Part shown: positions 1 to 64,000 of the stretch, piece after piece | Layout of the letters: the number at the start of each line of letters is the position of its first letter | Numbering within the stretch: position 1 is the stretch's first letter | Assembly (NCBI GenBank): GCA_038060895.1 | Contig: JBBTCT010000022.1 | Coordinates: forward strand, 229,301 to 293,300 | Direction of reading: 5' to 3' | From: Planctomycetota bacterium | GTDB taxonomy: Bacteria; Planctomycetota; MHYJ01; WSZJ01 | Length of the DNA: 64,000 bases | Translations under genes and position numbers: made by a program | The notes under the pieces: generated by a model | The model's input: only the letters and a program-made list of their open reading frames with translations | Databases searched by the model: none | Told to the model about the DNA's origin: nothing

Positions 1-1
1 C

Positions 2-286
2 CCCGAAAACCTCGGCAACCCCGTCGCCGCCGGCGTCCGCGTCCAGGGAGAACTCATGACGGACGGGACGCTCACCTGCCAGGGCGCAGGCGAAGTCCAC
101 AAGGCGTACACCGACTACGTGGAAGCGATGCGCGGCCAGGGCTGGGAGCCGCGCTCGGCCGACGGCGACGACGTCAGCAGCATGAAGTGTTCGCTGAAGA
201 AGGACACGCGGCAGGTGGACGTCGCGATCACCGCCGAGGGGAACGGGGCGATCAAGGTGGTCGTCACGGTGGGGACGGCGAAGTAG
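2..286 (+). CDS. hypothetical protein, C-terminal part (gene probably starts upstream of the window)
   Basis: Track ORF 56..286. The same frame has no stop back to nt 2, so the gene is probably cut by the window edge. No motif recognised. Confidence 0.4.
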   Translation, partial: PENLGNPVAAGVRVQGELMTDGTLTCQGAGEVHKAYTDYVEAMRGQGWEPRSADGDDVSSMKCSLKKDTRQVDVAITAEGNGAIKVVVTVGTAK

Positions 287-545
287 GCTCGACCTTTGCC
301 CTGAATCCTCGCCGCCCTCGCTATGGCCGCTTCGACCTGCTCCGCCGGCGAGTCTGAGAACGTGGTGCTCTGCGACTGCCAGTGGAAGAGCGAGGAGGTG
401 CGCGCGTGTTGGCGGCAATTGGATTTCGGAGGGAAATCGAGCGCCGATTCCAGAGCGGCAGCAAGCTGCGGATCGGCAATTCCTGAGCAGTTGGCCGGAA
501 GATGTTGGTCGCACTTCGATACTCGACCGATATCATCTAGAACTA

Positions 546-2369
546 ATGAGTTCTGCTTCCTGCGCTTGGCAAGGCTCTGTCTCTTCCTTCCTGGAAACTT
601 CGGAGGAACGCGTCCTTTCCGATCTCACCGCGTTTCTGCGCGAAACCGGCGCGCCTCAGATCCTCGCCTGGGATCGCTCTCTCCGCGTCTTGCGAGACCA
701 GCTCCATACGTGTATGCCCGACGCCTCGAACTTCGCACTCGTCCTCGAATTCGAACTTCCGCGAAGCGGTGGCAGGCGCCCGGACTTGATCGTTCTGGAG
801 AACGGCCTCGTCCTCGTCATCGAATTCAAGAATCGCGTAACTGCGGAAGCGGCGGACCTCGCCCAGGTGAAGGGGTACGTGCGCGACCTCGAGGACTACC
901 ACGCCGCTTGCCGCGGCAAGACGCTCGTTCCGATCCTCGTGCCGATCGGGATGGAAGGGGAGCCCGAGGAGCGTGACGGCGTGCGCGTCGTCCCGTCGCG
1001 TCTGTTAGGCAGGGTGATTCGCGAGATCTCCAAAGGCGGCGAGGGGAAGCGCGGCGACGGGGAAGCGTTCGTTCTGGCACCATTTGAGCCTCTCCCCGCT
1101 CTTGTCGACGCCGCACGCCTACTATTCGAGCGCAAGCCTCTCCCTCGTATCAGAGCTGCCGAATCGGCACGCATCCCGGCGACGGTGGCCCGCCTCGAGC
1201 GGCTCGCTCGAGAAGTGCGCGGCACCGGAAGGCGGTCGCTCGCGCTTGTCTCGGGAGTGCCGGGAAGTGGCAAGACGCTTGTGGGTCTTCAACTGGTGCA
1301 CTCGCGCGACCTCGGTGTCCCGGCGGTGTTCCTCTCCGGAAACGGGCCGCTCGTCAACGTTCTCCAGTACGTCCTGGAGAACAAAGAGTTCGTGCGCGAC
1401 ATGAAGAAATTCATTCACGACCACCTCGTGCGTACGACCTCGGCGCCGCGGGAACACGTCGTTGTGTTCGACGAAGCGCAGCGAGCGTGGGACCGAGACC
1501 GTGTGCTCAAGAAGCATCGCGGGGCACTGGCGGACGGCGAGCCGGCTCTTCTCGCGAGGATTGCGACCAAGGTGAGCGACGGATTTGTGCTTGTCGCCCT
1601 GATCGGGACAGGGCAGGAGATCCATGAGGGAGAAGAAGGCGGGATTGCCCAGTGGGTGGGCGCGCTGAAAGAGGTCGGCGGGTGGGATGTGCTTGGACCC
1701 CCCGGGTACCGGGAGGAATTCGTGAAGGCCGGAATCGAATACACGGCGGATGACCTGCTTCATCTCACGGTAGCGCTTCGGAGTCACAGGGCGTCCGACA
1801 CGGCTCTGTGGGCCGGGCTCCTTCTTGAAGGTCGCCTGACCGAAGCGGCGAGCGTCGCTGCCGGCATGCGCGACAACAATTTCGAGATTCTCGGTTCACG
1901 ATCGCTGAACGCTCTTCGCGACTATGCGCGTGAGCGATACAGCAATGAGTCCGGAAAGAGGTTTGGGCTGGTGACTTCGTCGAGATTCCGAAATATCGAC
2001 GAGTACGGAGTGCGAACGCCACCCGCGAAATTCTTTCCGCATGGGCCGTGGTATGAGAGCCATCGTGACGATCCGAAATCCTGTTGTCGCCTCGAGGTCG
2101 CCGAAACGGAATTTGGATGCCAAGGACTGGAGCTAGACTTTCCGATCGTCTGCTGGGGACCGGACCTTGTCTGGCGCGGAGCTCACTGGGAAGTGGTGAT
2201 CAAGCGACGGAATCCCGACGTAAGGAATCCGGCCAAGCTGAGGCTCAACGCATACCGAGTCCTCCTGACGCGCGGCCGAGACGGCATGGCCGTGTTTGTG
2301 CCTCCTGGCCAAGCCGGAGACGCAACCTGGAGTGCACTCTTGGCGGGCGGGATCCGCGAACTGGCTTAG
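546..2369 (+). CDS. DUF2075-type protein: PD-(D/E)xK-like nuclease N-domain + P-loop NTPase + SF1-helicase-like C-terminus
   Basis: 607-aa ORF. 'RRPDLIVLENGLVLVIEFK' gives a D..ExK pattern. Walker A is 'GVPGSGKT' and a Walker B-like motif is 'VVVFDEAQRAW'. The C-terminal 'NAYRVLLTRGRDGMAVFV' is typical of this family. Confidence 0.85.
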   Translation: MSSASCAWQGSVSSFLETSEERVLSDLTAFLRETGAPQILAWDRSLRVLRDQLHTCMPDASNFALVLEFELPRSGGRRPDLIVLENGLVLVIEFKNRVTAEAADLAQVKGYVRDLEDYHAACRGKTLVPILVPIGMEGEPEERDGVRVVPSRLLGRVIREISKGGEGKRGDGEAFVLAPFEPLPALVDAARLLFERKPLPRIRAAESARIPATVARLERLAREVRGTGRRSLALVSGVPGSGKTLVGLQLVHSRDLGVPAVFLSGNGPLVNVLQYVLENKEFVRDMKKFIHDHLVRTTSAPREHVVVFDEAQRAWDRDRVLKKHRGALADGEPALLARIATKVSDGFVLVALIGTGQEIHEGEEGGIAQWVGALKEVGGWDVLGPPGYREEFVKAGIEYTADDLLHLTVALRSHRASDTALWAGLLLEGRLTEAASVAAGMRDNNFEILGSRSLNALRDYARERYSNESGKRFGLVTSSRFRNIDEYGVRTPPAKFFPHGPWYESHRDDPKSCCRLEVAETEFGCQGLELDFPIVCWGPDLVWRGAHWEVVIKRRNPDVRNPAKLRLNAYRVLLTRGRDGMAVFVPPGQAGDATWSALLAGGIRELA

Positions 2370-2374
2370 CGTTT

Positions 2375-2749
2375 TCAACCACGTTTTACAGTTCTTGCCG
2401 TCCGGACCCTGTGGACGACGGGAGGGGGGTCCGTTTTCGTGGCGTCGACTTGCCTGAACCTGCGTCGATCTCCTTTCGATTTCCTAGCCCAACTTTCGTC
2501 GGTCACCGACCAGTCGCCGTAGTACATGCCGTCGTAGTAGAGCAGGCACTCGCACGTCACCTGCAGGTCGGCGCTTGCGCACTCGTCTGGCTGCCCCTCA
2601 CCGTCGAGAGGACAGCACTTCAGGTCGCCCGCGTATGTCGTGTGGACGTAAGAGAGCGGACCGAGAATCGGGCCCTGTTCGCCCCAATCGTTGAGTTCTG
2701 ACCGATCGGTGGTCTCGGTTCCATGGAAGAGTTCGAGGTAGACGGGCAT
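2375..2749 (-). CDS. hypothetical small protein (Cys/Tyr/Trp-rich)
   Basis: 124-aa ORF 'MPVYLELFHGTETTDRSELNDWGEQGPILGPLSYVHTTYAG...'. Its composition is unlike the Arg/Pro-rich artefact ORFs. It is convergent with the DUF2075 gene. Confidence 0.5.
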   Translation of the reverse strand: MPVYLELFHGTETTDRSELNDWGEQGPILGPLSYVHTTYAGDLKCCPLDGEGQPDECASADLQVTCECLLYYDGMYYGDWSVTDESWARKSKGDRRRFRQVDATKTDPPPVVHRVRTARTVKRG

Positions 2750-2992
2750 GGAACCTCCTTGATCCGTGTGAGTTCAGAATTCCAATCGTGTGACATTGAT
2801 ACGTCCCGATCGAAAAACTCCTGGAGGAATTCCCAGGAATTCGGACAAGGTTCCACCGCGCCTGCCACCTCCTAGAACTCCTCAATGTGATTCCCCGTCC
2901 TCTTCCGCTTCACCCGGTCGAACTCCTTCACCGTCTTCGGGGATGAGGTCGAGGAACGCTTCCGATGCCACGACCTCGCGAGGCCGGGAGGA

Positions 2993-3811
2993 GTGGCGGG
3001 TTATCCTGCAACTATGCGAGCGCCGGCCCACTACGAATACACCGGCCTCATGGCCCAATCCTGGGACCTTCTCCGCGGCGACACTTCCGCCTGGCCCGAC
3101 CGTGCGTTCTACCTCGAGGTCATCCGCCGGCACGGGCAGCCGGTGCTGGATGTCGGGTGCGGGACGGGGCGGCTGCTGCTGGATTTTCTCGCGCAAGGGA
3201 TCGACGTGGACGGGGTGGACAACTCACCGGAGATGCTGGCGTTGTTGCGGGAGAAAGCTCGGGTGGCGGGACTGCAACCGCGCGTCTACGAGCAGCCGAT
3301 GGAAGCGCTCTCGCTGCCGCGGCGCTACCGGACGATTCTCATTCCGTCGAGCTCGCTTCAGCTGGTCACGGACGTCGCGGCGGCCGGAGCGGCGCTGCGC
3401 GGGATGCGGTCGCTTCTCCCGGAAGGCGGCGTCCTGGTCGCGCCGTTCATGACGCTCTGGCACGAAGGCCAGCCGCTGGAGTCGGGGCGCGAGACGAGGG
3501 CGGTGCGGCCGGCGGACGGGGCGGTTTTCCGGCGGATCGAGAAGTGCCGCTTCGACCCGGCGAATGGATGCGAGCACACGGAGGACCGGTATGAGGTGAT
3601 CGTGGACGGCCGCGTGGTCGGGGAGGAGACGCACCGGCGGTCGCCGGCGACGCGGTCGTACACGCAGGAGGAGGCGCGGCGGCTGTTTCTGGAAGCGGGG
3701 TTCGCGGAGGTGACGGTGACCAGCGGGTTCAGGTTGGTCGCCGCGAAGGCGGACGACCTGTTGTTCTGCGTGACCGCGCTGGATTCGAGGGCCCGTCCCG
3801 GGATAAGCTGA
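2993..3811 (+). CDS. class I SAM-dependent methyltransferase
   Basis: Motif I is 'VLDVGCGTGRLLLDF', followed by 'GVDNSPEML'. The start is either GTG 2993 or ATG 3014. Confidence 0.85.
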   Translation: MAGYPATMRAPAHYEYTGLMAQSWDLLRGDTSAWPDRAFYLEVIRRHGQPVLDVGCGTGRLLLDFLAQGIDVDGVDNSPEMLALLREKARVAGLQPRVYEQPMEALSLPRRYRTILIPSSSLQLVTDVAAAGAALRGMRSLLPEGGVLVAPFMTLWHEGQPLESGRETRAVRPADGAVFRRIEKCRFDPANGCEHTEDRYEVIVDGRVVGEETHRRSPATRSYTQEEARRLFLEAGFAEVTVTSGFRLVAAKADDLLFCVTALDSRARPGIS

Positions 3812-3815
3812 ATCC

Positions 3816-4094
3816 ATGTCAACGCTTCCCGACCACGGCGACTTCTTCGTCAAAACCACGCTCAACGAAGACCTCAAGGCGATTCGCCAGGCCACCGAGA
3901 TGGCGAAGCAGAACCCCTCGAAGCCGGGGCACTACTGGCTGCGGGCGGTGATCAAGGGGGACGGGCCGGAAGGGAAGTTCGAGGTGATCAAGATGTATCA
4001 CGTGGACCTGAACGCGGGGATCGTGGAGATCACGGAGACGATGGAAGGCGAAGAGCGGGCGCGGCGGACGCGCAAGCTGGACGATCTGGGGTAG
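3816..4094 (+). CDS. hypothetical protein
   Basis: 92-aa ORF beginning 5 nt after the methyltransferase stop. Normal amino-acid composition (Lys/Glu-rich). No motif recognised. Confidence 0.55.
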   Translation: MSTLPDHGDFFVKTTLNEDLKAIRQATEMAKQNPSKPGHYWLRAVIKGDGPEGKFEVIKMYHVDLNAGIVEITETMEGEERARRTRKLDDLG

Positions 4095-4120
4095 GCTCGT
4101 TTGCGGCGAGGGTCGAAACG

Positions 4121-4189
4121 ATGGGCTATGACGAAAAGCTGGCCGGCCGGATTGCCGGGAAGCTCGACGGGAAGAAGCCTCGGAAGTGA
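4121..4189 (+). pseudogene. possible TfoX-N-like gene stub (22 codons)
   Basis: The stub reads 'MGYDEKLAGRIAGKLDGKKPRK*'. It resembles the first ~15 residues of TfoX/Sxy N-domain proteins (MAYDEELAERIR..) and then stops. Confidence 0.25.
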
Positions 4190-4242
4190 GCGGCCCGCGG
4201 AACCGATCAGGCTTTCGCCGCACGAGCCGCTAACATGAGGGC

Positions 4243-5214
4243 ATGATCCGACTTGCCGCTCTCCTTCTGCCGTTCCTGGCCGGCGTTTCCGCGGCCCAGT
4301 CGCCGGCGACGCAGGTCACTTTCGAGCTGAACGACGCGTTCGTGAAAGGAAAGGCGCTGGAAGGGGTGGAGGTTTCGCTTCAGCGAAGCCCTGAAGGTCC
4401 TGTCGAGCACTCGGGGTTCACGGGCGCGGGCGGTCGCCTGGTGATCATCGTGGAGCCTGGGAAGTGGCTCGTGTCGTACCGGCTGCGCGGATACGTGCCG
4501 GTCGTGCGGAGCGAGACGGACTTTGTCCGCGGTGCGGCGATCGTGACGACGAGCCTGTCGATGAACCTTGAGAGCGAAGGGAGCGACGGCGGCCGCCGGG
4601 TCCGGATGATCCTGAACTGGGGATCCGGCGCTGACCAGGTCCGCGACCTGGATGCGCACGCGCTGTGTGTGTGCGTGCCGGCCAATCCGCACATCTACTA
4701 CCAGGCGAGGATGCACGAGGCCGGTGCGCACGAGGTGTCGCTGGATGTCGACGACCGGGACGGGGGCGGGCCGGAGACGATCACGCTACGGGATCCCACG
4801 CCGGGACAATATCGGTACTTCGTGCACAACTTCAGCGGCGCGCCGGCGCGGCTCGGCGCTTCGGACGCCGTCGTGCGCGTCCTCTCGGGGGACGAACTGA
4901 TCGGGGAATTCCGCGTGCCGCCCGACGTCGCGGAGCGGGTGTGGCGGCCGTTCAAGGCGATCGAAGTGACGCCCGAGGGAAAAGTCTGGATCGTGCCGTT
5001 CGCGGAGTCCGAACTGAAGCGCGCCGAGGACCGGCGGGCACCTGTCGGGACGTCGACGTTCCGGGAACCGGCGGATGAGGAAGGGGCGCCGGTGCGTGCC
5101 GCCGCGCCGGCGAAGAAGGACAACTCCTCTTCCTTCGGGGTCCCGATCGCCGTACTGGTTGTCGTCCTCATCATCCTGGCCGAATTGTTTTTGCGCCGCA
5201 GGCGCGCTTCCTGA
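4243..5214 (+). CDS. secreted, C-terminally membrane-anchored protein with carboxypeptidase-regulatory-like beta-sandwich region
   Basis: Signal peptide 'MIRLAALLLPFLAGVSAAQS'. C-terminal TM segment plus basic stop-transfer 'IAVLVVVLIILAELFLRRRRAS'. Beta-rich middle region. Confidence 0.75.
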   Translation: MIRLAALLLPFLAGVSAAQSPATQVTFELNDAFVKGKALEGVEVSLQRSPEGPVEHSGFTGAGGRLVIIVEPGKWLVSYRLRGYVPVVRSETDFVRGAAIVTTSLSMNLESEGSDGGRRVRMILNWGSGADQVRDLDAHALCVCVPANPHIYYQARMHEAGAHEVSLDVDDRDGGGPETITLRDPTPGQYRYFVHNFSGAPARLGASDAVVRVLSGDELIGEFRVPPDVAERVWRPFKAIEVTPEGKVWIVPFAESELKRAEDRRAPVGTSTFREPADEEGAPVRAAAPAKKDNSSSFGVPIAVLVVVLIILAELFLRRRRAS

Positions 5215-5269
5215 CCGGCGACGAGGTTTCCCGGGACCTTCCGGCGGCCTCCCGGCGCCGACGCGTCGC

Positions 5270-5750
5270 AGGTGAGCGTGCTGCTCACGCTCGGCGGCGT
5301 GGTCGACGAGGTCCTGAAGTAGCCGCGCGCCGACTTCAGGCGCGCACCACGCTTCGAGTACCTGCGAGCCGAGTTCCTTCTGGTCACGGCCGATTTTCTC
5401 CAGCGTCGTCGAGCGCAGCCGCCGGCGAGTGCGTGGCCGTTGATGGCGGCGACGAGGGGTTTGGGGAACGTGAAAGCGGCGCGGAGCGCGTCGTGAAGTG
5501 CCGGGATCAGATCGCGGATGTACGTGGGCCCGCCGTCGGCGAGTTGTTTGATGTCGAGCCCGGCGGAGAATATCGGGCCGTCTGCGGCGAGGACCACGGC
5601 GCGCGACCCGGATTTCGCCTCGCTCGCGAACGCCGCTTCCAGCTCGCGCAGCAGTCCGACGTCCATCGCGTTCGCCTTGCCCTGTCGGAGGCGCAGGATC
5701 GTGATCGCACTGCGGGATTCGGTGGCGAGCATGGAGGTCCATGGAACCAT
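5270..5750 (-). pseudogene. enoyl-CoA hydratase/isomerase (crotonase) remnant with internal deletion and frameshift
   Basis: The N-terminal ~105 aa are intact: 'MLATESRSAITILRLRQGKANAMD...VVLAADGPIFSAGLDI...KPLVAAINGHALAGGC'. The frame then turns to junk. A crotonase-like C-terminal piece 'LEKIGRDQKELGSQVLEAWCAPEVGARLLQDLV' follows in another frame. The oxyanion-hole and catalytic middle is missing. Confidence 0.7.
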
Positions 5751-5816
5751 GCCCGCGGCCGGGGCGCACGCCGTTCGGAATTCTGCGAAATTCCGCTTGA
5801 CATGAAATGAATTATA

Positions 5817-6965
5817 ATGGATCATAATGACATGAAACGATATGAGACGGACTTCGACGCCGCCCTGGCGTTCCTCCAGGTCAGCCGCTCCACCCTGAAC
5901 CGCTGGGTCCACGACGGCAAACTCCCCGCCCGAAAGGTCGGCGGCCAGTGGCGCTTCTCCGAAGAAGACCTCACCAGACTCCGCGACGGATCCGGGGAGC
6001 CCGCCCCGCTCGTCCGCGCTCGAGAAGAGCTGAAGACTTTCCTCGAATCCTCACGGGCCAACCGAAAGGGACCGAAAAACATGAACGCCATCGACACGAA
6101 ATCGCAGCCGCTCGCCGAAGCCCTGGTCTGGGAAGCGCACGACCGCAAGGCCTCCGAGCTGCACCTCCAGCCGAGGAAGGACGGCGTCCACATCTCCGTG
6201 GGCAAAGAAGCGCGGCTCGAGACGATCCGCGTCATTCCGGCGGACCTCGCGCGCGAACTCGAGCAGGCATGGGAAGAAATCGGGCTGCCGTTCGGCGACT
6301 CGGGCATCCGCCGGATCTTCCTCAGTCGCGCCGGGGACCAGGCCGTGAACGAAGTCTCCGTGCTACTCCAGGCCATCGACACCCTCCAGGGGCGCCGCGT
6401 CACGCTACGCTTCATGGGCGGCGGCCGCATCGCCGACCTCGATACCGTCGCGCCGAAAGCCGACGACCGCGCCGTCTTCGAGCGCTGGCTCAAGCGCCCC
6501 AACGGGATCATTCTCTTCTCGGGCCCGACCGGCTCCGGCAAGACGACGACGCTCCTCTCCTGCCTTCAGCATCTCGCGAAGGACGCCGGGCTGGCCGTCT
6601 TCAGCCTCGAGTACCCCGCTTATGTCCGCGTCGATGGCGTCGACCAGGTTGAGGTTCCGAGCGAAGACGGCCCGGTCGTCAAGGCCGCGCTCGAGCGCAT
6701 CATGAGGATGTATCCCAACGCGATCGGAATCTGCGTCGAGACCGAAGAAGCCGCCGCGGCCGCGCTGAACATGGCGATCACGGGGCATCTCGTGCTGATG
6801 CAGGTGCATGCAGAAGAGCACGAGGCGGCGGTGAAGCGCCTCGAGCAGCTCGCAGGCAGGCCGGTCGCGCCGTCCGTGATCGGGGTGATCTCGCAGCGGC
6901 TCAAGCGCGGCGACGCGGGCGGGAAGGTGGCTGAGTACCGCTTCTGGGAGCCTGGCGGGAGATAG
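5817..6965 (+). CDS. excisionase/MerR-type HTH fused to a GspE/PilB-like secretion ATPase core
   Basis: HTH is 'FLQVSRSTLNRWVHDGKLPARKVGGQWRFSEEDL'. Walker A is 'GPTGSGKTTT'. His-box-like motif is 'ITGHLVLMQVHA'. An alternative start is ATG 5832. Confidence 0.85.
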   Translation: MDHNDMKRYETDFDAALAFLQVSRSTLNRWVHDGKLPARKVGGQWRFSEEDLTRLRDGSGEPAPLVRAREELKTFLESSRANRKGPKNMNAIDTKSQPLAEALVWEAHDRKASELHLQPRKDGVHISVGKEARLETIRVIPADLARELEQAWEEIGLPFGDSGIRRIFLSRAGDQAVNEVSVLLQAIDTLQGRRVTLRFMGGGRIADLDTVAPKADDRAVFERWLKRPNGIILFSGPTGSGKTTTLLSCLQHLAKDAGLAVFSLEYPAYVRVDGVDQVEVPSEDGPVVKAALERIMRMYPNAIGICVETEEAAAAALNMAITGHLVLMQVHAEEHEAAVKRLEQLAGRPVAPSVIGVISQRLKRGDAGGKVAEYRFWEPGGR

Positions 6966-6987
6966 GCTCCCGCGCGACGGCGGCCCG

Positions 6988-8313
6988 TTGCGTAAGATGC
7001 CGGGGATGCCTCTGCTTCGCCGCCCGGGCTGGATCTGCGCCGCCGTCGCGCTCGCTTGCCTTGCCGGATGCGGGCAGAAAAAGCCGGCCGCATCCCGAAC
7101 TTCTTCGCCGGCGCCTCAGGAAATCACCGAACTCGACGCGGGGGAGCTCTTCACGAAGCTTCTTCCCGAAGGACTCCAGGCGCGCGTCACCCGCCGCGAG
7201 TACGCAGGCTACCGCGAGGGAGGCGTCTTCGTCATCGACGGCGACTACCAGTTCTTCCTCACCGTCATCAACAGCACGGCCGCGCCGGCGCGTGCGACGT
7301 GCCCGAAGTACCTGCTCGGCAAGGGCGAGGGGTGGAGGAACCCCAATCCGGGCGAAGGGCGGGAGCCGGAGTTCCTCTATTTCATGGTCGTCCGCGACCG
7401 GGAACTGCGGATCCCCGCGGGACAGGAGACGCGCGTTGAGCTCCGTGAAGCGCATTACCTGGGCAACGTAAACCGACCGCCCTATTTCGGGCCGGGGACG
7501 GAGCCGGAGCTGCGGATCTCGGTGCCGGCTGCGGATTCGCAGTATGTCAGAGCCGCTGAAGCGCTCGAAGCCCTGAAACCGTCGCTGGCGCCCTGGTTCC
7601 CGGGCCTCGCTTTCAGCCTCATTTCCGACGCGTCCCCCGACGAGATCCAGCGCAAGCGAATCCTGGCGTGGGAGTGGGTCGGGCTGAAGAGGCTTCGCGA
7701 GGCGCTGGAAGGGGCCGGTGTCCGGCCGCGGCAGGCATCGTCCTTCGAGGAGGCCGCGAAAAAGCGCGAGGGCATTCTCGGGAAGCTGCGCGCGGCCGTT
7801 GACGCCGCCGAGGCGATCCGCGCGGTGGACGAGCGATCGTGCGCCGGCGACGTCGAGGTCGCCGTCGCGGTCGCAGCTTTCCTCAAGCCGGAAGCCGACC
7901 GGACGGAGAAGTCACCGCTTCCCCTGGTCCTGGGCCGCCTCAAGGTCCGCGACCCCCGCATTCTCGACCGGCTCTTCGAATTCGCCCTGCGCGACGGCCA
8001 CGAATTCAGCCGCGTGCAGGCGGCCATGGAGGGAGCGAAGCTCGGCGACCCCCGGTGCATTCCGCTGCTCGTGCAGTACAGCCGGAACCCGGCCATGGCC
8101 GATGGCGACGTGGCGAAACTGGCCCAGGAATGCACCGGCACGCTGGTCGAGTTGTGGGAAGCGCAGGGAAAGTTCGCGCGGGGAGGGAAATGGAAAGAAG
8201 CCATCGACCGCTTCGGCGGCCTGGATGCCCCCGATCTGGCGGCCGTCCCGCAGGGGCAGCTCGCCGAGCTCAGGACCTTCCTCGAGTCCGGAAAAAACCT
8301 CCGCAGGAAATAG
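6988..8313 (+). CDS. lipoprotein, helical-repeat (HEAT-like) C-terminal half
   Basis: Lipobox 'LACLAGCGQ'. Helical repeats near 'PLLVQYSRNPAMADGDVAKLA'. The start is probably ATG 7006 (see the leaderless finding). Confidence 0.7.
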   Translation: MRKMPGMPLLRRPGWICAAVALACLAGCGQKKPAASRTSSPAPQEITELDAGELFTKLLPEGLQARVTRREYAGYREGGVFVIDGDYQFFLTVINSTAAPARATCPKYLLGKGEGWRNPNPGEGREPEFLYFMVVRDRELRIPAGQETRVELREAHYLGNVNRPPYFGPGTEPELRISVPAADSQYVRAAEALEALKPSLAPWFPGLAFSLISDASPDEIQRKRILAWEWVGLKRLREALEGAGVRPRQASSFEEAAKKREGILGKLRAAVDAAEAIRAVDERSCAGDVEVAVAVAAFLKPEADRTEKSPLPLVLGRLKVRDPRILDRLFEFALRDGHEFSRVQAAMEGAKLGDPRCIPLLVQYSRNPAMADGDVAKLAQECTGTLVELWEAQGKFARGGKWKEAIDRFGGLDAPDLAAVPQGQLAELRTFLESGKNLRRK

Positions 8314-8385
8314 CCGCCCCGTCCGTGGCTACAATGCCCGTGTCCTTTCGCCGTTCCGTGGAATCGCGGTCGCAGGGGGTGCGGC

Positions 8386-10608
8386 GTGGGCAGGGAGCTC
8401 GAGATTCTCGCTGGACTCATGGCAGTCCAGCTGCGCCTCGTGCCGGGCCCCCGATTCATCCACGCCGGCGCGCAGACCGAATCGGACCCGACGAAACTCC
8501 TCACCCGGCGACTGGTCGAGGAACGGGACATCGGCGAAGCCGAAATGGCGTCGATTCTCATGCTGGCGTCGGGGCAGGTCCGGCAGCACGGCGGGGACGA
8601 GACCGCCGCCCTGGCCTCGGCGCCGATCGACCCGAAGCTCCTCGACGCGCTTCTGGAGTGCGGGCCGTCTCCGAAAATGAAAGGGTTGCTGCGGCTGCTG
8701 CGTCCCGCGGAAAAAGTCGGCACTTCGGTGCTGCCGGGGCACGCACCGAAGCTGTCGCTCATCGACACTTCGGAGCTGGACGACGTTCTCGGCGGCGGCG
8801 AAGTCGACCTGGAACAGGAGCTCCGCGGCGCGCGGCCGATGGGCGGCGGCCTGGCCATCCCCGCTTCCATTCCGGCGCCGACCGCGGAATCGGCCGAGGC
8901 GGACGACGTCCGCAGGGTTGAGCGCGCGCTGAAAACGTACGCGGATTCGCTGGCGGCGGCGCAGGGGCAGAAAGGGTTCCATGCCAGGGGGATGACGCGC
9001 GGCGTCTCGGAGTCGAACGTGACGGCGCTCGGGTCCGACCAGTCCGCGACCCGGGAAGCCAGGCAGAAAGCGGCGACCTTGTTCGAGGGATTGCGCAAGA
9101 CGATCGAGGAAGCGGTCGCGCGCCGGCCCGCGAACCGCGCCATCCGGCACGCCGCGGCGGAGTTCTACACGCGCGCGGCGAGCCAGCGCGAAATCGAGGG
9201 AGAGGCGGCGGCTTCTTCCGAACTCAAGGCCCGCGCCCGGCTGCTCGACACCTCCGTTCACTCCGCGGTCCGGCGCTCCGGGACGCTGGGCGTGCGGACC
9301 CGGGCGTTTTCCTGCGCGTGCGTGCGCGAGGGACGCGAGTTCGCGCCCGGCGCGCTGGCACTTCGCGGCCTGAGCCTGTTCACCGGCCTCCCCGCAGTCA
9401 AATCGCCCTCGAAAGTTCCGGGAGATTCCGGCGAATCGGATCGCCCCGTCCGGCTGAAGGCCCACGGGCCCGAGTGCGTTCCGGCGCCCCTTCCCGGAGC
9501 CGACGTCTGGCTCTTCCGGTACGACCTCGGCACGGATCACTCCACGCTCACGACGCCGAAGGACGTGGCCGGGCGCGGGACCGATCCGCTGCCGGTTCAT
9601 CTGCGCGAAGCGCTTTTTGCGAAGAACTCCCCGCACGCGCCGGAAGGGCCCGGCGTCCACCTCGGGAAGACGCCGGTGGAGGGCCTCGTCCTCCCCTCCG
9701 GTTCGTGGATGCTGCTGGTCTGGCAAGCCGGCCGCAATCCGGCGCGGGTGCCCGTGCGCACGGGCGTCAGCGGCGACACTTCCATCGACGTGACGCTGTC
9801 GCTCCCCACGGAAGTTCCGCCGAAGTTCGCTTCGATCGCCGAAGGAACGTTCCTGTACCAGGGGGACGTGAAGAACCCGCACTCGGAGCCCGGCCAGTCC
9901 GGATCGACGCACGAGTTCCTGCTGGCGAAGTACCCGGTCACCGCGAGGGAGTACGCCGAATTTCTGAACGCCCGCTGCCAGGCGGAACTCGACCTCGTCG
10001 TGCGCCGGAGCGCGCCGCGGGACGTGGAAAAGGCGACCACTCTCTGGCCCGGGCCTCCGTTTGCCGTGCCGACGGCGCAGGCCCTCGAGGCCGCGCCCGC
10101 GGAGTTCCGCGCCGCCGCGAAGAAACTCCCCGGCTGCACCGCCGACTGGAATGAACGGTGGCCGATCGTCTCGATTTCGTGGCGCGACGCGATGATGTTC
10201 TGCGAATGGAAGCGCGCCACCACGGGATGGCTCATGACGCTTCCCCACGAAATCGACTGGGAGAAAGCCGCCAGGGGAGTGGACGGGCGGACGTTTCCGT
10301 GGGGGCACGGCCTGAAGCAGGGCAACTGCAATACCGTCAGCGCGCGTCCCGACTCGGCCAGCCCCTCGGCCGTGGAGGAGTTCCCGGCCGACGAGTCGCC
10401 CTACGGCGTCTTCGGGCTCGGCGGGAACGCGCGCGACATGTGCCTCAACCAGCCCGGGCCGGAATTCGCCGGGCAGCGCGTCATGCGCGGCGGCTACTGG
10501 GCGAGCGACGGCCTCCGCTGCCACTCCAGCTACCGCACCTGCGCCAGGCAGGACCACGTTTCCGCGAACGGAGGCTTCCGGCTGATGTGCATCACACGGC
10601 TCTCCTGA
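8386..10608 (+). CDS. FGE-sulfatase (SUMF1) domain protein with long N-terminal region
   Basis: The C-terminal domain contains 'LLAKYPVTAREYAEFLN', 'ISWRDAMMFCEWK', 'LPHEIDWEKAARG', 'ESPYGVFGLGGNARDMC', 'MRGGYW' and 'GFRLM'. Confidence 0.8.
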   Translation: MGRELEILAGLMAVQLRLVPGPRFIHAGAQTESDPTKLLTRRLVEERDIGEAEMASILMLASGQVRQHGGDETAALASAPIDPKLLDALLECGPSPKMKGLLRLLRPAEKVGTSVLPGHAPKLSLIDTSELDDVLGGGEVDLEQELRGARPMGGGLAIPASIPAPTAESAEADDVRRVERALKTYADSLAAAQGQKGFHARGMTRGVSESNVTALGSDQSATREARQKAATLFEGLRKTIEEAVARRPANRAIRHAAAEFYTRAASQREIEGEAAASSELKARARLLDTSVHSAVRRSGTLGVRTRAFSCACVREGREFAPGALALRGLSLFTGLPAVKSPSKVPGDSGESDRPVRLKAHGPECVPAPLPGADVWLFRYDLGTDHSTLTTPKDVAGRGTDPLPVHLREALFAKNSPHAPEGPGVHLGKTPVEGLVLPSGSWMLLVWQAGRNPARVPVRTGVSGDTSIDVTLSLPTEVPPKFASIAEGTFLYQGDVKNPHSEPGQSGSTHEFLLAKYPVTAREYAEFLNARCQAELDLVVRRSAPRDVEKATTLWPGPPFAVPTAQALEAAPAEFRAAAKKLPGCTADWNERWPIVSISWRDAMMFCEWKRATTGWLMTLPHEIDWEKAARGVDGRTFPWGHGLKQGNCNTVSARPDSASPSAVEEFPADESPYGVFGLGGNARDMCLNQPGPEFAGQRVMRGGYWASDGLRCHSSYRTCARQDHVSANGGFRLMCITRLS

Positions 10609-10660
10609 TGGCCCGTCCGGCGGCGCCTCCCTTGTCCGGCGCCTGGAGCAGGAGGTACGC

Positions 10661-12556
10661 TTGCAGACATCCATCAGCGGGGAAGCCGGCGATCCGCGCC
10701 GGGCGCTGGATTCAGGGGAAGCGGCGGTGACAGAGCAAGAGAATCCGGGCCGGTGCCGGAACTTCGTGAACGCCTGCCGTGAACGGCGGTCGGTGAAGGT
10801 CCTCGCCGCGGGGGTGTTCCTCCTCGCGGCCGCGTGGGTCGTGCAGATCGCCTCACAGCCCGAGGGCCCGCGCTTCCGCGAAGGCCTCGCTCTCTACGCG
10901 ACTCGCTTCTGGCCGCTTCTGGGAAGCGCCGCCGTGCTCTTCGCCGTGTGGGTCGCGCTGTGGGCCGCGACGCACCGCGCGAAGCTCTCGGCGGTCCTGC
11001 TCCTCGTGCTGTGGCTGCCGCCTGCGATCGCCAACGCGGCGAAGCTGGCGAGCCTCGACCTCCCGCTGATGCCGCTGGACGCGTACCGCACGGGGGACAT
11101 GCTGTCGATTTTTCACGCGGACCTCGTGCGGCCGGGGGGGTGGCTGAAGCTGTCGCTCCTGGTCGCGCTCACGGCGCCGCTCGTCATGGCATTCGCGGTG
11201 ATGCCGTCGCCGAAGACGCGGCCGCGCGTCCGCATCGCCGCCGGCGTGGCGGCCCTCGCGTTCCTGGGCTCGCTCTTTCTCCCGGCGACGAACGTCTTCG
11301 CGCAGCTCTCGGGACCGTTCACGCGCTACAGCTGGGACAGCCGCGGCACCCACGACCAGAACGGATTCGTCGTGTTTTTCGCCATGAACTGCCGGTACGT
11401 GAGGGTCGAAGAGCCGCGCGGCTACTCGGAGGAAGCGGTCGCGCGCATCATCCGCGAGCTGCCGCCGTCCACTGCGAAGACGAGCGGCCTCCGCCCGAAC
11501 GTCATCGTCGTCCTGAGCGAGTCGTTCAGCGACGTGACGCGCATCCCGGGCGTCGAATTCGAAACCGACCCGCTCCCGACCCTCCACGAACTCCAGCGCG
11601 ACTTCGGCCGCCTCGACCTCGTCAGCCCCGTCTACGCCGGCATCACGTGCAACGCCGAGCTCGAGATCCTCACCGGATTCAACATGCGCTTCTTCCCCGA
11701 ACCCTCCGCCGCCTGGGTCGATTCGATCCGCCGCCCGGTGCCGTCTCTCGCTTCCATCCTCCGCGGCCACGGATATCGCGCGATCTCGCTTCACGCCGCC
11801 GGCGGGTTCCACAACGACGCGCAGGTGCAGCCGCTTCTCGGTTTCGAAAAGTGCATTCCCGGAAGCGACTGGGTCAACCGCGACGCGATCGGCTGGCTCG
11901 TGACGGACGAAGCGGTGACGAAGGAGGTCATCCGCGTTTCGCGCGAGCTGCCGCGGCCGTGGTTCGTGTGCGTGAACACCATCGAGGGGCACGCGCCCTA
12001 CGACGGCAAGTACCCGGACCCGAAGTGCGGGATTCGCTTTACGAGGCCGCTCTCGGAGAAGTCGCGTGAGATTCTCGAAGGGTACGCGTACGGACTGAAC
12101 CGAGCCGACCGCGCGCTGCGCGCGCTCATCGACGGGTACCGCGACTCGCCCGAGCCCACGCTCATCCTGTTCTACGGCGACCACCTTCCCGACCTCGGCG
12201 AGAACTTCCTCGCCTGGAGCGAAACCGGTTTCCTCCCGCCCGGACAGGGAAGCTCCTCCCTCGCCATGCGCACCGTCCCCGCCGCGATCTGGAACAACTA
12301 CGGGAAGCGGCTTCCCGTGCTCAACGGTCCCGTCGGCATGTCGCGAGTCCTGCCGCTTCTCCTCGACGCGCTCGAGTTGCCGAAGCCGGCGCACGTGCGC
12401 GTCGTCGAGCAGGTGGGCGCCCGCTGGCCGGTCGTGAGCACCGCGGGATGCTTTGACGCCAGCGGGACCGGCGCGGACGCGGATCTCGCCGATTACTCCC
12501 TCATGCAGTACGACCTGCTGTTCGGCAAGCAGCACTTCCTGCAGGGCGGGCGCTGA
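10661..12556 (+). CDS. LTA-synthase-family sulfatase-like membrane transferase
   Basis: Several N-terminal TM helices are followed by an alkaline-phosphatase-superfamily domain ('NVIVVLSESFSD', 'NTIEGHAPY', 'FYGDHLP'). The true start may lie further downstream. Confidence 0.8.
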   Translation: MQTSISGEAGDPRRALDSGEAAVTEQENPGRCRNFVNACRERRSVKVLAAGVFLLAAAWVVQIASQPEGPRFREGLALYATRFWPLLGSAAVLFAVWVALWAATHRAKLSAVLLLVLWLPPAIANAAKLASLDLPLMPLDAYRTGDMLSIFHADLVRPGGWLKLSLLVALTAPLVMAFAVMPSPKTRPRVRIAAGVAALAFLGSLFLPATNVFAQLSGPFTRYSWDSRGTHDQNGFVVFFAMNCRYVRVEEPRGYSEEAVARIIRELPPSTAKTSGLRPNVIVVLSESFSDVTRIPGVEFETDPLPTLHELQRDFGRLDLVSPVYAGITCNAELEILTGFNMRFFPEPSAAWVDSIRRPVPSLASILRGHGYRAISLHAAGGFHNDAQVQPLLGFEKCIPGSDWVNRDAIGWLVTDEAVTKEVIRVSRELPRPWFVCVNTIEGHAPYDGKYPDPKCGIRFTRPLSEKSREILEGYAYGLNRADRALRALIDGYRDSPEPTLILFYGDHLPDLGENFLAWSETGFLPPGQGSSSLAMRTVPAAIWNNYGKRLPVLNGPVGMSRVLPLLLDALELPKPAHVRVVEQVGARWPVVSTAGCFDASGTGADADLADYSLMQYDLLFGKQHFLQGGR

Positions 12557-12559
12557 TGC

Positions 12560-12961
12560 CTAGGGCGGGCAAAGCAGCGGGATCGCTTCGCGTTTGTTCC
12601 TGCGATAGACATGAAAGTCGGTTCGGTCAGTCGTGATCACGATGTGGCGCGGGTACATCTCGCTCATGCGGATGAGGCAGAGATCGGCAAAATCGGGTTT
12701 CAAGTCGGCGTAACGCTTCGCCAGGGCTGCCAGCTGCGGAATATGCGCGCGGGATTCGAATGACGGAAGCACCAGGCCTTCCTCGATCATCGCCAGGACG
12801 ATGGCAGAGTCCTGTACGTGGAAGGCCGCTTCCGCAAGGACCGCATCGCAGGTGAGCAGCGGTTCCGTCATGCCTTCCGCCACGCTGACGGCCCAGTCGT
12901 GGTGCATGTCGTTCCGGCGGATGAAGGCGACGATGAAGCCGGTGTCGGCGATCCCCTTCAA
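12560..12961 (-). CDS. vapC: PIN-domain toxin (VapC-like)
   Basis: 133 aa beginning 'MKGIADTGFIVAFIRRNDMHHDWA' (N-terminal acidic D). It overlaps the upstream antitoxin gene by 4 nt. Confidence 0.8.
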   Translation of the reverse strand: MKGIADTGFIVAFIRRNDMHHDWAVSVAEGMTEPLLTCDAVLAEAAFHVQDSAIVLAMIEEGLVLPSFESRAHIPQLAALAKRYADLKPDFADLCLIRMSEMYPRHIVITTDRTDFHVYRRNKREAIPLLCPP

Positions 12962-13173
12962 TGCTTGCTGAAGCCCTTGCGCATCGAAAGGTCGCGAGGC
13001 CCTCCGCGGATGATGCCTGCGAGCCTCATGAATTTGCGTTGCTCGCCGGCCGCGCGAGCCTTCTCCAGCTGCTCGCGGACGAGACGGCCCTGTGAAATCC
13101 CGCTCCGGGCGGCGGCTTTTTCAAGCCAGTCGGCGAGGTCGGGGGTGAGGCGGATGGAGAGTGTACGACTCAT
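12958..13173 (-). CDS. ribbon-helix-helix (CopG/VapB-like) antitoxin
   Basis: 71 aa. 'RTLSIRLTPDLADWLEKAAARSGISQGRLVREQLEKA' fits the RHH pattern. Confidence 0.8.
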   Translation of the reverse strand: MSRTLSIRLTPDLADWLEKAAARSGISQGRLVREQLEKARAAGEQRKFMRLAGIIRGGPRDLSMRKGFSKH

Positions 13174-13342
13174 ATGGCAGAAGTGTACTCAGAGCGCGCG
13201 AAGAAGTCGAGTGCCGTCGGCGGTCGGACCTCGCTGCGCGACGCCGCCGAACGGCCGGCGTCGTCGCTTCGCTCGCCCCGACCGCTCGCCGTCACTCGAT
13301 TTCTTCGCGCGCTCTCACCTGGCCCGCACCGGTCAATGCGCC

Positions 13343-14929
13343 CTACTTTTCCGCCTCCAGCCGGACGGTCACGTTTTGCACCGATCGATCGCGGACTCTC
13401 AATTCCGCGCTCAACTTCTCTCCGTCCACTTCCCCCCACGCCACCAGGTCCAGCCGGTCCACGTCCTCGGAATCGAAGAGCAGGCTGAACCGCCCGTCCG
13501 CCCCGACGACGACGATGCCGGAGTCGGGGCGCTTGATGAGGGTGCAGACGCTCGCTCCCGCGCAGGGTTCGCCGTCGGGCTTGAGGACGACCCCGGCGAT
13601 GCGGAAGCCGGCGCGGAGGCGGACGACGAGTTCTTGCCCCTGGGGCTCGACGTTGCGGACGAGTCCCTTGACCCAGTCGATCGCGGCGGGGTCGTCGTCG
13701 GGAGGAGAGACCTCGACGAGCAGTTTCACGGGAGGGAGGCCGGTGAACGCGGCGACGCCGAGCTGATCCGTGACGCGGGCGCTGGCCGGGCTCTCGTAGA
13801 CTTCATAGAGCCGCACGGCCGCCGCGGCGACAGGCCCGCCCGTCGGCGATTCGACCTTGACCCGCAGCGTCCGGTCGAGCGGCTGCACCTGGAGCTGCAG
13901 GACGAGGTCGCGCGCGCCGGCGCTCACGCCGGGCAGCGAGCCGGTGACGCGGACCGGCCACGTGTCTTCCGCTTCCTGAAGCGCCGGCGCCTTCTCGCCG
14001 AAGTCGATCGCGAGCGTGACGGTTTCGCCTTCGGGGACGGTGGCTTCGAAGCGGCCCTCGGCGTCGGTTTTGGCCGTCGAGACCGTGTCCTTCCCCCGGA
14101 GAGTGGCGACGACGCCGCCCTTGAAGGGTCGCCCGCGAGGAGTCAGGACGACGCCTGAGGCGATGCCCGCATCCTCGAGCACGAAGCGCACGTCGTTGCC
14201 GTCGTCCGGGTACAGCTGCGTCTGCATCGGCAGCACGTAGCGGCGTCCGAAGGCGGGGGTTTCGACGACCTCGACCACGGGAAAGTCCCCGTACGACGTC
14301 AGCCGGGCGACGCCGAGCTCGTTGGTGGGGACGCACCCCTGCTTCGGGTCGTCGTTCGCGCGCTCCGACGAAACCACGACCTGCGCGCCGGCGACCGCGG
14401 CGCCGCGGGCGTCGACGACGGTCACGGTGATGATCCGCGCCTGCGGAAGGCGCAGTTCGAGGCCGTCGCGACTTCTTCCATCGGACAGGTCGAAGGGAAG
14501 CGTCACCACGCTTGCGGGGAAACGCAACGCGTCACCCGCCGAGAGGATTCCTGTGCTGGCGGGCAGGCCGTCAAACCGGAAAGCCCCGTCGGACCCTGTC
14601 TCCACGCCATTCATGAAGATGTCCGCAACCGATCTCGTCGAGCGAACCTGCACCAGGCAGCCGGCCGCGGCCGTCCCGTCGTGATTCAGCACCCGACCCG
14701 CGATGAAGAGTTTCCCGGCGGGCGCCGGAGCCCGCAGGCCCGTCGAACTTTCCTTCGGCGGGCTGCCTTCGCCGCCCTCGCCTGCCGCCGGCCTCTCGGG
14801 GCCCCGCGCCAGGTCCGCGGACGAGTCTTCGACAACGGGGCGCTCCGCCCCACGGAACCGGAGCCAGAGCCCGGCCGCCCCTGCCATCAGCAGGCAAAAG
14901 ACGACGCCGATGACAACGCGGTTCCGCAC
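13343..14929 (-). CDS. N-terminally anchored protein with repeated carboxypeptidase-regulatory-like beta-sandwich domains
   Basis: TM segment 'VVIGVVFCLLMAGAAGLWL'. Repeated 'G.V.d..G.P..GA.V' type units run through the 528 aa. Confidence 0.75.
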   Translation of the reverse strand: MRNRVVIGVVFCLLMAGAAGLWLRFRGAERPVVEDSSADLARGPERPAAGEGGEGSPPKESSTGLRAPAPAGKLFIAGRVLNHDGTAAAGCLVQVRSTRSVADIFMNGVETGSDGAFRFDGLPASTGILSAGDALRFPASVVTLPFDLSDGRSRDGLELRLPQARIITVTVVDARGAAVAGAQVVVSSERANDDPKQGCVPTNELGVARLTSYGDFPVVEVVETPAFGRRYVLPMQTQLYPDDGNDVRFVLEDAGIASGVVLTPRGRPFKGGVVATLRGKDTVSTAKTDAEGRFEATVPEGETVTLAIDFGEKAPALQEAEDTWPVRVTGSLPGVSAGARDLVLQLQVQPLDRTLRVKVESPTGGPVAAAAVRLYEVYESPASARVTDQLGVAAFTGLPPVKLLVEVSPPDDDPAAIDWVKGLVRNVEPQGQELVVRLRAGFRIAGVVLKPDGEPCAGASVCTLIKRPDSGIVVVGADGRFSLLFDSEDVDRLDLVAWGEVDGEKLSAELRVRDRSVQNVTVRLEAEK

Positions 14930-14935
14930 GAAGGT

Positions 14936-15664
14936 CTATTTGTCCTCCGTTTCGTCCGGCTTCCCGTGTTTCACCAGCTTCGCCGGCCCGTCCTTGATCA
15001 GCCCGATCCCCTTCACGTAGTACTTGTACTCAATGTGCCCGGGCTCGAGCGGCGTCGATTCCTGGATCTTGAGCACGTCCTTGAACTTCCCGGCCGGCGT
15101 CGTGACCTTGCGGTCGAGGCCGACGATCTCCGCCCGGTCCATCGCGACCCCGGGGGCGACTTCCTGCATGTAGCGGGCGCCCAGAAGCGCCGTCCCCGGC
15201 ATGATCATTCCGAACTTCGCGCCGTCCTTGCCGGCGAGCCAGGAGCCGTCGTGCGAGACGACCTTCCCGCCCTTGTACATGTCCACGTCCTCGCCGAAGT
15301 AGTACACGGCGTTGGTGCGCTTCGAGATCACGAAGTAGTTGCGCGAGACCTCGATCAGTTCGTCTCCTTCCCACTCTTTCTCCTCGACGATGCGCGTGTT
15401 GATGTCGCCGACCTTCTTCGTCTCTTTGAGGACGGTGATCAGGAGCTTGAGCTTCTTTTTCCCCTCCATCCCTTCGTACTCGAGCACGTAACCGGGATCG
15501 AGAATGAAGTAAGGGTTCTTGCCGGATGTCTCGAAGTCCGCGGGGTCCTCGCCGAAATCCTGTGTGAACACGGGCTCGTCCGGCGGCGGCGCTTTCGGGT
15601 CTTCTGCGCAGACGGTCAGGACGAGAAAAAGGGCGGAGGCGGTGAAAAGGGAAGCGCGGATCAT
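14936..15664 (-). CDS. secreted hypothetical protein
   Basis: The real start is 'MIRASLFTASALFLVLTVCAED' (ATG at 15664). Lys/Glu/Tyr-rich, normal composition. The longer 688-aa track ORF is an artefactual 5' extension. Confidence 0.75.
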   Translation of the reverse strand: MIRASLFTASALFLVLTVCAEDPKAPPPDEPVFTQDFGEDPADFETSGKNPYFILDPGYVLEYEGMEGKKKLKLLITVLKETKKVGDINTRIVEEKEWEGDELIEVSRNYFVISKRTNAVYYFGEDVDMYKGGKVVSHDGSWLAGKDGAKFGMIMPGTALLGARYMQEVAPGVAMDRAEIVGLDRKVTTPAGKFKDVLKIQESTPLEPGHIEYKYYVKGIGLIKDGPAKLVKHGKPDETEDK

Positions 15665-15798
15665 GGGGGCTCCTGCGGGCAGGTAGAAGTGCCTTCGACC
15701 ATACGCCCCGGAGCGTGGGCGGTTCAAGGACCATATGCGGGCTCCGCGGGCCGAAGTCTCGAGCAGACGATTGCCTGCTCCATGATTTTCAGTCCAAG

Positions 15799-16809
15799 TC
15801 AGCCACCGAGGATCACGCACGAGTCCCCGAACTCGTGGCAGAGGTAACCTTCGGATTCGGCGTGCCGGTAAGACTCGCGCAGCAGTTCCTCCGCCGCGAA
15901 TGCGCACAGCAGCCGGTAGTGGCTGGTGCCGGGTTCGTGGATGCCGGTGAAGATCCCGTGGACGACGCGGGGCCGGGTGTCCGGGGTCACGAGGTGCGTC
16001 GTGCGGCCGGCGCCGGCGCGGATTTCGCCATCGTGCGAACAGGCGCTTCCTTCGAGCGCGCGCACAACGCTGGTGCCGACGGCGATCACGCGGCGCGCGA
16101 CGGCGATCGCATCCACCGTGGCCTGCGGAATCTCGAAGCTTTCCCCGAACGGCAGGCGCGCGTCGAGCGCGGCGTCGCCGGAAGAAGAGAGCCCCGCCGA
16201 GTGCGTGATCGACGCGACGCGCACGCCGGCGCGCGCGAGCCCGAGCAGCGTCGCCCACGACAGCGGGCGCCCCGCCGACGGCGCTTCCGCCGCCCACGGC
16301 CGTGCGGCCCAGCCGGTCTGGACGTCCCAGAGCGCGAGGGGGCGGTCGAGGTACGAGTACTGCACGGGACGGCCGGCGCGATAGAGCGCGGGCCAAAAGG
16401 CGTCGGGGGGTTCGTCGAAACGGAGGTGCACGAGGCGGGGCGAAACGGCGTCCACGGCGGTGACGATGGCGTGCAACTCCGCGCCGAAATCGAGGTGCGT
16501 GCCGGCCGGAAGAAGCGGCGGCGCCGGTCGGTCCTCGGTGCGCGCACGCCAGTCGCCGGCGCCGAAGGCGATCGCTTCCCAGGAATCTGCTGACGGTGCG
16601 CCGCACAGGCGAAGCTCGACGGGATGCGAGGTGGAATTGAGGGAAGCGGGGAGAGTCGCGGCGTCGTTGACGACGACGAGGTCGCGGGGACGAAGGAAGG
16701 AGGGGAGGTCGCGGACGCGTGAGTCGTGGAAAGCGCCGGTGGATGGGTCGATTCGGAGAAGGCGCTCGGCGTCGCGGTCCGTGCGGGGGTGGCGGGCGGG
16801 GCTGAGCAT
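15799..16809 (-). CDS. queA: S-adenosylmethionine:tRNA ribosyltransferase-isomerase-like (QueA family)
   Basis: 'LRPRDLVVVNDAATLPA', 'RVIAVGTSVVRALE', 'FTGIHEPGTSHYRLLCAFA' and 'HEFGDSCVI' are colinear with QueA motifs. Confidence 0.7.
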   Translation of the reverse strand: MLSPARHPRTDRDAERLLRIDPSTGAFHDSRVRDLPSFLRPRDLVVVNDAATLPASLNSTSHPVELRLCGAPSADSWEAIAFGAGDWRARTEDRPAPPLLPAGTHLDFGAELHAIVTAVDAVSPRLVHLRFDEPPDAFWPALYRAGRPVQYSYLDRPLALWDVQTGWAARPWAAEAPSAGRPLSWATLLGLARAGVRVASITHSAGLSSSGDAALDARLPFGESFEIPQATVDAIAVARRVIAVGTSVVRALEGSACSHDGEIRAGAGRTTHLVTPDTRPRVVHGIFTGIHEPGTSHYRLLCAFAAEELLRESYRHAESEGYLCHEFGDSCVILGG

Positions 16810-16813
16810 GGTC

Positions 16814-16865
16814 TTTAGCCTCCGCCAGCTTTCGCCAGCCTCGGCCAGCCTTCGCCAGCCTCACC
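16814..16865. repeat. tandem 10-mer repeat, about 4.5 copies (TCCGCCAGCT TTCGCCAGCC TCGGCCAGCC TTCGCCAGCC), single arm
   Basis: Read directly. It belongs to the same family as the right arm at 32497-32550, including the leading 'CTTTAGCC'. Confidence 0.85.
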
Positions 16866-17585
16866 TTCCATTCCCGGCAAACCGCTGAGCCGCGTTCCGC
16901 TGGGGATTTCCTCAACCCCCTCGATGCACCGCACGATCCGCTTCGCCACTTCCGCCGGATCCGCCAGCGTCGCGGGGTCGGCCTCGGGCATTGCTTCGGC
17001 ATGCATGCGCGTGTTCATCTCGCCGGGGTCGATGCCGAGGAAGCGCACGCCGGTGCCTTCGAGTTCCGCGGCCCAGATGCGGGCGAGGTGATCGAGGGCT
17101 GCCTTGGAAGAGGAGTAGGCGCCCCAGCCGGGGTAGGCGCTTGTGGCGGCGTCGCTGGAGATGTGGAGGACGAGGCCGCGGCGGCGGAGGACCATGGAGC
17201 CGGCGAGGGCTTTGGTCAGGCGGAAGGGACCGACGAGGTTGACCTCGAGGACGCGGGAGAGGTCTTCGCACTCGGTGTCGAGGAGGAGGGGAAGGGGCGT
17301 TTTGCCGAGGGTGCTGGCGTTGTGGACGAGGAGGTCGATCGGGCCGACGAGGGCGGCCGCGGCGCCGGCGAGAGGGTAGATCGCGGACTTGTCGCCGATG
17401 TCGGCGGGGAGGGGGTGGGCTTCACCGCCTTCGGCGCGGATTTCGGCCGCGACGCGATCGAGATCCGTTCTTGAGCGGGCGACGAGGACGACGCGGGCGC
17501 CGCGGCGGGCGAGTTCCTTCGCGAGCGAGGCGCCGAGGCCGCGGCCGGCGCCGGTGACGAGAGCGGAAAGACGGTTGAGATTCAT
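16815..17585 (-). CDS. short-chain dehydrogenase/reductase (SDR)
   Basis: 'ALVTGAGRGLGASLAKELARRGARVVLVARS' (TGxxxGxG), 'NASTLG' and 'YSSSKAAL' (YxxxK). The last ~17 codons are translated from the 10-mer repeat. Confidence 0.9.
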   Translation of the reverse strand: MNLNRLSALVTGAGRGLGASLAKELARRGARVVLVARSRTDLDRVAAEIRAEGGEAHPLPADIGDKSAIYPLAGAAAALVGPIDLLVHNASTLGKTPLPLLLDTECEDLSRVLEVNLVGPFRLTKALAGSMVLRRRGLVLHISSDAATSAYPGWGAYSSSKAALDHLARIWAAELEGTGVRFLGIDPGEMNTRMHAEAMPEADPATLADPAEVAKRIVRCIEGVEEIPSGTRLSGLPGMEGEAGEGWPRLAKAGGG

Positions 17586-17682
17586 TGAGAGCCCTCCGGA
17601 TTGTGTTCCCTACTTAATAAAGTAACTCCTTTACTAAGTTTGTCAAGCGGGTTGGGTAGAAAGGCGGGAGAGAACGGAACCT

Positions 17683-17756
17683 GGCCCTTGCCCAGGGGAC
17701 GGAATGGGAGCGCCTGGGATTGAAGTTTGGTGGGCAAGGGCAAGGGCGAGGGCAAC
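17683..17756. repeat. GGCCCTTGCCC facing four tandem hexamers GGGCAA GGGCAA GGGCGA GGGCAA (imperfect inverted arrangement)
   Basis: Read directly. GGCCCTTGCCC (17683-17693) is the reverse complement of GGGCAAGGGCC. The tandem hexamers lie at 17732-17756. Confidence 0.7.
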
Positions 17757-17793
17757 GACTGCGCTGTGACCGAATTCCGGTAACATTCCGGCG

Positions 17794-19158
17794 ATGCGCA
17801 TCACACTGCTGCTCCTGTTCCTGACCTCCACCGCGTTCGCCGATCGCTGGGGGGCATACGTGGAAAACCGCACGGTGTCCCCCAACGGAAAACACTACGT
17901 CGTCGCCAGAAGCCCCGAGTTCATGAAGCTCTCCTTCCAGATCTGCCGCCGCCGCGACGGTGTCGCGCCCCTTCTCCCGGCCGAGAATCCCGATCCCATC
18001 GATCGCGATTCCGAGGACAAGCTGCTGGCGGAAGGGCAGCTCGACTGGTGCCCGATTGCGATCCGGGTGCTGGACTCGGAGCCCTCGGCGGTGCTGTTCG
18101 AGAAGCACGGCGGAGTCGGGCGCGGAAACTCGCTGGCGCTGGTGGACGAGAAGGGACAGACGCGGTGGACGGTGCAGCTGGACGACCTCTTCACGGCGCA
18201 GGAGATCGAAAAGTTCATGCGCACGGTGTCGTCGATCTGGTGGTCGCAGGGGTGGTGGATTGACGAAAAGCGCGGAAAGGTCGTGGTCGTCGCGACCGGG
18301 GACGCGCTTCGCGAGGTTGACCTCAAGGACGGCAAGGTTTCGACGCCGCCGGCGAAGGTGCTGCTCCTGCGCGTGGAGGAAGGACCGGTGGCGGACCGGT
18401 GCCTGGCGCTTGAGGTGATGTCGCGGATACTGCCGGAGGGGATGACGCCGTGGGTCACGACGGTGGCGCAGGATGAGAAACAGCCGGTTGCGGTGCGGCT
18501 GCGCGCCGCGATTGCGTCGAAAAAGGCGGGTGAGGATCCGAGGGCGGGAGATCTTTTCCTGGCGGCGATCCCGAAGGGACAGCCGATCGACGAGCGGCGG
18601 TACGCAATCGGGCATCTCGGGGAGATTCTCGGTGAGAAGGCGATCCCTCACCTGCGTGAAGCGATGCGCGGGACTGCCGACGGGGCCTGGGGCTCGGCGC
18701 AGGAGGGTCTGGCGGCGTTCGGGGAGCACGCGGTGCCCGTGCTGATCGAGATGATGAAGGAAGTCAAGGAGACGCCGGACTACCGTGGAGGCGCGGCGCA
18801 CGTGCTGGCGAAGATCGGGGCGAGGTCGTCGGTGCCGGCGCTGGTCGAGACGATTTCGGACCCGGTTGAATACGTTGCGAATGCCGCGGCAAACGCGGCG
18901 ATCGCGATCGGGGCGCCGGATCTGGAGGAGAAGCTCGCCGCGATTCTGCTGAAGGGATCGACGCAGGACTCGCGCCTGGCCGGGTACTTCGAGGATCACC
19001 CGGGCGAGCGGGCGGTGGAAGCGCTCGTCGCGGCGCTAGGGCGGACGAAGCCGGATACGTACGACCGGCGGAGGGTGCTGCAAACGCTGAGGAAAATTAC
19101 GGGGAAGGATTTCGGTGAAGAGGCGGAGGATTGGAAGGCGGGGTTGAAAGGGAGGTAA
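17794..19158 (+). CDS. secreted HEAT-repeat protein
   Basis: Signal peptide 'MRITLLLLFLTSTAFA'. The C-terminal half holds HEAT-like repeats ('RLRAAIASKKAGEDPRA', 'RRYAIGHLGEILGEKAIPHL', 'GGAAHVLAKIGARSSVPALV'). Confidence 0.8.
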   Translation: MRITLLLLFLTSTAFADRWGAYVENRTVSPNGKHYVVARSPEFMKLSFQICRRRDGVAPLLPAENPDPIDRDSEDKLLAEGQLDWCPIAIRVLDSEPSAVLFEKHGGVGRGNSLALVDEKGQTRWTVQLDDLFTAQEIEKFMRTVSSIWWSQGWWIDEKRGKVVVVATGDALREVDLKDGKVSTPPAKVLLLRVEEGPVADRCLALEVMSRILPEGMTPWVTTVAQDEKQPVAVRLRAAIASKKAGEDPRAGDLFLAAIPKGQPIDERRYAIGHLGEILGEKAIPHLREAMRGTADGAWGSAQEGLAAFGEHAVPVLIEMMKEVKETPDYRGGAAHVLAKIGARSSVPALVETISDPVEYVANAAANAAIAIGAPDLEEKLAAILLKGSTQDSRLAGYFEDHPGERAVEALVAALGRTKPDTYDRRRVLQTLRKITGKDFGEEAEDWKAGLKGR

Positions 19159-19273
19159 CGACGGCGGAAGGAAGCTGTCCTCGCGGCGCCATTCCTCTCA
19201 GGGCGGTGCCATTTCCCATTCCCTCATGCCGGGTAGGAGGGAAAGGACAAGACGGGCGGCTGAATTGGCCTGG

Positions 19274-21091
19274 TTACTTCGCTCCCAACGTCCTCGCCCG
19301 AACAAGGTAAACCCAGACCTCCCGCCCCTTCGCCCCGTTCCTTGTGACCGCCGAGGCCACGAACGCTCTCCCGTCCTGCAGATGCGCGTCGCATCCCAGC
19401 GACACGACCTCGCAGGTCGGCGTCTGCACGGCGCCCCCTGTCTCGGACTCGGTCTCCAGTGCCTCCGCCATCGAGGCTTCGGCCAGACCCGACTGAAGCT
19501 TCACCTGCAGCCGTCCCTCGGTGGCCTGGAGGACGCCGGCGTGGAGAAGGAAGCCGTCGTTCAGCGAATCGATGACGGGATCCCAGGCCTTGGCGCCCCA
19601 GGCGATTTCCACGTCGTGCTCCGCGACGAAATCGGCGTGGCGGCCGCGAAGCGAATGGAAAGGACTCCCGGTGCGGCCGAGCGCGGACGACTGGGCGACG
19701 AGGCGCGCGGTCCCTTTCTGCACGAGCCCGAGGATGTCGCCGAAAAGCGCGTCGGGGAGCCCGCCCGCCCGCTCCAGGACGTCGCGGCGGGCGAGCCACT
19801 CGGACTCGGGGAACGCGAGAAGCCACGACTCGGCCGCGAGGTTCGCGCCAAGGCGCAACTCCAGGTCGGTCAGCGTGCGCCGGATCTTGTCCTGCACTTC
19901 CGGCGGCGCGTGCACGACGAGGTCGTCGCCGATGATGGCGTAGCGGCAGCCGTCTTCGCTCCAGGTTTCTTCGCCGGTGCCGGCCTTGATCCGCTCGTCC
20001 AGTTCGTCGAGGTCCAGGCAGGTCGGATCGGGACCCGGGCCACATCGGATTCCCCCTCCGTTCTCGGGCGGATCGTTCAGCCCCAGATGGGGGGGCCTGC
20101 GATCGAACCAGGGGAGGCGCAGCAGAGCGCCGATGCTGTAGGCACGGAAGACCTCCGCGTTTCCCGCCCGCTCGGCGACGGCGTCGGAAGCGCCCTCGAC
20201 GCGTGCGCGCAGGAGGACGGCCGTGGTCCAGCCCGGAGTGAAGGGGCGGTAATCGGTCGCAGCGAGGAGGAGGGTCCGGCCCGGCTGAAGCGCGACGTAG
20301 GTGCGGATTTCCGTGGAATCCATGCGCGGAAGTTCGAGGCGTCCGCCGGACGCCGCCGGGAGTTTGAAATCGGCCAGCTCGGCCAGGCGCGCGGTCTGGA
20401 TCAGGAGCTCGAGGTGCAACAGGTCCTCGCCCGCCGAAAAATGCGGCCGCATCTCCAGGACCGCACCTTCCTGAAGTTCGTCCATGATCGGGTCGGCGAT
20501 CGCAGACTGCTGCGCAATCTCGATGTCGAAATCTCTCACATAGGTCTTCCGCCGGAGCGACGACGCAACCGCGTAGCGCCCCCCGCCCCCGCGGGCGACC
20601 AGCCGGTGCGCCACCCGGCCGCGCGCCTTGTCAGCCGCCGCGGCCCGAAGCCCCGCCGCCGCCGCTTCGTCCAGCAATCCCGGCGCAAGCCCGTCCGCAA
20701 CCCCGGGCGCCAATTCCACCATCTCCATCTCCACCACGATCGTCCGCGCCGCCCGCTTTTCGAGCAGCTCGAGCGCTGCGGCAATCGACTGAAGCACTTC
20801 CGGCCCCGCCGTCACGCGCAGCGTCCCGTTGGCGTACTCGAGCGTGTCCACGCCGCTGTCCCACGCGCCGGCATTCACGGTCTGGCCGAGGAGAAGCGCG
20901 ATGCTGTCTCCGGTGCCCTCCGTCTCGGGGGCCGCGCCCACCGGGGGCTCGTAAACGACAAAGCCGATCCGCGGCCCGCGCTTTTCGGGACGAGGGTCCG
21001 TCAGGGAGCGCAGATCCCACGTGCGGCGCTCCTGCGCGGAAGCGGCCGTTGCGAAGGCGAGGACGGCGAGGATGGCGATTGAGACCCGCAT
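19274..21091 (-). CDS. secreted protein with two secretin-like modules (paralogue 1)
   Basis: The start 'MRVSIAILAVLAFATAASA' (ATG 21091) overlaps the upstream stop as ATGA. Each module has a Secretin_N-like 'L.V.A.PEV...I...L..L' segment. That is followed by 'RDFDIEIAQQSAIADPIMDELQEGAVLEMRP' or 'EHDVEIAWGAKAWDPVIDSLNDGFLLHAGV'. Confidence 0.75.
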   Translation of the reverse strand: MRVSIAILAVLAFATAASAQERRTWDLRSLTDPRPEKRGPRIGFVVYEPPVGAAPETEGTGDSIALLLGQTVNAGAWDSGVDTLEYANGTLRVTAGPEVLQSIAAALELLEKRAARTIVVEMEMVELAPGVADGLAPGLLDEAAAAGLRAAAADKARGRVAHRLVARGGGGRYAVASSLRRKTYVRDFDIEIAQQSAIADPIMDELQEGAVLEMRPHFSAGEDLLHLELLIQTARLAELADFKLPAASGGRLELPRMDSTEIRTYVALQPGRTLLLAATDYRPFTPGWTTAVLLRARVEGASDAVAERAGNAEVFRAYSIGALLRLPWFDRRPPHLGLNDPPENGGGIRCGPGPDPTCLDLDELDERIKAGTGEETWSEDGCRYAIIGDDLVVHAPPEVQDKIRRTLTDLELRLGANLAAESWLLAFPESEWLARRDVLERAGGLPDALFGDILGLVQKGTARLVAQSSALGRTGSPFHSLRGRHADFVAEHDVEIAWGAKAWDPVIDSLNDGFLLHAGVLQATEGRLQVKLQSGLAEASMAEALETESETGGAVQTPTCEVVSLGCDAHLQDGRAFVASAVTRNGAKGREVWVYLVRARTLGAK

Positions 21092-22899
21092 CAGCGCACC
21101 TCCGGAAAGCGGACCCGGATGAGGAGAAGGAGCGTTTCGGCGGGGCCTTCGCGTCGCGCCTCCGTCACCGCCGTCCACTCGCCGGCCTTGACGGTCGAGT
21201 CCGTCCGGATTTCGAGCAGGTCGATCGTGGTCCGGTGGATGTCGCCGCCGTGCTCCGCCCCGGTTCCAAATGCTGCGATTTCCGAACGCCACCCGAACTG
21301 GCCCTGGAGTTCCACCCGCGCGCGCCCGCCAGCGTCGGCCGCAAAGGGCCTCACGTCAAGCAGGAGCCCTTCGCGCAGGACGTCGTTGACCGGGTCCGTC
21401 GCCGCCGCTTCCTGCGCAATCTCGACGTCGCGGTCGCGCACGAAGAGCGACTCGGCGCCCGCGAACGCGTGGACGCGCTGGCCGGTGAGCCCGAGAGCCG
21501 TCGCGCCTGCGACCACGCGCGCACGGTCGCCCTTGCGCGCCGCCGCGAGAACGTCCGCCGCCGGGAGGTCGCCGCGCTCCCTGCCCTCGAGGGCCACCAC
21601 GACCGCGTCCACCGCGACCCGCTTCAGCCGGAGTTCGGCCATTCCCTTGAGCGCCGCTTCCGTCGCTTCCAGGATCCCCTGCGGTGCGACGGCCATGATG
21701 CGGTCGTGCCTGAAGCGCAGTTCGCGGCCTTCCACCGACCAGGCGTCCTCCCCGCCGGCCGACTGGCGGAGCAGCGCCCCGAGAGTGTCGTCGTCGAGCC
21801 CGGGATTGCGCGGGTCTTCGATGAAGATGACGCCGCCCTGCTGTTCGTCCCAGTCCGAGAGGTCCAGCCGCTGCCCGGGGAAATCCGTCACGTTCCATTG
21901 GAGGGTGCCGGCCTCGAGGAAGCGCATCTTGAGATCGTCGAGGCCCGCCGCGAGATCGCCGAGGGGCTCTTCGACGCGCTTGGCGCGGACCAGCGCCACG
22001 AGCGTCCAGCCGTTCTCGATGCCTTCGACGCCGCCGGGGACGAGCAGGACGGTGCGCCCCGAAGGGCACGGCCACGTCCCGGCCGCGAACCAGGCCGCGC
22101 GCGAGGGGAGCTGGATCTTTCCCTCGGGTTTCGCCTTCGCGTCGAATTCGAGCACCGTGCCCGGGCGGGCGCACTGGAAGCGGTACTCCAGGAGGACCGT
22201 CGCGCCGTCGGGGGCGAGCACCGGCCGCACGTCGAGCACGGTCCCATCCAGCACTTTCTGCACGAACGGGTCGGCGACCGTGGCCGCCTGCGCAATTTCG
22301 ATGTCGTAGTCCACCACCAGTTGCCGCTCGCGCACGTCGGCCGCGTGAAACCGAAGCCCCGGCGCGCCGCCCGATCGCAGCACCGCCACTGTCCGCCCGC
22401 GCGTCCCGCCCGCCGCCGCTTCCCGCAACGACTGCTCCTGCGCATCCGTCACGACGCCCGCTTCGAGCCCGGCCGTTTCAAGCACCCCCGGCGCCAGCAG
22501 CATGACCTCCGCATCCACCACCACCCGGCGCGCGCCGATCCGCGCGAGCACGTTCAGGGCCGCGACGATCTTCTCCTGGGCCTGCTTCGTCTGCTTGACC
22601 GTCATCCACCCGTCGCCGGCGATGTCGAGCGACGCGTCCCCCGCTTCCCACGACTCCGGCTCGACCATCCGCTGGATCGCCCAGGTCAGCGTCTCGGCGT
22701 CGAAGGCGGCCACTTCCTCGTACTCCTCGCCGTTCTCAACGGCCGAAGTATCCGGAATGGTTTTCAGGCTCAGCCTCGGTCCCGGCTTCGAACTGCCCGT
22801 AGCCCGGAGCGCGCGGACGTCGTGCGTGCGCGTCACAAAGCCAGAGTCCTCGGCCCAGGCAAGTCCCGCGGCGAGGAAGAGGACGGCGATCGGTCGCAT
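21091..22899 (-). CDS. secreted protein with two secretin-like modules (paralogue 2)
   Basis: Start 'MRPIAVLFLAAGLAWA' (ATG 22899). Motifs are 'VDYDIEIAQAATVADPFVQKVLDGTVLDVRP' and 'RDRDVEIAQEAAATDPVNDVLREGLLLDVRP'. Colinear with paralogue 1. Confidence 0.75.
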   Translation of the reverse strand: MRPIAVLFLAAGLAWAEDSGFVTRTHDVRALRATGSSKPGPRLSLKTIPDTSAVENGEEYEEVAAFDAETLTWAIQRMVEPESWEAGDASLDIAGDGWMTVKQTKQAQEKIVAALNVLARIGARRVVVDAEVMLLAPGVLETAGLEAGVVTDAQEQSLREAAAGGTRGRTVAVLRSGGAPGLRFHAADVRERQLVVDYDIEIAQAATVADPFVQKVLDGTVLDVRPVLAPDGATVLLEYRFQCARPGTVLEFDAKAKPEGKIQLPSRAAWFAAGTWPCPSGRTVLLVPGGVEGIENGWTLVALVRAKRVEEPLGDLAAGLDDLKMRFLEAGTLQWNVTDFPGQRLDLSDWDEQQGGVIFIEDPRNPGLDDDTLGALLRQSAGGEDAWSVEGRELRFRHDRIMAVAPQGILEATEAALKGMAELRLKRVAVDAVVVALEGRERGDLPAADVLAAARKGDRARVVAGATALGLTGQRVHAFAGAESLFVRDRDVEIAQEAAATDPVNDVLREGLLLDVRPFAADAGGRARVELQGQFGWRSEIAAFGTGAEHGGDIHRTTIDLLEIRTDSTVKAGEWTAVTEARREGPAETLLLLIRVRFPEVR

Positions 22900-22990
22900 G
22901 AAGCGGTCTCCCGGGTGAATTGGCAGGGCGTCCCCCGGTGCATGAGACGGCCCGACGGGGGTGCGGGTCAAGCGCATTTCTGAAGTTCTG

Positions 22991-23030
22991 GGCTGGCATG
23001 GGCCGGCATGAGCTGGCGTTGGCTTAGTTC
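22991..23030. repeat. tandem 10-mers GGCTGGCATG GGCCGGCATG AGCTGGCGTT GGCTTAGTTC
   Basis: Read directly. Same family and orientation as the left arm at 32372-32432. Confidence 0.7.
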
Positions 23031-23228
23031 AGCAGGAAGACCAAGACCCGTACAGAGGGTGGGCTGAAACGCCAGTGACTCGGGGCCGGCCAGGGGACTA
23101 TACTCTGGTCGGGGGAGATTTTTCCGAGTGGACCGCTGCTTTGCGCTGAGATCGCTGGTGCGGGAGGGAGAAGTAATGAGCGACCTGCTCTGCGTTGGAC
23201 TTTCGAAACGCTCCGCCCCCTCTCGTGT

Positions 23229-23252
23229 GCAAGCAAGCAAGCAAGCAAGCAA
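23229..23252. repeat. tetranucleotide microsatellite (GCAA)x6
   Basis: Read directly: gcaagcaagcaagcaagcaagcaa. It lies in the divergent intergenic region between the secretin-like operon and the EBP gene. Confidence 0.95.
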
Positions 23253-23364
23253 GGTAACCCACCTCTCAGCGCTGTTTGCGCGCCGCCGAAAGTCGAGATG
23301 CGGAAGACCGCATGGACGCCAGATGTCGCTGTGCCTCCCAGTCTGAAGGTTTCAATGCCAAGTT

Positions 23365-24924
23365 TTGCCTGGTGCCTACGAGAGGAAATCGCCCATGGAA
23401 CGATTTGAGGCCGCACGTCGCGCACGCGCAGTTCTGCAAAATCTGGTCATCGCGGCGGCTCCGGCTGGTCAAATCCTGAATGCCACGCTTCGCGAGTGCC
23501 TCCTCCTGACTGGGGCGCGAACCGCGCTCTTCATTGGCGCCGCCGAGGTCCCAGAGCACCTTCGAAGCGTTCCCATGACCTTCGATGGACCGGGAAAGTG
23601 GCCGCCGCTTTCACCGAAACTGCTCGAAACGGTCATGCGTACGGCGAAGCCCTGGGTTCCCGTGGCAACGCCCGCGGATGGAAATGGCACTCCACCCCAC
23701 GTCTCCGAAGTGCTGTGCCTGGGCGATCGTTTCATGGGGGTCGCAGGGTTCATGCCCTGCTCGTTGGAAACTCTCGGTGAAGCGGGGCGTGAACTGCTCA
23801 CAGAGCTCCTACAGTCCATCGCCGAAGCTCTCTCCGCGGCCGTGTACCAGACGGCAATCGCCCGATTGGAGTCGGACCTGCGGCTTGCGAGAGTTGGCAA
23901 TGCCCTCACGCCGCTACCTCTCGTCGGCGGACCGACGAAGCTGCAGTCAAAGCGGCTGGTCGGCAATTCATCCCAGATGCGCGATTTGGACGGACGGATC
24001 GATCGTGCAGCCGCCACCGATGCAACGGTCCTGATCCAGGGGGAAACAGGAACGGGGAAGGAACTTGTCGCCCAGGAAATTCACGCCCGTTCGCCGCGGC
24101 GGCGGGGCCCGTTCGTCGATCAGCACATGGGAGCCTTGCCCGACGACCTGATCGAAGCGGTCATCATGGGGTACGTCAAGGACATCCACTCGCAAGCCCA
24201 CAAAGACAAGCCCGGCCAGTTCGAGCTAGCCGACAAGGGCACCTACTTCATGGACGAGGTCGGGCTGACCACCCTGATCGTGCAGGAGAAATTTCTGCGT
24301 GTTCTCCAGGAGCGAAAGGTCCGCCGCATCGGGTCGGAAGTGTCGTTCGATTTCGACACGCGCATCATTGCGGCGAGCAATCGCGATCTGCAGGAACTCG
24401 TCCGTGAAGGAAAAATGCGTGAGGACTTTTTCTACCGGCTCAAGGTCGTGACCATTCCCATCCCCCCGCTGCGTCACCATCTCGAGGACTTGCCGGCACT
24501 GTTCGAGTATTTCACCGAGCGCCTCGCCTGCAAGTGGAGCCTGCCCGCGCTTCGCGACCACAAATTCGATTCCGCCTGGGCCGCTCTCCTCGGGGGATGG
24601 TCGTGGCCCGGAAACGTTCGGGAACTTGAAAACACCGTTGAGGAGGTCGTAACGAATTCGGGAGGCGCGCCAAAGCTCGAGGAACTGGAAAAGATCATGG
24701 ACGCGAAGCGGAATGCGGCCGGGATCGAGGAGGCAGCGTCCGGCGAGCGGATTTCGCACGCCAAGCGGATGGAGAATGCCGAAGCGAACTTCCTGCGAAG
24801 CGACCTGCGCGAGAGCAACGGCAGCGTCCGCAAGGCGGCAGAGAAGAACGGCCTCTCGGAGCCGACCATGCGAAGGAAGGCAACCCGGTATCACCTCTCG
24901 ACTTCGTCAGGCGCTCAGAAATGA
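23365..24924 (+). CDS. sigma-54-interaction-domain (AAA+) transcriptional regulator, GAF-like N-terminus, Fis-type HTH; GAFTGA motif absent
   Basis: 'VLIQGETGTGKELVAQEIH', 'GTYFMDEVG', 'RIIAASNRDLQELVREGKMREDFFYRLKVVTIPIPPLR', 'WPGNVRELEN' and the HTH 'SVRKAAEKNGLSEPTMRRKATRY'. An alternative start is ATG 23395. Confidence 0.85.
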   Translation: MPGAYERKSPMERFEAARRARAVLQNLVIAAAPAGQILNATLRECLLLTGARTALFIGAAEVPEHLRSVPMTFDGPGKWPPLSPKLLETVMRTAKPWVPVATPADGNGTPPHVSEVLCLGDRFMGVAGFMPCSLETLGEAGRELLTELLQSIAEALSAAVYQTAIARLESDLRLARVGNALTPLPLVGGPTKLQSKRLVGNSSQMRDLDGRIDRAAATDATVLIQGETGTGKELVAQEIHARSPRRRGPFVDQHMGALPDDLIEAVIMGYVKDIHSQAHKDKPGQFELADKGTYFMDEVGLTTLIVQEKFLRVLQERKVRRIGSEVSFDFDTRIIAASNRDLQELVREGKMREDFFYRLKVVTIPIPPLRHHLEDLPALFEYFTERLACKWSLPALRDHKFDSAWAALLGGWSWPGNVRELENTVEEVVTNSGGAPKLEELEKIMDAKRNAAGIEEAASGERISHAKRMENAEANFLRSDLRESNGSVRKAAEKNGLSEPTMRRKATRYHLSTSSGAQK

Positions 24925-25081
24925 CGAAGCGCCGCTCATCTTTGACGAAACGCACTTCGTAAGTCGAAGCCCTGTGGTGCGCGAAACTTGTGTCGCGTGC
25001 CGCACCGGCCGGTTCCGTTGAATTCGTCAAGAGTGAGCGAGTGCCGGATCCTTTTCCGGATCCCGCCCCGGGGAATGTGAG

Positions 25082-25096
25082 TGGCCCGCGGCTTGC
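25082..25096 (+). promoter_or_regulatory. sigma-54-type -24/-12 promoter candidate TGGCCCG-N4-TTGC
   Basis: TGGCCCGCGGCTTGCG matches the consensus TGGCACG-N4-TTGCW, with GG and GC at the canonical spacing. It ends 13 nt before ATG 25110. Confidence 0.5.
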
Positions 25097-25109
25097 GATA
25101 AAGATTCGC

Positions 25110-25637
25110 ATGGGAGCCTGCTGCGGCGGATGCGATGAGGGCGCGAGTTGCGCTGGCAAACAGCCTGCGGCGGTTTTGCTGCCTCCGGACCTGATCATCC
25201 CGGGACCCGACCCGGATCGCACGGGAGTGCTTGAGCTGGAAGAAGTTCCGGATGAGACGACGAGCGATGAATCGGTCCCGCTGATCACGAAGTCGCTCGG
25301 CCCCACCCGGCCAGTCGCACTTAACACCCGTCTCGTCCTCACGGACGGCGGAACGACTGTCAGCGAAGCGCTGCACGTCCGGGGTTGCAACTCGGGTAGC
25401 GTCGACCTTGTCGTCTTCCTTCTGAATTCGATCTCGACCATAGACGCGGTCCTGGAGGGCGGAATCGACGGAGAAAACTACCGCCGGATTTCCTCGACGC
25501 GATTCAGCGCAGCCGGGTTTGCGAGGTTCCGATTTCGCCGGGTGGGTTACCGCTTTCTCCGAGTGTATTACAGCGCTTCCGGCTCGGCCGGTGGCGTCGC
25601 TGTCCTGACCACAACGATCAACGGTTCATCCAACTGA
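25110..25637 (+). CDS. cassette protein A: Cys-rich N-terminus, Pro/acidic linker, beta-rich C-domain
   Basis: 'MGACCGGCDEGASCAGKQ...'. The C-domain 'AVLEGGIDGENYRRI...YRFLRVYY' is paralogous to protein B. The track ORF extends to GTG 24990; the start chosen here follows the promoter candidate. Confidence 0.6.
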   Translation: MGACCGGCDEGASCAGKQPAAVLLPPDLIIPGPDPDRTGVLELEEVPDETTSDESVPLITKSLGPTRPVALNTRLVLTDGGTTVSEALHVRGCNSGSVDLVVFLLNSISTIDAVLEGGIDGENYRRISSTRFSAAGFARFRFRRVGYRFLRVYYSASGSAGGVAVLTTTINGSSN

Positions 25638-25656
25638 CCCCCAAAGGAGGACGTTC

Positions 25657-25980
25657 ATGGCCTATGCCAAGCTCTTTACAAACTTGTCCGTCGTCAACGG
25701 AGTTTCGCAGTACTCGCAACCGTTCAGTATGGCGGGGAACAACGCGTTCCGGTTCGGAGTGACGGTCTTCAGCAACTCCGCGACGAGTCTGACCTGTACG
25801 CCCCAAGGTTCCATCGACGGACAAAACTGGCGGGACCTCACCGCCGCAACCGGGCTCGTCGTCGGGTGGGCCTCGTTCACGCAAGGGAGCATCACCGACC
25901 TGATGGTGAGACTCGTCTGCACGGTCGTAGGAACCGGGACGATCGTCCTGGCCGCTGATGTGTACACGAGCCAGCAGTAG
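25657..25980 (+). CDS. cassette protein B: 107-aa beta-rich protein (possible major subunit)
   Basis: Strong SD (AAAGGAGG, 6 nt before the ATG). 'TPQGSIDGQNWRDLTAA...LMVRLVC' parallels protein A. A stable hairpin follows the gene. Confidence 0.7.
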   Translation: MAYAKLFTNLSVVNGVSQYSQPFSMAGNNAFRFGVTVFSNSATSLTCTPQGSIDGQNWRDLTAATGLVVGWASFTQGSITDLMVRLVCTVVGTGTIVLAADVYTSQQ

Positions 25981-26026
25981 GAACACGAAGAGTCGGAGCA
26001 GTCGCAACCCTCGGACCAGTCGGGGC

Positions 26027-26055
26027 GGAGGAGAGCCGTCGTCCGGCTCTCTTCC
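26027..26055 (+). other. intercistronic GC-rich hairpin (12-bp stem, 5-nt loop, no U-tract)
   Basis: GGAGGAGAGCCG tcgtc CGGCTCTCTTCC, read directly. It lies between cassette genes B and C. Confidence 0.6.
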
Positions 26056-26100
26056 GTCCGGCTTCCGAAATAAAAACATCGTCGTTACAAAGAGGTCGAA

Positions 26101-26667
26101 ATGCCCGAACTTCCGCTGACCTACGTCTACGAGCCGCCGAACTGGCTTGCGCGCGCGAACGCCTACGGCTCCTGCGTCGGCGGCCGGAGATTCTCCGTCG
26201 CGCATCAGACACCCGGGACGACCGTGACGGGGCAGACCTCCTTCGTGGCCACGACTCCCACGTTCCTGATCAACCAGGCGAGCGCCGCGCACCGCGTCGT
26301 GCTCTCGAACTTCGCGCTCTGCCAGATCGGGACGCCCGCGGGAGGGACGATCCACGTGGCGCTGGCGATCGACTCGTCGGATCGATACTCCTCAGGAGGG
26401 ACGTCGATCACCCCGCAGGCGACCGCGATGCCCAGTGCGCTCACCGCGGGCTTCAGTTTCCGGTTCAACCCGACCGCCGCCGCCGCCAGCGCCGTCCGGA
26501 TCCTGAACGAGTGGACCCAGCCCGCGTGGGCCGGTTCGATTTTCAATCCCGACCTGCATGACGGCGTCCTGATCGGATACACGGGTTCGATTCTGATCTA
26601 TACGTGGGCGGCCACGACGGCGCCGACGTGGATCATCGGCGGCTTCGACGTCCTGGAGGACGAGTAG
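26101..26667 (+). CDS. cassette protein C: 188-aa beta-rich protein
   Basis: SD 'AAGAGG' precedes the start. Ser/Thr/Ala/Gly-rich with alternating hydrophobic pattern ('VVLSNFALCQIG', 'ILIYTWAATTAPTWIIGGFDV'). The stop lies 1 nt before the gene D start. Confidence 0.7.
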   Translation: MPELPLTYVYEPPNWLARANAYGSCVGGRRFSVAHQTPGTTVTGQTSFVATTPTFLINQASAAHRVVLSNFALCQIGTPAGGTIHVALAIDSSDRYSSGGTSITPQATAMPSALTAGFSFRFNPTAAAASAVRILNEWTQPAWAGSIFNPDLHDGVLIGYTGSILIYTWAATTAPTWIIGGFDVLEDE

Positions 26668-26668
26668 G

Positions 26669-27553
26669 ATGCCGACGATCCGAGACCTGAGCCAGGGCGG
26701 CGTCCAGCCTCACGCCTCGACGCACATGTCGGGAGGTTCCGACGCGATCAAGCTCGACGAGCTCGCCGCGCCTACGGACGTCACGACGCTGAATGTCTCC
26801 ACTTCGGCTCACGGGCTGACGCCGAAGCTCCCGAACGATGCGACCAAATACCTCGACGGGACTGGCGCGTTCAGCGTCCCTGCGGGAAGCGGCGGCTCCG
26901 GCTCGTACCTCGGGACCACCGTGAAGACTTCCGGCACGACGTTCACGACCGGAGCCTCCACCAACACGATCCGTGTACGCCTTCAGGCCGGCGGCGGTGG
27001 AGGCGGCGGCGCTGCGTCGAATCTATTCAGCCCCGCCGGCGGCGGTGGCGCGGGCGGATACGCGGAAAAGACATTCGCCGTGAGCCCCTCGACCGCCTAC
27101 ACCTGCGCGATCGGCGCCGCAGGAGCCGGGGGCTCGGCAGGAAACAACAACGGCTCGGCCGGAGGGAACTCCACTTTCGCAGTCGGCGGAACGACCGTCA
27201 CAGCTTTCGGCGGCAATGGCGGAATCGGAACTGCCGGCGGAAGCGGCTCATCCGCGATCTTCGTTCTGGGGGGCGCTGCCGCATCCGTCTCCACGAGCGC
27301 CGACCTGAACGCAAGCGGCTCGCCGGGAGGGTTCGGGACAGGAAGTGGCGGCATTGGTGGTAGCGGCGCCTCGGGAGCCGGAGGTTCGTGCCTCTTCGGC
27401 GCCGGCGGAAACAGCCTCAATACCCAGAGCGGCGGCGCCGCGGGCGTCGGTTACGGCGCGGGCGGAAGCGGCGGCTGTTCGCTTTCCAGCGGCGGAAACG
27501 TTGCCGGCGGCGCAGGACTCGCCGGGGTGATCGTCGTCGAGGAGTTCTCGTAG
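26669..27553 (+). CDS. cassette protein D: phage-tail-fibre-like N-terminus + glycine-rich domain
   Basis: 'HASTHMSGGSDAIKLDELA...STSAHGLTPKLPNDATKYLDGTGAFS' is followed by a 'GGGGGGGAAS...GGGGAGGYAEK...GGNGGIG' glycine-rich domain. Confidence 0.8.
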   Translation: MPTIRDLSQGGVQPHASTHMSGGSDAIKLDELAAPTDVTTLNVSTSAHGLTPKLPNDATKYLDGTGAFSVPAGSGGSGSYLGTTVKTSGTTFTTGASTNTIRVRLQAGGGGGGGAASNLFSPAGGGGAGGYAEKTFAVSPSTAYTCAIGAAGAGGSAGNNNGSAGGNSTFAVGGTTVTAFGGNGGIGTAGGSGSSAIFVLGGAAASVSTSADLNASGSPGGFGTGSGGIGGSGASGAGGSCLFGAGGNSLNTQSGGAAGVGYGAGGSGGCSLSSGGNVAGGAGLAGVIVVEEFS

Positions 27554-27574
27554 CAAGATCGAGGAGATGAAGTC

Positions 27575-28015
27575 GTGAGCGGAAACGGCTGTTCCTTCTG
27601 GGCCCAGAACGTCTCCCCGGAGACGAGCTGGCCGATTTCCTCCGAAGCGCCGGCGGGGATGGACGGAATGTCCTGGTCGAGCGAGTGCGTCTGGGACGCG
27701 ATGTCCTTCCCGCAGGGAGTCCTGCAGGTCTCCGCGCCCGTCGAGATCCGGAACCCAAACAACACCGTGATCTTCTCCATCGTGATCATCGGCCAGAGCA
27801 GCGGGTCTCCTCAGCTCGCCATCGTATTCTCCGGCGCCAATTGTCCGGAGGGTCCCTACACCACGCTGAGCGGGCCGACCAACATCACGACCTTGGGCCT
27901 GCAGTTCCTAGGCGCCGTGACCGGAATCAGGTTCCCCTACGTCCGGGCAGAAGTCATGTCGTCGAACGGGAGTGCGGTGGCGGGGAGCGGGTGCTTTTGT
28001 GTCTCGGAAGCCTAA
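27575..28015 (+). CDS. cassette protein E: 146-aa beta-rich, Cys-containing protein
   Basis: GTG start with SD 'GAGGAG' 9 nt upstream. 'VIFSIVIIGQSSGSPQLAIVFSG...IRFPYVRAEV' is the same style as A and B. Confidence 0.65.
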   Translation: MSGNGCSFWAQNVSPETSWPISSEAPAGMDGMSWSSECVWDAMSFPQGVLQVSAPVEIRNPNNTVIFSIVIIGQSSGSPQLAIVFSGANCPEGPYTTLSGPTNITTLGLQFLGAVTGIRFPYVRAEVMSSNGSAVAGSGCFCVSEA

Positions 28016-28173
28016 AGCCAGCGTTCGCTCGACAAACCAACCGTCCAAAGCGCCATCGGTGTAGCACATAACGAGAAGAGGTTTCGCGCGACTGTCTCTC
28101 ATCAAAGTCAAGTCAGAGCTCTCCAGCGCCTGACGGGTCTTCGAGTCGATTTTCCCTAGAGAAGGAGGTACCG

Positions 28174-28656
28174 ATGCCAGATCCAGAGATTGTGTCAATT
28201 GACGAAATCTTGCGTGCTAATGAGCTAAGGGATCCGCTGACCGGGGTCAGAACCGGCGGCACCGTGCTACACCCTGGCACTGGCGTGAAACTTCGGAAAG
28301 ATCGGCCTTCAGGATCCATTGGAATCAACTTGGACACAGGTCAATTGGAGATGCATGACTGGGGGCCGACCGTTGCTGGGCCCAGTACTGATTTCTCAAA
28401 GTTACCTGAACGAATCCGACTCTTTGGGGGAGAAACTGGCGACGGGCCCAGGGTGGGTCGTGACCCAAAGGAGTCTGAGGACCGTGGCGTGGAGATGCTG
28501 CTTCCGGAAGGCGTGAGAAAATTCGTCGCAGGAGATGCGCTGAAGGCAGGTATTGTCTCCATTTCCTTCGAGTTCGGAGGACCTTGGGGCCTTACCGTCA
28601 CGTTTGGAAGGCCGCCTGAGCCGGCTGGGGTCAGACGGAAGGACCTGGAGAAGTGA
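28174..28656 (+). CDS. hypothetical protein (low-GC island)
   Basis: Strong SD (GAAGGAGG, 5 nt before the ATG). 160 aa. No motif recognised. Confidence 0.6.
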   Translation: MPDPEIVSIDEILRANELRDPLTGVRTGGTVLHPGTGVKLRKDRPSGSIGINLDTGQLEMHDWGPTVAGPSTDFSKLPERIRLFGGETGDGPRVGRDPKESEDRGVEMLLPEGVRKFVAGDALKAGIVSISFEFGGPWGLTVTFGRPPEPAGVRRKDLEK

Positions 28657-28760
28657 CGCAATGCGAAACACGATCCATTTCTCGAAGTCGAGGACTGTCT
28701 GGGATGGGATGACTTCCCAGGAGCTAACCGCGCCTCCGTCGAAATCTCAGGAGCACGTCA

Positions 28761-29909
28761 ATGCGAACAGAAGCTTCTAGCGAACTGACTCATTCGTCAA
28801 GGTGGTGTCATCCAGTTACATTTGCACTTGCCTTGTTTCTTGGATGCGCCGCGGGTCAGGGCACCAACGAATCGAAGCCAGAAGAACCCAGGATTCACAA
28901 TTCGGTGGAATTGAGGGACTCGCAAGGGAGGATCCGGCTCTCGATCTGTCTGGATCAAGATGAGTGTCCTCAAATCATGCTATTTGATCCCGCCGGACAC
29001 CCTCGCTCGCGAATTGGACTAAGTTCGGAATTCGAACCCGTAATTCGTATGACGGGTTCGAACGGCGAGGATGCGGTTTCGCTTGGTTTGCGCGAGGATT
29101 CCCCCCAACTCCGGCTGGAGTGTGGCGAGGGACGAAGTGGTATTCGGATCCAGGCTGAAGCAACGCGAGGACCGGAGTTGACGTTGTCGGATGGCGATGG
29201 TTTGGAGCGCGCCCGACTGGCAATTGATCGTGGCGCCCCACAACTTTCGATGTTGGACCCTGGACTCAAGCCTCGCCTGTACCTTGGAACCGAGGTCTCG
29301 ACACCGGATAATTACGGACTCCGCGTCACCTCAGACGACGGCCTTTCCCGCGCGGAGGTTGGCACGACAAAAAACTCGCCGGCGTTCATCCTCGTTTCTG
29401 GAGGCGCTGGCGAATGGTCAGCGCTTGCAATGAGCCGTGGCGGGCACCCGCTGCTAAGCTTTGTCGATTCGACCGACATCGAACGAATTCGAGTCAGCTT
29501 GACGCCTCAACAGGAGTCCGAAGTAGCGCTTTGTAGCGCCGAAGGTCAGATTTCCGTTCTGGCAAGATGTCCGAAGTCGGGTTTCGGGTTGGTCAACTTG
29601 TCCGATGGCGATTCACCGACAGCCGTGTTTCTGGGGAAAGGTTCGTCCGGTGATGTCTTGGCCGGGATCGTTGATGCGGCGGGGTGTAGACGAGCGAGCT
29701 TGTCGCTAACCCCGGAGGACCGAGCTTACGCCTCCGTACAGGATTCGACCGCCTCCTCAGCCTTTCTGACGAACGATGGCAAAGGACTTTGCAAACTCGA
29801 GCTGAATCGAAAGGGAAAGACCAGACTGCTCGCGGGTTTTGACAAGACTGATACAGCATCCTTCATGTCGCTTGATTCGGAGGAAATCGAAACTTGGCGA
29901 TCAAAGTAG
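28761..29909 (+). CDS. lipoprotein built from ~20-aa 'L.L.D..G..R..L' type repeats (low-GC island)
   Basis: Lipobox 'LALFLGCAAG'. Recurring units include 'VELRDSQGRIRLSI', 'IMLFDPAGHPRSRIGL', 'LTLSDGDGLERARLAI' and 'LRVTSDDGLSRAEVG'. Confidence 0.7.
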   Translation: MRTEASSELTHSSRWCHPVTFALALFLGCAAGQGTNESKPEEPRIHNSVELRDSQGRIRLSICLDQDECPQIMLFDPAGHPRSRIGLSSEFEPVIRMTGSNGEDAVSLGLREDSPQLRLECGEGRSGIRIQAEATRGPELTLSDGDGLERARLAIDRGAPQLSMLDPGLKPRLYLGTEVSTPDNYGLRVTSDDGLSRAEVGTTKNSPAFILVSGGAGEWSALAMSRGGHPLLSFVDSTDIERIRVSLTPQQESEVALCSAEGQISVLARCPKSGFGLVNLSDGDSPTAVFLGKGSSGDVLAGIVDAAGCRRASLSLTPEDRAYASVQDSTASSAFLTNDGKGLCKLELNRKGKTRLLAGFDKTDTASFMSLDSEEIETWRSK

Positions 29910-30203
29910 ACTGCGGGGCTGCCATTCTTCTACAGACAGGCTTCAGTAGATGCGGTCGGGCGTCTCGATGGGGTTGAGACGTCGGGTGTAGACGGTTTCG
30001 CGACGTTGTAGACGTCGTAGGGCGACTCTTCCGTTCGGACGGAGCCCAACACCTGGGCTTGCGGGACACCCCGAACCTCCGAACGCAAATCGCTTCGTCC
30101 ACATCCAATTTCCCCAGGAGTCTCATGCCCGCCTTGCTCCGCCTCCCCCGCCAATGCTAAAGTCGCCCTTCCGGGTAACCCAGGGCCCGGTTGAGGGCCT
30201 CTC

Positions 30204-30725
30204 ATGGACGCAACGAAACCGGAAGTCGCCGCTCCAGCACCGCCCGCGCCGCTGGCCGACCCGCGCGTGGACAAGCTCCTTGAAAAGATCGGGATCCTTG
30301 AGCAGCTTTTCGTGAAGCGCATCAAGGACGACCAGGCGCACGCGGCGGCGTACAACACGCTGTACCAGGACATGTCGAAGTACCGGGACGACGCGTTCCG
30401 GGGGGCGCAGAAGTCGCTTCTCAAGGGTCTAGTGCTCATTTACGACACGATGAAGCGGTCCATTTCGGGGATCGGGGACGGGACGGTGCGCGAGATGGTG
30501 AACCTGCACGTCGAGGAACTGCTCGAGCTGCTTCATCGCCACGACGTCGAGCGGATGCCGGACACGCTGGGAAAATTCGACCGGAACGTGCAGCAGGCGC
30601 TGGGGACGGAGCCGGCGGCGACGGCGGAAGAAGATCAGACTGTTGCGCGAGTGGTGCGTGACGGGTTCAAATGGGGGACTCAGGTGTTGAGGCCGCAGGA
30701 AGTAGTGATTAAGGTAAAAAAGTAG
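30204..30725 (+). CDS. GrpE-like nucleotide-exchange factor
   Basis: The C-terminal 'LGKFDRNVQQALGTEPA...DQTVARVVRDGFKWGTQVLRPQEVVIKV' matches the GrpE pattern G.FDP..H.A....V..V...GY....vlRpA.V.V. Confidence 0.7.
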   Translation: MDATKPEVAAPAPPAPLADPRVDKLLEKIGILEQLFVKRIKDDQAHAAAYNTLYQDMSKYRDDAFRGAQKSLLKGLVLIYDTMKRSISGIGDGTVREMVNLHVEELLELLHRHDVERMPDTLGKFDRNVQQALGTEPAATAEEDQTVARVVRDGFKWGTQVLRPQEVVIKVKK

Positions 30726-30757
30726 TAGGGAGCAGGGGGTAGTGGGTAGTTGGTAGG
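30721..30757. repeat. GGTAG-type oligomer repeat (contains GGTAGTGGGTAG)
   Basis: agtagtagggagcagggggtagtgggtagttggtagg, read directly. The 12-mer recurs reverse-complemented at 34670-34681, and an 8-mer recurs at 32549-32556. Confidence 0.7.
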
Positions 30758-30788
30758 AAAGGCAAAGACTCTTAACAGGAGACCGTCC

Positions 30789-32378
30789 ATGGCCGACCAG
30801 AAGACGCCGATGACGTGCGGGATTGACCTGGGCACGACGAACAGCGCCATCGCGTTCATCGACGAGCACGGCAAGGCGCAGGTGATCCAGAACACGGACA
30901 ACGAGCGGATCACGCCCTCGGTCGTGCTGTTCGAGGAGAAGGAAGTCATCGTCGGCAAGATCGCCAAGAACTCGGCGGTGGCAGCGCCGGACCGGGTAGT
31001 GCAGTTCGTGAAGCGGCACATCGGCGAAGAGGGCTGGGTGAAGACGTACTTCGGGACGGAGTACACGCCCGAGACGATCAGCGCGCTGATCCTGAAGCGC
31101 ATCGTGCAGGACGCCGAGAAGGTGAGCGGCGGCAAAGTTGGGAGCGTGGTGATCACGGTTCCGGCGTACTTCAACGAAGTCGAGCGCAAGGCGACGCAGG
31201 ACGCGGGGACGATCGCGGGCCTGAACGTCGTCTCCATCCTCAATGAGCCGACGGCCGCGGCGCTGGCTTACGGGCTGGACCGGCTGGGCGAGAAGAAGCG
31301 CGTCCTGGTCTACGACCTGGGCGGCGGGACGTTCGACGTGACGATCATCGAGATCGACGGCACGAAGATCGACGTGCTGGCGACGGACGGCGAGCGGCGG
31401 CTGGGCGGCATCGACTGGGACGACGAGATCATCAACATGGTCTCCGAGAAGTTCCAGGCGGAGCACGGGATCGACCCGCGCAACGACCTCGAAGCGTGCC
31501 AGGACCTGCGCAACAAGGCGGAAGACGCGAAGATCAGCCTGTCGAAGCTCGAAAAGGTGCGCATCCTCTGCCAGTGCCAGGGCAAGACGACCAAGGTCGA
31601 ACTGACGCGCGAAGATTTCGAGAAGATCACCAAGGGCCTGCTCGACCAGACCGAGACGTACCTCGGGGTCGTGCTCCAGAAGGCGAAGCTCGCCTGGAAG
31701 GACATCGGCACCGTCCTGCTCGTCGGCGGCATGACCCGCATGCCCGCCGTGCAGGGCATGATCCAGCGTGTCACGGGTCTTAAACCCGAAACCGGCATCA
31801 ACCCCGACGAATGCGTCGCGATGGGCGCCGCCTACTACAACGCCGTCCTCGCCCTCCAGGCCAAGCCGTCCGAGGAGCCCGAGCTGGCGCTTCAGGGCGA
31901 AGCGCTGAAGGAGTCGATCGACGAGGAAGTCATGATCCTGCTGCAGGGCGTCGAGGTCACGAACGTGAACTCGCACTCGCTGGGCATCGTGGGCATCCAC
32001 AAGAAGACCGGCAAGCTGGTCGCGTACAAGATGATCCCGAAGAACACGCCGATCCCGGCCGACATCACAAAGCCGTTCGGGACGGAGAAGGAAAACCAGG
32101 TCAGCGTGCAGATCAAGATCGTCGAGGGCGAAGGCGAGACCCCCGAGGATTGCACGGAGATCGGGATGTGCGAGATCAAGGACCTCCCGAAGGGCCACCC
32201 CGCGGGCTCGATCATCGACGTGACCTACTCGTACAGCGTCGACGGCCGACTGCAAGTCACAGGCAAGGACCGCCTGTCCGGCAAGGAGGCCAGGGTCGAG
32301 ATCGTCCGCGCGAGCGGTATGGATGACAAAGAGATCAAGGAGGCGAAGAAGGACGTGGTTGAGATGGAAGTAGGCTAA
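30789..32378 (+). CDS. Hsp70-family ATPase, short form (no long helical lid)
   Basis: 'GIDLGTTNSAIAF', 'VITVPAYFN', 'LVYDLGGGTFDVTIIE' and 'VLLVGGMTRMPAVQ'. The start at ATG 30789 has SD AGGAG 8 nt upstream. About 529 aa. Confidence 0.9.
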   Translation: MADQKTPMTCGIDLGTTNSAIAFIDEHGKAQVIQNTDNERITPSVVLFEEKEVIVGKIAKNSAVAAPDRVVQFVKRHIGEEGWVKTYFGTEYTPETISALILKRIVQDAEKVSGGKVGSVVITVPAYFNEVERKATQDAGTIAGLNVVSILNEPTAAALAYGLDRLGEKKRVLVYDLGGGTFDVTIIEIDGTKIDVLATDGERRLGGIDWDDEIINMVSEKFQAEHGIDPRNDLEACQDLRNKAEDAKISLSKLEKVRILCQCQGKTTKVELTREDFEKITKGLLDQTETYLGVVLQKAKLAWKDIGTVLLVGGMTRMPAVQGMIQRVTGLKPETGINPDECVAMGAAYYNAVLALQAKPSEEPELALQGEALKESIDEEVMILLQGVEVTNVNSHSLGIVGIHKKTGKLVAYKMIPKNTPIPADITKPFGTEKENQVSVQIKIVEGEGETPEDCTEIGMCEIKDLPKGHPAGSIIDVTYSYSVDGRLQVTGKDRLSGKEARVEIVRASGMDDKEIKEAKKDVVEMEVG

Positions 32379-32550
32379 GGACAGGCTGGCATAGGCTGGC
32401 GGAGGCTGCGGAGGCTGGCGGAGGCTTTGGCGCAAAGGGAGGCAACCCCCTATGAGTAAGCGCCGACGCAATCGCCAGCCCCGATTCAGCCGACGCCTTT
32501 AGCCTTCGCCAGCCTCCGCCAGCCTCTGCCAGCCTCCGCCAGCCTCTTCA
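32372..32550. repeat. large inverted repeat made of tandem 10-mers (left arm ~5x AGGCTGGCGG, right arm 5x AGCCTCCGCC), ~64-nt spacer
   Basis: Read directly. The right arm is in perfect 10-nt register at 32501-32550. The arms are reverse complements of each other. Confidence 0.9.
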
Positions 32551-32556
32551 CTACCC

Positions 32557-33771
32557 ATGCCTGAAAACCGCTTCCACGAACTTCTGGGCCTCCCAGAAGA
32601 GGTCTCCGACCCGGACTATTACCAGCTCCTGGGCGTGCCACGCTCCGAGAATGACGCCGCCGCAATCGAGGCGTGCTTCAAGGAGAAGATGACGCATGTC
32701 CAGCACATCGAGAACCCGCGCCACAAGGAGTTTCTCGAGTTTCTCAAGGGGGAGCTGAAGCGCGCCCGGTCGATCCTGACCGACGAAGAGCGGCGCGGCG
32801 AGTACGACCGCGAGCTGGCGGAGGAGCGCGGCGACGAGCTTCGGAAGGTGCTGTCGCACATGCTCGTGGACGGGACGCTGAGCTCGATCGCCGAGGTGTC
32901 GGTCTTCCGCGAGGGTCACAATCTCGGGCTGAGCGGCGAGTTCGTGAAGCAGGTCGTGGACGAGGAGTTGAAGAAGGCGGGGGCGCGCCGCGTCTCGGTC
33001 GCGACGGGGACCAACGGGCACCAGACGCAGGTCCTCATGAACCAGAAGGCGCAGGAAGTCGCGCGCCAGATGCAGGAAGCCCGCATGGCGGCGCGCATCG
33101 CCGACACGCGCGCGAAGATCGCGGAGACGCACCAGAAGAAGGCCGAGGAGCAGGTGCAGGTCGTGCTGCAGAAGGCCCGCGTGGCCGAGGTCCAGAAGAA
33201 GCAGGCCGTCGAACTGGCGCAGGAAACCCGCGAACGCGCGCGGCAGGCCGAGATCCACAAGATGCGCGCCGAACAGAAGGTCCAGGCCGTCACGCAGAAG
33301 GCCCGCGAAGCCGAGACGCTCGCGCGCAAGGCGATTACCCGTGAGCACCTCGCCGCCGCCCGCCACAAGATGTCCGAACAGGAACGCAAGCAGCTCGAAG
33401 CCGGCATGAAGGAGGCGGAGACCCGCTTCCAGGCCTACGTCGAAGCCTCCAACGAAGAACTTGAGTCGGTCCGTGAGAAAGGCATGGCAGGGCGGCGCCT
33501 CACGATGTGCTACGCCCTCCTCAGCATGTCGCTCGTCGCCGGCGCCGCGCTGCCTAAATACGTGCCGGGCGCCGCTTCCGCCATCACGAAACTGCTCGAA
33601 CCCTATGTCTCCAGGGTCAGCGGCATTCCGCACGCGGCCCTGCCGCTCATCGCCATCGCAATCCTGCTCCCGACGCTTCATTGGCTGGCAGGGACGCGGG
33701 CCACCGGGTTCTTCGCGCCGCTGCTGGTTATCCTCGCGCTGGCCGTCGCGGCGGGCGTGCTGCGGGGATAG
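32557..33771 (+). CDS. J-like-domain protein without HPD, long coiled coil, C-terminal TM helices
   Basis: 'DYYQLLGVPRSENDAAAIEACFKEKMTHVQHIENPRH...ILTDEERRGEYDREL' is a J-domain scaffold with HIE in place of HPD. A Gln/Lys/Ala/Glu coiled coil follows. C-terminal TM segments are 'LIAIAILLPTL' and 'FFAPLLVILALAVAAGVL'. Confidence 0.8.
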   Translation: MPENRFHELLGLPEEVSDPDYYQLLGVPRSENDAAAIEACFKEKMTHVQHIENPRHKEFLEFLKGELKRARSILTDEERRGEYDRELAEERGDELRKVLSHMLVDGTLSSIAEVSVFREGHNLGLSGEFVKQVVDEELKKAGARRVSVATGTNGHQTQVLMNQKAQEVARQMQEARMAARIADTRAKIAETHQKKAEEQVQVVLQKARVAEVQKKQAVELAQETRERARQAEIHKMRAEQKVQAVTQKAREAETLARKAITREHLAAARHKMSEQERKQLEAGMKEAETRFQAYVEASNEELESVREKGMAGRRLTMCYALLSMSLVAGAALPKYVPGAASAITKLLEPYVSRVSGIPHAALPLIAIAILLPTLHWLAGTRATGFFAPLLVILALAVAAGVLRG

Positions 33772-33857
33772 TGGCTGTCGGGAACGGAATTGAATGTAGC
33801 CGCGCCCGGCGAAGGATTGCAGGATTCCGCCCCTTAACCCATTCAGGGGAAACCGCC

Positions 33858-34267
33858 ATGAAGTTCCGCAACGCTCTCCCGCTCCTCGCCTCGTTTGCCC
33901 TTCTCGCTGGCTGCGCCTCGAACGGCGAGGGCACCGCCGACACTTCCGGCAAACCCGGCGCCTTCCACGTCCGGGGCGACCAGGTTGAAGCCTGCGAGTG
34001 CGACTCAGTCTGCCCGTGCATCTTCGAAAAAGATGTCACCCACGAACAGTGCCAGGGCTGGCTCGCCCTCGCGATCCGGGAAGGCAGCTACGAGGGGACG
34101 GACCTCGCGGGCGTCACCTGCGCGATCGCCCTGCTGAAGACCGAGAAAAACCTGGGCAAGTCGATGGGCAAGTTGCGGACAGCAACACGCTCAGCGACGG
34201 CCCGGTGAAGTGGGATTTCAAGGGTCGCAACGGCGGGTACGGCGGCTTCGAATTCAAGAGCAAGTAG
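33858..34267 (+). pseudogene. DUF1326-family lipoprotein gene remnant (frameshift plus probable internal deletion)
   Basis: 'MKFRNALPLLASFALLAGCAS' (lipobox) is followed by 'ACECDSVCPCIFE' (the DUF1326 CxCxxxCPC signature). The frame is lost near 34170. The tail 'VKWDFKGRNGGYGGFEFKSK*' continues in another frame. Confidence 0.6.
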
Positions 34268-34331
34268 CAGAGTCCCGGGAGCCCGGCGAAAACGCCGGGC
34301 TCCCTTTGTCTACGGACCACCCGGAGGTCCC

Positions 34332-34598
34332 ATGCCCCTCTACGACTCCGTCCTCCAGCTCATCGGCCGCACGCCGCTTGTCCGCCTCGCGCGCGTCGGC
34401 GCGGGATGCCCGGCGCGCGTCTGCGGCGTCGGAACAGGCGGCACACTGACCGGCGCCGGGCGCTTCCTCAAGGAGCGCAAGCCGGCGCTTCGCGTCGTCC
34501 TGGCCGACCCGGTGGGGTCGACGCTGTCCGGCGGGGCTTCGGGGACCTACTTGCAGGGGCAATCGGCGACCCAAGACCCGAATCCGCATCGTCCTTAA
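34332..34598 (+). pseudogene. cysteine synthase (CysK/CysM, PLP fold-type II) remnant with ~145-codon internal deletion and 3' truncation
   Basis: 'DSVLQLIGRTPLVRLARVG' corresponds to the CysK N-terminus. It is joined directly to 'GVGTGGTLTGAGRFLKERKPALRVVLADPVGS', which matches CysK at about residues 175-215. The PLP lysine region is absent. Confidence 0.75.
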
Positions 34599-34618
34599 CG
34601 AAGAGTCGCTAGAATCCC

Positions 34619-34697
34619 ACCCCCTTCAGGGGGTAGGGGGTAGTAAAGGCCCTGCGTAGCCGGTTTTTCCTACCCACTACCTCCTGCCACTGCCGTC
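34619..34697. repeat. hairpin ACCCCC-TTCA-GGGGGT followed by an imperfect inverted GGTAG-type repeat
   Basis: Read directly. GGTAGGGGGTAGT (34632-34644) faces CCTACCCACTACC (34669-34681). Confidence 0.7.
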
Positions 34698-34717
34698 CCC
34701 GCTTCCAGGAACCCACG

Positions 34718-35677
34718 ATGAGTCCCAAAGACGATTCGGAACGCAATACGTTCCGCCGCATCCACAGCGACCTCGTCGATGATTTCGACGAAGAGCTCGA
34801 GCTGGAATCCGAGGACTACGAGCCCGGGGACATTCCGGCGAAGGGGATTTCCGACGCCGAGCGCGTCCTGCGCCGCCGTTATTTCAAGGAGCTCTTCCGG
34901 CTCCAGTCCGACCTGATCAAGATGCAGGACTGGATCGTGCACAAGGGGCTGAAGCTGGTGATTCTCTTTGAAGGGCGCGACGCGGCCGGCAAGGGAGGGC
35001 TGATCAAGCGGATCACGCAGCGCCTGAACCCGCGCGCCCTTCGCGTCGCGGCCCTGCCGGCGCCGACGGACCGGCAGCGGTCGCAGTGGTACTTCCAGCG
35101 CTACGTGGAACACCTGCCGGCGGCGGGCGAAATGGTGCTCTTCGACCGCAGCTGGTACAACCGCGCCGGCGTGGAAAAAGTGATGGGGTTCTGCACGGCG
35201 GCGGAGCTCGAGGAGTTCTACCGGTCGGTGCCGGAATTCGAAAAGATGCTCGTGCGGTCGGGGATCCAGCTCATCAAGTACTGGTTCTCGATCAGCGACG
35301 AAGAGCAGGAGTTCCGGTTCATGTGCCGGACGATGGACCCGATGAAGCAGTGGAAGCTCTCCAAGATGGACCTCGAGTCGCGCCGGCGGTGGGAGGACTA
35401 CACGAAGGCGAAGGAGATGATGCTCGAGCGCACGCACATCCCGGAGGCGCCCTGGTGGGTGGTGATGGCCAACGACAAGAAGCGCGCGCGGCTGAACTGC
35501 ATCCACCACCTGTTGAGCCAGGTGAAGTTCCAGGAAGTGCCGCACACGCCGCTGACGCTGCCGAAGAGGGAGCACCGGGAGGACTACCACCGGAATCCGG
35601 TGCCGAAGAGCATGATCGTCCCGGACGTTTACGGAGAACCCGGAAGTCCTTCGGGTCAGGCTCCGACGGCCGAATGA
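34718..35677 (+). CDS. ppk2: polyphosphate kinase 2
   Basis: 'LVILFEGRDAAGKGGLIKRI', 'WYFQRY', 'LFDRSWYNRAGVE' and 'IKYWFSISDEEQ'. Confidence 0.9.
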   Translation: MSPKDDSERNTFRRIHSDLVDDFDEELELESEDYEPGDIPAKGISDAERVLRRRYFKELFRLQSDLIKMQDWIVHKGLKLVILFEGRDAAGKGGLIKRITQRLNPRALRVAALPAPTDRQRSQWYFQRYVEHLPAAGEMVLFDRSWYNRAGVEKVMGFCTAAELEEFYRSVPEFEKMLVRSGIQLIKYWFSISDEEQEFRFMCRTMDPMKQWKLSKMDLESRRRWEDYTKAKEMMLERTHIPEAPWWVVMANDKKRARLNCIHHLLSQVKFQEVPHTPLTLPKREHREDYHRNPVPKSMIVPDVYGEPGSPSGQAPTAE

Positions 35678-37527
35678 CTCGCGCTGCCGCTCCCGGAGTT
35701 CTCCTCCTGCTGGCCACCTTCGCCTCCGCCCAGACGACGACGGTCCGCGACGCGGACGGGTTCCGGCAGGCGGTGAGGACGGCGAAGCCGGGCGCGAAGA
35801 TCCTCCTTGCGGCAGGGGAGTACGGCGGAGGTTTTTATTTCGAGAACGTGAAGGGCGAATCCGGGAAGCCTGTGACCATCGCCGCCGCGGACCCCGCGCA
35901 CCCGCCCGAGTTCACCGGCGGCGCTTCCGCGATGCACTTCACGGACGCCTGCCACCTCGAGCTGCGCGACGTCACGGTGAAAGGCTCAACCGCCAACGGC
36001 CTCAACTTCGACGACGGCGGCACGTTCGACACGACGTCGCACCACCTAGTCCTCCGCGGGATCAGGGTCACCGACGTCGGCGCGAGAGGCAACGAGGACG
36101 GACTGAAGATGTCGGGCATCCAGGATTTCCGCGTCGAAGACTGCTCGTTCGAGCGCTGGGGCGCGAACGGATCGGGGATCGACATGGTCGGGTGCGTGCG
36201 GGGCGTGATCGAAAATTGCCGCTTCAGCCACCCGGGAGGCTCCAACGGCGTGCAGATGAAGGGGGCCAGCGCCTCCGTATCGGTCCGCAGGTGCCGCTTC
36301 GAGGACGCCGGCTCGCGCGCGATCAACATCGGCGGCAGCACCGGCCTCCCGTTCTTCCGGCCGCCGCTCAAGGAGCCGCCGTTTGCGGAAGCGCGGGACA
36401 TCACGGTCGAAGGAAACACGTTCACGGGGTCGGACTGCCCGGTGGCGTTCGTCGGCGTGGACGGCGCCGTGGTCCGCTACAACACGATCTACCGCCCGCG
36501 GCGCTGGGCGATGCGCATCCTGCAGGAGACGACGGCGGACGGATTCGTGCCGTGCCGCAACGGCGAGTTCAGCCGGAACATCGTAGTTTTCCGGAGCGAC
36601 GCGTGGTCGGAGGGCGGGGTCAATGCAGGCTCCGGGACGGAGCCGTCGAGCTTCAAGTTCGAGGGAAACGCCTGGTTCTGCCTCGACGCCCCGGCGCGGT
36701 CGAAACCCAAACTGCCGGCGGAAGAGATCAAGGGGTTGTACGGGACCGACCCGATGTTCGAGGATCCTGAGAAGGGTGACTTGCGCGTGAGGGCGGCGAG
36801 CCCCATCCGCGACGCGGGGGCTGAGGCGCTTCAGGACTCGCCGGTCGTCTGGCTCGACGATGCGAAAACGGTGAAGATGGAATTCCGCCGCATCAAGGCC
36901 GGGAAGTTCACGATGGGTGCGAAGGAAGGCGCGGACGAAAAGCGGCTGCCGCATTCGGTGACGCTGACGCGGGATTTCCTGATGCAGACCACAGAGGTGA
37001 CGCAGGCGCAGTTCGAGGCGCTGATGGGGTCGAATCCGTCGAAATCGAAAGGCAAGGACCTGCCCGTGGAGCACGTGACGTGGGATGAGTGCCAGGAATT
37101 CGTCGAGAAGCTGAACGTACGCCTCGCAGGATGGGTCGCAAGCCTTCCGACCGAGGCGGAGTGGGAATACGCCTGTGGCGCGGGGTCTGCCGGGAGATGG
37201 GGCAGCGGGAACGACGCGAAACAGCTCCTCGATTACGCCTGGCTCGAGCCGAACTCGGGCGGCAAGACGCACCCGGTCGCGCAGAAGAAGCCGAACGCCT
37301 GGGGACTCCACGACATGCACGGCAACGCGTGGGAGTGGTGCGCCGACTGGTACGGCCCCTTCCGCGGCGACGAAATCGACCCCAAAGGCCCCGAAACCGG
37401 CGTCGCACGCTGCCTGCGCGGCGGGAGCTGGACCAGCCTCGCTACCCACGCGCGGTCGGCCCACAGCCTGTGGTGCGCGCCGGACTACCGAATGGAAGAA
37501 GCGGGGTTCCGGGTGCTCCTCAAATAG
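35674..37527 (+). CDS. secreted right-handed beta-helix domain fused to FGE-sulfatase (SUMF1) domain
   Basis: The ATG overlaps the ppk2 stop (ATGA). Signal peptide 'LLLLATFASAQ'. The C-terminal domain has 'VTQAQFEALMG', 'VTWDECQEFVEKLN', 'LPTEAEWEYACGAG', 'PNAWGLHDMHGNAWEWCADWY', 'RGGSW' and 'GFRVLLK'. Confidence 0.85.
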   Translation: MTRAAAPGVLLLLATFASAQTTTVRDADGFRQAVRTAKPGAKILLAAGEYGGGFYFENVKGESGKPVTIAAADPAHPPEFTGGASAMHFTDACHLELRDVTVKGSTANGLNFDDGGTFDTTSHHLVLRGIRVTDVGARGNEDGLKMSGIQDFRVEDCSFERWGANGSGIDMVGCVRGVIENCRFSHPGGSNGVQMKGASASVSVRRCRFEDAGSRAINIGGSTGLPFFRPPLKEPPFAEARDITVEGNTFTGSDCPVAFVGVDGAVVRYNTIYRPRRWAMRILQETTADGFVPCRNGEFSRNIVVFRSDAWSEGGVNAGSGTEPSSFKFEGNAWFCLDAPARSKPKLPAEEIKGLYGTDPMFEDPEKGDLRVRAASPIRDAGAEALQDSPVVWLDDAKTVKMEFRRIKAGKFTMGAKEGADEKRLPHSVTLTRDFLMQTTEVTQAQFEALMGSNPSKSKGKDLPVEHVTWDECQEFVEKLNVRLAGWVASLPTEAEWEYACGAGSAGRWGSGNDAKQLLDYAWLEPNSGGKTHPVAQKKPNAWGLHDMHGNAWEWCADWYGPFRGDEIDPKGPETGVARCLRGGSWTSLATHARSAHSLWCAPDYRMEEAGFRVLLK

Positions 37528-37826
37528 ACATCATTTCTCCGGTGACCACTCCACCGGCGTTTTCACCGCTTCCTTGATCGCGTCCCACTCCTTCGGCGTC
37601 ATGTTCATGCGCTCGGCGCGGCTTGTCGTTTCGCGAATTTGGCAAAGCCGTCCGCCGGCATGATCGAGTTAGACGGAGTGCATCCCGATGAAGAGATCCT
37701 CGCCCAGGCCGCGCTCGCCGGCGAAGGCAAGGGTGCGTGCCTTGAAGGCGCGCTCAAGTTCCTTGGCGGAAAATGAACCGGGCATGACGTCCCGCAGCGA
37801 ATGAGCCGTGCTACGATCCGCCCGCG

Positions 37827-38663
37827 ATGACCATGCTGCGCGTCATGACGTACAACATCCTCGAGGGCGCGAACGACCGCCTCGACGTGGTCGCCTCGGT
37901 CGTGCGCGCGGCGGACCCGGACGTGCTCGGCGTCACCGAGGCGAACGGGTTCGAGGACCCGAAGCGGCTGAAGGAAGTCGAGAAGGCGTTCGGGATGAAG
38001 GGTGTCGTGGGGCATGCGAAGAGCGGTTTCCACGTCGCAATTTTCACGAAGCCGGCGTGGACCGTCGAGGCCAGCGGGTCCGAGTTCTACCCGTTTTTTC
38101 ACGCGGCGCTCTGGGCGAAGCTGCGGTTCGACAAGGACCGCCACTTCACCGCCGTCGTCGCCCACCTCAATCCGTTCAGCCCGGATGAGCGCCTCGCGGA
38201 AGTCCGGGCCCTGTGCCGTCACGCGGCGCCCAAGGAGCGCGCCGTCCTGATGGGAGACTTCAACTGCATGGCTCCCGGAGACGAGATCGACCAGAGCGTC
38301 CTCGAACTCCCGCGCAACATCCTGGCGCGCTTCATCAAGGAGGCCGGCGACCCCGTCGAGTTCGACCGCCGCGAGATCGCGCTCGCCGAGTGGGCGGGGT
38401 TCGTGGACGTTTACCGGAAAATGGTCCCGAAGAAACCGGGGTGGACGCTCATGACGACGCGGTTCGGCGCGGCGCTCCGGTCGCGAATGCGCATCGACTA
38501 CATGCTGGCGACTCCGGGGATGTCGAAGCGCGCGACTTCGTCGGAGGTCATCGAGACGAACGAGTCGCGGCGCGCGAGCGACCACTACCCGCTGATGGCG
38601 ACGTTCGACATGCGCGGGATGGGGACGGGGAAGTCGGAAAAGTGGATACCGCTTGAAAAGTAG
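37827..38663 (+). CDS. endonuclease/exonuclease/phosphatase (EEP) family protein
   Basis: 'LRVMTYNILEG', 'LMGDFN' and 'ASDHYPLMATF'. Confidence 0.85.
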   Translation: MTMLRVMTYNILEGANDRLDVVASVVRAADPDVLGVTEANGFEDPKRLKEVEKAFGMKGVVGHAKSGFHVAIFTKPAWTVEASGSEFYPFFHAALWAKLRFDKDRHFTAVVAHLNPFSPDERLAEVRALCRHAAPKERAVLMGDFNCMAPGDEIDQSVLELPRNILARFIKEAGDPVEFDRREIALAEWAGFVDVYRKMVPKKPGWTLMTTRFGAALRSRMRIDYMLATPGMSKRATSSEVIETNESRRASDHYPLMATFDMRGMGTGKSEKWIPLEK

Positions 38664-38696
38664 AGGCTTGCCATCCTGGAGGAAAGGCGGTAGCCC

Positions 38697-40808
38697 ATGA
38701 GACTTCATGGAACATTCACGGCGCTCGCGCTCATCGCCTTCGTCGCCGGCTGCGGGGGAAGCGCCGACCATGCCGACCCGGGGGAAACGGACTTGAGCGC
38801 GGACCCGCATCTCTGGCTTGAAGACGTCTACGGCGAGAAAGCGCTCGATTGGGTGCGCGCGCAGAACGCCGTGAGCCAGAAGGAGCTCGAGGCGCTGCCG
38901 GAATTCGAGCCGACGCGGAAGCGGCTTCTGGCGATCTACGATTCGCGGGAGCGGATTCCGCACGTGGGGAAGCGGGGGAAGTGGTTCTACAACTTCTGGC
39001 GCGATGCGAAGAACGTGCGCGGCGTGTGGCGGCGGACGACGCTGGACGAGTACCGCAAGGCGGCGCCGGCGTGGGAGACGGTGATCGACGTCGACCAGCT
39101 CGCGGCCGCGGAGAACGAGAATTGGGTCTGGCAGGGGACGCACTTCCTCGAGCCGGGTTGGGAGCGCTGCATGGTCCAGCTCTCGCGCGGCGGGCTGGAC
39201 GCGAGCGTGTGGCGCGAGTTTGACGTCGTGAAGAAGGAATTCGTGGCTGGCGGGTTCGCGGTGCCGGAGGCGAAGAGCTGGGTCGCGTGGCGCGACATCG
39301 ACACGATCTACGTCGGGACCGATTTCGGCCCGGGGTCAATGACGACATCCGGGTACACGCGCATCGGCAAGGAGTGGAAGCGCGGGACGCCGCTGGCGGA
39401 GGCGCGGACGGTCTTTGAGGGGACGGTGGACGACGTCAACGCGGACATCACGGTCATCCACGATCACGGCCGCACGTACGAGCTGGCGTCGCGCTCGCCG
39501 ACGTTTTTCACGGACGAGATGTTCGTGCGCCGGGGGGACGAGTTCGTGCGCATCGAGAAGCCGGCTGACACCCGACTCCGCTTCTTCGGCGACGCGGCGC
39601 TGTTCGAGCCGCGCACGGACTGGACCGTCGGCGGGAAGACGTGGCCCGCCGGCACGCTCCTTTCGACGGACTTCGACTCCTGGATGAGGGGCGAACGCAA
39701 CCTCGTCCCCGTCTTCGAGCCCACGGCGCGCGCTTCGCTGAGCAGCATCCATTCGACGAAGAGCTGCCTGATCCTGAACATCCTCGAGAATGTCCGCAGC
39801 CGCCCCGTTCTTCTGCACCTTGAAAAGGGAGCCTGGAAACGCACGCCCCTCGAGGTGCCGGAGATCGGCGTCGTGGGCGCGCACGGCGTTGACCCGGACG
39901 AGAACGACGACTACTTCCTGGACGTGACCAGCTTCCTCACGCCGTCCAGCCTGTGGATGGGGACCGTCGGGAAACCGGGGCGCGAAAAGTTGAAGAGTCT
40001 CCCGGAGTATTTCGAGGCCGACGGTCTCGAGATCCAGCAGTTCGAGGTCAAGTCGAAGGACGGCACGCGCGTCCCGTACTTCCAGGTCAGCCGCAAGGGC
40101 CTCGCGCTCGACGGCTCGAATCCCACCCTTCTCTACGGCTACGGCGGCTTCGAAATCTCCATGCTCCCTTCCTACAACTCCGGCCTCGGAGCCTCCTGGC
40201 TCGAGCGCGGCGGCGTCTACGTCCTTTCCAACATCCGCGGCGGCGGCGAGTTCGGCCCCGCGTGGCACAACGCCGTGCGAAAGGAGAACCGGCAGCTCGC
40301 CTACGACGACTTCATCGCGATCGCCGAGGACCTCATCGCGCGCAAGGTCTCATCCCCGCGCCACCTCGGCATCTCAGGCCGCTCGAACGGCGGCCTCCTC
40401 ATGGGCGCCATTCTCACCCAGCGCCCGGAACTCTTCCGCGCCGTCGTCTGCGGGAATCCGCTTCTCGACATGAAGCGTTACCACAAGCTGCTGGCCGGCG
40501 CGAGCTGGATGGACGAGTACGGCGACCCCGACAAGCCGGAGGAGTGGGCGTACATTTCGAAGTTCTCGCCGTACCAGAACCTGCGCAAGGAGCGGACGTA
40601 CCCGCGCGTGCTGTTCACGACGTCGACGAGGGACGACCGCGTCCACCCCGGCCACGCGAGGAAGATGTTCGCGCGCATGCAGGAGCAGGGCCATGACGCC
40701 CTCTACTACGAGAACATCGAGGGAGGGCACGGGTCGGCGGCGAACAACAAGCAGTCGGCCTTCATGGAAGCGCTGGCGTATGCGTTCCTGTGGAAGGAGC
40801 TGAAGTGA
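38697..40808 (+). CDS. prolyl oligopeptidase (S9A) family serine peptidase, lipoprotein
   Basis: Lipobox 'FVAGCGG'. Nucleophile elbow 'GISGRSNGGLLMG'. Also 'TSTRDDRVHPGHARKM' and 'IEGGHGS'. Confidence 0.9.
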   Translation: MRLHGTFTALALIAFVAGCGGSADHADPGETDLSADPHLWLEDVYGEKALDWVRAQNAVSQKELEALPEFEPTRKRLLAIYDSRERIPHVGKRGKWFYNFWRDAKNVRGVWRRTTLDEYRKAAPAWETVIDVDQLAAAENENWVWQGTHFLEPGWERCMVQLSRGGLDASVWREFDVVKKEFVAGGFAVPEAKSWVAWRDIDTIYVGTDFGPGSMTTSGYTRIGKEWKRGTPLAEARTVFEGTVDDVNADITVIHDHGRTYELASRSPTFFTDEMFVRRGDEFVRIEKPADTRLRFFGDAALFEPRTDWTVGGKTWPAGTLLSTDFDSWMRGERNLVPVFEPTARASLSSIHSTKSCLILNILENVRSRPVLLHLEKGAWKRTPLEVPEIGVVGAHGVDPDENDDYFLDVTSFLTPSSLWMGTVGKPGREKLKSLPEYFEADGLEIQQFEVKSKDGTRVPYFQVSRKGLALDGSNPTLLYGYGGFEISMLPSYNSGLGASWLERGGVYVLSNIRGGGEFGPAWHNAVRKENRQLAYDDFIAIAEDLIARKVSSPRHLGISGRSNGGLLMGAILTQRPELFRAVVCGNPLLDMKRYHKLLAGASWMDEYGDPDKPEEWAYISKFSPYQNLRKERTYPRVLFTTSTRDDRVHPGHARKMFARMQEQGHDALYYENIEGGHGSAANNKQSAFMEALAYAFLWKELK

Positions 40809-40827
40809 ATCGAGGCTGGTTGCAGCA

Positions 40828-41241
40828 GTGAGCACGAAGCCACAATTTCCATGTCCGTGTTGTGGATACGTCGTGTTTTTCGAGCGTCCGGGTAACTACG
40901 AAATTTGCCCGATCTGTTTCTGGGAAGACGACCTCGTTCAACTTCGTGACCCGCGGTTTCCAGGGGGCGCCAACAAATCCAGCCTGGTGGATGCGCAGCA
41001 GAACTGCATTTTGGAAGGTGCCATGGAATCCCGATTCAAGGGGAATGTCCGCAAGCCGCGACCTACCGACGAACAGGATCCGCATTGGCGGCCGGTCAAC
41101 CTCGAGAAGGACAACCTGGAGCAGTGCCTGCCTGAAGGGGTCTTCCCTGCCCGAGCTTCCGATTCGCCGGCGCGAGATTTCAGGTGTTCGACTGCCCCCG
41201 CCGCGGCATCATGCCTGCAACCTCTCAGCCGGAGAATTGCC
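40828..41241 (+). CDS. CPCC-family cysteine-rich protein; no in-frame stop before the next gene
   Basis: 'FPCPCCGYVVFFERPGNYEICPICFWEDD'. The ORF reads straight on into the signal peptide of the next gene (the track shows one 377-aa ORF). Confidence 0.5.
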
Positions 41242-41961
41242 ATGCGCGTTTGCCTCGTTCTCGCCTTCGTCGGCATCGCCGCTTCCCTCGCTGCCGCCCA
41301 GGACTCGAAGCCCGACGTCTCCGAAAACGCCTGGCTCGACTACGACGTCGCTTCGCTCAAGAACGGCGAGTGGGTGAAACTGAAACTCGACCGCGACGGG
41401 GAGAAGCCTCTGGAGTACCGGCTGTCGTGCGTGGGGCTGGAAGCGGAGGTGGTCTGGATCGAGGAGGACCGGACGACGGTGGAGTCGTTCCCGGGGACGG
41501 TGATCCTGTGCTCGGTGGGGTTGAAGGACCGGAAGGTGAAGCGCGCGTTCTGGGGGAAGCCGGGTGAGAAGGGCCGGGAGCTGAACCTGACGCGGCGGAT
41601 TTTGCCGGATCCGGGCAACGACGCGGCGAAGGGGACTGCGGAAGTGACCGCGGGCAAGGTGACGATCAAGGGAAAGGAGCACGTCACCGAGAAAATCGAA
41701 ATCAAGGTGGAGATCGAGGGGTTCGGCGCGCCGATCAAGACGAAGCAGGTGATCGTCCTTGCAGCCGAGATCCCATTCCCGCTGGCGATGGACGAGAAGG
41801 GCAACTGCCGCGCGAGCATTTCGGAGGGGAAGATCGAATGGAAGGGGAAGCCGACGTGGAAGGGCGGGGTGGTGACGCTTCAATTTGAGGGCGGAACGAA
41901 GTCGACGCTGTCGCTTGTGGACTGGGGGGCGGACGCGAAGGCGACGTTGTTCAAGCCCTAG
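41242..41961 (+). CDS. secreted hypothetical protein
   Basis: Internal start 'MRVCLVLAFVGIAASLAAAQ' is a signal peptide. The body is Lys/Glu/Val-rich and beta-type. Confidence 0.6.
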   Translation: MRVCLVLAFVGIAASLAAAQDSKPDVSENAWLDYDVASLKNGEWVKLKLDRDGEKPLEYRLSCVGLEAEVVWIEEDRTTVESFPGTVILCSVGLKDRKVKRAFWGKPGEKGRELNLTRRILPDPGNDAAKGTAEVTAGKVTIKGKEHVTEKIEIKVEIEGFGAPIKTKQVIVLAAEIPFPLAMDEKGNCRASISEGKIEWKGKPTWKGGVVTLQFEGGTKSTLSLVDWGADAKATLFKP

Positions 41962-42785
41962 CGCCCGAGCCTCTCGGAAGCATCCCACTCTTCTTCATTT
42001 TCCAGACCTGTCCTGTAGTCCGGATTCTCGACGAAGTGGCCGAGGTCCTGGTCCCAGAAGAACACCTTCCGGCAGGGGAACTCGGAAACCGGATCCCGGC
42101 GGATGATGCCTTCCTCACCTTCAATTGTGTCACCGTCGTCTTCTCCCTTGTCGACGACGGTTCCCGTGAGATCGAGGTCGTCGTACCCGTCGAGGTCGAT
42201 GTCGCGATAGCAGGGAGACAGCAGGCCCCCCTTGTAGGTGTACCGGTCGTCATGGTCGTCCACGGCGCGCGTCTCGAGGAGCAGCACCAGCTTCCGGCCG
42301 CGCAACTCGTACAGGTACAAGCCTCCGTTGCCCATGTGCGTCTGGCCGAAAACCTCGAACACCGGATTGGGGATTCCGTGCAGCGCCAGGGCCCGCATCT
42401 CCCGGACCGATTGCTCCCCGGGCTGGTTTTCGCACTCCGCCTGCCAGACAATGGCATCCTCCTCAACCCCGTACACCGTCATGAATCCCCACCACTGGCC
42501 TTCGTAGTCGCAAATGGCGCCGAGCAGATCGGGGTGCCCGGCGACCGGGACTGAAGTGATCGCGCGGAGTTCGGCCGACTCGTGTTTCAGGTTCCATGCG
42601 GCGATCGCGGCGTTGAAGCGGCCTGAATCGTCTCCCTCAGGGTCCTCCAGGCGGGGAGAGATTCCGGCCTCATCGGCGGATTTGCGCGACGAGAGCCGCC
42701 GGCATCCGGCGAGCAGAAGAGCGATCGCGACTGAGATCGTAAGGACTCTGATGGGGCACCTCGGGCTGTGAGCGACGCGCGGCAC
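41958..42785 (-). CDS. lipoprotein, hypothetical
   Basis: Lipobox 'IALLLAGCRR'. Acidic 'DIDLDGYDDLDLTG' segment. Confidence 0.7.
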   Translation of the reverse strand: MPRVAHSPRCPIRVLTISVAIALLLAGCRRLSSRKSADEAGISPRLEDPEGDDSGRFNAAIAAWNLKHESAELRAITSVPVAGHPDLLGAICDYEGQWWGFMTVYGVEEDAIVWQAECENQPGEQSVREMRALALHGIPNPVFEVFGQTHMGNGGLYLYELRGRKLVLLLETRAVDDHDDRYTYKGGLLSPCYRDIDLDGYDDLDLTGTVVDKGEDDGDTIEGEEGIIRRDPVSEFPCRKVFFWDQDLGHFVENPDYRTGLENEEEWDASERLGR

Positions 42786-42817
42786 TGCTATCGGCGCGCC
42801 GCCGACCCGGGCCGCAC

Positions 42818-43285
42818 TTACTCTTTACCGCCGCAGCACTTCTTGTACTTCTTGCCGCTCCCGCAAGGGCACGGATCGTTGCGGCCGAGAGGCGCGCCCG
42901 CATTCTTGAAAGGCGTTCCCTCGGGTTTCGCCTGCTTTTCGAACGCCGCGGTGAGCGCGCCGGCGTAGGTGGCGAGCTGGCGGCCGCCGTAGAGGCGACC
43001 CTCGGATTCCAGGAATTCGAGGAAGGCGCCGACGAGGTGGGGGACGGAGGCGCGCGCTTCGGGTGGAAGGGCAAGCCGGGCGAGGCCGGTGAGGAGGCCG
43101 TTTCTGACGGAGAGTTCGTCGAGATCGCCGGGAGAAACGGAGGCGCACGCCGTTTCCATGAAGGCCATGAGGAGCGGGGCGGCGTCCAGATCGGGGCGTG
43201 CGCGGAAGGGGCGGAAGGGAGTGGACTCGAGGAAGTCAGCGATCCAGGCTTCGACGCTGTCGCGTTCGAACGTTTCCATGGGCAA
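42818..43285 (-). CDS. SEC-C motif protein
   Basis: C-terminal '[18 protein letters not shown]'. Confidence 0.8.
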
Positions 43286-43426
43286 AGCATCGTACGCGCG
43301 GGGCTGCTGTCGCGCGAGTGGCAGGGGGAATAGTCGCCGGAACGCTCAGCCGAGATCGTATAAAATAAGTACTCTGCGCTGCTTAATGATATGCGTGGCT
43401 GGAGTCTGACGCACAGCGAATTTCAA

Positions 43427-43447
43427 CGGGATTATGCACTTGACAAA
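43427..43447. repeat. left terminal inverted repeat CGGGATTATGCACTTGACAAA
   Basis: Exact reverse complement of 45542-45562. Confidence 0.95.
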
Positions 43448-43522
43448 CTTAAAATCCATGAACGAAACTCGTACAGGCATCATGGTTTGCGTCGATTATG
43501 GCCCCGCGATTAAACGAATAAG

Positions 43523-43557
43523 AAAATCGCCAGAGTCCCGTTTCAGGACGCGATTTT
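43523..43557 (-). terminator. intrinsic-terminator-like hairpin after the 42-aa ORF
   Basis: AAAATCGC...GCGATTTT, with inner GTCC/GGAC pairing. On the minus strand it is followed by TTTTCTTATT. Confidence 0.5.
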
Positions 43558-43573
43558 GGCCCGCGACGAGGAT

Positions 43574-43702
43574 TCAGGACTTACGGCGAGGTTTCCCGGC
43601 CTTCTTAGCCCGCTTCAGGGGGGGTGTAGCGAGGGCCTTCCGGATCATGGCGTCGAAGTCCACGCGGGTCACTTCTCGGTGGCTCTCTGGCTTGGGTTTC
43701 AT
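43574..43702 (-). CDS. small basic protein (42 aa), IS cargo
   Basis: 'MKPKPESHREVTRVDFDAMIRKALATPPLKRAKKAGKPRRKS'. SD AAGGAG lies 8 nt upstream and a terminator hairpin lies downstream. The ORF is below the track's size cutoff. Confidence 0.45.
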   Translation of the reverse strand: MKPKPESHREVTRVDFDAMIRKALATPPLKRAKKAGKPRRKS

Positions 43703-43749
43703 CTATCTATCTCCTTGGGGGTTATCAGGCTGATTCCCCTAGAAAGTAT

Positions 43750-43778
43750 TTGACAGCGTCTGCGGCGCAGCTTAGGAT
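43750..43778 (+). promoter_or_regulatory. sigma-70-like promoter TTGACA-N17-TAGGAT
   Basis: -35 at 43750-43755, -10 at 43773-43778. ATG 43786 starts 7 nt after the -10, a leaderless geometry. Confidence 0.5.
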
Positions 43779-43785
43779 TTCCCAG

Positions 43786-44175
43786 ATGCGAAGGAACAAC
43801 AAGATCGTGAGCCTTGGAGAGGAAATCGCGGCGAAGCGCCGGGAGCTGGCGGCGCTTGAGGCCGAACTTGACATCGAAGTCAGGCGGTATAGCGGTGGTC
43901 ATGCGAAGGCTCCACAAGCGGTGGTGACACCGCCTAGACCTGCGGACCCTGAAGAGGTCCTTCTGAGTGATGCCATCATCGCTGGCAAGGTGGTGCCTCT
44001 CTTGGACAGGGAGCCGGATCGGGTGTTCACCGTGGATGATATCACAAGATTGACCGGAGTGCCGCGCCACCTTCTGGTGATGTCTATCGGGCGCATGGTG
44101 CGCTGGCACAAGGTCCACAAAGTGGAAGCTGGCAAGTACAAGGCATCCACGGTTAAGAAAGCGATGGAGGGATAA
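43786..44175 (+). CDS. IS cargo protein: coiled-coil N-terminus + possible winged-helix C-terminus
   Basis: 'MRRNNKIVSLGEEIAAKRRELAALEAELD...FTVDDITRLTGVPRHLLVMSIGRMVRWHKVHKVEAGKYK'. The track starts it at TTG 43750, which coincides with the -35 box. Confidence 0.6.
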   Translation: MRRNNKIVSLGEEIAAKRRELAALEAELDIEVRRYSGGHAKAPQAVVTPPRPADPEEVLLSDAIIAGKVVPLLDREPDRVFTVDDITRLTGVPRHLLVMSIGRMVRWHKVHKVEAGKYKASTVKKAMEG

Positions 44176-44182
44176 AGAAAAA

Positions 44183-44203
44183 CCCTCGGTCGTTGGCCGA
44201 GGG
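44183..44203. other. hairpin CCCTCGG-N7-CCGAGGG between the cargo ORF and the first tRNA
   Basis: Read directly. An A-run lies on the + side and a T-run on the - side, so a terminator function would be leftward only. It could instead be a processing or stability element. Confidence 0.4.
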
Positions 44204-44215
44204 TGTACGTCGGTT

Positions 44216-44307
44216 GGAGAGGTGTCCGAGTGGCTTATGGTGCTGGTTTCCAAAACCAGTGAACGGTGGTGACACACCGTCCGAGGGTTCGACTCCCTCC
44301 CTCTCCG
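44216..44307 (+). tRNA. type II tRNA, Ser-like body (G73, long variable arm), anticodon CCA
   Basis: Manual cloverleaf. Acceptor GGAGAGG/CCTCTCC. D-arm TCC-GAGTGGCTTAT-GGT. Anticodon stem CTGGT/ACCAG with loop TTCCAAA. 23-nt variable arm (ACGGTG-GTGACA-CACCGT). T-arm GAGGG-TTCGACT-CCCTC. Discriminator G. No encoded CCA end. Confidence 0.8.
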
Positions 44308-44325
44308 TTTTGCTGTTCTGAGGCT

Positions 44326-44420
44326 GGCCGGGTGGCGGAACTGGTTTACGCGCCCGACTTGGAATCGGGTGGTTGTCTCTTGACGGGGGCACCATGCGGG
44401 TTCGAATCCCGTCCCGGTCA
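44326..44420 (+). tRNA. type II tRNA, Leu-like body (A73, GGCGGAAYTGGT D-arm), anticodon UGG
   Basis: Manual cloverleaf. Acceptor GGCCGGG/CCCGGTC (one G.U pair). D-arm GCG-GAACTGGTTTA-CGC. Anticodon stem CCCGA/TCGGG with loop CTTGGAA. ~26-nt variable arm. T-arm GCGGG-TTCGAAT-CCCGT. Discriminator A. Confidence 0.75.
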
Positions 44421-44484
44421 GTCTCATTTTTGAAAGATCGAAGCGCCTTTGCGAAGTGCTTGAGGCTGGCGCGTGTCAAAAGAA

Positions 44485-44528
44485 TACAACAAGACTGGGT
44501 GCGTGTCAACTTGCGAAATTGACGCACC
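44485..44528 (-). terminator. hairpin plus T-rich tract downstream of the transposase
   Basis: GGTGCGT(GT)CAA-N9-TTGACGCACC (44498-44528). On the minus strand it is followed by CAGTCTTGTTGTATTCTTTTG. Confidence 0.45.
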
Positions 44529-44541
44529 GCGCCAACTCTGA

Positions 44542-45495
44542 CTAGCGCTTCACATCCCGCTTTGGCGCTTCCAGAGTGAGGCGTTTTCCTTCGGTGCGCT
44601 GGATCGCGTCGAGCATCTTCGCCCCGTCTGACTTCTTCCGGTTGTTGAACGTCCAGAGGTAGGAATCGAGGTACTTCGGAAGGTAGTCATGCCCAACGCC
44701 GTGGAAGATGCCCACGATGGAAGTCTTGAAGTTGGCGAAGAGGCCCTCAACGCCGTTCGTCGTGACGTCCCCACGGGCGTACTCTTCGATGGAGTGGTTG
44801 ACGGTTTCATGCTTCACCATCATCCGCCCTGGCGTGACGTACAGCTTGGATTCGTCTGAGTGAAGCACCGTCCGCTTGGGATCAACGTTCTTCATTACGA
44901 AGCGGCGGATGTCCCGCGCGTTGGCCTTGGGCGCTGGCTTGACGACGGCACGCGCGGACCCTCCACGCTGAACCAGCGCCAGCACGGTTGACTTCTTCAC
45001 GGCCTTGCCACGGCGCGATCCGCGCCCCTTGTGGCCGAAGTAGGTTTCGTCCGCTTCGATGATCCCGGCGAGTGGTGACTTGTCGGAGTTCTGGAGAGCG
45101 TGGCGCACCCGATGGCAGAGAAACCACGCGGTGCGATAACTGCCGAGTTCAAGGTGCCGCTGGATTGCCAGCGCCGAGATTCCTGTCTTGCTGGACGAAA
45201 TGAGGTAGAAGGCCAGCAGCCACTTGTTGAGCGGGATGTGGCTGTCCTCGAAGATCGTGCCAACGGTGCAAGTGAACTGCTTCCGGCACGCCACGCAGAA
45301 CAGCAGCCCCTTGCGAATCTTCTTCTCCGCGTCTGGCTTGAGCCGGGCGACCTTCTCGCGTTCGGTGCAGCCACAGTGCGGGCAAACGGGGCCAGAGGGC
45401 CAGCGCACCGCTTCGATGTAGTTACGCGCGGCGTCCTCGTCTGGGAAGAGAGAGAAGATGTTCGTCAGGCTCACGGCATCGGGCGTCGGGATCAT
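44542..45495 (-). CDS. IS1595-family (ISXO2-like) DDE transposase with N-terminal zinc ribbon
   Basis: 'RWPSGPVCPHCGC...LLFCVACRKQFTCTVGTIFEDSHIPLNKWLLAFYL', 'DETYFG', 'VLHSDESKLY' and 'TNGVEGLFANFK'. SD AAGGAG. Confidence 0.92.
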   Translation of the reverse strand: MIPTPDAVSLTNIFSLFPDEDAARNYIEAVRWPSGPVCPHCGCTEREKVARLKPDAEKKIRKGLLFCVACRKQFTCTVGTIFEDSHIPLNKWLLAFYLISSSKTGISALAIQRHLELGSYRTAWFLCHRVRHALQNSDKSPLAGIIEADETYFGHKGRGSRRGKAVKKSTVLALVQRGGSARAVVKPAPKANARDIRRFVMKNVDPKRTVLHSDESKLYVTPGRMMVKHETVNHSIEEYARGDVTTNGVEGLFANFKTSIVGIFHGVGHDYLPKYLDSYLWTFNNRKKSDGAKMLDAIQRTEGKRLTLEAPKRDVKR

Positions 45496-45520
45496 GGGCG
45501 TCTCCTTTGAGTACGCCTAA

Positions 45521-45549
45521 AAGATACTAGATCATGCTTGTTTTGTCAA
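45521..45549 (-). promoter_or_regulatory. transposase promoter candidate, -35 TTGACA inside the right IR, N17, -10 TATCTT
   Basis: Minus-strand reading gives TTGACA (45549-45544), a 17-nt spacer and TATCTT (45526-45521). Confidence 0.5.
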
Positions 45550-45562
45550 GTGCATAATCCCG
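45542..45562. repeat. right terminal inverted repeat TTTGTCAAGTGCATAATCCCG
   Basis: Exact reverse complement of 43427-43447. Confidence 0.95.
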
Positions 45563-45721
45563 ATTTCAAGCTTAACATTATGATATTAAATAAGTTATGA
45601 CACATTGTCTGCAACGGTTCATTCGGCACGTGCGTTGCAATTCAATCTTGACGCGACCTGATCAACGAACGGTTGCGGCCTTCACTTCCCAAACAACAAC
45701 TCACCGATCGGAGAACGACCC

Positions 45722-46261
45722 ATGAGCAACACATTGGACACAACCATCCGGGTTCAGTGGTCCCCGGCCCCCGGCTCCCCCGAAGCCCTTTCTTCCAACC
45801 GCCGTCTCTCGAAGCTCGCCGCTGCGGCGCTTCACTGCGCCTGGCTGTCCTACATCGCGGCGCTCTTCCTTCCTGCCGCTGTCTACACACCCGGCTACCT
45901 GTGCCTGCTCGGGTCGGCCGTTTCGGTGGTGGTTCTCTGCCTGGGCTCGGTCTCCGCGCTCGTTCCCGCGCTTCTGTTCATCCCGAACCTGGCGATGCTC
46001 CTGAGCCCGATGGTCCTGGCGCGGTCCGTGCGTCGCGGCCGCATGATGCAGGTCCTGAGCGGGCTCAGCGTGGCCGGCGCCATCCTGACCGTTTCGTGCG
46101 GCGCGCTGATCTGCTCCCAGGGGCTCGACACCGGCGGCTGCGGCGGCACGGGCGGACGGAACTCCGATCCGGAGATCGGGTTCTTCATGTGGGTCGTGTC
46201 GGCGGTCTTCCTCGCGGCCGGCACGGTCCTCGCCCGCCGGTCGGAAGGCGCCGCGAAGTAA
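45722..46261 (+). CDS. multi-pass membrane protein, hypothetical
   Basis: Four or more hydrophobic segments, including 'AAALHCAWLSYIAALFLPAAV', 'LLGSAVSVVVLCLGSVSALVPALLFI' and 'FFMWVVSAVFLAAGTVL'. SD GGAGAA. Confidence 0.65.
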   Translation: MSNTLDTTIRVQWSPAPGSPEALSSNRRLSKLAAAALHCAWLSYIAALFLPAAVYTPGYLCLLGSAVSVVVLCLGSVSALVPALLFIPNLAMLLSPMVLARSVRRGRMMQVLSGLSVAGAILTVSCGALICSQGLDTGGCGGTGGRNSDPEIGFFMWVVSAVFLAAGTVLARRSEGAAK

Positions 46262-46353
46262 GTCCGGTCTCCTCTCTGCCGAACGGGCCGCGCGATCCCC
46301 ACGGATCCGCGGCCCGTCGCGTTTCCGGCATTCTTCGGGGACAATGCCCCGGA

Positions 46354-46713
46354 ATGGACCAGCTGAACACCGTGCGCGTTCACCTCCTCGAACTTCATCG
46401 CCTCCTCCTCGCCGTCGAGCGCGAGGACTACGAACGCGTCCACGGCCGCGTGACGGGCGCCACCTTCCTGAACGTGCTGACCTCCGACCCGGCGTTCGCA
46501 TGGCTGCGGCCCCTCACGTCGCTGATCCTCACGCTGGACGAGATGCTGGAAGCGGAACTCACCGAGGCCGACCGGGTGGACGGCATCACGCGCATCCGCG
46601 CTTTCCTGGCCCCCGACGAAAACGGGAACGAGTTCCAGAGGAGGTACGCCGACGCGCTTCAGCAGAGCCCGCACGTTCTACTCGCGCACGGGGTGGTGAT
46701 GAAGGCGCTGTAG
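46354..46713 (+). CDS. hypothetical helical protein
   Basis: C-terminal 119 aa of track ORF 45673..46713, starting at 'MDQLNTVRVHLLELHRLLL'. The upstream part of that ORF is antisense-type junk. Confidence 0.5.
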   Translation: MDQLNTVRVHLLELHRLLLAVEREDYERVHGRVTGATFLNVLTSDPAFAWLRPLTSLILTLDEMLEAELTEADRVDGITRIRAFLAPDENGNEFQRRYADALQQSPHVLLAHGVVMKAL

Positions 46714-46744
46714 ACCGCCGCCGGGCGCTCCCCCGGCTCACTGT

Positions 46745-46772
46745 AATAGACAATAAAACCATTATGTCTATT
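46745..46772. promoter_or_regulatory. palindrome AATAGACA-N12-TGTCTATT upstream of the antitoxin gene (candidate operator)
   Basis: Read directly. It sits in an AT-rich stretch 40-65 nt before ATG 46812. ATTATG direct repeats are nearby. Confidence 0.45.
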
Positions 46773-46811
46773 CTGGGCATTATGGTAATTTCCGTCCAGG
46801 AGGTTTCACCC

Positions 46812-47162
46812 ATGACGACAAGTTCCCTGCCGACGCCGACGGGCGAATCCGTTCCCATGACCAGCTTCCCGGCCTCTGCGCTCAAGAACTCCGCTGCGGA
46901 TGTCCTGGAGATGGTCCTGACCTCCGGCGCCGTTGTCATCACCCGACACGGCAAGGAGAAGGCCGTGATCCTGTCCGTCGAAGCCTACCGGCGACTCGTG
47001 GCTTCCCGCCGCGACGACCTGGACGTTCTACGCGCAAAATTCGGCGGGCTGCTAGCCAGAATGCAGACTCCCGCTGCGCGAAAGGGCGCACGGGCCGCCT
47101 TCGACGCTTCGCCGGATGAAATGGGCAAAGCAGCCGTAAAGGCGGCGCGCCGCCGTGGCTGA
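46812..47162 (+). CDS. Phd/YefM-type antitoxin
   Basis: 'SALKNSAADVLEMVLTSGAVVITRHGKEKAVILSVEAYRRL'. SD AGGAGG. It overlaps the toxin gene by 8 nt. Confidence 0.75.
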   Translation: MTTSSLPTPTGESVPMTSFPASALKNSAADVLEMVLTSGAVVITRHGKEKAVILSVEAYRRLVASRRDDLDVLRAKFGGLLARMQTPAARKGARAAFDASPDEMGKAAVKAARRRG

Positions 47163-47802
47163 CCGCCGCGCCGTCATCACCGTGCTCGCCGGCACGAATG
47201 GCGCCGGCAAGAGCAGCATTGCAGGAGCCACGATTCGTTCGCGCCAGGCGGACTACTACAACCCTGACGAAGCGGCGCGCGCTCACAAGGAAGCGCATCC
47301 GGAGGCGACTGCCGAAGAAGCGAACGCCGCTGCGTGGGAATTCGGCCGCCGCATGCTCGAAGAGGCCGCTCGTGAGCGGAAGAACTTCGCCTTTGAAACG
47401 ACACTGGGCGGCAACACGATCATGTTTCTTCTTGAGAATGCAGCGAATTCCGGTTTGGACGTGCGGATCTGGTACACCGGACTTGCTTCAGTCGAGTTGC
47501 ACCTCAAACGCGTCCGGCAACGGGTCCGCCTGGGAGGTCACGACATTCCCGAGGAAATGATCCGGCGCCGCTATGAGAACGGGCCCCGGAACCTGATCCG
47601 CCTCATGCCGAAGCTCGCCTCGCTGCGCGTCTACGACAACAGTGCCGCAGGGGATCCCGCCGCGGGAGTGGCTCCGAAACCAGTTCTTGTTCTGCAGATG
47701 GAAAAGGGCCGAATTGCCGGGCCGAAGGATCTGTCCCGGACTTCCGAATGGGCGAAATCGATCGTCGCGCGGGCCATGGAACTTCACTCGGCGCCCAGGT
47801 AG
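47155..47802 (+). CDS. zeta-toxin-family P-loop kinase
   Basis: '[15 protein letters not shown]' (Walker A) and 'FAFETTLGG'. About 215 aa. GTG start. Confidence 0.75.
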
Positions 47803-47863
47803 CGACCCCGCTCGGATCGGCATTGTGCTATCCTCCCGCCCCCTCATTTCCGGAACCACCTTG

Positions 47864-49387
47864 ATGCGTTTCGCAGACCTGCACCTGATCGAGCCTCTTC
47901 TCCGCGCCGTGCACGACGAAGGCTATGTCACGCCCACCCCCATCCAGGAAATGTCGATCCCGCACGTGCTGGAAGGGAAGGACCTGCTCGGCTGCGCCCA
48001 GACCGGCACCGGCAAGACGGCGGCCTTCGCACTTCCGATCCTCCAGCGCCTCCACGCCCAGCCCATCCCGAACCCGCGATACGTGCGCGTGCTGGTGCTC
48101 GCGCCCACGCGCGAGCTGGCGACCCAGATCGGCGATTCGTTCCGGACCTACGGGAAACACCTCGGCTTCCGGCACGTCACCATCTACGGCGGCGTCGGCC
48201 AGAACCCGCAGGCACAGGCGCTTCACCGCGGCGTCGACATCGTCGTCGCCACCCCCGGCCGGCTGCTCGACCTGATGCAGCAGGGGTATGCGAAGCTGAA
48301 CCGGGTGGAAGTGCTGGTGCTCGACGAAGCGGACCGGATGCTGGACATGGGGTTCATCCACGACGTGAAGCGGATCATCGCGGCGATCCCGAAGAAGCGG
48401 CAGACGCTTTTTTACAGCGCGACGCTGCCGCGCGAGATCCAGTCGCTGGCGCACGACATCCTGTCGAGCCCGGTTCGCGTCGAGGTCACGCCCGCGGCGA
48501 CGACGGTCGAGAAAATCGCACAGTCGGTGTGCTTCGTGGACAAGGGAAACAAGTTCACGGTCCTTCAGGGGCTTCTGCGCGACACGAAAATTCAGCGCGC
48601 CCTCATTTTCACGCGCACGAAGCACGGCGCGAACAAGCTCGCCAAGCAGCTCAACCAGGTCGGCGTCCGATCCGACGCCATCCATGGGAACAAGGCGCAG
48701 ACGGCGCGCGAGCGCGCGCTGGCGGACTTCGGGCGAGGCAAGATCCGGGTCCTGGTCGCCACCGACATCGCCGCGCGCGGGATCGACGTCGAGGGCATCA
48801 CGCACGTCTTCAACTACGACCTCCCCAACGTCCCCGACAGCTACGTGCACCGCATCGGGCGCACCGCGCGAGCGGGGGCTTCCGGCGAAGCGATTTCATT
48901 CTGCTCCCCCGAGGAGCGCGGCGAGCTGTCCGACATCGAGCGGCTGATCCGGATGACGCTTCCGACGCGGCCGGGACAGCCGGAACGGCCCGCGGCGGGG
49001 CGGCCGGGCGGCCAATCGGCCGGGCGGGCAGGCGGGCGCAGCTTCGGCTCCTCAGGGCAGATGGGCGGCTCCTCGAATCGCTTCAATCGCCCGGGACAGG
49101 GACATGGAGGCCACGCGCACCGCTCGCAGGGCGCGAAGCCGGCCGGTCACGGCCACTCCGGGTCCCACGGCCACCACACTTCCGGCGGTCACGCCGCTTC
49201 CCACGTCCAGGCAGCCTCCCACGGCTCAACTCCCGCGCACCCGGCTCCGCACTCCCACGCCGCGCCTCACTCGCACGGAGCTCCGCGATCCGCCGGCGGT
49301 TCGCATCAGCACGGCGGCGCGCCGGCTCACGGCCAGGGCCGCTTCGCGGGAAAACTCCGGGGACGGCATCCCCGGAAGGGGCGTTAG
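47864..49387 (+). CDS. DEAD-box ATP-dependent RNA helicase (RhlE-like) with His/Gly/Ala-rich basic tail
   Basis: Q-motif 'YVTPTPIQ', 'AQTGTGKT', 'PTRELA', '[13 protein letters not shown]', 'SAT' and '[10 protein letters not shown]'. Confidence 0.92.
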
Positions 49388-49472
49388 CCGGAGTTCGTCC
49401 AGGGAGATCGAACCCGCGGCTCAGCGGTTCGTTGAAGGGGAGGACGCCCGGACGGGCGGCCCAACCCTTCTC

Positions 49473-50933
49473 ATGAGAACACTTCTCAGCCCCTGTCTTG
49501 CCGCGCTTGCGACGGCGGCCTGCTTCGCGATGAACGCGAGCGCCGAAGAGCCCGCTTCCGCCGATGTGTTCATCGAAACGGCCGACGGAACGATGATCGC
49601 GGGCACCTTGCCCTCGGACCTGGCGTTTGTGCTCGCGCGACCGGACGGAGAAACGAAAATCGCCGCGGGTGCGGTGCGCCGGCTGGCGGTGTCGAGCCTT
49701 CGGGAAGCGGAAGCGCTGGAGCTGGAGGCTTCGGTCAAGGGGATCGGAGTGCGGTGGAAGAGCGAGGAATTCGAGGAGCGCGAAGCGGCGACGAAGGAAG
49801 CGTTGAAGCTGCCGGCGGCGGCGGCGGCGTTCCTGTCGCGATTGAGAGCGGACCCGGACGCGGAGGTGGGCGCGCGGGCGCGCGAGGTGCTGGAAGAGAT
49901 CCAGGCGCGCGGAGACCCGGGCGATGCGCGCGACCAGGTATTTGCGGACGGCAAGATCCTGCGGGGCTGGCTGAAGCTCGAGACGTTCACGCTCACGACG
50001 ATGCTGGGGCCGGCCAAGATTTCACTGGCGGACGTGCGCACGCTGCGCCGGGTGGAAGAGCCGGAGCGCCTGCCGCGCGCGACACAGGAGGACGAATGGC
50101 CACCGCCGCCGCCGGACCGGCCCGCGCCGCCGCCGGCGAACGGTTCTATTCAGGTCGCGATGCTTCTGCGAAACGGCTGGCGGCTCGTGGGCGAGTTGGC
50201 GCCGGAGGCTCTTTCTCTCGAAGGAGAGAACGGCGACCTGGTGGCGATGGAGAACCTCGTCCGGCTCGAACGGGCGAAGGACGATCGCAAGTTCTTCCGG
50301 GTGATCCGAAAGGGAAAACCTTCGGTCAGCGCGACGCTGGCGGCAGATGAGGTCGCTCTCGATGCGCTCGTCGGGCGCTGGGCCGTGCCCGCCGACGACA
50401 TCGAGTGGATTGAGTTCGGGCCGCTTCGGCGCAACTCGGGAGCCCTCGTTCAACTCATTGCCGACTTCACCGCGGCGAAGGCCGCCGGCGAAAAACGGCT
50501 GGAGTCGAAGTTCTGGGTCCACATCCGCGACCAGCGTGCCAACCCGTGGGACAGCGCGGGAAAGGTGGGAATGACCTGGTCGCTTCTCGACGTCCAGGGC
50601 GACGCCTGCCTGGTCGGCGTGCACGCGAAGAGCAACGCCTACCAGGGCGATACGTCCGTGGAGGAAGAGCTTCCGATCCTCGCGATCCGCAAAGGGAAGT
50701 TCGCGCCGCCGGAGGGGCTGGACGTCTCGAACGCGTACCGGGGCTGGGCCTCGGGCGAGATCCGGCTGACGCGGCCGGTGCGCGGGACGGCGATGACTTC
50801 GCTGGAAGCGGCGAACAAGCTGGTCGTGGAGGAGTTCGGGGACGGCTGGCGGATGGCGCAGTTCCACGATACGAACAGGACGGGATGGCACTGGTGGGCC
50901 TACTGGGTGGATCCGACCGGGAAAGAGAAGTAG
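49473..50933 (+). CDS. secreted hypothetical protein
   Basis: Signal peptide 'MRTLLSPCLAALATAACFAMNASA'. Normal composition. No motif recognised. Confidence 0.7.
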   Translation: MRTLLSPCLAALATAACFAMNASAEEPASADVFIETADGTMIAGTLPSDLAFVLARPDGETKIAAGAVRRLAVSSLREAEALELEASVKGIGVRWKSEEFEEREAATKEALKLPAAAAAFLSRLRADPDAEVGARAREVLEEIQARGDPGDARDQVFADGKILRGWLKLETFTLTTMLGPAKISLADVRTLRRVEEPERLPRATQEDEWPPPPPDRPAPPPANGSIQVAMLLRNGWRLVGELAPEALSLEGENGDLVAMENLVRLERAKDDRKFFRVIRKGKPSVSATLAADEVALDALVGRWAVPADDIEWIEFGPLRRNSGALVQLIADFTAAKAAGEKRLESKFWVHIRDQRANPWDSAGKVGMTWSLLDVQGDACLVGVHAKSNAYQGDTSVEEELPILAIRKGKFAPPEGLDVSNAYRGWASGEIRLTRPVRGTAMTSLEAANKLVVEEFGDGWRMAQFHDTNRTGWHWWAYWVDPTGKEK

Positions 50934-51008
50934 GGAGGAGCGCTCGATCGCGGCCCTCTGTCCGCCGAACAAGCCGGAAAGGAGGTCCCTGCAACTACAC
51001 TCCGTTCC

Positions 51009-54000
51009 ATGAGCGGCGATTCGTCCCTGCAGAACCGCGCCCTTGCCGAGCTGGCCCGCGCCCGCGGGTGGGTGGAGGACGCGGCGCTCGACCGGGCGGT
51101 CTCGGAAGCGGCAGGCGCCGATCTTGGAAACCGGCTGCGGGACGCCGGGCTGATTTCGCAGGGGCAGCTCGAATCGCTTCGCGCCGCCCTCGGCGTGCCT
51201 CTTCAGCCGGGCTCTGATGCGACGGTGGTCCCGGGCGCGGTCGTCGGCGAGGCGTCTGCGGCAGACACCCAGGTCGGGCCTTACCGGATCCTGCGCGAAC
51301 TCGGCCGCGGTGGCATGGGGGTCGTCTACCGCGCGCTCGACCCGAAGCTCGGGCGCGAAGTCGCGCTCAAGGTGCTTCTCGGTGGCGGCATCGCTCCCGA
51401 GGACCAGGTCGAGCGCTTCCGCCGCGAAGCCGCCCTCCTCGCGCGGCTCGGCCGCCATCCGCATCTCGTCGCGGTGCACGACGCGGGGCGCGACGGGGAT
51501 TCGCTGTACTTCACGATGGACCTCGTCGCCGGGAGGTCGCTGCAAAAGCGCCTCGATGACGAAGGCGCTCTTCCTCCCCTCGAAGCCGCGCGCATCGCCG
51601 CGGAGGCCGCTTCGGCCCTGGCGTTCGTGCATGCTGCGGGGGCGGTGCACCGCGACGTGAAGCCCGCGAACGTCCTGCTCGACGCGGAAGGCCGCGCGTA
51701 TCTCACGGATTTCGGGCTGGCGCGGGCGGGGGATTCCGGGCTGACGCTGACGGGGGACGTCTTCGGGACGCCCGCGTTCATGCCGCCGGAACAGGCGGCG
51801 GGGATGGGGAAGTCCGCGACCGCCGCGGCGGACGTCTATTCGTTGGGCGCGACGCTGTACCAGGCGATGACCGGCGCGGCGCCTTTCGCGGGCGAAAGCG
51901 CGGCCGAGATTCTGCGGCAGGTCGTGAGCGAAGAGCCGCAGGCGCCGCGCTCGGTGCGCGCGGCGATCCCCGTCGATCTCGAAGTCATCTGCCTGAAGGC
52001 GATGCGCAAGGAACCTCACCGCCGGTACGGATCGGCTGCGGACATGGAAGCGGACCTGCGGCATTTCATCGCGGGAGAGTCGATCCAGGCGCGCCCGGCC
52101 GGCGCGGCCGAGAGGGCGGCGGGCTGGGCGCGCCGCCATCGCGGCCCCGTCGCGGCGGGAGCGGTGGCGCTTCTGCTCATCGCCGCAGCAGGCGGCGCCG
52201 CCGGCTGGAAGGCGATCACCCAGGCGCGCTCGGACCGCTCGCGGCAGGAAAACGAATCGCGGGCGCGCGCGGAAGCGGCGCCGCTTCTGGCCGAAGGAAG
52301 TTCCCTGATCCGGCAGTCCGACGAGGCCTGGAGGGCGGGCGATCCCTCCCTCCGCGCCGCGATCGCCGCGCGCGCGATCGCGCCGCTTCGCCGCGCCGCC
52401 GGCCTTCTCCCCGGAGACGGCGACATCGCCTGCGAACTCGGCCGCGCGCTCCGGAGGTCCGGGCATCGCGGTGAAGCGCTGGCCGCGCTCGAGCGCGCGC
52501 AGCGGCTGAGCCCCCGGAACTCGCTGGCGTGGTACGAACACGGGGCGACGCTGATGGACCAGCTCGAAGACCAGCGCGGGCGGATCCTGCGCACGGTCAT
52601 TCCCCGCGGAACCTTCAGCATGGAGCAGGACAGCAAAGTTCGCCCCGTCATGGAAGTGTCGCTGGATGAGACGGCCTCGCCCGCCGCGGAGTCGCTGAAA
52701 GCCCGCGCGGCCCAGGATTTCCGCGCGCTGGTCGATCTCGAGCCGGCCGGCGAACGCTCGGCCTACGGGCGGGGGATCCTGCACTTCTTCGAGAAGCGAT
52801 ACGAGGACGGGCTCCGCGAGCTCGACGCCGCGCTGGCCGAGAATCCGTATTTCTTCGAAGCGCGCGAGGCCCGTGCGCAGCTGCTCGACCTCTGGACGAA
52901 GGACCCGCTTCGCGCCCTCGAAGACCGCCGCACGCTCGCAGCGCAGCTTCCGCTCAACCTGCTCGCGCGCCTCGGATACGCCATGTCGCTGGCGGCGGTG
53001 GGGCGCAAGGAGGAAGCGCTCGCCGCGGCCCGCGGCATCGCCGCCGGGTGGCCGGACGACCTCGTCAGTCAGTTCAACGCGGGCGTGATCTGCCTCGCGT
53101 GCGACGACCGCGACAGCGCGAGCCGCTGCGCCGTCCGCGTGCTCGAGCTGGCGGACACGCAGGAAGAGCTGGAGGCCGGCGTCGAGCTCTCGGTCAATTC
53201 CTGCCTTCTCGTGCACGACGTCGCGGCCGCCGACGAAGCCCTGGAGCGCTTCGCGTCGCGCATCGACCCCGATTTCGCCCACCTCTTGCGCGCCATGGTC
53301 CGCCGCGAACAGGGGCGCCACGCCGAGGCCTCCCGCGAACTCCGGGCGATTTCACCGGATGACCCCTACTACCTCATCTGCTCCGACATGCGCGGCTGGG
53401 TCGAGTGGACCTGCGGCAACCTCGACCTCGCCGACAAGGCCTCCTTCGACGGCGCCCGGCGCTTCAGCGAAGGCGGCAGCTTCTGGGTCCGCGGCCTCAT
53501 CCTCATGGACCTCGGCCGCTACCCCGAGGCCGTCGAAAACCTCGACGCAGCCTGCCGCATCACGCCGGACTTCAACGCCTACATCATTCACCTCTCCGGC
53601 GCCCGCTTCCTCAATCGCGACCTCCCCGGCGCTGTCGAAGCGCTGGCGCAGGCGATCGCGACGACGCCCATGCCCGAGTCGGCGCGCAAGACCGCCGACA
53701 GTTACGTCGCCAACCTCCGCAAGCAGGCGGAAGCGGCAAAAACGCCCGCGCAGGAGGGCGCGCTCGTGCAGGGCGTCGCGGGTGCGCTGGCCTTTCTGGG
53801 GGCGCAGGTCGAGGCCCGCTCGGCGACCCGGCAGGCGATCGACATCGGCCTCGCCGGCCTCTGGTACCTGCTCCAGCAATTCTACTTCGACCGAGGGATG
53901 CACAAGGAATCGTCGACGGCCGGCGAAGCGCACCTGAGGATCCAGCGCAACGGGGCGGTCTTGTACAAGCTGGCGCGCTCAAAAGCTTCCGAGGGGAAGA

Positions 54001-54137
54001 CAAAGTCGGCGCTGAAGGCGCTCGCGGAGGCGTTCGAGAAAGGCTTCGACGACGGAAAGCGGCTGGACTCGGAAAAGGCGTTTGACGGAGTGAGGGAGTC
54101 GGGGGATTTCATTGAGCTTCGGAAGCGGTGCCGGTGA
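51009..54137 (+). CDS. Ser/Thr protein kinase with TM segment and TPR-repeat C-terminal region
   Basis: 'LGRGGMGVVYRA...VALKV', 'HRDVKPANVLL', 'DFGLAR' and 'TPAFMPPEQ'. TM segment 'AAGAVALLLIAAAGGAAG'. TPR-like repeats follow. Confidence 0.9.
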   Translation: MSGDSSLQNRALAELARARGWVEDAALDRAVSEAAGADLGNRLRDAGLISQGQLESLRAALGVPLQPGSDATVVPGAVVGEASAADTQVGPYRILRELGRGGMGVVYRALDPKLGREVALKVLLGGGIAPEDQVERFRREAALLARLGRHPHLVAVHDAGRDGDSLYFTMDLVAGRSLQKRLDDEGALPPLEAARIAAEAASALAFVHAAGAVHRDVKPANVLLDAEGRAYLTDFGLARAGDSGLTLTGDVFGTPAFMPPEQAAGMGKSATAAADVYSLGATLYQAMTGAAPFAGESAAEILRQVVSEEPQAPRSVRAAIPVDLEVICLKAMRKEPHRRYGSAADMEADLRHFIAGESIQARPAGAAERAAGWARRHRGPVAAGAVALLLIAAAGGAAGWKAITQARSDRSRQENESRARAEAAPLLAEGSSLIRQSDEAWRAGDPSLRAAIAARAIAPLRRAAGLLPGDGDIACELGRALRRSGHRGEALAALERAQRLSPRNSLAWYEHGATLMDQLEDQRGRILRTVIPRGTFSMEQDSKVRPVMEVSLDETASPAAESLKARAAQDFRALVDLEPAGERSAYGRGILHFFEKRYEDGLRELDAALAENPYFFEAREARAQLLDLWTKDPLRALEDRRTLAAQLPLNLLARLGYAMSLAAVGRKEEALAAARGIAAGWPDDLVSQFNAGVICLACDDRDSASRCAVRVLELADTQEELEAGVELSVNSCLLVHDVAAADEALERFASRIDPDFAHLLRAMVRREQGRHAEASRELRAISPDDPYYLICSDMRGWVEWTCGNLDLADKASFDGARRFSEGGSFWVRGLILMDLGRYPEAVENLDAACRITPDFNAYIIHLSGARFLNRDLPGAVEALAQAIATTPMPESARKTADSYVANLRKQAEAAKTPAQEGALVQGVAGALAFLGAQVEARSATRQAIDIGLAGLWYLLQQFYFDRGMHKESSTAGEAHLRIQRNGAVLYKLARSKASEGKTKSALKALAEAFEKGFDDGKRLDSEKAFDGVRESGDFIELRKRCR

Positions 54138-54152
54138 TCCGACGCACGACCA

Positions 54153-54758
54153 TCAACAATTCTCGTACTTCCAGTTCCGCGACTTTCCTTTCGTCAGCCA
54201 CTCCAGCGTCGTCGCGAGGCGGCGCTGGCGCGTCGCCTCCTGTTTCGCTTCCGTGATCCACTCGATGTACTCGCGCCGGTGGCTCGGCGGAAAGGCCTCG
54301 AACGTCGCGCGCGCCTTCGCGTTTTTCTTGAGCGCCGCGGCGAGATCCGCCGGCACCTTCGCCTCAGGCTTCTTCGTGCGTGGCCGCGACATCGGCGACT
54401 TCGCACCGGAGAGGTTCAGCTCGACGGCCTGCCGCACGTAGTCCGCGATCACTCCGTCCGGCGGAAGCTGCGACACGTCCGTGTACCGAGACCCCATCAT
54501 CCCGTCGTGCCTGCCGAGAATCCCCGCCGGGTCCTTCATCTGCTTCTCGCGCCAGAACCCGAACGTCGCGTGCGCCTTGAACGCCGCCATCCCGCAGACC
54601 ATTCCGTACTTCTCGAAGCTCGGCACACCCCACTTGATTTTCTCCTCGATCCCGGGGCACCCCGTGCGCACCGCCGCGCGGACGCGCTTCAGGATCGGCT
54701 GCGCGAACGGCGCGGCCTTCGCGATGTACGCATCGACTTTCTTCGAGTCGTCGGGCAT
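54153..54758 (-). CDS. DUF1801 (YdhG-like) + YdeI/OmpD-associated domain protein
   Basis: 'VDAYIAKAAPFAQPILKRVRAAV...IKWGVPSF' and the C-terminal 'FPPSHRREYIEWITEAKQEATRQRRL'. The start is ATG 54758. Confidence 0.8.
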   Translation of the reverse strand: MPDDSKKVDAYIAKAAPFAQPILKRVRAAVRTGCPGIEEKIKWGVPSFEKYGMVCGMAAFKAHATFGFWREKQMKDPAGILGRHDGMMGSRYTDVSQLPPDGVIADYVRQAVELNLSGAKSPMSRPRTKKPEAKVPADLAAALKKNAKARATFEAFPPSHRREYIEWITEAKQEATRQRRLATTLEWLTKGKSRNWKYENC

Positions 54759-54845
54759 GGCGGGACCTCTTGCAGGAGAAGCGCCGATGTTGCGGAAGGC
54801 CGCCCGGCGAGTCAAGCCGCGCGCACCGCGTATAATGCGCACCCC

Positions 54846-55307
54846 TTGCGACTCTTCCTCGCCACCGGCTGCGGCCTCGGCCGATTCCCCTTCGGCGGAT
54901 CGATCGCGTCGCTTGCCTCCTGCTTCTTCGCCGTCGTCGTCGCCGAATCGACGTTCCCTGACCGGCTCGAGTGGGCGGTGCTCGCCGTCCTTGCGTCGCT
55001 CGTGTGCCTTGCGACAGCCGGAGAAGCGGAGCGGGTGCTCGGGAGGAAGGACCCGCTGGAAGTCGTCGCCGACGAATTCGCGGGGATGTGGCTGGCGTTT
55101 GCAATCGCGCCGCCGGGGCGGAATCTCGCACTGGTCTTCGTGGTGTTCGGACTATTCCGACTCTTCGACGGCGTAAAGCCGTTCGGGCTGAAGAAGCTCC
55201 AGGCGGCACCGGGCGCAGTGGGGATCCTGATTGACGACCTGGTGGCAGGTGCCATAGCAGGAGCCGGCACCCTCGGCCTGTCCGCCGCGTTACCGGGAGT
55301 CCTTTAG
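54846..55307 (+). CDS. pgpA: phosphatidylglycerophosphatase A
   Basis: 'LATGCGLGRFPFGGSIASL', 'DPLEVVADEFAGMW' and 'FRLFDGVKPFG'. No in-frame ATG exists, so TTG 54846 is proposed. TATAAT (54831-54836) lies 9 nt upstream. Confidence 0.7.
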   Translation: MRLFLATGCGLGRFPFGGSIASLASCFFAVVVAESTFPDRLEWAVLAVLASLVCLATAGEAERVLGRKDPLEVVADEFAGMWLAFAIAPPGRNLALVFVVFGLFRLFDGVKPFGLKKLQAAPGAVGILIDDLVAGAIAGAGTLGLSAALPGVL

Positions 55308-55318
55308 CCGACCGCGGG

Positions 55319-55903
55319 CTACTTCGTGCCTGCCGGGGCCATCCAGGCACTTGGGTCGCCGTCGAGGAGGTCATCGGCGAGCGAGCCGGTCGGACTGTCG
55401 TACGTAAAGACGTCCACGCGGCCCTGGAAGAAGAGGACGTTGAGATCGTCCCCGTTGCCGTGATTCGGCTCGCCCGTCGCAGGATTGTCGTCGTCGCAGG
55501 CGATCGGCAGGTCCGGGGGCGCGCCGTCGTTGATGCCCGCGGTCGTCCACGTGTAGGTCACGCCGCCTTCAGGCGTGTAGGCGCCCGCGTCCACGATCGC
55601 GGCGTAGTGCGTCCCCGTGCCGCCCTTGCCGACTACGGCGCAGCGGAACAGATTGCCGTCGGTCGCCAGGTCGGGGCGCCAGAGCAACCCGAACCACGTC
55701 AGGGCGCCCGGCGTCGGGTAGGCCTTGAACTTTCCCTCGTACAGGGCGAAGTACACGCCGATCTGCTTGAGCGAGTTCTTGCAGTCCGTCTTGCGGCTCG
55801 ATTTGCGCGCCGCGGCCAGGGCAGGGAGGAGGAGCGCCGCCAGGATGCCGATGATGGCGATGACGACGAGCAGTTCGATGAGAGTGAAGCCTTTGCGTCG
55901 CAT
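55319..55903 (-). CDS. prepilin-type N-terminal cleavage/methylation domain protein (pseudopilin-like)
   Basis: '[29 protein letters not shown]'. SD AGGAG. Confidence 0.85.
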
Positions 55904-56108
55904 CAGACGTCTCCTGCTCCAAGAATAGCGTTTGTTCCCCACAAAGAGATGCCGGCATTCGTGAGGGGCTTTCACGGGGAAGCGGAATTCGTCCATCGGG
56001 GGAGGAGGGGCTATCGAATAGCCGCCACGACCTAACTTCCGGCTTACTTCAGCTCCGTCTGCGCGCTCTTTCCCCCACCCGTCCCGCTATCATGCATCTC
56101 CGACACCC

Positions 56109-56762
56109 GTGCCCACCTTCCCCAGCACCATCTGGCACGACCTCGACCGCGCCCGCAACGGCGAGGCCGCCGCGTGGACCGCCGTCGTCACCCGCTATCG
56201 CCCGGCGATTCACTCCTTTCTTCGAAGCGCCGGCAGATCGGAGGCCGACGCGGATGACATCGCGCAGGATGTCTTCCTCCAGATGGTCCGCAGCAGCCTC
56301 CTCGACGGCGCGCACCCCAGGCGCGGCAAGTTCCGGAGCCTCGTCCTCGCCGTGACGACCAACGTCATGCGCCACAAGCTCCGCGACGACCGCGCGGAAA
56401 AACGCGGCGGCGGCAGGAAGCCCGTCCCGCTCGAAGGGCAGGACGTCCCGGCGCCCGAGGAAGAAGAGCGCTTCGACCGCGAATGGGTCAAGCGCATGGT
56501 CGCCTCGGCGCTCGAAGAGCTGGCCCGGACACGGCCGCTCTATCACGAAGCGCTCCGGCTCTCCCTCGAGGACCGGACGCAGGCGCAGATCGCGCAGACG
56601 CTGGGAAAGTCGTCCGCCCAGGTGAACAACCACATCCATCGCGCGAAGAAGTGGGTCCGGCGGCGGTTGCGCGCGCTGGTGAGGGAGTCGTGCGCGGACG
56701 CGGTGACGTACCGGGAGGAGCTCGCCTACCTCGGGAAGTACCTGGACCTGGAGGGGGAATAG
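56109..56762 (+). CDS. ECF-type RNA polymerase sigma factor
   Basis: Region 2 is 'YRPAIHSFLRSAGRSEADADDIAQDVFLQMV'. Region 4 is 'LEDRTQAQIAQTLGKSSAQVNNHIHRAKKWVR'. GTG start. Confidence 0.85.
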   Translation: MPTFPSTIWHDLDRARNGEAAAWTAVVTRYRPAIHSFLRSAGRSEADADDIAQDVFLQMVRSSLLDGAHPRRGKFRSLVLAVTTNVMRHKLRDDRAEKRGGGRKPVPLEGQDVPAPEEEERFDREWVKRMVASALEELARTRPLYHEALRLSLEDRTQAQIAQTLGKSSAQVNNHIHRAKKWVRRRLRALVRESCADAVTYREELAYLGKYLDLEGE

Positions 56763-56764
56763 CC

Positions 56765-59332
56765 CTATTTCGCAGCTTCCACCGACCGCACCAGCCTGAA
56801 CCCGATGTCGCTGTCCACTTCTCTCTCCGGATCCCCATCCACGAACGTCGTCCGAAACTCGACCCAGTCCATGTCGCGCGACCCGCCGCCCCGCACCCCG
56901 CGCAGCCTCACCGACTTGTCCTGCCAGTTCGAGCACCACTCCTTCACATTCCCCGCCAGGTCCATGATCCCGTACGGGCACTCGTCCGCGGGATTCGACC
57001 CGACGGGAAGCGCCCCGAGTTCCACCGTCGGTCGCGACCGCCCGCCGTTCGTCCAGATCCAGTCGAACGTCGGTCCCCACGGAAACGCACGCCCGTCCGC
57101 GCCGCGGGCGATCGCTTCGCGCTCCCGCGTCGTCGGAAGCCGCCACGGGAGCCCGTCCCGCTGCGCCCGCCACGCGCAATACTTCCGCGCGTCCCAGTAC
57201 GACACTTTCACCATCGGCAGACGCAGACCTCCGTCCGGGTAACCCGGCTCCGCCGGCATCAGCCGCCCGTCCCGCATCTCCCAGCCGTCCGGCGGCGCCC
57301 GCTTCCGCAATTCCTCCGGGTCCCCCGCTGCCGCAAGCGCCGCGAGATACTCCGCGTACTCCGCACGCGTAACCTCGTACTTCCCGGCCACCAGGTCCCC
57401 CATCTCGCGAACCCGCCGCCTCTCGTCCGGACCCACGACGAATTTTCCGGCAGGCACGTGCACGAAGTCCGCACCGATCTCCGCTTCCGTCAGCAGCCGT
57501 ACCGTCGCGGCCACCTGCGGATACTTGCGCGTGATCGCGAACGGGAAGCGCGTGTCCCGGCGGCCCGGGAGCCGGAGGATCGCCAGGTACGAACCCGCCG
57601 GCAGCTTTTCCGGCGGCGCTTTCATCGGGCGCAGCACGAGTCGTGGATCCTCTCCCTGCTCGTACCGGAAGTACTCAACGGCAGCGCCCGGCGGGTCCGA
57701 GGTGATCACCACCGAGCCGCTCGCGCGGTCGCACTCTTCCGACCTCGGCTTGTCGTAGAGCTTCAGCAGACCTTTCGCTTCCGCCATCTTGAGTGCATCC
57801 CCGGCCCACTCCGCGCGCTTGAAAGCTCTCCAGTAATAGCCGGACAGGAATTCCCGGGGCGGCGCGTAGTCCGGGTCGGCCTGTACGGCGGACGAATAGA
57901 AGTGGACCACCTTTGTGCGTTCCTCGGAGAGTTCGCGCTCGAGCGTGGCGATCCGGGTTTCCATTCTCCAGAGCTCGTCGTGCTTGCCGGAGGGCGCGGT
58001 GGTGTCGAGCGAAGCGAACAGCGCGTCGCGTTCGACCTGAAGTGCCTTGAGCGAGGCGCCAATCTCCTTCACACGCGCGCGTGCCGCCTTTCCCTGCTCG
58101 GTGTTGCGCTCCGCGTTGTACCGCTTTGCTTCCCGACGCTTGAGCGCCAGCAGGTTCGAGTTCCGGTCGCTCTTCTCGAGATTCCAGAGCTGGCTGGCCA
58201 GCCACACGGCCTGCTCCGTGTCGCGTTCCGCCAGGACCTCCGCGTGTTTCGCTTCGACGTCGCTCCGGTGGCGGGCGGCATCGACGGCGAGCTTCACGCC
58301 GAGTCCTGCGAGTGCGAGCACCAGGGCGGCTCCCGCCGTCGCGGCCGCGACATGACGGCGCACCCAGAGTTCCGCCTTGCGCGCCGGCGAAGGCGGGCGC
58401 GCGAGCACGCGGCCTCCGTCGAGATGTCTGCGGAGGTCGTCGGCAAAGGAAGCGGCATCCGGGTATCGGCGCGCAGGATCTTTTTCGAGGGCGCGCAGGG
58501 CGACGAGCTCGAGGTCGCGCGGGACGCCGGGATTCAGCGCGTTCGGGGGAAGCGGATCTTCATACGCGACCCGCCGGATCACGTCGGCCGCGTTATCCCC
58601 CTGGTGCGGGGCGCGGCCGGTGAGGATGTGGTACAGGATCGCGCCGAGCGCGTAGACGTCGGTGCGGACCGAAAGGAGCCCCGACTGCCCGAGCGCCTGC
58701 TCGGGCGCCATGTACCACGGCGTCCCCAGCGTCGTCCCGCTCTGCGTCAGCGCCGTCTCGGAATCGATCTTCCGCGCAAGGCCGAAGTCCGCGACCTTCG
58801 GCACGCCGGCAGGCGTCAGCAGCAGATTTCCCGGCTTCAAATCGCGGTGAATGATCCCCGTCCCGTGCGCGTAATGCACCGCCCGGCTCACCGTTTCCAG
58901 GATCTCCGCCCCCTTGCGAATCTCCACGTCGTTCGCGCTCAGCGCTTCCGCCAGCGTCCTCCCGCGGATCAGCTCCATCACCAGGATCATTCGCCCTTCT
59001 TCCCAGCCCACGTCGTAAATCGTCACGATGTTCGGGTGCGTCAGCTTCGCCGCCATCTCCGCTTCACGCCGGAACCGGATCCCCATCTCCGCGTCCCCGC
59101 GGCTCTCCTCGCGCAGCACCTTGACCGCGACCTCGCGCTGCAGCTTCTTGTCGAACGCCGCGTAAACCACCGCCGTGCCGCCGCGCCCGAGCTCCTCGCG
59201 CATCTCAAACCGCGAAGCCGCCAGCGGCGGCGCCATCTGCACCGTCGCCACTTCCTTCATGGCGCTTCGCATCGCATCGTCGAGGGATTCGGGTTTCATG
59301 GTCGAGGTCCGGGAAGCGGCGGGCATTTTCAC
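56765..59332 (-). CDS. Ser/Thr protein kinase - TM - coiled coil - FGE-sulfatase (SUMF1) domain fusion
   Basis: 'LGRGGTAVVYAA...VAVKV', 'HRDLKPGNLLL' and 'DFGLAR'. TM segment 'AATAGAALVLALAGLGV'. The C-terminal domain has 'VTRAEYAEYL', 'VSYWDARKYCAWR', 'LPTTREREAIARG', 'CPYGIMDLAGNVKEWC', 'RGGGS' and 'GFRLV'. Confidence 0.9.
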   Translation of the reverse strand: MKMPAASRTSTMKPESLDDAMRSAMKEVATVQMAPPLAASRFEMREELGRGGTAVVYAAFDKKLQREVAVKVLREESRGDAEMGIRFRREAEMAAKLTHPNIVTIYDVGWEEGRMILVMELIRGRTLAEALSANDVEIRKGAEILETVSRAVHYAHGTGIIHRDLKPGNLLLTPAGVPKVADFGLARKIDSETALTQSGTTLGTPWYMAPEQALGQSGLLSVRTDVYALGAILYHILTGRAPHQGDNAADVIRRVAYEDPLPPNALNPGVPRDLELVALRALEKDPARRYPDAASFADDLRRHLDGGRVLARPPSPARKAELWVRRHVAAATAGAALVLALAGLGVKLAVDAARHRSDVEAKHAEVLAERDTEQAVWLASQLWNLEKSDRNSNLLALKRREAKRYNAERNTEQGKAARARVKEIGASLKALQVERDALFASLDTTAPSGKHDELWRMETRIATLERELSEERTKVVHFYSSAVQADPDYAPPREFLSGYYWRAFKRAEWAGDALKMAEAKGLLKLYDKPRSEECDRASGSVVITSDPPGAAVEYFRYEQGEDPRLVLRPMKAPPEKLPAGSYLAILRLPGRRDTRFPFAITRKYPQVAATVRLLTEAEIGADFVHVPAGKFVVGPDERRRVREMGDLVAGKYEVTRAEYAEYLAALAAAGDPEELRKRAPPDGWEMRDGRLMPAEPGYPDGGLRLPMVKVSYWDARKYCAWRAQRDGLPWRLPTTREREAIARGADGRAFPWGPTFDWIWTNGGRSRPTVELGALPVGSNPADECPYGIMDLAGNVKEWCSNWQDKSVRLRGVRGGGSRDMDWVEFRTTFVDGDPEREVDSDIGFRLVRSVEAAK

Positions 59333-59482
59333 ACAAAGAGATGCCCGGTGGCGTCCGGTTGTTTCACTTCATTCCAGGAATGACGGCATTTAAGGTTCGG
59401 TGAAGGTTCGGCCGCTTCTCGAATGGGCATCTCACGCTCGTTGCTTCGCGTCCCGCGATTCCCGTAGAATCCATGGGCTCAC

Positions 59483-60616
59483 ATGGGGGACCTCGCGATG
59501 GGCGAACACACGCGCGATCGGGCTGGCGCCGACGCGGATTCACTGCGCGCGGAGAATCTGCGCCTCGAGACCCTGGTTCGCAAGCAGGAACTGGACTTCA
59601 AGACGCTCCTCGAGATGGCCAACGCGATCAACGAGCGGTCGCTGGATCCGCGCGGGATCGAGGCCTACCTCATCTACATCTGCAACGCTGTGCGCGGGCA
59701 GTTCGGGGTCACGAAGGCGCATGTGGTGCGGGAAGCGATGGACGGGGAAGCGCGGCGGTTCATCCTGATGGAGCGGGGGAAGACGGTGTTTGAGTGCGCG
59801 CGGGACGGGGAGTTCGCGAAGGCGATGGTGAAGGCGCGCGGGGCGGTGCCGCTCTCGGGGGATCCGGTGGCGAATCTGCCGGAGGCCGCGCAGCTCAAGG
59901 CGCTCGACCTCGAAACCGTGGCGCCGCTTCTGAGATTCGCCGAAGGAAAAGCCGAACTCAAGGGGGTGCTCGCGATCGGAAAGCGGCTCGTCAAGGCGCC
60001 TTTCGCGGCCGACGACCTCCAGATGTTTGGATTGCTGGGGAGCATCATCGCGATTTCGCTGCATAATGCGGAACTGCACCGGAAGGCGATCGTGGACACG
60101 CTGACGCAGGTGTACAGCCGGGGGCATTTCGACCTGGCGATGGAAGCGGAGATTTCCCGTGCGGAGCGGTACGGCGGACAGCATCATTCCGACGAGGTGC
60201 GGTTCGTGTCGCTGGTGATGATGGACATCGACCACTTCAAGAAGGTGAACGACACGCACGGCCACCTGGGCGGGGACGCGGTGTTGCGGGTGGTGGCGCG
60301 GGCGCTGAGGCAGACGGTGAGGAAATCGGACGTGGTGTCGCGGTACGGCGGCGAAGAGTTTGCGTTGATCGCGCCGGAGACGAACAAAGAGGAGGCGATC
60401 CGGATGGCGGAGCGGTTGCGGCTGAGGATCGCCGGGGAGAAGGCGGAGAGCGGCGGGAAGTCGCTGGCGGTCACCGCGAGCTTCGGGGTCGCGACGTACC
60501 CCAATGATGCGGGGGATCTGCGCGCGCTGGTGGCGGCCGCCGACAAGGCGCTGTACGCGGCCAAAGAGCGCGGGCGTAACCAGGTCGTCGCCGCTTCCGG
60601 CCGGGAGCACGCCTGA
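59483..60616 (+). CDS. GAF-domain diguanylate cyclase (GGDEF)
   Basis: 'DIDHFKKVNDTHGHLGGD', 'RYGGEEFALIAPET' and 'ALYAAKERGRNQV'. Confidence 0.9.
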   Translation: MGDLAMGEHTRDRAGADADSLRAENLRLETLVRKQELDFKTLLEMANAINERSLDPRGIEAYLIYICNAVRGQFGVTKAHVVREAMDGEARRFILMERGKTVFECARDGEFAKAMVKARGAVPLSGDPVANLPEAAQLKALDLETVAPLLRFAEGKAELKGVLAIGKRLVKAPFAADDLQMFGLLGSIIAISLHNAELHRKAIVDTLTQVYSRGHFDLAMEAEISRAERYGGQHHSDEVRFVSLVMMDIDHFKKVNDTHGHLGGDAVLRVVARALRQTVRKSDVVSRYGGEEFALIAPETNKEEAIRMAERLRLRIAGEKAESGGKSLAVTASFGVATYPNDAGDLRALVAAADKALYAAKERGRNQVVAASGREHA

Positions 60617-62493
60617 TGGAACGGCCCATGGGGGGAGCGCGCCGTCCGGCGCCGGGAGGCACCAGCGCCAAGATGGGCGGGACGGGACAGCACCGTGCGG
60701 TCCGACCCGCGCCGGGGCACACCCCCGCGGGAACGCCACCGCCGTCGGACACCAGCCACCTGAGACGGACGGACGGCGGGCACAGCGCCGGCCACGGCGG
60801 GGGACACGCCGCCGGCCCCGCGCGCTCTCCGGGGACCTCCAGCGGGTCGCTCGGCGGCATGGGCCTCGGCGCCAAGTTCGCGCTCTTCATCGCCCTCACC
60901 GTCGCCATCGCCAGCTCCTTCCTCGTCGTCGGCGGGTACTACTCCGTCGCGAAGGAAATGGACCAGGAGATCGACGAAGCGGGCGTTCGGCTGACGAAGC
61001 TCGCCGCGGCGACGGCGTGGCCGATCATCAAGAAGCACATGGACGCCGGCGATGACAACCCGCGCGAGAAGCTGCTCGAGAACCTCAACAACATGGTCAA
61101 GCTGGTCGATCCCACGAACCAGCCGGCCTACAAGAAGCTCGACGACGAGAACCGCAACAAGTGGCTGAAGGCCATCCTGGAATCCAGCGACATCGACCCT
61201 TACAGCCTCCTGACCAATTCGACGATGGAGCTCGAAACCCCCGAGATCATCAACATCATCATCCTCCTGCCGAACGGGCGGGATTACATCGCCTCCATGA
61301 AGCGAGACCCGATCACCCTTGGAAATCCGACGCCTCGCGCCAAGATCGGCGGCGTGGAGATCCAGGAGGGCATCTACTCCTCCGGCAACAACGTCCGGGT
61401 GCGGCTCTTCAAGAAGCCCGTCCTCGACCAGAACGGAACCGAGCGCGGCACCGTGCAGGTCTACCTGAAGGCCGCGAAGATCGACGCGGCGAAGTCGCAC
61501 ATCCTGACGGCCATGATGATCCCGCTGCTCTTCGCGATCGTCATCGGCGCCGGCATCGGCTTCTACCTGTCCACGATCGTGACCAAGCCGCTCAAGACGC
61601 TCATCAGCGACATCCAGATCGTGTCGCAGGGTGACCTCGAGCACGAGACGAAGGCGCGGTCCACCGACGAGATCGGGTACCTCGCGCGGACGTTCAACCT
61701 CATGACGAAGAGCCTCGCGGTGGCGCACACGGCGGAGCTGCAGACCAAGGCGATGGAGCACGAGTTGAGCATCGCCGTGGACATCCAGTCGAACCTGTTG
61801 CCTAAGCGCATCCCGAAGATCCCGAAGTTCGAGATCGGCGCGTACTACCGGCCGTCAAAGGAAGTCGGCGGCGACTACTACGACTTCATCCAGATCGACC
61901 AGAACCACCTGGGCGTGATCGTGGCCGACGTGTCGGGCAAGGGCATTCCCGGGTCGATGGTGATGACGATGGCGCGGTCGCTTATCCGGATGGAAGCGGA
62001 GCGAAATCTGTCCACGGCCGACACGCTGATCAAGACGAACCGCATCCTCGCGCGCGACATCCGCCGCGGAATGTTCGTGACGTGCCTCTACGCGCTCATC
62101 GACGTGCAGAAGAACTCGATGCTCGTCTCGAGCGCCGGGCACAACCCGATGGTGGTCTACCGCAAGGCGACCAACAAGTACGAGCTGATCAACCCCAACG
62201 GCATCGCCCTCGGTTTCGACAAGGGCCCGATCTTCGAGCGCACCATCAAGGAACAGTCGATCCCGTACGGCCCGGGCGACCGCTTCGTCCTCTACACCGA
62301 CGGCGTCGTCGAGGCCATGAGCCCCCGGAACGTCGAGTTCGGGGACGAACGTTTCTACAAGATGGTCCAGACCCTCGCCGACAAGGATTCGAACGTGTTC
62401 ATCAACACCATCGTGAAGGCGCTCGACGACCACCAGGGCGACGGGGAGCAGCACGACGACATCACGCTCGTTACGGTGAGGGTGCTGGGCTAG
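60616..62493 (+). CDS. membrane HAMP-domain PP2C/SpoIIE-type phosphatase (RsbU-like)
   Basis: The start overlaps the GGDEF stop (TGATG). A low-complexity N-terminus is followed by the TM segment 'FALFIALTVAIASSFLVV' and the HAMP motif 'IGYLARTFNLMTKSL'. The PP2C domain has 'GGDYYDF', 'VADVSGKGIPGS', 'LYTDGVVEA' and 'HDDITLV'. Confidence 0.85.
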   Translation: MERPMGGARRPAPGGTSAKMGGTGQHRAVRPAPGHTPAGTPPPSDTSHLRRTDGGHSAGHGGGHAAGPARSPGTSSGSLGGMGLGAKFALFIALTVAIASSFLVVGGYYSVAKEMDQEIDEAGVRLTKLAAATAWPIIKKHMDAGDDNPREKLLENLNNMVKLVDPTNQPAYKKLDDENRNKWLKAILESSDIDPYSLLTNSTMELETPEIINIIILLPNGRDYIASMKRDPITLGNPTPRAKIGGVEIQEGIYSSGNNVRVRLFKKPVLDQNGTERGTVQVYLKAAKIDAAKSHILTAMMIPLLFAIVIGAGIGFYLSTIVTKPLKTLISDIQIVSQGDLEHETKARSTDEIGYLARTFNLMTKSLAVAHTAELQTKAMEHELSIAVDIQSNLLPKRIPKIPKFEIGAYYRPSKEVGGDYYDFIQIDQNHLGVIVADVSGKGIPGSMVMTMARSLIRMEAERNLSTADTLIKTNRILARDIRRGMFVTCLYALIDVQKNSMLVSSAGHNPMVVYRKATNKYELINPNGIALGFDKGPIFERTIKEQSIPYGPGDRFVLYTDGVVEAMSPRNVEFGDERFYKMVQTLADKDSNVFINTIVKALDDHQGDGEQHDDITLVTVRVLG

Positions 62494-62542
62494 GCGCGTC
62501 CTGAGGTTGGCGGCGTGAATTCAACACCTGGGAGAGCAGCGG

Positions 62543-62989
62543 ATGGGTGAAGTGCACGACCGGATCGTCATCACGAACGACACCAAGTTCCTCGGTTTCG
62601 TGCGCGAGTTCATGTCGCGCATGATCCGCCAGTCGTCGCTCTCCCGCGAGGACGAGAACAAGATCATCCTCGCGGTGGACGAAGCCGTCGCGAACATCAT
62701 CGAGCACGCGTACGAGAACCAGCGCGAGGGGACGATCGACGTCGAGTGCCTGGCCGACCCGGTGAAGTTCGTCGTGACGATCCGCGACTCCGGCCACCAG
62801 TTCAGCCCGGAAGCCATCGAGACGCCGAGCATCGAAGGGCACGTGAAGATGAAGAAGAAGAAGGGCCTGGGCATCTACCTGATGCGCCTCATCATGGACG
62901 AGGTGCGCTACACGTTCCGCGAGGGAATCCAGAACGAACTCGTGCTCGTCAAGTACATCGGGGGAAAGCCCAAGGCACCGCAGGCTTAG
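62543..62989 (+). CDS. anti-sigma-type Ser kinase (RsbW/SpoIIAB-like HATPase)
   Basis: 'ILAVDEAVANIIEHAY' (N-box), 'IRDSGHQF' and 'KKGLGIYLMRLIMDEV'. Confidence 0.85.
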   Translation: MGEVHDRIVITNDTKFLGFVREFMSRMIRQSSLSREDENKIILAVDEAVANIIEHAYENQREGTIDVECLADPVKFVVTIRDSGHQFSPEAIETPSIEGHVKMKKKKGLGIYLMRLIMDEVRYTFREGIQNELVLVKYIGGKPKAPQA

Positions 62990-63047
62990 TTCCGTTGAGT
63001 CAGCCGGGGAGGATCGCTAGAATCCCCGTCCAACATCGAGGAATCAG

Positions 63048-63395
63048 ATGGCCGAGTTCCACATCCAGACCAAGAAGCTGAACAACAACATCGTCTTCAT
63101 CGCGGTGCAGGGTTTTCTCGACGCCCACACCTTCGAGGAGATGGAGAAGACGATCAACGACCTCTTCGACGGCGGCACCTACCGCCTCGTGGTCGACCTC
63201 TCCAAGCTCGACTACATCTCCAGCGCCGGCGCGGGCGTCTTCATCGGCGCGATCGGCACCGCGCAGGAGAACGACGGGAACATCGTCCTCATGAAGCCGA
63301 GCCCGAACGTGAAGGAAGTCTTCGACCTGCTCGGCCTCAGCCAGATCTTTCCGTTCGCCAACGACGTCGACGGAGCTTCGAAACTGTTCGCGTAG
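63048..63395 (+). CDS. STAS-domain anti-sigma-factor antagonist (RsbV/SpoIIAA-like)
   Basis: 'LVVDLSKLDYISSAGAGVFIG' (phosphorylatable Ser context) and 'VKEVFDLLGL'. Confidence 0.9.
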   Translation: MAEFHIQTKKLNNNIVFIAVQGFLDAHTFEEMEKTINDLFDGGTYRLVVDLSKLDYISSAGAGVFIGAIGTAQENDGNIVLMKPSPNVKEVFDLLGLSQIFPFANDVDGASKLFA

Positions 63396-63471
63396 AGGGG
63401 CCGGGCCGGAATCAGAAATGAAGTCGCCCGGAGCGGAATCGCTCCGGGCGAAGTTGTTTTCGGGGACTCCG

Positions 63472-64000
63472 TCATTCGCCGCGGCGCGCCCAGTCGATGA
63501 CGCGCTTCCAGAATGGGTAGAACCACGGCTCGTCTCCGCTGCGGAACCTCCATCGCCAGGTTTCGTCGGTGGCGGAGCAGAAGACGCGGCCGCGGCCGGT
63601 TTTCCTCGTGACGAATAGCGGCATGCGCCGGTCTTCGGGGCCGCATTCCACAAGCGCCTGCGCGTCCGCCTTGCAGCGGGTCGCAAGAAGCCAATGGATT
63701 CCCGGGATGCCGTCGCTGCGGCGGTCTCTGTCCTCCCAGACTTCCGTGGAGGGCGCCGGATTGGCCGAAAACGAAGTGATCGAGCTCAGGATCCCGAAGT
63801 CGGTCAGCCTGTATGCGTAGACAGCGGGTGATTCGGGGAGCGGCGTGTCGATTTCCACCGGCAGGAGCGGCTGAAGGTCCTTCTCGTCCCAGAGACTCGG
63901 CATCGCCTGTTCGCCGGCGATCAGGATGAGGCCGCCGCCCTCTTCCGCGACCCACGTGACCAGATTCTGCCAGCACATCCAGGACGCCATGTCCGGAGTC
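63472..64000 (-). CDS. C-terminal part of a GATase1-like/BatA-neighbourhood-type protein (gene continues beyond the window)
   Basis: The frame is open to the window edge. 'LVTWVAEEGGGLILIAG', 'RGRVFCSATDETWRWR'. The family assignment is tentative. Confidence 0.5.
   Translation of the reverse strand, partial: TPDMASWMCWQNLVTWVAEEGGGLILIAGEQAMPSLWDEKDLQPLLPVEIDTPLPESPAVYAYRLTDFGILSSITSFSANPAPSTEVWEDRDRRSDGIPGIHWLLATRCKADAQALVECGPEDRRMPLFVTRKTGRGRVFCSATDETWRWRFRSGDEPWFYPFWKRVIDWARRGE

Follow-up and report, generated by a model that had tools for sequence, protein, structure and literature searches.

A predicted winged-helix gene, a small basic ORF and anticodon-switched tRNAs carried by an IS1595-family element

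Insertion sequences with passenger genes are already known, as are natural tRNAs whose anticodon does not match their body. Among the former, IS1595-family elements combine a zinc-ribbon DDE transposase with short terminal repeats, 7-8-bp target duplications and extra genes, all of which recur at the locus described here. Among the latter, the allo-tRNAs combine mismatched bodies and anticodons, come from soil metagenomes, and are sometimes polycistronic (Mukai et al. 2017, PMC5389517). Irregular tRNAs in the same study lie repeatedly near toxin-antitoxin genes or transposon-related ORFs, and its authors suggest that some of them may serve mobile elements rather than translation. The tRNA-ProX/ProRSx pair of Streptomyces is likewise anticodon-switched and maintained, lies beside a dedicated protein gene, and is thought to be conditionally expressed (PMC10404621).

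Here, we describe a locus from a Planctomycetota bacterium in which these two themes meet. The window, by which we mean the whole 64,000-nucleotide stretch of contig JBBTCT010000022.1 that was analyzed, contains an IS1595-family element that encloses two divergent protein genes and two long-arm tRNA genes. We favor, with a probability of roughly 55%, the view that this cargo is an autoregulated and probably leaderless operon of a winged helix-turn-helix gene and tRNAs, accompanied by a conserved accessory peptide and carried by the insertion sequence.

An IS1595-family element with two protein-coding passengers

The element spans positions 43427-45562 (2,136 bp), with both small ORFs and both tRNAs inside it (Table 1). 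Its terminal repeats, at 43427-43447 and 45542-45562, are complementary at 21/21 bases, while shuffled sequences are expected to give 0.00 such matches, and a sister element, L018, is bounded by the same terminal repeat. The transposase matches Pfam DDE_Tnp_IS1595 (PF12762, 2.3e-29) and, at its N-terminus, the zinc ribbon Zn_ribbon_IS1595 (PF12760, 5e-12), as well as NCBIfam transpos_IS1595 (NF033547, 2.3e-57; 194 bits against a cut-off of 75). We take the ends to resemble those of the ISNwi1 subgroup of ISfinder. The norm for the family in ISfinder is an 8-bp target-site duplication. The duplication is 7 bp long in the window and 8 bp in L018 and the related elements L003, L029, L030 and L058; L056 has none. 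Each of the 8-bp duplications encloses a whole cargo-bearing relative at an unrelated insertion site. Because perfect 21-bp repeats and a flanking duplication delimit the window element, and duplications surround its cargo-bearing relatives, the whole element, ORFs and tRNAs included, evidently moves as a single unit. The original prediction that the ORFs are IS1595 cargo is thus borne out by the repeats, the duplication and the transposase matches. A search of the window for a second copy of the insertion sequence or of either ORF found none, and the exact transposase sequence is known from a single genomic context. All sequences compared derive from metagenome assemblies.

Table 1. Positions of the features of the element within the window
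Feature	Position	Strand	Basis
Left target-site duplication copy, ATTTCAA	43420..43426	none	Identical heptamer abuts each inverted repeat
Left terminal inverted repeat, CGGGATTATGCACTTGACAAA	43427..43447	+	100% complementary to 45542-45562
Terminator-like hairpin and T-rich tract 3' of 42-aa gene	43523..43557	-	RNAfold
42-aa basic protein gene; helix with Lys/Arg/Pro-rich tails	43574..43702	-	L018 ortholog, AlphaFold2
Shine-Dalgarno AAGGAG (plus strand CTCCTT), 8 nt before ATG 43702	43711..43716	-	Read from sequence
Candidate-operator palindromes: ATCAG-G-CTGAT, 43724-43734; CTGCG-G-CGCAG, 43760-43770 (in promoter spacer)	43724..43770	none	
Sigma-70-type promoter TTGACA-17-TAGGAT; -10 ends 7 nt before ATG 43786	43750..43778	+	10/12 matches
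orf129: long helix 2-36, disordered linker 38-58, winged-helix domain 62-120	43786..44175	+	AlphaFold2, Foldseek, homologs
Predicted intrinsic terminator facing minus strand, CCCTCGG/CCGAGGG hairpin then TTTTTCTTT	44182..44204	-	Terminator scan
tRNA 1: type II, Ser-like body (G73, long variable arm), anticodon CCA (Trp codon)	44216..44307	+	ARAGORN, Rfam
tRNA 2: type II, Leu-like body (A73, D arm GCGGAAC-UGG-UUUACGC), anticodon UGG (Pro codons)	44326..44420	+	ARAGORN, Rfam
Promoter-like site TTGACA-17-TATTCT; would drive antisense across both tRNAs to 44204-44182	44481..44509	-	Consensus match only
IS1595-family transposase, 317 aa	44542..45495	-	Pfam and NCBIfam matches
Transposase promoter-like site TTGACA-17-TATCTT (45549-45521), overlapping right inverted repeat (45542-45562)	45521..45562	-	
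Right target-site duplication copy, ATTTCAA	45563..45569	none	Flanks right repeat

Both passengers are small, and their length alone is no evidence that they are genes, since ORFs of this size are common in the G+C-rich DNA of the region. That one or both are chance open frames is a reading to which the many overlapping ORFs of similar length lend some color, as does the near absence of relatives of orf129, whose family comprises three clusters among 1.84 billion representatives in an exhaustive HMMER search. The comparison with L018 argues against it. L018 holds both ORFs in the same order with both start positions conserved, and the substitutions that separate the two elements concentrate at third codon positions in both ORFs. 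The two copies of orf129 are 48% identical, with a pN of 0.33 against a pS of 0.77 and differences distributed 47/35/76 over the three codon positions, while the 42-aa product shares 26/42 residues with its ortholog at a dN/dS of 0.24. The overlapping ORFs on the opposite strands (99 aa on the plus strand, 242 aa on the minus strand) are broken in L018. Conserved order, constrained codons and the loss of the competing frames together support both ORFs as real genes, and with the confident winged-helix model discussed below the chance reading is effectively refuted. The original prediction had allowed for spurious ORFs with no homologs anywhere; instead, homologs and purifying selection were found.

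The orf129 product is modeled by AlphaFold2 with a mean pLDDT of 78, rising to about 90 over residues ~60-125. Its C-terminal elements follow the order H-H-H-beta-beta (H62-75, H83-90, H94-106, E110-114, E117-120), and every Foldseek match in the PDB is a winged-helix domain, including Zalpha/ZBP1, ADAR1, IdeR, PcaR, SelB, MarR and ArsR. These matches superpose with an rmsd of 1.0-1.5 across 56-60 residues, although their E-values are weak (best 1.8e-3). On these models the C-terminal domain is a winged helix, as first read from the sequence, where a 129-aa ORF with an N-terminal coiled coil before such a domain had been proposed. The N-terminal helix carries hydrophobic residues at positions 7, 10, 14, 21, 24, 28 and 32, and a coiled coil is plausible there; a monomer model cannot show coiling. 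Sequence profiles agree with the fold at low significance. The window protein scores 13.8 bits against Pfam MarR_2, where the cut-off is 27, and reaches no family gathering threshold; nothing rises above threshold in Pfam, NCBIfam, PHROGs or PADLOC. Its relatives match MarR_2 (9.6e-6) and AbiEi_4 (1.7e-4) in Pfam, with further profile matches to TrmB and Rrf2, and the winged helix of one homolog, P0003, matches the PADLOC AbiEi model (3.4e-7). HMMER places P0003 at 28% identity (E 1e-5) and a second homolog, P0002, at 48% (E 2e-27), while a word-indexed protein search with orf129 or its three-member alignment returned no member beyond the known three.

The 42-aa gene has the expression signals first attributed to it, with AAGGAG-N8-ATG upstream of a Lys/Arg/Pro-rich frame at 43702-43574 and a hairpin with a T-tract at 43557-43523. 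The hairpin is two-tiered on the minus strand (AAAATCGC...GCGATTTT, an inner GTCC/GGAC, then CTTATTCGTTT, by RNAfold), and a simple terminator scan missed it because the stem is interrupted. Both the inner hairpin, GTCC/GGAC, and the TTATTCGTTT tract recur in L018, which lacks the AAGGAG and whose ortholog starts with TTG. Structure prediction, proposed at the outset for both products, gave the 42-aa protein one helix, residues 16-25 in the AlphaFold2 model, with polybasic tails, and gave orf129 its long helix and winged helix. Like orf129, the 42-aa protein finds nothing above threshold in Pfam, NCBIfam, PHROGs or PADLOC, and the control region showed no convincing sigma-70-type promoter for its gene on the minus strand.

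Transcription signals and the two tRNAs

The two protein genes diverge from a control region with 83 bp between their start codons. The promoter originally read there as TTGACA-N17-TAGGAT, 7 nt before ATG 43786, was recovered in a scan that returned three promoter-like sites in 3 kb against 0.7 expected in shuffled sequence. A weaker TTGATC-17-TAGGCT lies at the equivalent place in L018, 8 nt before the ATG; it was picked out by eye and scores too low for the scan threshold. As the -10 element ends so close to the ATG, the orf129 mRNA is probably leaderless or near-leaderless. GTG 43807, with AGGA 11 nt upstream, could also be the true start of orf129, and the mRNA would then be leadered. The two candidate-operator palindromes carry low statistical weight since their arms are only 5 bp long. 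Neither is conserved in L018, which has TAGGC-T-GCCTA over its -10 and start region.

Downstream of orf129, the CCCTCGG/CCGAGGG hairpin was present where it had been predicted, but it had been misread, as it faces the antisense strand. On the plus strand an A-run precedes the hairpin and no U-tract follows it. The T-run lies on the minus strand, and the hairpin would therefore terminate minus-strand transcripts rather than that of orf129. This arrangement is widespread, as 8/11 related elements have an antisense-facing terminator in the gap that separates the tRNA from the gene before it; a sense-facing one occurs there in L003 only, formed from the same hairpin. Promoter-like sites that would face the same way occur 3' of the tRNA in L018 (TTGACT-17-TAGAAT), L003 and L029 as well as in the window. 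The orientation of the hairpin thus points to antisense transcription across the tRNAs.

In the sense direction, the scan found no plus-strand promoter or terminator between 43779 and 44214, and orf129 ends 39 nt upstream of the tRNAs. The same holds more broadly. No sense terminator separates the upstream protein gene from the tRNA in seven of the ten related tRNA-bearing elements compared, and in 10/11 elements a protein gene precedes the tRNA on the same strand, at a distance of 31-270 nt (at most 178 nt in nine). With neither a sense terminator nor a separate promoter between them, the simplest reading is that orf129 is co-transcribed with the tRNAs, as had been suggested at first from the lack of a visible tRNA promoter.

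The tRNAs themselves score 48.8 bits (tRNA 1) and 55.5 bits (tRNA 2) with Rfam RF00005, against a gathering threshold of 29, and have variable regions of ~21-23 nt. Both fit the standard 7/5 acceptor/T-stem model, as do all ten UGG tRNAs described below. The 5' 28 nt of tRNA 1 match an E. coli tRNA-Ser gene at 89%, with an uninformative E-value of 10; we otherwise assume its Ser-like character from textbook identity rules. A BLAST search with tRNA 2 against E. coli genomes gave no match. Homologs of tRNA 2 occur in nine further elements. Across the ten parsed sequences, the window copy included, the UGG anticodon is invariant, A73 and the D arm GCGGAA..GG..ACGC are present in 10/10, and compensatory changes occur in the acceptor, anticodon and T stems. 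With UGG and A73 invariant and the stem changes compensatory, these alignments indicate that the UGG tRNA is under selection. The copy in L029 matches phage genes annotated as tRNA-Leu from end to end, at about 70%. In E. coli, tRNA-Leu identity resides in A73, a Leu-type D arm and the long variable arm, and the anticodon is not an identity element. ProRS could also recognize G35, G36 and A73 of tRNA 2. In L018, the Ser-like tRNA has decayed, and the Leu-like tRNA has lost G18G19, has the T-loop UGCGAGG, and is missed by both ARAGORN and Rfam.

Related elements and a variable gene slot

The window element shares its layout with related insertion sequences. A small ORF on one strand diverges from one or more variable genes on the other, and these are followed by a Leu-type tRNA with a UGG anticodon. 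By sequence comparison this layout is present in at least ten independent elements, from Planctomycetota and Alphaproteobacteria. The small ORF lies inside the insertion sequence and diverges from the gene or genes before the tRNA in the window, L018, L003, L029, L030, L051, L054, L056, L057 and L058. The small-ORF family of the related elements contains more than 50 unnamed proteins with the consensus SLAPLDFETAVRAAMATGKPPKAKK..KRKAKK. The 42-aa protein resembles this family weakly in sequence and clearly in position. Against a family profile built without the window sequence it scores 12.3 bits (E 0.057 among 7,520 segments), a weak match, and the L018 small ORF does not match that profile; an intermediate in L031, FHEAVRRAMTTPPSPRKPKRK, bridges the family motif and the window motif by eye. 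The family follows the tRNA closely. Among 37 loci fetched with the transposase, the profile matches at E<=1e-3 in exactly the seven that have a tRNA(UGG), and 7/10 loci fetched with small-ORF proteins carry the tRNA, together with the transposase wherever the contig reaches far enough. In L002, L031 and L032, a small-ORF-like gene adjoins the transposase, and no tRNA was detected in the assembled sequence. Farther away, no tblastn match to a small-ORF protein was obtained in 72,556 plasmids, and plasmid-borne IS1595 relatives with ~40% transposase identity lack the tRNA, the small ORF and orf129. Some relatives, on Roseomonas and Methylobacterium plasmids, carry PIN/VapC passengers. A role for the small ORF as a tRNA sensor acting through its conserved prolines was considered and dropped, as Pro codon usage is unremarkable (in 13 small ORFs, CCG 30, CCC 19, CCA 15 and CCT 8).

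The slot occupied by orf129 is variable. L003, L029, L054, L057 and L058 have other proteins of a helix, linker and winged-helix-like plan there (that of L057, at 128 aa, has weak Penicillinase_R-type matches at 74-123), and BLASTP found no similarity between orf129 and the same-slot genes of the alphaproteobacterial elements, so that the architecture alone is alike. L030 and L051 have a DUF4258 toxin and an XRE antitoxin in the slot. Toxin-antitoxin operons are classically autorepressed. Because the slot holds either winged-helix-like or DUF4258/XRE genes elsewhere, an autoregulated operon before the tRNA may be a general theme of these elements. The alphaproteobacterial elements also have a 72-93-aa HTH gene beside the transposase, which is absent from the window and L018.

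A working model, its rivals and known systems

In the reading we favor, the N-terminal amphipathic helix of orf129 probably dimerizes, the linker is flexible, and the winged helix would bind nucleic acid. The promoter at 43750-43778 would drive orf129, probably as a leaderless mRNA, and the transcript would read on into the two long-arm, anticodon-switched tRNAs (Ser-type CCA and Leu-type UGG), which ordinary tRNA processing could free. The protein most likely binds the divergent control region and represses its own promoter, and this autorepression would keep potentially harmful tRNAs low and buffered, with a convergent antisense transcript over the tRNAs as a second brake. Rather than a toxin, the 42-aa product is most likely an accessory factor of the element that would bind nucleic acid and help to control its cargo promoter or its transposition.

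The winged-helix protein, the basic peptide or both might instead act on transposition, binding the ends of the insertion sequence or the transposase promoter and tuning transposase expression or transpososome assembly, with the tRNAs as independent downstream cargo. The position of the small ORF next to the left inverted repeat fits this reading, as does the small-ORF-like gene in L002 and L031, which have no detected tRNA, so that the gene would be tied more to the IS clade. The window and L018 also lack the 72-93-aa HTH gene, whose role another protein could have assumed. Further, as both protein genes are under purifying selection in L018 even though its tRNAs look degenerate, their function may be independent of a working tRNA. 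Yet the slot gene always lies directly upstream of the tRNA, in the window with a short gap and no sense terminator; the control region was found to share no repeat with the IS ends; and the relatives at ~40% transposase identity do without both genes. We therefore regard a role in transposition as unlikely. We think it less likely again that the element is a self-limiting, transposon-borne cassette for deliberately mis-decoding tRNAs, which would decode Pro codons as Leu and Trp codons as Ser. The tRNA itself would then be the harmful or addictive principle and the ORFs its keepers, with the dose held tolerable by the winged-helix autorepressor (or, in sister elements, an autoregulated toxin-antitoxin operon), a convergent antisense RNA that ends at the antisense-facing terminator, and the small basic protein.

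It is conceivable, but improbable, that the winged helix binds RNA, be it the tRNAs, their precursor or a sense/antisense duplex, and sequesters, stabilizes or delivers it. The top Foldseek matches include the Zalpha domains of ZBP1 and ADAR1 and the SelB domain that binds SECIS RNA, and double-stranded RNA would arise over the tRNAs if transcription converges there as predicted. However, IdeR, PcaR, MarR and ArsR score about equally among these weak matches, the sequence-profile matches are to DNA-binding families (MarR_2, AbiEi_4, TrmB and Rrf2), and dimeric bacterial repressors are most often built as a helix with a winged helix. Of still lower probability is the addiction module of both proteins that was originally proposed, a toxin-antitoxin pair that would stabilize the element. 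Related IS1595 cargo does include DUF4258 with XRE and, on the plasmids mentioned above, PIN/VapC, and the winged helix of P0003 resembles the AbiEi antitoxin DNA-binding domain. The proposal is nevertheless not supported, as the genes are divergent and not in one operon, neither product matches a toxin or antitoxin model (Pfam, NCBIfam, PHROGs, PADLOC), the 42-aa product consists of one helix and basic tails, and unrelated genes replace orf129 in its slot while a small ORF keeps its position, so the two are not a fixed pair.

What appears to be new in the literature searched is a transposon that repeatedly bears a mismatched tRNA within a conserved control architecture, in which a small basic protein is encoded divergently, a DNA-binding or toxin-antitoxin gene lies upstream, and a terminator faces the antisense strand. 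Should the bodies of the tRNAs dictate their charging, such elements would be a mobile source of regulated mistranslation that spreads horizontally, and the ORFs would offer experimental on/off handles. If translation makes no use of the tRNAs, the module suggests that tRNA-like RNA has a role in transposon biology outside translation. The 2.1-kb element consists of defined, small, synthesizable parts suited to a direct test.

In a literature search that covered few subscription journals, we found nothing linking IS1595 or other insertion sequences with cargo tRNAs, and no description of a Leu-type tRNA with a Pro anticodon. The allo-tRNAs have 8/4 or 9/3 acceptor/T-stems and Ser identity, whereas the window tRNAs are 7/5 with Leu- or Ser-type bodies, and the paper that describes them has no defined IS boundaries, small ORF or winged-helix gene; 'UGG' is absent from its main text (PMC5389517). 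The tRNA-ProX combines a tRNA-Pro body with a foreign anticodon and a synthetase partner, while tRNA 2 combines a Leu-type body with a Pro anticodon; the partners in the window are a winged-helix protein and a 42-aa peptide on a transposon, and neither 'transpos' nor 'mobile' occurs in the text on tRNA-ProX (PMC10404621).

On the protein side, orf129 resembles MarR-type and AbiEi N-terminal autorepressors in having a winged helix encoded beside its own promoter and sub-threshold MarR_2 and AbiEi_4 matches. Its domain order, with an N-terminal helix, a long linker and a C-terminal winged helix, is unlike that of MarR, and it differs from AbiEi in lacking both the AbiEi C-terminal domain and a cognate toxin gene. 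The occupation of the slot by type II toxin-antitoxin genes in L030 and L051 suggests, by analogy, that orf129 could be functionally equivalent to them as a tightly autoregulated operon before the tRNA; unlike a type II pair, orf129 and the 42-aa gene point in opposite directions, bear no signature of a toxin, and do not change as a unit from element to element. Finally, the plasmid-borne IS1595 relatives from cultured hosts carry PIN/VapC passengers and no tRNA, and what sets the present elements apart from known IS1595 passengers is a recurrent module of a small basic ORF, a variable, often winged-helix-like gene and an anticodon-switched long-arm tRNA.

Two protein-coding genes inside an IS1595-family element

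Both ORFs were originally predicted to be cargo of an IS1595 element, and they do lie inside one, together with an IS1595 transposase and between perfect 21-bp inverted repeats (CGGGATTATGCACTTGACAAA, 43427-43447 and 45542-45562; 0.00 matches expected from shuffles). ATTTCAA directly adjoins both ends, G+C is ~0.68 in the flanks versus 0.52-0.59 within the element, and the cargo transposes as one unit. Passenger genes are known from IS1595 elements (ISfinder), and we presume that the ends of this one resemble the ISNwi1 subgroup listed there. The exact transposase occurs in one genomic context only, and the exact 129-aa protein (orf129) has already been recorded from a Planctomycetota MAG. Outside the inverted repeats, a SEC-C-motif protein gene lies to the left and a Zeta-toxin/PhdYeFM-antitoxin pair ~1.1-2.1 kb beyond the right end.

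The expression signals of both genes were found as described in the original prediction by sequence, ORF list and scan, including the AAGGAG and hairpin of the 42-aa ORF and the promoter before ATG 43786. This promoter matches the consensus at 10 of 12 positions, its -10 hexamer ending 7 nt before the ATG, and the consensus scan returned three promoter-like sites in 3 kb versus 0.7 expected from shuffles. Candidate palindromes in the 83-bp control region (ATCAG-G-CTGAT, and CTGCG-G-CGCAG in the promoter spacer) are weak.

When 1.84 billion representatives were searched exhaustively with HMMER, orf129 had only two relatives besides itself: P0002 (132 aa, 48% identity, E 2e-27) and P0003 (220 aa, 28% identity, E 1e-5). 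P0002 is encoded within a sister IS on contigs L018-L023, which has the window's inverted repeat, an 8-bp target duplication (CAATGTCA) and the same order: 42-aa ORF (-), 132-aa ORF (+), A-run and hairpin, tRNA region, transposase (-). Between the window and L018, the 42-aa gene retains 26/42 residues (dN/dS 0.24; differences by codon position 14/11/22), orf129 48% (pN 0.33, pS 0.77 and saturated; 47/35/76) and the transposase 74% (dN/dS 0.21; 60/46/132). Because of this codon-level comparison, and because the long overlapping ORFs on the other strands of the window are broken in L018, both ORFs are protein-coding and under purifying selection; that either is spurious is very improbable. L018 also carries two extra passenger ORFs (163 and 76 aa, neither with a Pfam match) between tRNA and transposase gene, preceded by a promoter-like site of their own.

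The AlphaFold2 model of orf129, built from a three-sequence alignment (mean pLDDT 78), shows a helix spanning residues 2-36, then a linker of low confidence (38-58) and a compact domain (H62-75, H83-90, H94-106, E110-114, E117-120) at pLDDT ~90. Foldseek against the PDB returned winged-helix domains only (Zalpha of ZBP1/ADAR1, an archaeal DNA-binding protein, IdeR, PcaR, SelB and MarR; rmsd 1.0-1.5 A over 56-60 residues, lowest E-value 1.8e-3), in agreement with the winged helix first proposed from sequence. The modelled domain is a generic winged helix without family assignment. The profile match of orf129 is sub-threshold (MarR_2, E 0.066), and its relatives give MarR_2 at 9.6e-6 and AbiEi_4 at 1.7e-4; P0003 matches PADLOC AbiEi at 3.4e-7. 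We consider orf129 and its relatives a new winged-helix family. Of the two relatives, P0002 accompanies an IS1595 element, and P0003 lies in a phage-like replication region with neither IS nor tRNA beside it. The 42-aa product is modelled as a single helix (16-25) between basic, proline-containing tails.

Coordinates of features in the window (bare numbers) and in related loci (prefixed by locus)
Feature	Position	Strand	Description
IS1595-family element	43427-45562		2,136 bp; inverted repeats and flanking duplication
SEC-C-motif protein gene	42818-43285		left of the IS
Zeta-toxin/PhdYeFM pair	L001:216-1206		right of the IS
Hairpin of 42-aa ORF	43557-43523	minus	two-tier, then CTTATTCGTTT; downstream of the ORF
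42-aa ORF	43702-43574	minus	AAGGAG (plus-strand 43711-43716), 8 nt, ATG
Candidate palindromes	43724-34; 43760-70		control region
Promoter of orf129	43750-43778	plus	TTGACA-17-TAGGAT
orf129	43786-44175	plus	sequence and ORF list
Antisense terminators	44182-44204; L018:5407-5424; L003:2076-2090; L029:3978-4008	antisense	between slot gene and tRNA
tRNA 1	44216-44307	plus	Ser-type body, G73, long arm, anticodon CCA (Trp codon); ARAGORN, Rfam 48.8 bits (gathering score 29)
tRNA 2	44326-44420	plus	A73, Leu-type D arm, long variable arm, anticodon UGG (Pro codons); Rfam 55.5 bits
Right-repeat-like sequences	44427-44465; L018:5645-5661		just 3' of tRNA 2
Antisense promoter-like site	44509-44481	antisense	TTGACA-17-TATTCT; just 3' of tRNA
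Antisense promoter-like site	L018:5660-5688	antisense	TTGACT-17-TAGAAT; just 3' of tRNA
Antisense promoter-like sites	L003:2324-2351; L029:4082-4110	antisense	just 3' of tRNA
Transposase		minus	317 aa; IS1595 DDE and zinc-ribbon domains
L018 tRNAs	L018:5425-5542; L018:~5543-5640		Ser-like remnant; Leu-like (UGG)
L018 extra passenger ORFs	L018:5843-6565		promoter-like site 5798-5825
UGG tRNAs	L003:2199-2291; L004:2660-2746; L029:4011-4097; L030:1659-1748; L051:2948-3035; L054:3278-3364; L056:2398-2488; L057:3292-3374; L058:3197-3285
Four-base-anticodon tRNA	L058:4738-4812	minus	'acca'
72-93-aa HTH genes	L003:2352-2633; L029:4172-4399; L030:~1762-1990; L051:2709-2933; L054:2966-3247; L056:2162-2380; L057:2864-3097; L058:2910-3143
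Toxin-antitoxin slot genes	L030:762-1627; L051:3068-3815		DUF4258 toxin and XRE/MqsA-like antitoxin

A recurrent cassette with anticodon-switched tRNAs

Fetching related loci through the transposase, from GTDB genomes and JGI metagenomes, gave 37 transposase-anchored loci. Six of these (L003, L004, L029, L030, L033 and L034; transposase 41-44% identical) each carry an 87-93-nt tRNA called 'Pro (tgg)' by ARAGORN, as does L043, where the transposase is represented by a 48-residue N-terminal piece only. The tRNA-bearing relatives share an inverted-repeat type, ..A(T/C)TATGCACTT(G/C)(A/G)CAAA, sit between 8-bp duplications at sites unrelated to one another, and each encode a basic ORF of 50-82 aa that runs on the other strand from the tRNA and is divergent from the gene or genes preceding the tRNA. 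A profile of this small ORF matches, at E<=1e-3, exactly the seven tRNA loci among the 37, and retrieves >50 clusters of proteins of 40-113 aa that are nameless or 'hypothetical protein' in their sources, contain no Pfam domain and share the consensus SLAPLDFETAVRAAMATGKPPKAKK..KRKAKK. When contigs encoding eight small-ORF proteins were looked up, a common layout emerged in L051, L054/L055, L056, L057 and L058/L059: small ORF <- -> variable gene(s) -> tRNA(UGG) <- 72-93-aa HTH gene -> IS1595 transposase. The L050 locus is interrupted by the contig end, and in L052/L053 the small ORF occurs without a transposase or a tRNA. At L002/L031/L032 a small-ORF-like gene (FHEAVRRAMTTPPSPRKPKRK) adjoins the transposase, accompanied by a divergent 197-aa gene, with no tRNA detected in the assembled sequence. 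The window's 42-aa protein matches a profile built without it weakly (12.3 bits, E 0.057 among 7,520 segments); on account of this match, the bridging L031 sequence and the identical position and orientation, the 42-aa gene is probably a divergent member of this undescribed small-protein family. Independent elements with the anticodon-switched tRNA cassette number at least ten.

The UGG tRNAs of ten distinct elements can each be parsed as a 7/5 cloverleaf, with A73 throughout and an invariant UGG; many compensatory changes mark the acceptor, anticodon and T stems, and other loop positions vary (C33 in two; A, C or G at 37). Their hosts are Alphaproteobacteria and other metagenomic bacteria, and phage genes annotated as tRNA-Leu match the L029 tRNA from end to end at ~70%. 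In E. coli, LeuRS and SerRS ignore the anticodon. By these rules Pro codons would be read as Leu and Trp codons as Ser by the window tRNAs; charging of the UGG tRNAs by ProRS through G35, G36 and A73 is possible. In L018 the Ser-like tRNA has decayed to a remnant with acceptor-stem halves only, and the Leu-like tRNA, missed by ARAGORN and Rfam, keeps all stems but has lost G18G19 and has the T-loop UGCGAGG, a joint change in the two partners of the D-loop/T-loop contact.

Several further observations concern these elements. The CCA and UGG anticodons of the window are mutually complementary, and UGG is also complementary to the tRNA CCA 3' end, which may be coincidence. In L058 ARAGORN calls a second odd tRNA, to which it assigns no isotype and whose four-base anticodon, like tRNA 1, places CCA within the anticodon loop. 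Among transposases of ten tRNA-bearing elements CCA makes up 30/112 proline codons (CCT is almost absent, at 1) and 1/33 at four conserved proline columns, versus 14/126 and 5/38 in 16 relatives without tRNA; small ORFs use CCA at the conserved second proline in 4/12. Since these sequences are not independent, this is a hint only of CCA avoidance at conserved prolines. The HTH protein (..ATDELL.GISH..LADALG.SV.TVRQARLDEGAKARR.PP.GW..) is well conserved, its gene divergent from the transposase, and it is absent from the window and L018. An argD-like Aminotran_3 gene flanks L050 (1.9 kb away), L051, L054 and L057, followed in three by an argF-like OTCace gene and with GcrA on the other side in two; the small ORFs of the four differ, as do the slot genes of three (L050 being at a contig end), which points either to target preference or to long vertical residence at a single chromosomal site. 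The relatives L061 (Roseomonas marmotae p1318-1) and L062 (Methylobacterium oryzae pMOC1), found on plasmids of cultured bacteria and at ~40% transposase identity, carry a hypothetical gene and a PIN/VapC toxin and lack a tRNA. In this IS group cargo is diverse, and toxin-related genes are often part of it.

The slot upstream of the tRNA and its signals

The position of orf129, which we call the slot, is occupied by proteins of 121 aa (L003), ~157 aa (L029), 150 and 158 aa (L054 and L058, mutually related), 128 aa (L057, with weak Penicillinase_R-type matches at 74-123) and 374 aa (L056), or by a DUF4258 toxin (34.6 bits, cut-off 25) with an XRE/MqsA-like antitoxin (L030 and L051). No sequence similarity of orf129 to slot genes of other elements is detectable, and the slot does not hold a conserved, specific orf129 family. 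Several slot proteins do read like orf129 in layout: a helix at the N terminus, then a low-complexity linker, then a C-terminal segment resembling a winged helix. The recurrent feature is therefore a tRNA at the 3' end of an operon encoding a DNA-binding protein or a toxin-antitoxin pair.

Slot-gene stop codons lie 31-270 nt from the tRNA (<=178 nt except in L056), and the gap nearly always opens with an A-run, after which comes a G+C-rich hairpin. In the window this CCCTCGG/CCGAGGG hairpin is where the original prediction placed it, with its polarity corrected: it scans as a minus-strand terminator (ACCCTCGGCCAACGACCGAGGGT then TTTTTCTTT), with an A-run before it and no U's after it on the plus strand. 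Because the hairpin faces the antisense strand, an orf129 transcript would meet no stop before the tRNAs, and the motif matches support the proposed co-transcription. By one criterion throughout, an antisense-facing intrinsic terminator separates slot gene and tRNA in 8/11 elements (window, L018, L003, L029, L051, L054, L056 and L057); a sense-facing one appears in L003 only, from the identical hairpin. Together with the terminator, antisense promoter-like sites just 3' of the tRNA in the window, L018, L003 and L029 predict an antisense RNA that would cover the tRNA(s) and stop just short of the upstream protein gene, and the HTH gene of the alphaproteobacterial elements is transcribed toward the tRNA. 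Such antisense transcription, crossing the tRNA and halting right before it reaches the slot gene, seems to be a design trait that these elements conserve. Just 3' of tRNA 2, the window (TTTGCGAAGTGCTTGAGG) and L018 (TTTTTCAAGAACATAAT, 14/17 matching bases) carry sequences like the right inverted repeat, and their transposase genes are inverted relative to the alphaproteobacterial elements; the cargo part may originally have formed a unit with boundaries of its own.

Proposed control of the tRNAs and comparison with known systems

We favor, at a probability of roughly 0.55, a package in which orf129 protein would dimerize through its N-terminal helix, bind the control region and repress its own, probably leaderless, transcript, so keeping down the dose of the tRNAs transcribed with it. 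A second brake on the tRNAs would come from antisense transcription, and the 42-aa protein would be an accessory factor that binds nucleic acid. The main alternative, that the proteins serve transposition and not the tRNAs, is considerably less probable; it draws on L018, which keeps the proteins while its tRNAs look degenerate, and on L031, with its small ORF and no tRNA. The original prediction had offered a regulator or an addiction module. A regulator-like orf129 stands; an addiction module in which orf129 and the 42-aa protein form a toxin-antitoxin pair does not, and is improbable, slightly more so than binding of RNA by the winged helix.

The two ORFs probably control a tRNA cassette that is transposon-borne and anticodon-switched. 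Alone they are modest, and their significance comes from likely control of that cassette; the 2.1-kb unit as a whole is small enough for synthesis and testing. Our search for literature on IS1595 or insertion sequences carrying cargo tRNAs found nothing relevant, and a 2024 review of tRNA-driven mistranslation contains neither transposons nor plasmids in its text; within the literature searched, this recurrent IS cargo module is so far undescribed. The other natural anticodon-switch case, Streptomyces tRNA-ProX/ProRSx (PMC10404621), differs in combining a Pro body and foreign anticodon with a synthetase partner, and the text of that paper contains neither 'transpos' nor 'mobile'. Mukai et al. 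2017 (PMC5389517) described allo-tRNAs as well as polycistrons of irregular tRNAs, possibly missense suppressors, close to toxin-antitoxin systems and a transposon-related ORF, and suggested that some such tRNAs may serve mobile elements. Their tRNAs are 8/4 or 9/3, whereas those of the IS1595 elements are 7/5.

What the first reader, a model, noticed from the sequence alone, without database searches (positions are those of the whole stretch)
44216..44307. Ser-type tRNA body carrying a tryptophan anticodon (CCA)
The 92-nt sequence folds into a canonical 7/5 cloverleaf. It has the hallmarks of bacterial tRNA-Ser: the 'GGAGAGGTGTCCGAGTGG' 5' half, G2:C71, discriminator G73, and a long variable arm with a 6-bp stem (ACGGTG/CACCGT). 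Its 7-nt anticodon loop is TT-CCA-AA (44248-44254), with U33 and A37 in place, so it should read UGG. SerRS recognises the variable arm and acceptor end, not the anticodon. If expressed and charged, this tRNA would therefore be predicted to insert Ser at Trp codons. Canonical tRNA-Trp is a 76-nt type I molecule, so this is not the housekeeping gene. Anticodon-swapped, anticodon-blind-synthetase tRNAs have been reported from genome mining (for example unusual Ser/Leu/Ala-identity tRNAs). The Ser(CCA) combination on an IS is, to my knowledge, undescribed.
Basis: partly seen in the sequence, partly recalled or inferred. Interest (0 to 1): 0.85.

Follow-up and report, generated by a model that had tools for sequence, protein, structure and literature searches.

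The report
Mismatched tRNA pair carried by transposon
A small jumping gene in a Planctomycetota genome carries two intact tRNA genes whose bodies look like serine and leucine tRNAs but whose anticodons read tryptophan and proline codons, so if expressed they could make the cell mistranslate those codons.

Summary
44216-44307(+) is an intact 7/5 cloverleaf tRNA with a Ser-type body and anticodon CCA (ARAGORN; Rfam 48.8 bits).

44326-44420(+) is a Leu-type class II tRNA with the Pro anticodon UGG.

Both tRNAs, plus a 129-aa orphan winged-helix-like protein, are cargo of a 2,136-bp IS1595-family element. It has perfect 21-bp inverted repeats and a 7-bp target duplication. Relatives with the same repeats carry methyltransferase, PIN or ParE-like cargo instead.

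With anticodons masked, tRNA1 scores best as Ser and tRNA2 as Leu. SerRS and LeuRS ignore the anticodon, so the default prediction is Ser at UGG and Leu at CCN.

Two caveats:
- G73+CCA and A73+G35G36 are also the main TrpRS and ProRS determinants, so charging could be dual.
- Long-arm tRNA(CCA) genes are abundant in phage-like tRNA arrays, where the discriminator follows the anticodon. A long arm alone does not prove Ser identity.

Only three other Ser-acceptor CCA tRNAs were found. One follows an Ala-identity tRNA with a Gln anticodon.

Verdict: real, and a new variant of naturally mismatched tRNAs. Charging and function are untested.

The parts
43420..43426 (.). Left target-site duplication ATTTCAA
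   Evidence: The same 7 bases directly abut both inverted repeats. Relatives show 8-bp duplications.
43427..43447 (+). Inverted repeat (passenger-gene end) CGGGATTATGCACTTGACAAA
   Evidence: It is 100% complementary to 45542-45562. There are only 2 matches in the window and 0 expected by chance. The same repeat, with at most 3 mismatches, bounds related IS elements.
43750..43778 (+). Promoter-like site TTGACA-17-TAGGAT upstream of ORF129 and the tRNAs
   Evidence: Consensus scan, 10 of 12 matches. This is inference only.
43786..44175 (+). Passenger ORF129: orphan protein with an N-terminal helix and a winged-helix-like C-terminal domain
   Evidence: NCBI calls this ORF as a 129-aa hypothetical protein in the MAG. 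It is 47% identical to the 132-aa passenger of the closest IS relative. Only 3 clusters are found among 1.84 billion representatives. The AF2 model has pLDDT 67, and only weak winged-helix matches are found.
44182..44204 (-). Intrinsic-terminator-like hairpin with its T-run on the minus strand, between ORF129 and tRNA1
   Evidence: 8-bp stem with 6 GC pairs, followed by TTTTCTTTAT on the minus strand.
44216..44307 (+). tRNA1: class II, 7/5, Ser-type body, anticodon CCA (44250-44252), G73
44326..44420 (+). tRNA2: class II, 7/5, Leu-type body (GCGG-AACUGGUUUA-CGCG D arm, A73), anticodon UGG (44360-44362), A37
   Evidence: ARAGORN. Rfam 55.5 bits with no non-canonical pair. Anticodon-masked profile: Leu 30.2 bits against Ser 16.9, Tyr 15.5 and Trp 8.3. 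Nearest neighbours are tRNA-Leu, the best being a Leu(UAA).
44481..44509 (-). Promoter-like site TTGACA-17-TATTCT pointing antisense across both tRNAs
   Evidence: It overlaps the repeated TTGACACGC motif (D19). This is inference only.
44542..45495 (-). IS1595-family DDE transposase (317 aa)
   Evidence: Pfam DDE_Tnp_IS1595 at 2.3e-29 and Zn_ribbon_IS1595 at 5e-12. It is 100% identical to a protein NCBI names 'MAG: IS1595 family transposase [Planctomycetota bacterium]'.
45521..45549 (-). Promoter-like site for the transposase, with its -35 box inside the inverted repeat
45542..45562 (-). Inverted repeat (transposase end)
45563..45569 (.). Right target-site duplication ATTTCAA

Best explanation
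Two structurally intact class II tRNA genes are passenger cargo of a recently transposed 2.1-kb IS1595-family element in a Planctomycetota genome. One has a Ser-type body with the Trp anticodon CCA. The other has a Leu-type body with the Pro anticodon UGG. They are probably co-transcribed with a small winged-helix-like protein from a promoter at about 43750. Convergent antisense transcription from the transposase side probably opposes them.

Bacterial SerRS and LeuRS select tRNAs by body features: the variable arm, acceptor stem, D-arm architecture and discriminator. They do not read the anticodon. The most likely outcome is therefore that at least part of each tRNA pool is charged with Ser or Leu and competes with the host tRNA-Trp and tRNA-Pro. 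That would give low-level Trp-to-Ser and Pro-to-Leu substitution. With A37 in place of m1G37, tRNA2 might also cause some +1 frameshifting at CCN codons.

Shown: gene structure, body type, anticodons, IS boundaries, the cargo nature of the tRNAs, and recurrence of similar genes elsewhere. Inferred: expression, the charging amino acid, and any benefit to the element or host.
For: Both tRNAs are called by ARAGORN and Rfam well above threshold, with canonical T loops, U33 and A37.

Anticodon-masked profile HMMs were 97.6% correct in 5-fold cross-validation on 329 class II tRNAs. They place tRNA1 with Ser (41.7 bits, next best 33.5) and tRNA2 with Leu (30.2 bits, next best 16.9). Nearest neighbours and annotated phage hits agree.

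Ser identity elements known from E. coli and T. thermophilus work are all present: G73, G2:C71, C11:G24 and a 6-bp variable stem. Leu elements are present in tRNA2: A73, A14, A15 and G18G19 in an E. coli-like D arm.

Both mismatches involve anticodon-blind synthetases. A third case does too: L057 has an Ala-identity tRNA (G3:U70, A73) with anticodon CUG, 9 nt upstream of another Ser-type tRNA(CCA).

Four Ser-acceptor CCA tRNAs from different contigs keep the cloverleaf through compensatory changes in the acceptor, anticodon and T stems. GGAG, G73 and CCA stay invariant.

The genes lie between perfect 21-bp inverted repeats with a target duplication. Relatives with the same repeats and 8-bp duplications carry other cargo at the same position.

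Precedent: allo-tRNAs with Ser or Ala identity and non-cognate anticodons decode by identity in E. coli, and they sit near toxin-antitoxin and transposon genes (PMC5389517).
Against: There is no expression or charging data.

G73+CCA and A73+G35/G36 are also the main determinants for TrpRS and ProRS (textbook identity sets), so cognate or mixed charging is possible.

In phage-like arrays, long-arm tRNAs keep the discriminator of their anticodon's amino acid. This shows that a long arm can coexist with apparently cognate identity. The Ser profile beats the array long-arm-Trp profile by only 8 bits.

tRNA1 has a U10-U25 mismatch in an already short D stem, and neither gene encodes CCA.

The closest IS relative (75% identical transposase) lacks tRNAs altogether. 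The element appears to be single-copy, and the same locus was seen in only a few assemblies.

Pro-to-Leu substitution at abundant CCN codons in a 65% GC genome should be costly.
Confidence: 0.45

Rival explanations
1. The tRNAs decode cognately despite their shape. tRNA1 is charged by TrpRS through CCA and G73, and tRNA2 by ProRS through G35, G36 and A73. They then simply supplement the Trp and Pro tRNA pools, or replace host tRNAs hit by tRNA-targeting toxins or defences, as phage-borne tRNAs are thought to do.
For: At least 116 distinct long-arm tRNA(CCA) genes occur in phage-like arrays, often beside a normal 72-76-nt tRNA-Trp. In those arrays the long-arm versions of Cys, His, Thr, Gly, Val and others carry the discriminator expected for their anticodon. 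The discriminators of tRNA1 (G73) and tRNA2 (A73) happen to fit Trp and Pro as well as Ser and Leu. Related IS copies sit in phage-like contigs.
Against: tRNA1 has the Ser-type acceptor GGAG (G1:C72, G2:C71, A3:U70). That 4-mer starts 35 of 83 array Ser tRNAs but only 2 of 116 long-arm Trp tRNAs. Its profile score favours Ser. tRNA2 lacks C1:G72 and G37, which are typical of bacterial tRNA-Pro, and it has a textbook Leu D arm. Long-arm tRNA(UGG) is nearly absent from the arrays, at 2 of 39. SerRS and LeuRS would still be expected to charge these bodies.
Confidence: 0.22
2. The tRNAs act as RNAs rather than in decoding. They might be decoys or substrates for tRNA-targeting toxins or defence nucleases. 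They might be regulators of the IS. Or they might be the toxic half of an RNA-based addiction module, held in check by antisense transcription or by ORF129. The two anticodon loops could pair with each other.
For: Cargo at the same position in relatives is of the addiction or defence type: DNA methyltransferases, ParE-like and PIN proteins. In the closest relative an unknown 160-aa ORF occupies the tRNAs' place next to the ORF129 homologue. A minus-strand promoter-like site and a minus-strand terminator bracket both tRNAs. The loops UUCCAAA and CUUGGAA are complementary over 6 nt. A more distant IS relative carries a clearly non-canonical tRNA-like gene with anticodon UGG at the same place (6-bp anticodon stem, C33, T loop UCCGAGU). 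Mukai et al. suggested non-translational, toxin-antitoxin- or transposon-linked roles for some allo-tRNAs (PMC5389517).
Against: Both window tRNAs are fully canonical for translation: GGTTCGA T loops, G18G19, U33, A37 and 7/5 arms. Nothing requires a non-translational role. The promoter and terminator calls are consensus matches only. In L057 the two paired anticodons are not complementary. No tRNA-targeting toxin is identifiable in or next to the element. The neighbouring toxin-antitoxin pair is Phd/zeta.
Confidence: 0.18
3. The tRNAs are hitch-hiking, decaying copies of host tRNA-Ser and tRNA-Leu genes captured by the IS. The anticodon changes are neutral mutations in unexpressed pseudogenes.
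For: tRNA1 has a U10-U25 mismatch and neither gene encodes CCA. The element is single-copy and the closest relative lacks tRNAs. Ser CGA to CCA needs only one substitution.
Against: Both genes score 49-56 bits with every helix intact, and tRNA2 has no broken pair. The changes are confined to the anticodons, and both yield sense anticodons with U33 and A37 preserved. Perfect inverted repeats and a target duplication indicate recent transposition. Ser-type CCA tRNAs recur in at least 3 unrelated contigs with compensatory stem changes. One of them is paired with an Ala-type mismatch.
Confidence: 0.12

Closest known systems
allo-tRNAs (Mukai et al. 2017, NAR; PMC5389517)
   Same: They are bacterial tRNAs with a long variable arm, Ser (or Ala) identity elements and anticodons for many other amino acids. 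In E. coli they decode according to identity rather than anticodon. They are often found near toxin-antitoxin genes, and one overlaps a transposon-related ORF.
   Different: allo-tRNAs have 8/4 or 9/3 acceptor/T arms, a long D stem with a tetraloop and a longer anticodon stem. The window tRNAs are ordinary 7/5 class II cloverleaves. No occurrence of 'Trp' or 'UGG' was found in the main text of that paper. allo-tRNAs were reported from Clostridia, Proteobacteria and Acidobacteria, not Planctomycetota. None was shown inside IS inverted repeats.
tRNA-ProX / ProRSx of Streptomyces and Kitasatospora (reviewed in PMC11415595)
   Same: They are natural bacterial tRNAs whose body identity and anticodon disagree, and they cause missense mistranslation when expressed in E. 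coli.
   Different: They are class I Pro bodies with Ala, Asn or Thr anticodons, A33 and A34, and a dedicated synthetase paralogue. Here there is no dedicated synthetase, U33 is normal, and the bodies are Ser and Leu.
Nematode nev-tRNAs and CUG-clade yeast tRNA-Ser(CAG) (own knowledge; the CUG case also in PMC6041473)
   Same: They are class II (Leu or Ser) bodies carrying anticodons of other amino acids, charged according to the body.
   Different: They are eukaryotic chromosomal genes. In yeasts they are tied to a fixed or stochastic codon reassignment, not to a mobile element.
Engineered tRNA-Ser anticodon variants in yeast (e.g. tRNA-Ser(UGG); PMC6827378, PMC6125640, PMC9258585)
   Same: They show experimentally that Ser tRNAs with swapped anticodons are charged with Ser and mistranslate. 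They are toxic at high levels and tolerated at low levels.
   Different: They are laboratory constructs in a eukaryote. The Ser(CCA)/Leu(UGG) pair here is natural and bacterial.
IS1595-family insertion sequences with passenger genes (ISfinder classification, own knowledge)
   Same: Shared features are a DDE_Tnp_IS1595 transposase with an N-terminal zinc ribbon, short terminal inverted repeats, a 7-9-bp target duplication, and optional passenger genes downstream of the transposase.
   Different: Passenger genes seen in the relatives sampled here are proteins: methyltransferases, PIN and ParE-like proteins. I found no report of tRNA genes as IS1595 cargo in the paper library.
Long-arm tRNA(CCA) genes in phage-like tRNA arrays
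   Same: They are class II-shaped tRNAs with anticodon CCA, G73 and a Ser-like D loop (CCGAGNGG).
   Different: The array copies mostly have an A1:U72, Trp-like acceptor (ACGU..., AGGU...). They sit among 5-30 other tRNAs and follow a pattern in which the discriminator tracks the anticodon. The window tRNA has a Ser acceptor and sits on an IS with one partner.

Membership tests
tRNA (Rfam RF00005) | Cloverleaf covariance-model score at or above the gathering score of 29 bits | tested here: met
   48.8 bits for 44216-44307 and 55.5 bits for 44326-44420, both over the full model length. ARAGORN agrees.
Bacterial tRNA-Ser (SerRS identity set) | Long variable arm with a stem of at least 5 bp | tested here: met
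   The 6-bp stem ACGGTG/CACCGT is read from the sequence and recovered by folding.
Bacterial tRNA-Ser (SerRS identity set) | G73, G2:C71 and C11:G24 (E. coli identity elements, own knowledge) | tested here: met
   All three are present in the sequence.
Bacterial tRNA-Ser (SerRS identity set) | Overall body resembles tRNA-Ser more than other class II tRNAs | tested here: met
   Anticodon-masked HMM scores: Ser 41.7, long-arm Trp 33.5, Leu 9.6, Tyr 6.6 bits. Annotated tRNA-Ser genes are the best phage hits.
Bacterial tRNA-Ser (SerRS identity set) | Serine anticodon (NGA or GCU) | tested here: not met
   The anticodon is CCA.
Bacterial tRNA-Ser (SerRS identity set) | Actually charged with serine | not testable with these tools
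   This needs aminoacylation assays.
Canonical bacterial tRNA-Trp | Anticodon CCA and discriminator G73 | tested here: met
   Both are present.
Canonical bacterial tRNA-Trp | Class I architecture (4-5-nt variable loop, about 76 nt) and A1:U72 | tested here: not met
   The tRNA is 92 nt with a 21-nt variable arm and has G1:C72.
allo-tRNA (Mukai 2017) | 8/4 or 9/3 acceptor/T-stem configuration | tested here: not met
   The acceptor stem is 7 bp and the T stem is 5 bp in both tRNAs.
allo-tRNA (Mukai 2017) | Ser (or Ala) identity elements combined with a non-cognate anticodon | tested here: met
Bacterial tRNA-Leu (for the partner tRNA2) | A73, a class II arm, and a Leu-type D arm (GCGG-AAYUGGU..A-CGCG with A14, A15, G18G19) | tested here: met
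   Read from the sequence. HMM scores: Leu 30.2 against at most 16.9 for the others.
Bacterial tRNA-Leu (for the partner tRNA2) | Leucine anticodon | tested here: not met
   The anticodon is UGG.
IS1595-family insertion sequence | DDE_Tnp_IS1595 transposase with Zn ribbon | tested here: met
   Pfam E-values 2.3e-29 and 5e-12.
IS1595-family insertion sequence | Terminal inverted repeats and a target-site duplication enclosing the cargo | tested here: met
   Perfect 21-bp inverted repeats and the 7-bp duplication ATTTCAA. Seven related elements have the same repeats and 8-bp duplications.

The most novel reading that the evidence does not exclude
The Ser(CCA)/Leu(UGG) tRNA pair is a selected, mobile 'mistranslation cassette'. 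In this reading it is an RNA-only toxic or host-manipulating cargo. It occupies the slot that toxin, PIN, ParE or methyltransferase modules fill in sister IS1595 elements. It would be kept in check by the co-encoded winged-helix protein, by convergent antisense transcription, and/or by 6-nt anticodon-loop pairing between the two tRNAs. It would then be the first transposon whose payload is deliberate recoding of sense codons.
Probability: 0.15. Interest if true: 0.85.

Novelty: new variant of a known kind. Interest (0 to 1): 0.62.

Why it matters
Natural tRNAs whose body and anticodon disagree are rare, and what they are for is an open question. This locus gives a compact, testable case. It has two canonical-shape class II tRNAs with mismatched anticodons and one small protein, all inside a 2.1-kb transposon that can be synthesised and expressed.

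If the tRNAs are charged by SerRS and LeuRS, a mobile element can spread proteome-wide Trp-to-Ser and Pro-to-Leu ambiguity between genomes. That bears on how codon reassignments start and on whether mistranslation is used as a weapon or a stress response.

If they are instead charged with Trp and Pro, they show that TrpRS and ProRS tolerate class II architecture. That would help explain the many long-arm tRNAs seen here in phage arrays, and it would be useful for tRNA engineering.

Tried and rejected
1. **Self-suppression.** I tested whether the IS genes need the tRNAs to be read correctly. In an alignment with 78 homologues, the transposase's Trp codons align with invariant or dominant Trp at 3 of 4 positions (the fourth is aromatic). 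Its conserved Pro positions are Pro in the homologues, and none aligns with conserved Ser or Leu. Rejected.

2. **Conservation of the tRNAs in the closest IS relative.** The relative with a 75% identical transposase was checked in 10 contigs. ARAGORN and Rfam at E<=1 find none.

3. **First, stricter viral scan for Ser-like CCA tRNAs.** It returned only 4 chance matches with no tRNA.

4. **Homologues of ORF129 as a guide to more loci.** The family has only 3 clusters in 1.84 billion representatives. The structure model and PDB fold search gave only weak winged-helix matches (E >= 0.06). PHROGs found nothing.

5. **blastn of each tRNA against E. coli genomes**, and of an array-type long-arm Trp tRNA against sequenced phages. 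No match at the E-value limits used.

6. **Exact-protein look-up of the 141-aa TTG-start version of the passenger ORF.** Not on record. The 129-aa ATG version is the called gene.

7. **Literature searches.** Searches for IS1595 with tRNA cargo, for phage long-arm tRNAs and for Planctomycetes mistranslation found nothing specific.

8. **Host tRNA set.** I could not retrieve the host's canonical tRNA-Trp, Pro, Ser and Leu genes. 
Full report
**1. Is the feature there?**

Yes. ARAGORN finds exactly two tRNA genes in the 64-kb window: 44215-44308(+) with anticodon CCA and 44325-44421(+) with anticodon UGG. Rfam's tRNA model matches 44216-44307 at 48.8 bits and 44326-44420 at 55.5 bits. The gathering score is 29, and both matches cover the full model.

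Read from the sequence, the first gene has these features:
- A 7-bp acceptor stem, GGAGAGG/CCTCTCC.
- A 5-bp T stem with T loop TTCGACT.
- Anticodon stem CTGGT/ACCAG with the 7-nt loop TTCCAAA at 44248-44254 (U33, CCA, A37).
- A variable arm with the 6-bp stem ACGGTG/CACCGT.
- G2:C71, A3:U70, C11:G24 and G73.

Its only blemish is a U10-U25 mismatch in the D stem. Neither gene encodes a 3' CCA. Free-energy folding recovers the arms (z = -3.1). An independently assembled Logan contig from run ERR3858132 is identical over window 42836-48017.

**2.

The second tRNA starts 18 nt downstream. Its D arm, GCGG-AACUGGUUUA-CGCG, is almost the E. coli tRNA-Leu D arm. It has A73, a long variable arm, all helices intact and the loop CUUGGAA, giving anticodon UGG (Pro) with A37.

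Five-fold cross-validation was 97.6% correct.
- tRNA1 scores Ser 41.7, array-type long-arm Trp 33.5, Leu 9.6 and Tyr 6.6 bits.
- tRNA2 scores Leu 30.2, Ser 16.9, Tyr 15.5 and Trp 8.3 bits.

Nearest neighbours by global alignment are tRNA-Ser for tRNA1 and tRNA-Leu for tRNA2. The best match to tRNA2 is a Leu(UAA) whose loop differs only at positions 35 and 36. In sequenced phages, the best matches to tRNA1 are genes annotated tRNA-Ser.

So both genes are body/anticodon mismatches: Ser/Trp and Leu/Pro.

**3. Genomic setting.**

The window comes from a Planctomycetota MAG. The transposase is 100% identical to an NCBI 'MAG: IS1595 family transposase [Planctomycetota bacterium]' on a 556-kb contig.

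The tRNAs lie inside a 2,136-bp element (43427-45562) with these features:
- Perfect 21-bp inverted repeats, CGGGATTATGCACTTGACAAA.
- The same 7 bases, ATTTCAA, directly abutting both ends.
- An IS1595-family transposase at 44542-45495(-).
- On the opposite strand, ORF129 (43786-44175), then tRNA1 and tRNA2.

The inverted repeat is conserved, with at most 3 mismatches, in elements whose transposases are only 46-75% identical. Each of those has a clean 8-bp target duplication and different cargo between the transposase stop codon and the far repeat:

| Locus | Element size | Cargo |
|---|---|---|
| L008 | 2,933 bp | two small ORFs, one of them the ORF129 homologue |
| L018 | 4,587 bp | N6-methyltransferase plus a 509-aa protein |
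| L196 | 3,420 bp | N6/N4 methyltransferase (phage-like contig) |
| L198 | 4,142 bp | methyltransferase plus a ParE-like protein |
| L204 | 3,078 bp | PIN protein |
| L019/L021 | 3,704 bp | tRNA-like gene with anticodon UGG plus HTH proteins |

The tRNAs are therefore bona fide passenger cargo of a cargo-carrying IS1595 lineage. tRNA cargo occurs in 2 of the 7 distinct elements sampled.

The L019/L021 tRNA-like gene is non-canonical. It has a 6-bp anticodon stem, C33 and the T loop UCCGAGU.

Consensus scans place promoter-like and terminator-like sites as follows:
- A promoter-like site just upstream of ORF129, on the same strand as the tRNAs.
- A second promoter-like site inside the inverted repeat, positioned for the transposase.
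- A third on the minus strand at 44509-44481, pointing antisense across both tRNAs.
- A minus-strand intrinsic terminator at 44204-44182.

Convergent or antisense transcription over the tRNAs is thus plausible but unproven.

ORF129 is an orphan, with 3 clusters among 1.84 billion representatives. Its winged-helix-like C-terminal half is only weakly supported.

**4. How common is a class II tRNA with anticodon CCA?**

I scanned with a pattern built from the Ser-type D loop, the loop YTCCAAA, a gap of 18-40 nt and the T loop.
- 185,579 species genomes gave 10 hits, of which 6 are real long-arm tRNA(CCA) genes.
- IMG/VR viral contigs gave 44 hits.

ARAGORN on these loci gives 159 long-arm tRNA(CCA) calls, 116 of them distinct. 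Nearly all lie in arrays of 5-30 tRNA genes, many on large viral contigs.

Those arrays also hold long-arm versions of Val, Glu, Asp, His, Met, Lys, Asn, Gln, Cys, Ile and Thr tRNAs beside normal-length copies. They even hold short Leu tRNAs.

Importantly, the long-arm versions carry the discriminator usual for their anticodon's amino acid: U73 for Cys, Thr and Gly, C73 for His, and A73 for Val, Ile, Lys and Met. Most array tRNA(CCA) genes have an A1:U72 acceptor such as ACGU... or AGGU..., not the Ser GGAG/GGAA.

My reading is that the array tRNAs are probably cognate tRNAs with an added arm. It follows that a long arm plus G73 is not sufficient evidence of serine identity.

**5. Ser-acceptor CCA tRNAs are rare but recurrent.**

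Only three others were found.
- L025 is from a Planctomycetaceae MAG. It is a flawless 92-nt Ser body ending in GCCA, chromosomal, next to a normal tRNA-Leu(CAA).
- L049 lies immediately downstream of a tyrosine integrase gene.
- L057 lies at a contig end in high-GC DNA. It sits 9 nt after a 77-nt tRNA with G3:U70 and A73, the alanine identity, but with anticodon CUG (Gln).

The four Ser-type genes keep GGAG, G73 and CCA invariant. Stem pairs change in a compensatory way in the acceptor, anticodon and T stems. L049 and L057 have an irregular anticodon stem and score about equally under the Ser and long-arm-Trp profiles.

Every mismatch seen involves one of the three synthetases that do not read the anticodon: Ser, Leu and Ala. 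I regard this as the strongest indirect argument that the mismatches are not accidents.

**6. Mechanism.**

Established knowledge of E. coli and T. thermophilus systems says the following. SerRS recognises the variable arm, G73 and acceptor pairs. LeuRS recognises A73 and the D-arm tertiary architecture. Neither uses the anticodon. On that basis the default prediction is Ser-tRNA(CCA) and Leu-tRNA(UGG), which would insert Ser at UGG and Leu at CCN.

Engineered tRNA-Ser anticodon variants behave this way in yeast, and they are toxic in a dose-dependent manner (PMC6827378, PMC6125640). allo-tRNAs behave this way in E. coli (PMC5389517).

There is a counter-point. The two swaps found here are exactly those in which the discriminator also suits the anticodon-reading enzyme: G73 for TrpRS and A73 for ProRS, with CCA and G35G36 present. 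Dual or cognate charging therefore cannot be excluded.

tRNA2 has A37, whereas Pro tRNAs and CUN-reading Leu tRNAs carry m1G37. It might therefore also promote +1 frameshifting at CCN codons (inference from TrmD literature, own knowledge).

The IS itself uses the standard code. Three of its four Trp residues align with invariant or dominant Trp in 78 homologues, and its conserved Pro residues align with Pro. The tRNAs are therefore not there to decode the element's own genes.

The two anticodon loops are mutually complementary over six nucleotides. That could allow loop-loop pairing. But the L057 pair is not complementary, so I treat this as a curiosity.

**7. Comparison with what is known, and novelty.**

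The nearest described class is the allo-tRNAs. They combine Ser or Ala identity with diverse anticodons and are linked to toxin-antitoxin and transposon genes. They are defined by 8/4 or 9/3 arms, which these genes do not have.

tRNA-ProX/ProRSx, nematode nev-tRNAs and CUG-clade tRNA-Ser(CAG) are functional analogues in other lineages (for the review; the rest is my own knowledge).

I found no report of tRNA genes as IS1595 cargo, nor of a Ser(CCA)+Leu(UGG) pair. The library is limited to open-access papers.

I classify this as a new variant of a known kind.
- Confidence that these are real, intact, body/anticodon-mismatched tRNA genes carried as IS cargo: high, about 0.9.
- Confidence that they actually mistranslate: moderate, about 0.45.

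**8. Limits.**
- There are no expression or charging data.
- The profile models were trained on metagenomic tRNAs, largely phage-like.
- The metagenome scan was truncated.
- Promoter and terminator calls are consensus matches only.

Noticed in passing
Loci L022, L028-L030, L032-L195 (metagenome and IMG/VR contigs): Large phage-like tRNA arrays contain class II-shaped (80-98 nt) versions of many class I tRNAs: Trp, His, Met, Val, Asn, Cys, Lys, Thr, Glu, Gln, Ile, Asp, Arg and Gly. These often sit beside a normal-length copy with the same anticodon. The arrays also contain short (74-77 nt) Leu tRNAs. The discriminator base follows the anticodon's amino acid. I found no description of this in the searchable literature.
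   Followed up: partly
L057:38-114 and 124-214: A 77-nt tRNA with the alanine identity pair G3:U70 and A73, but with anticodon CUG (Gln, with G37), lies 9 nt upstream of a Ser-acceptor tRNA(CCA). This is a second mismatched pair, at the end of a high-GC metagenome contig.
   Followed up: partly
L019:5044-5119 and 8773-8848; L021:1094-1169: A related IS1595 element (46% identical transposase, same inverted repeats) carries an odd 76-nt tRNA-like gene at the same place and in the same orientation as tRNA2. It has anticodon UGG, a 6-bp anticodon stem, C33 and the T loop UCCGAGU. In GCA_964621525.1 the 3.7-kb element is present as two back-to-back copies.
   Followed up: partly
L025:2919-3010: A Planctomycetaceae MAG has a perfect 92-nt Ser-body tRNA with anticodon CCA and an encoded CCA end. 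It lies in a chromosomal-looking context next to a normal tRNA-Leu(CAA), directly after a terminator hairpin.
   Followed up: partly
L049:42-1274 and 1440-1530: A tyrosine integrase gene lies immediately upstream of another Ser-acceptor tRNA(CCA). This suggests a link to an integrative element.
   Followed up: no
window 44481-44509(-) and 44182-44204(-): A minus-strand promoter-like site and a minus-strand intrinsic terminator bracket both tRNA genes. Together they predict an antisense RNA of about 290 nt, or a transposase 3' UTR, complementary to both tRNAs. An imperfect palindrome, GGTGCGTGTCAA...TTGACGCACC, sits at 44498-44528.
   Followed up: no
window 46812-47802(+): A Phd/YefM antitoxin and zeta-toxin pair lies about 1.2 kb to the right of the IS, in a local GC dip (0.59 at 44-46 kb against about 0.66 for the window). 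The IS appears to sit in an accessory, island-like stretch.
   Followed up: no
window 25657-28015, and 28-30 kb: A cluster of small ORFs includes a Gly-rich 294-aa protein whose N-terminus resembles phage tail-fibre proteins (26669-27553). It is followed by the lowest-GC stretch of the window (0.56). This may be a prophage remnant.
   Followed up: no
L196 and L204: Cargo-carrying relatives of this IS sit in phage-like contigs. One is next to an intein-containing family A DNA polymerase, the other next to a P22-type antirepressor. Their cargo is a DNA methyltransferase or a PIN protein, so the IS lineage moves between phages and cells.
   Followed up: no
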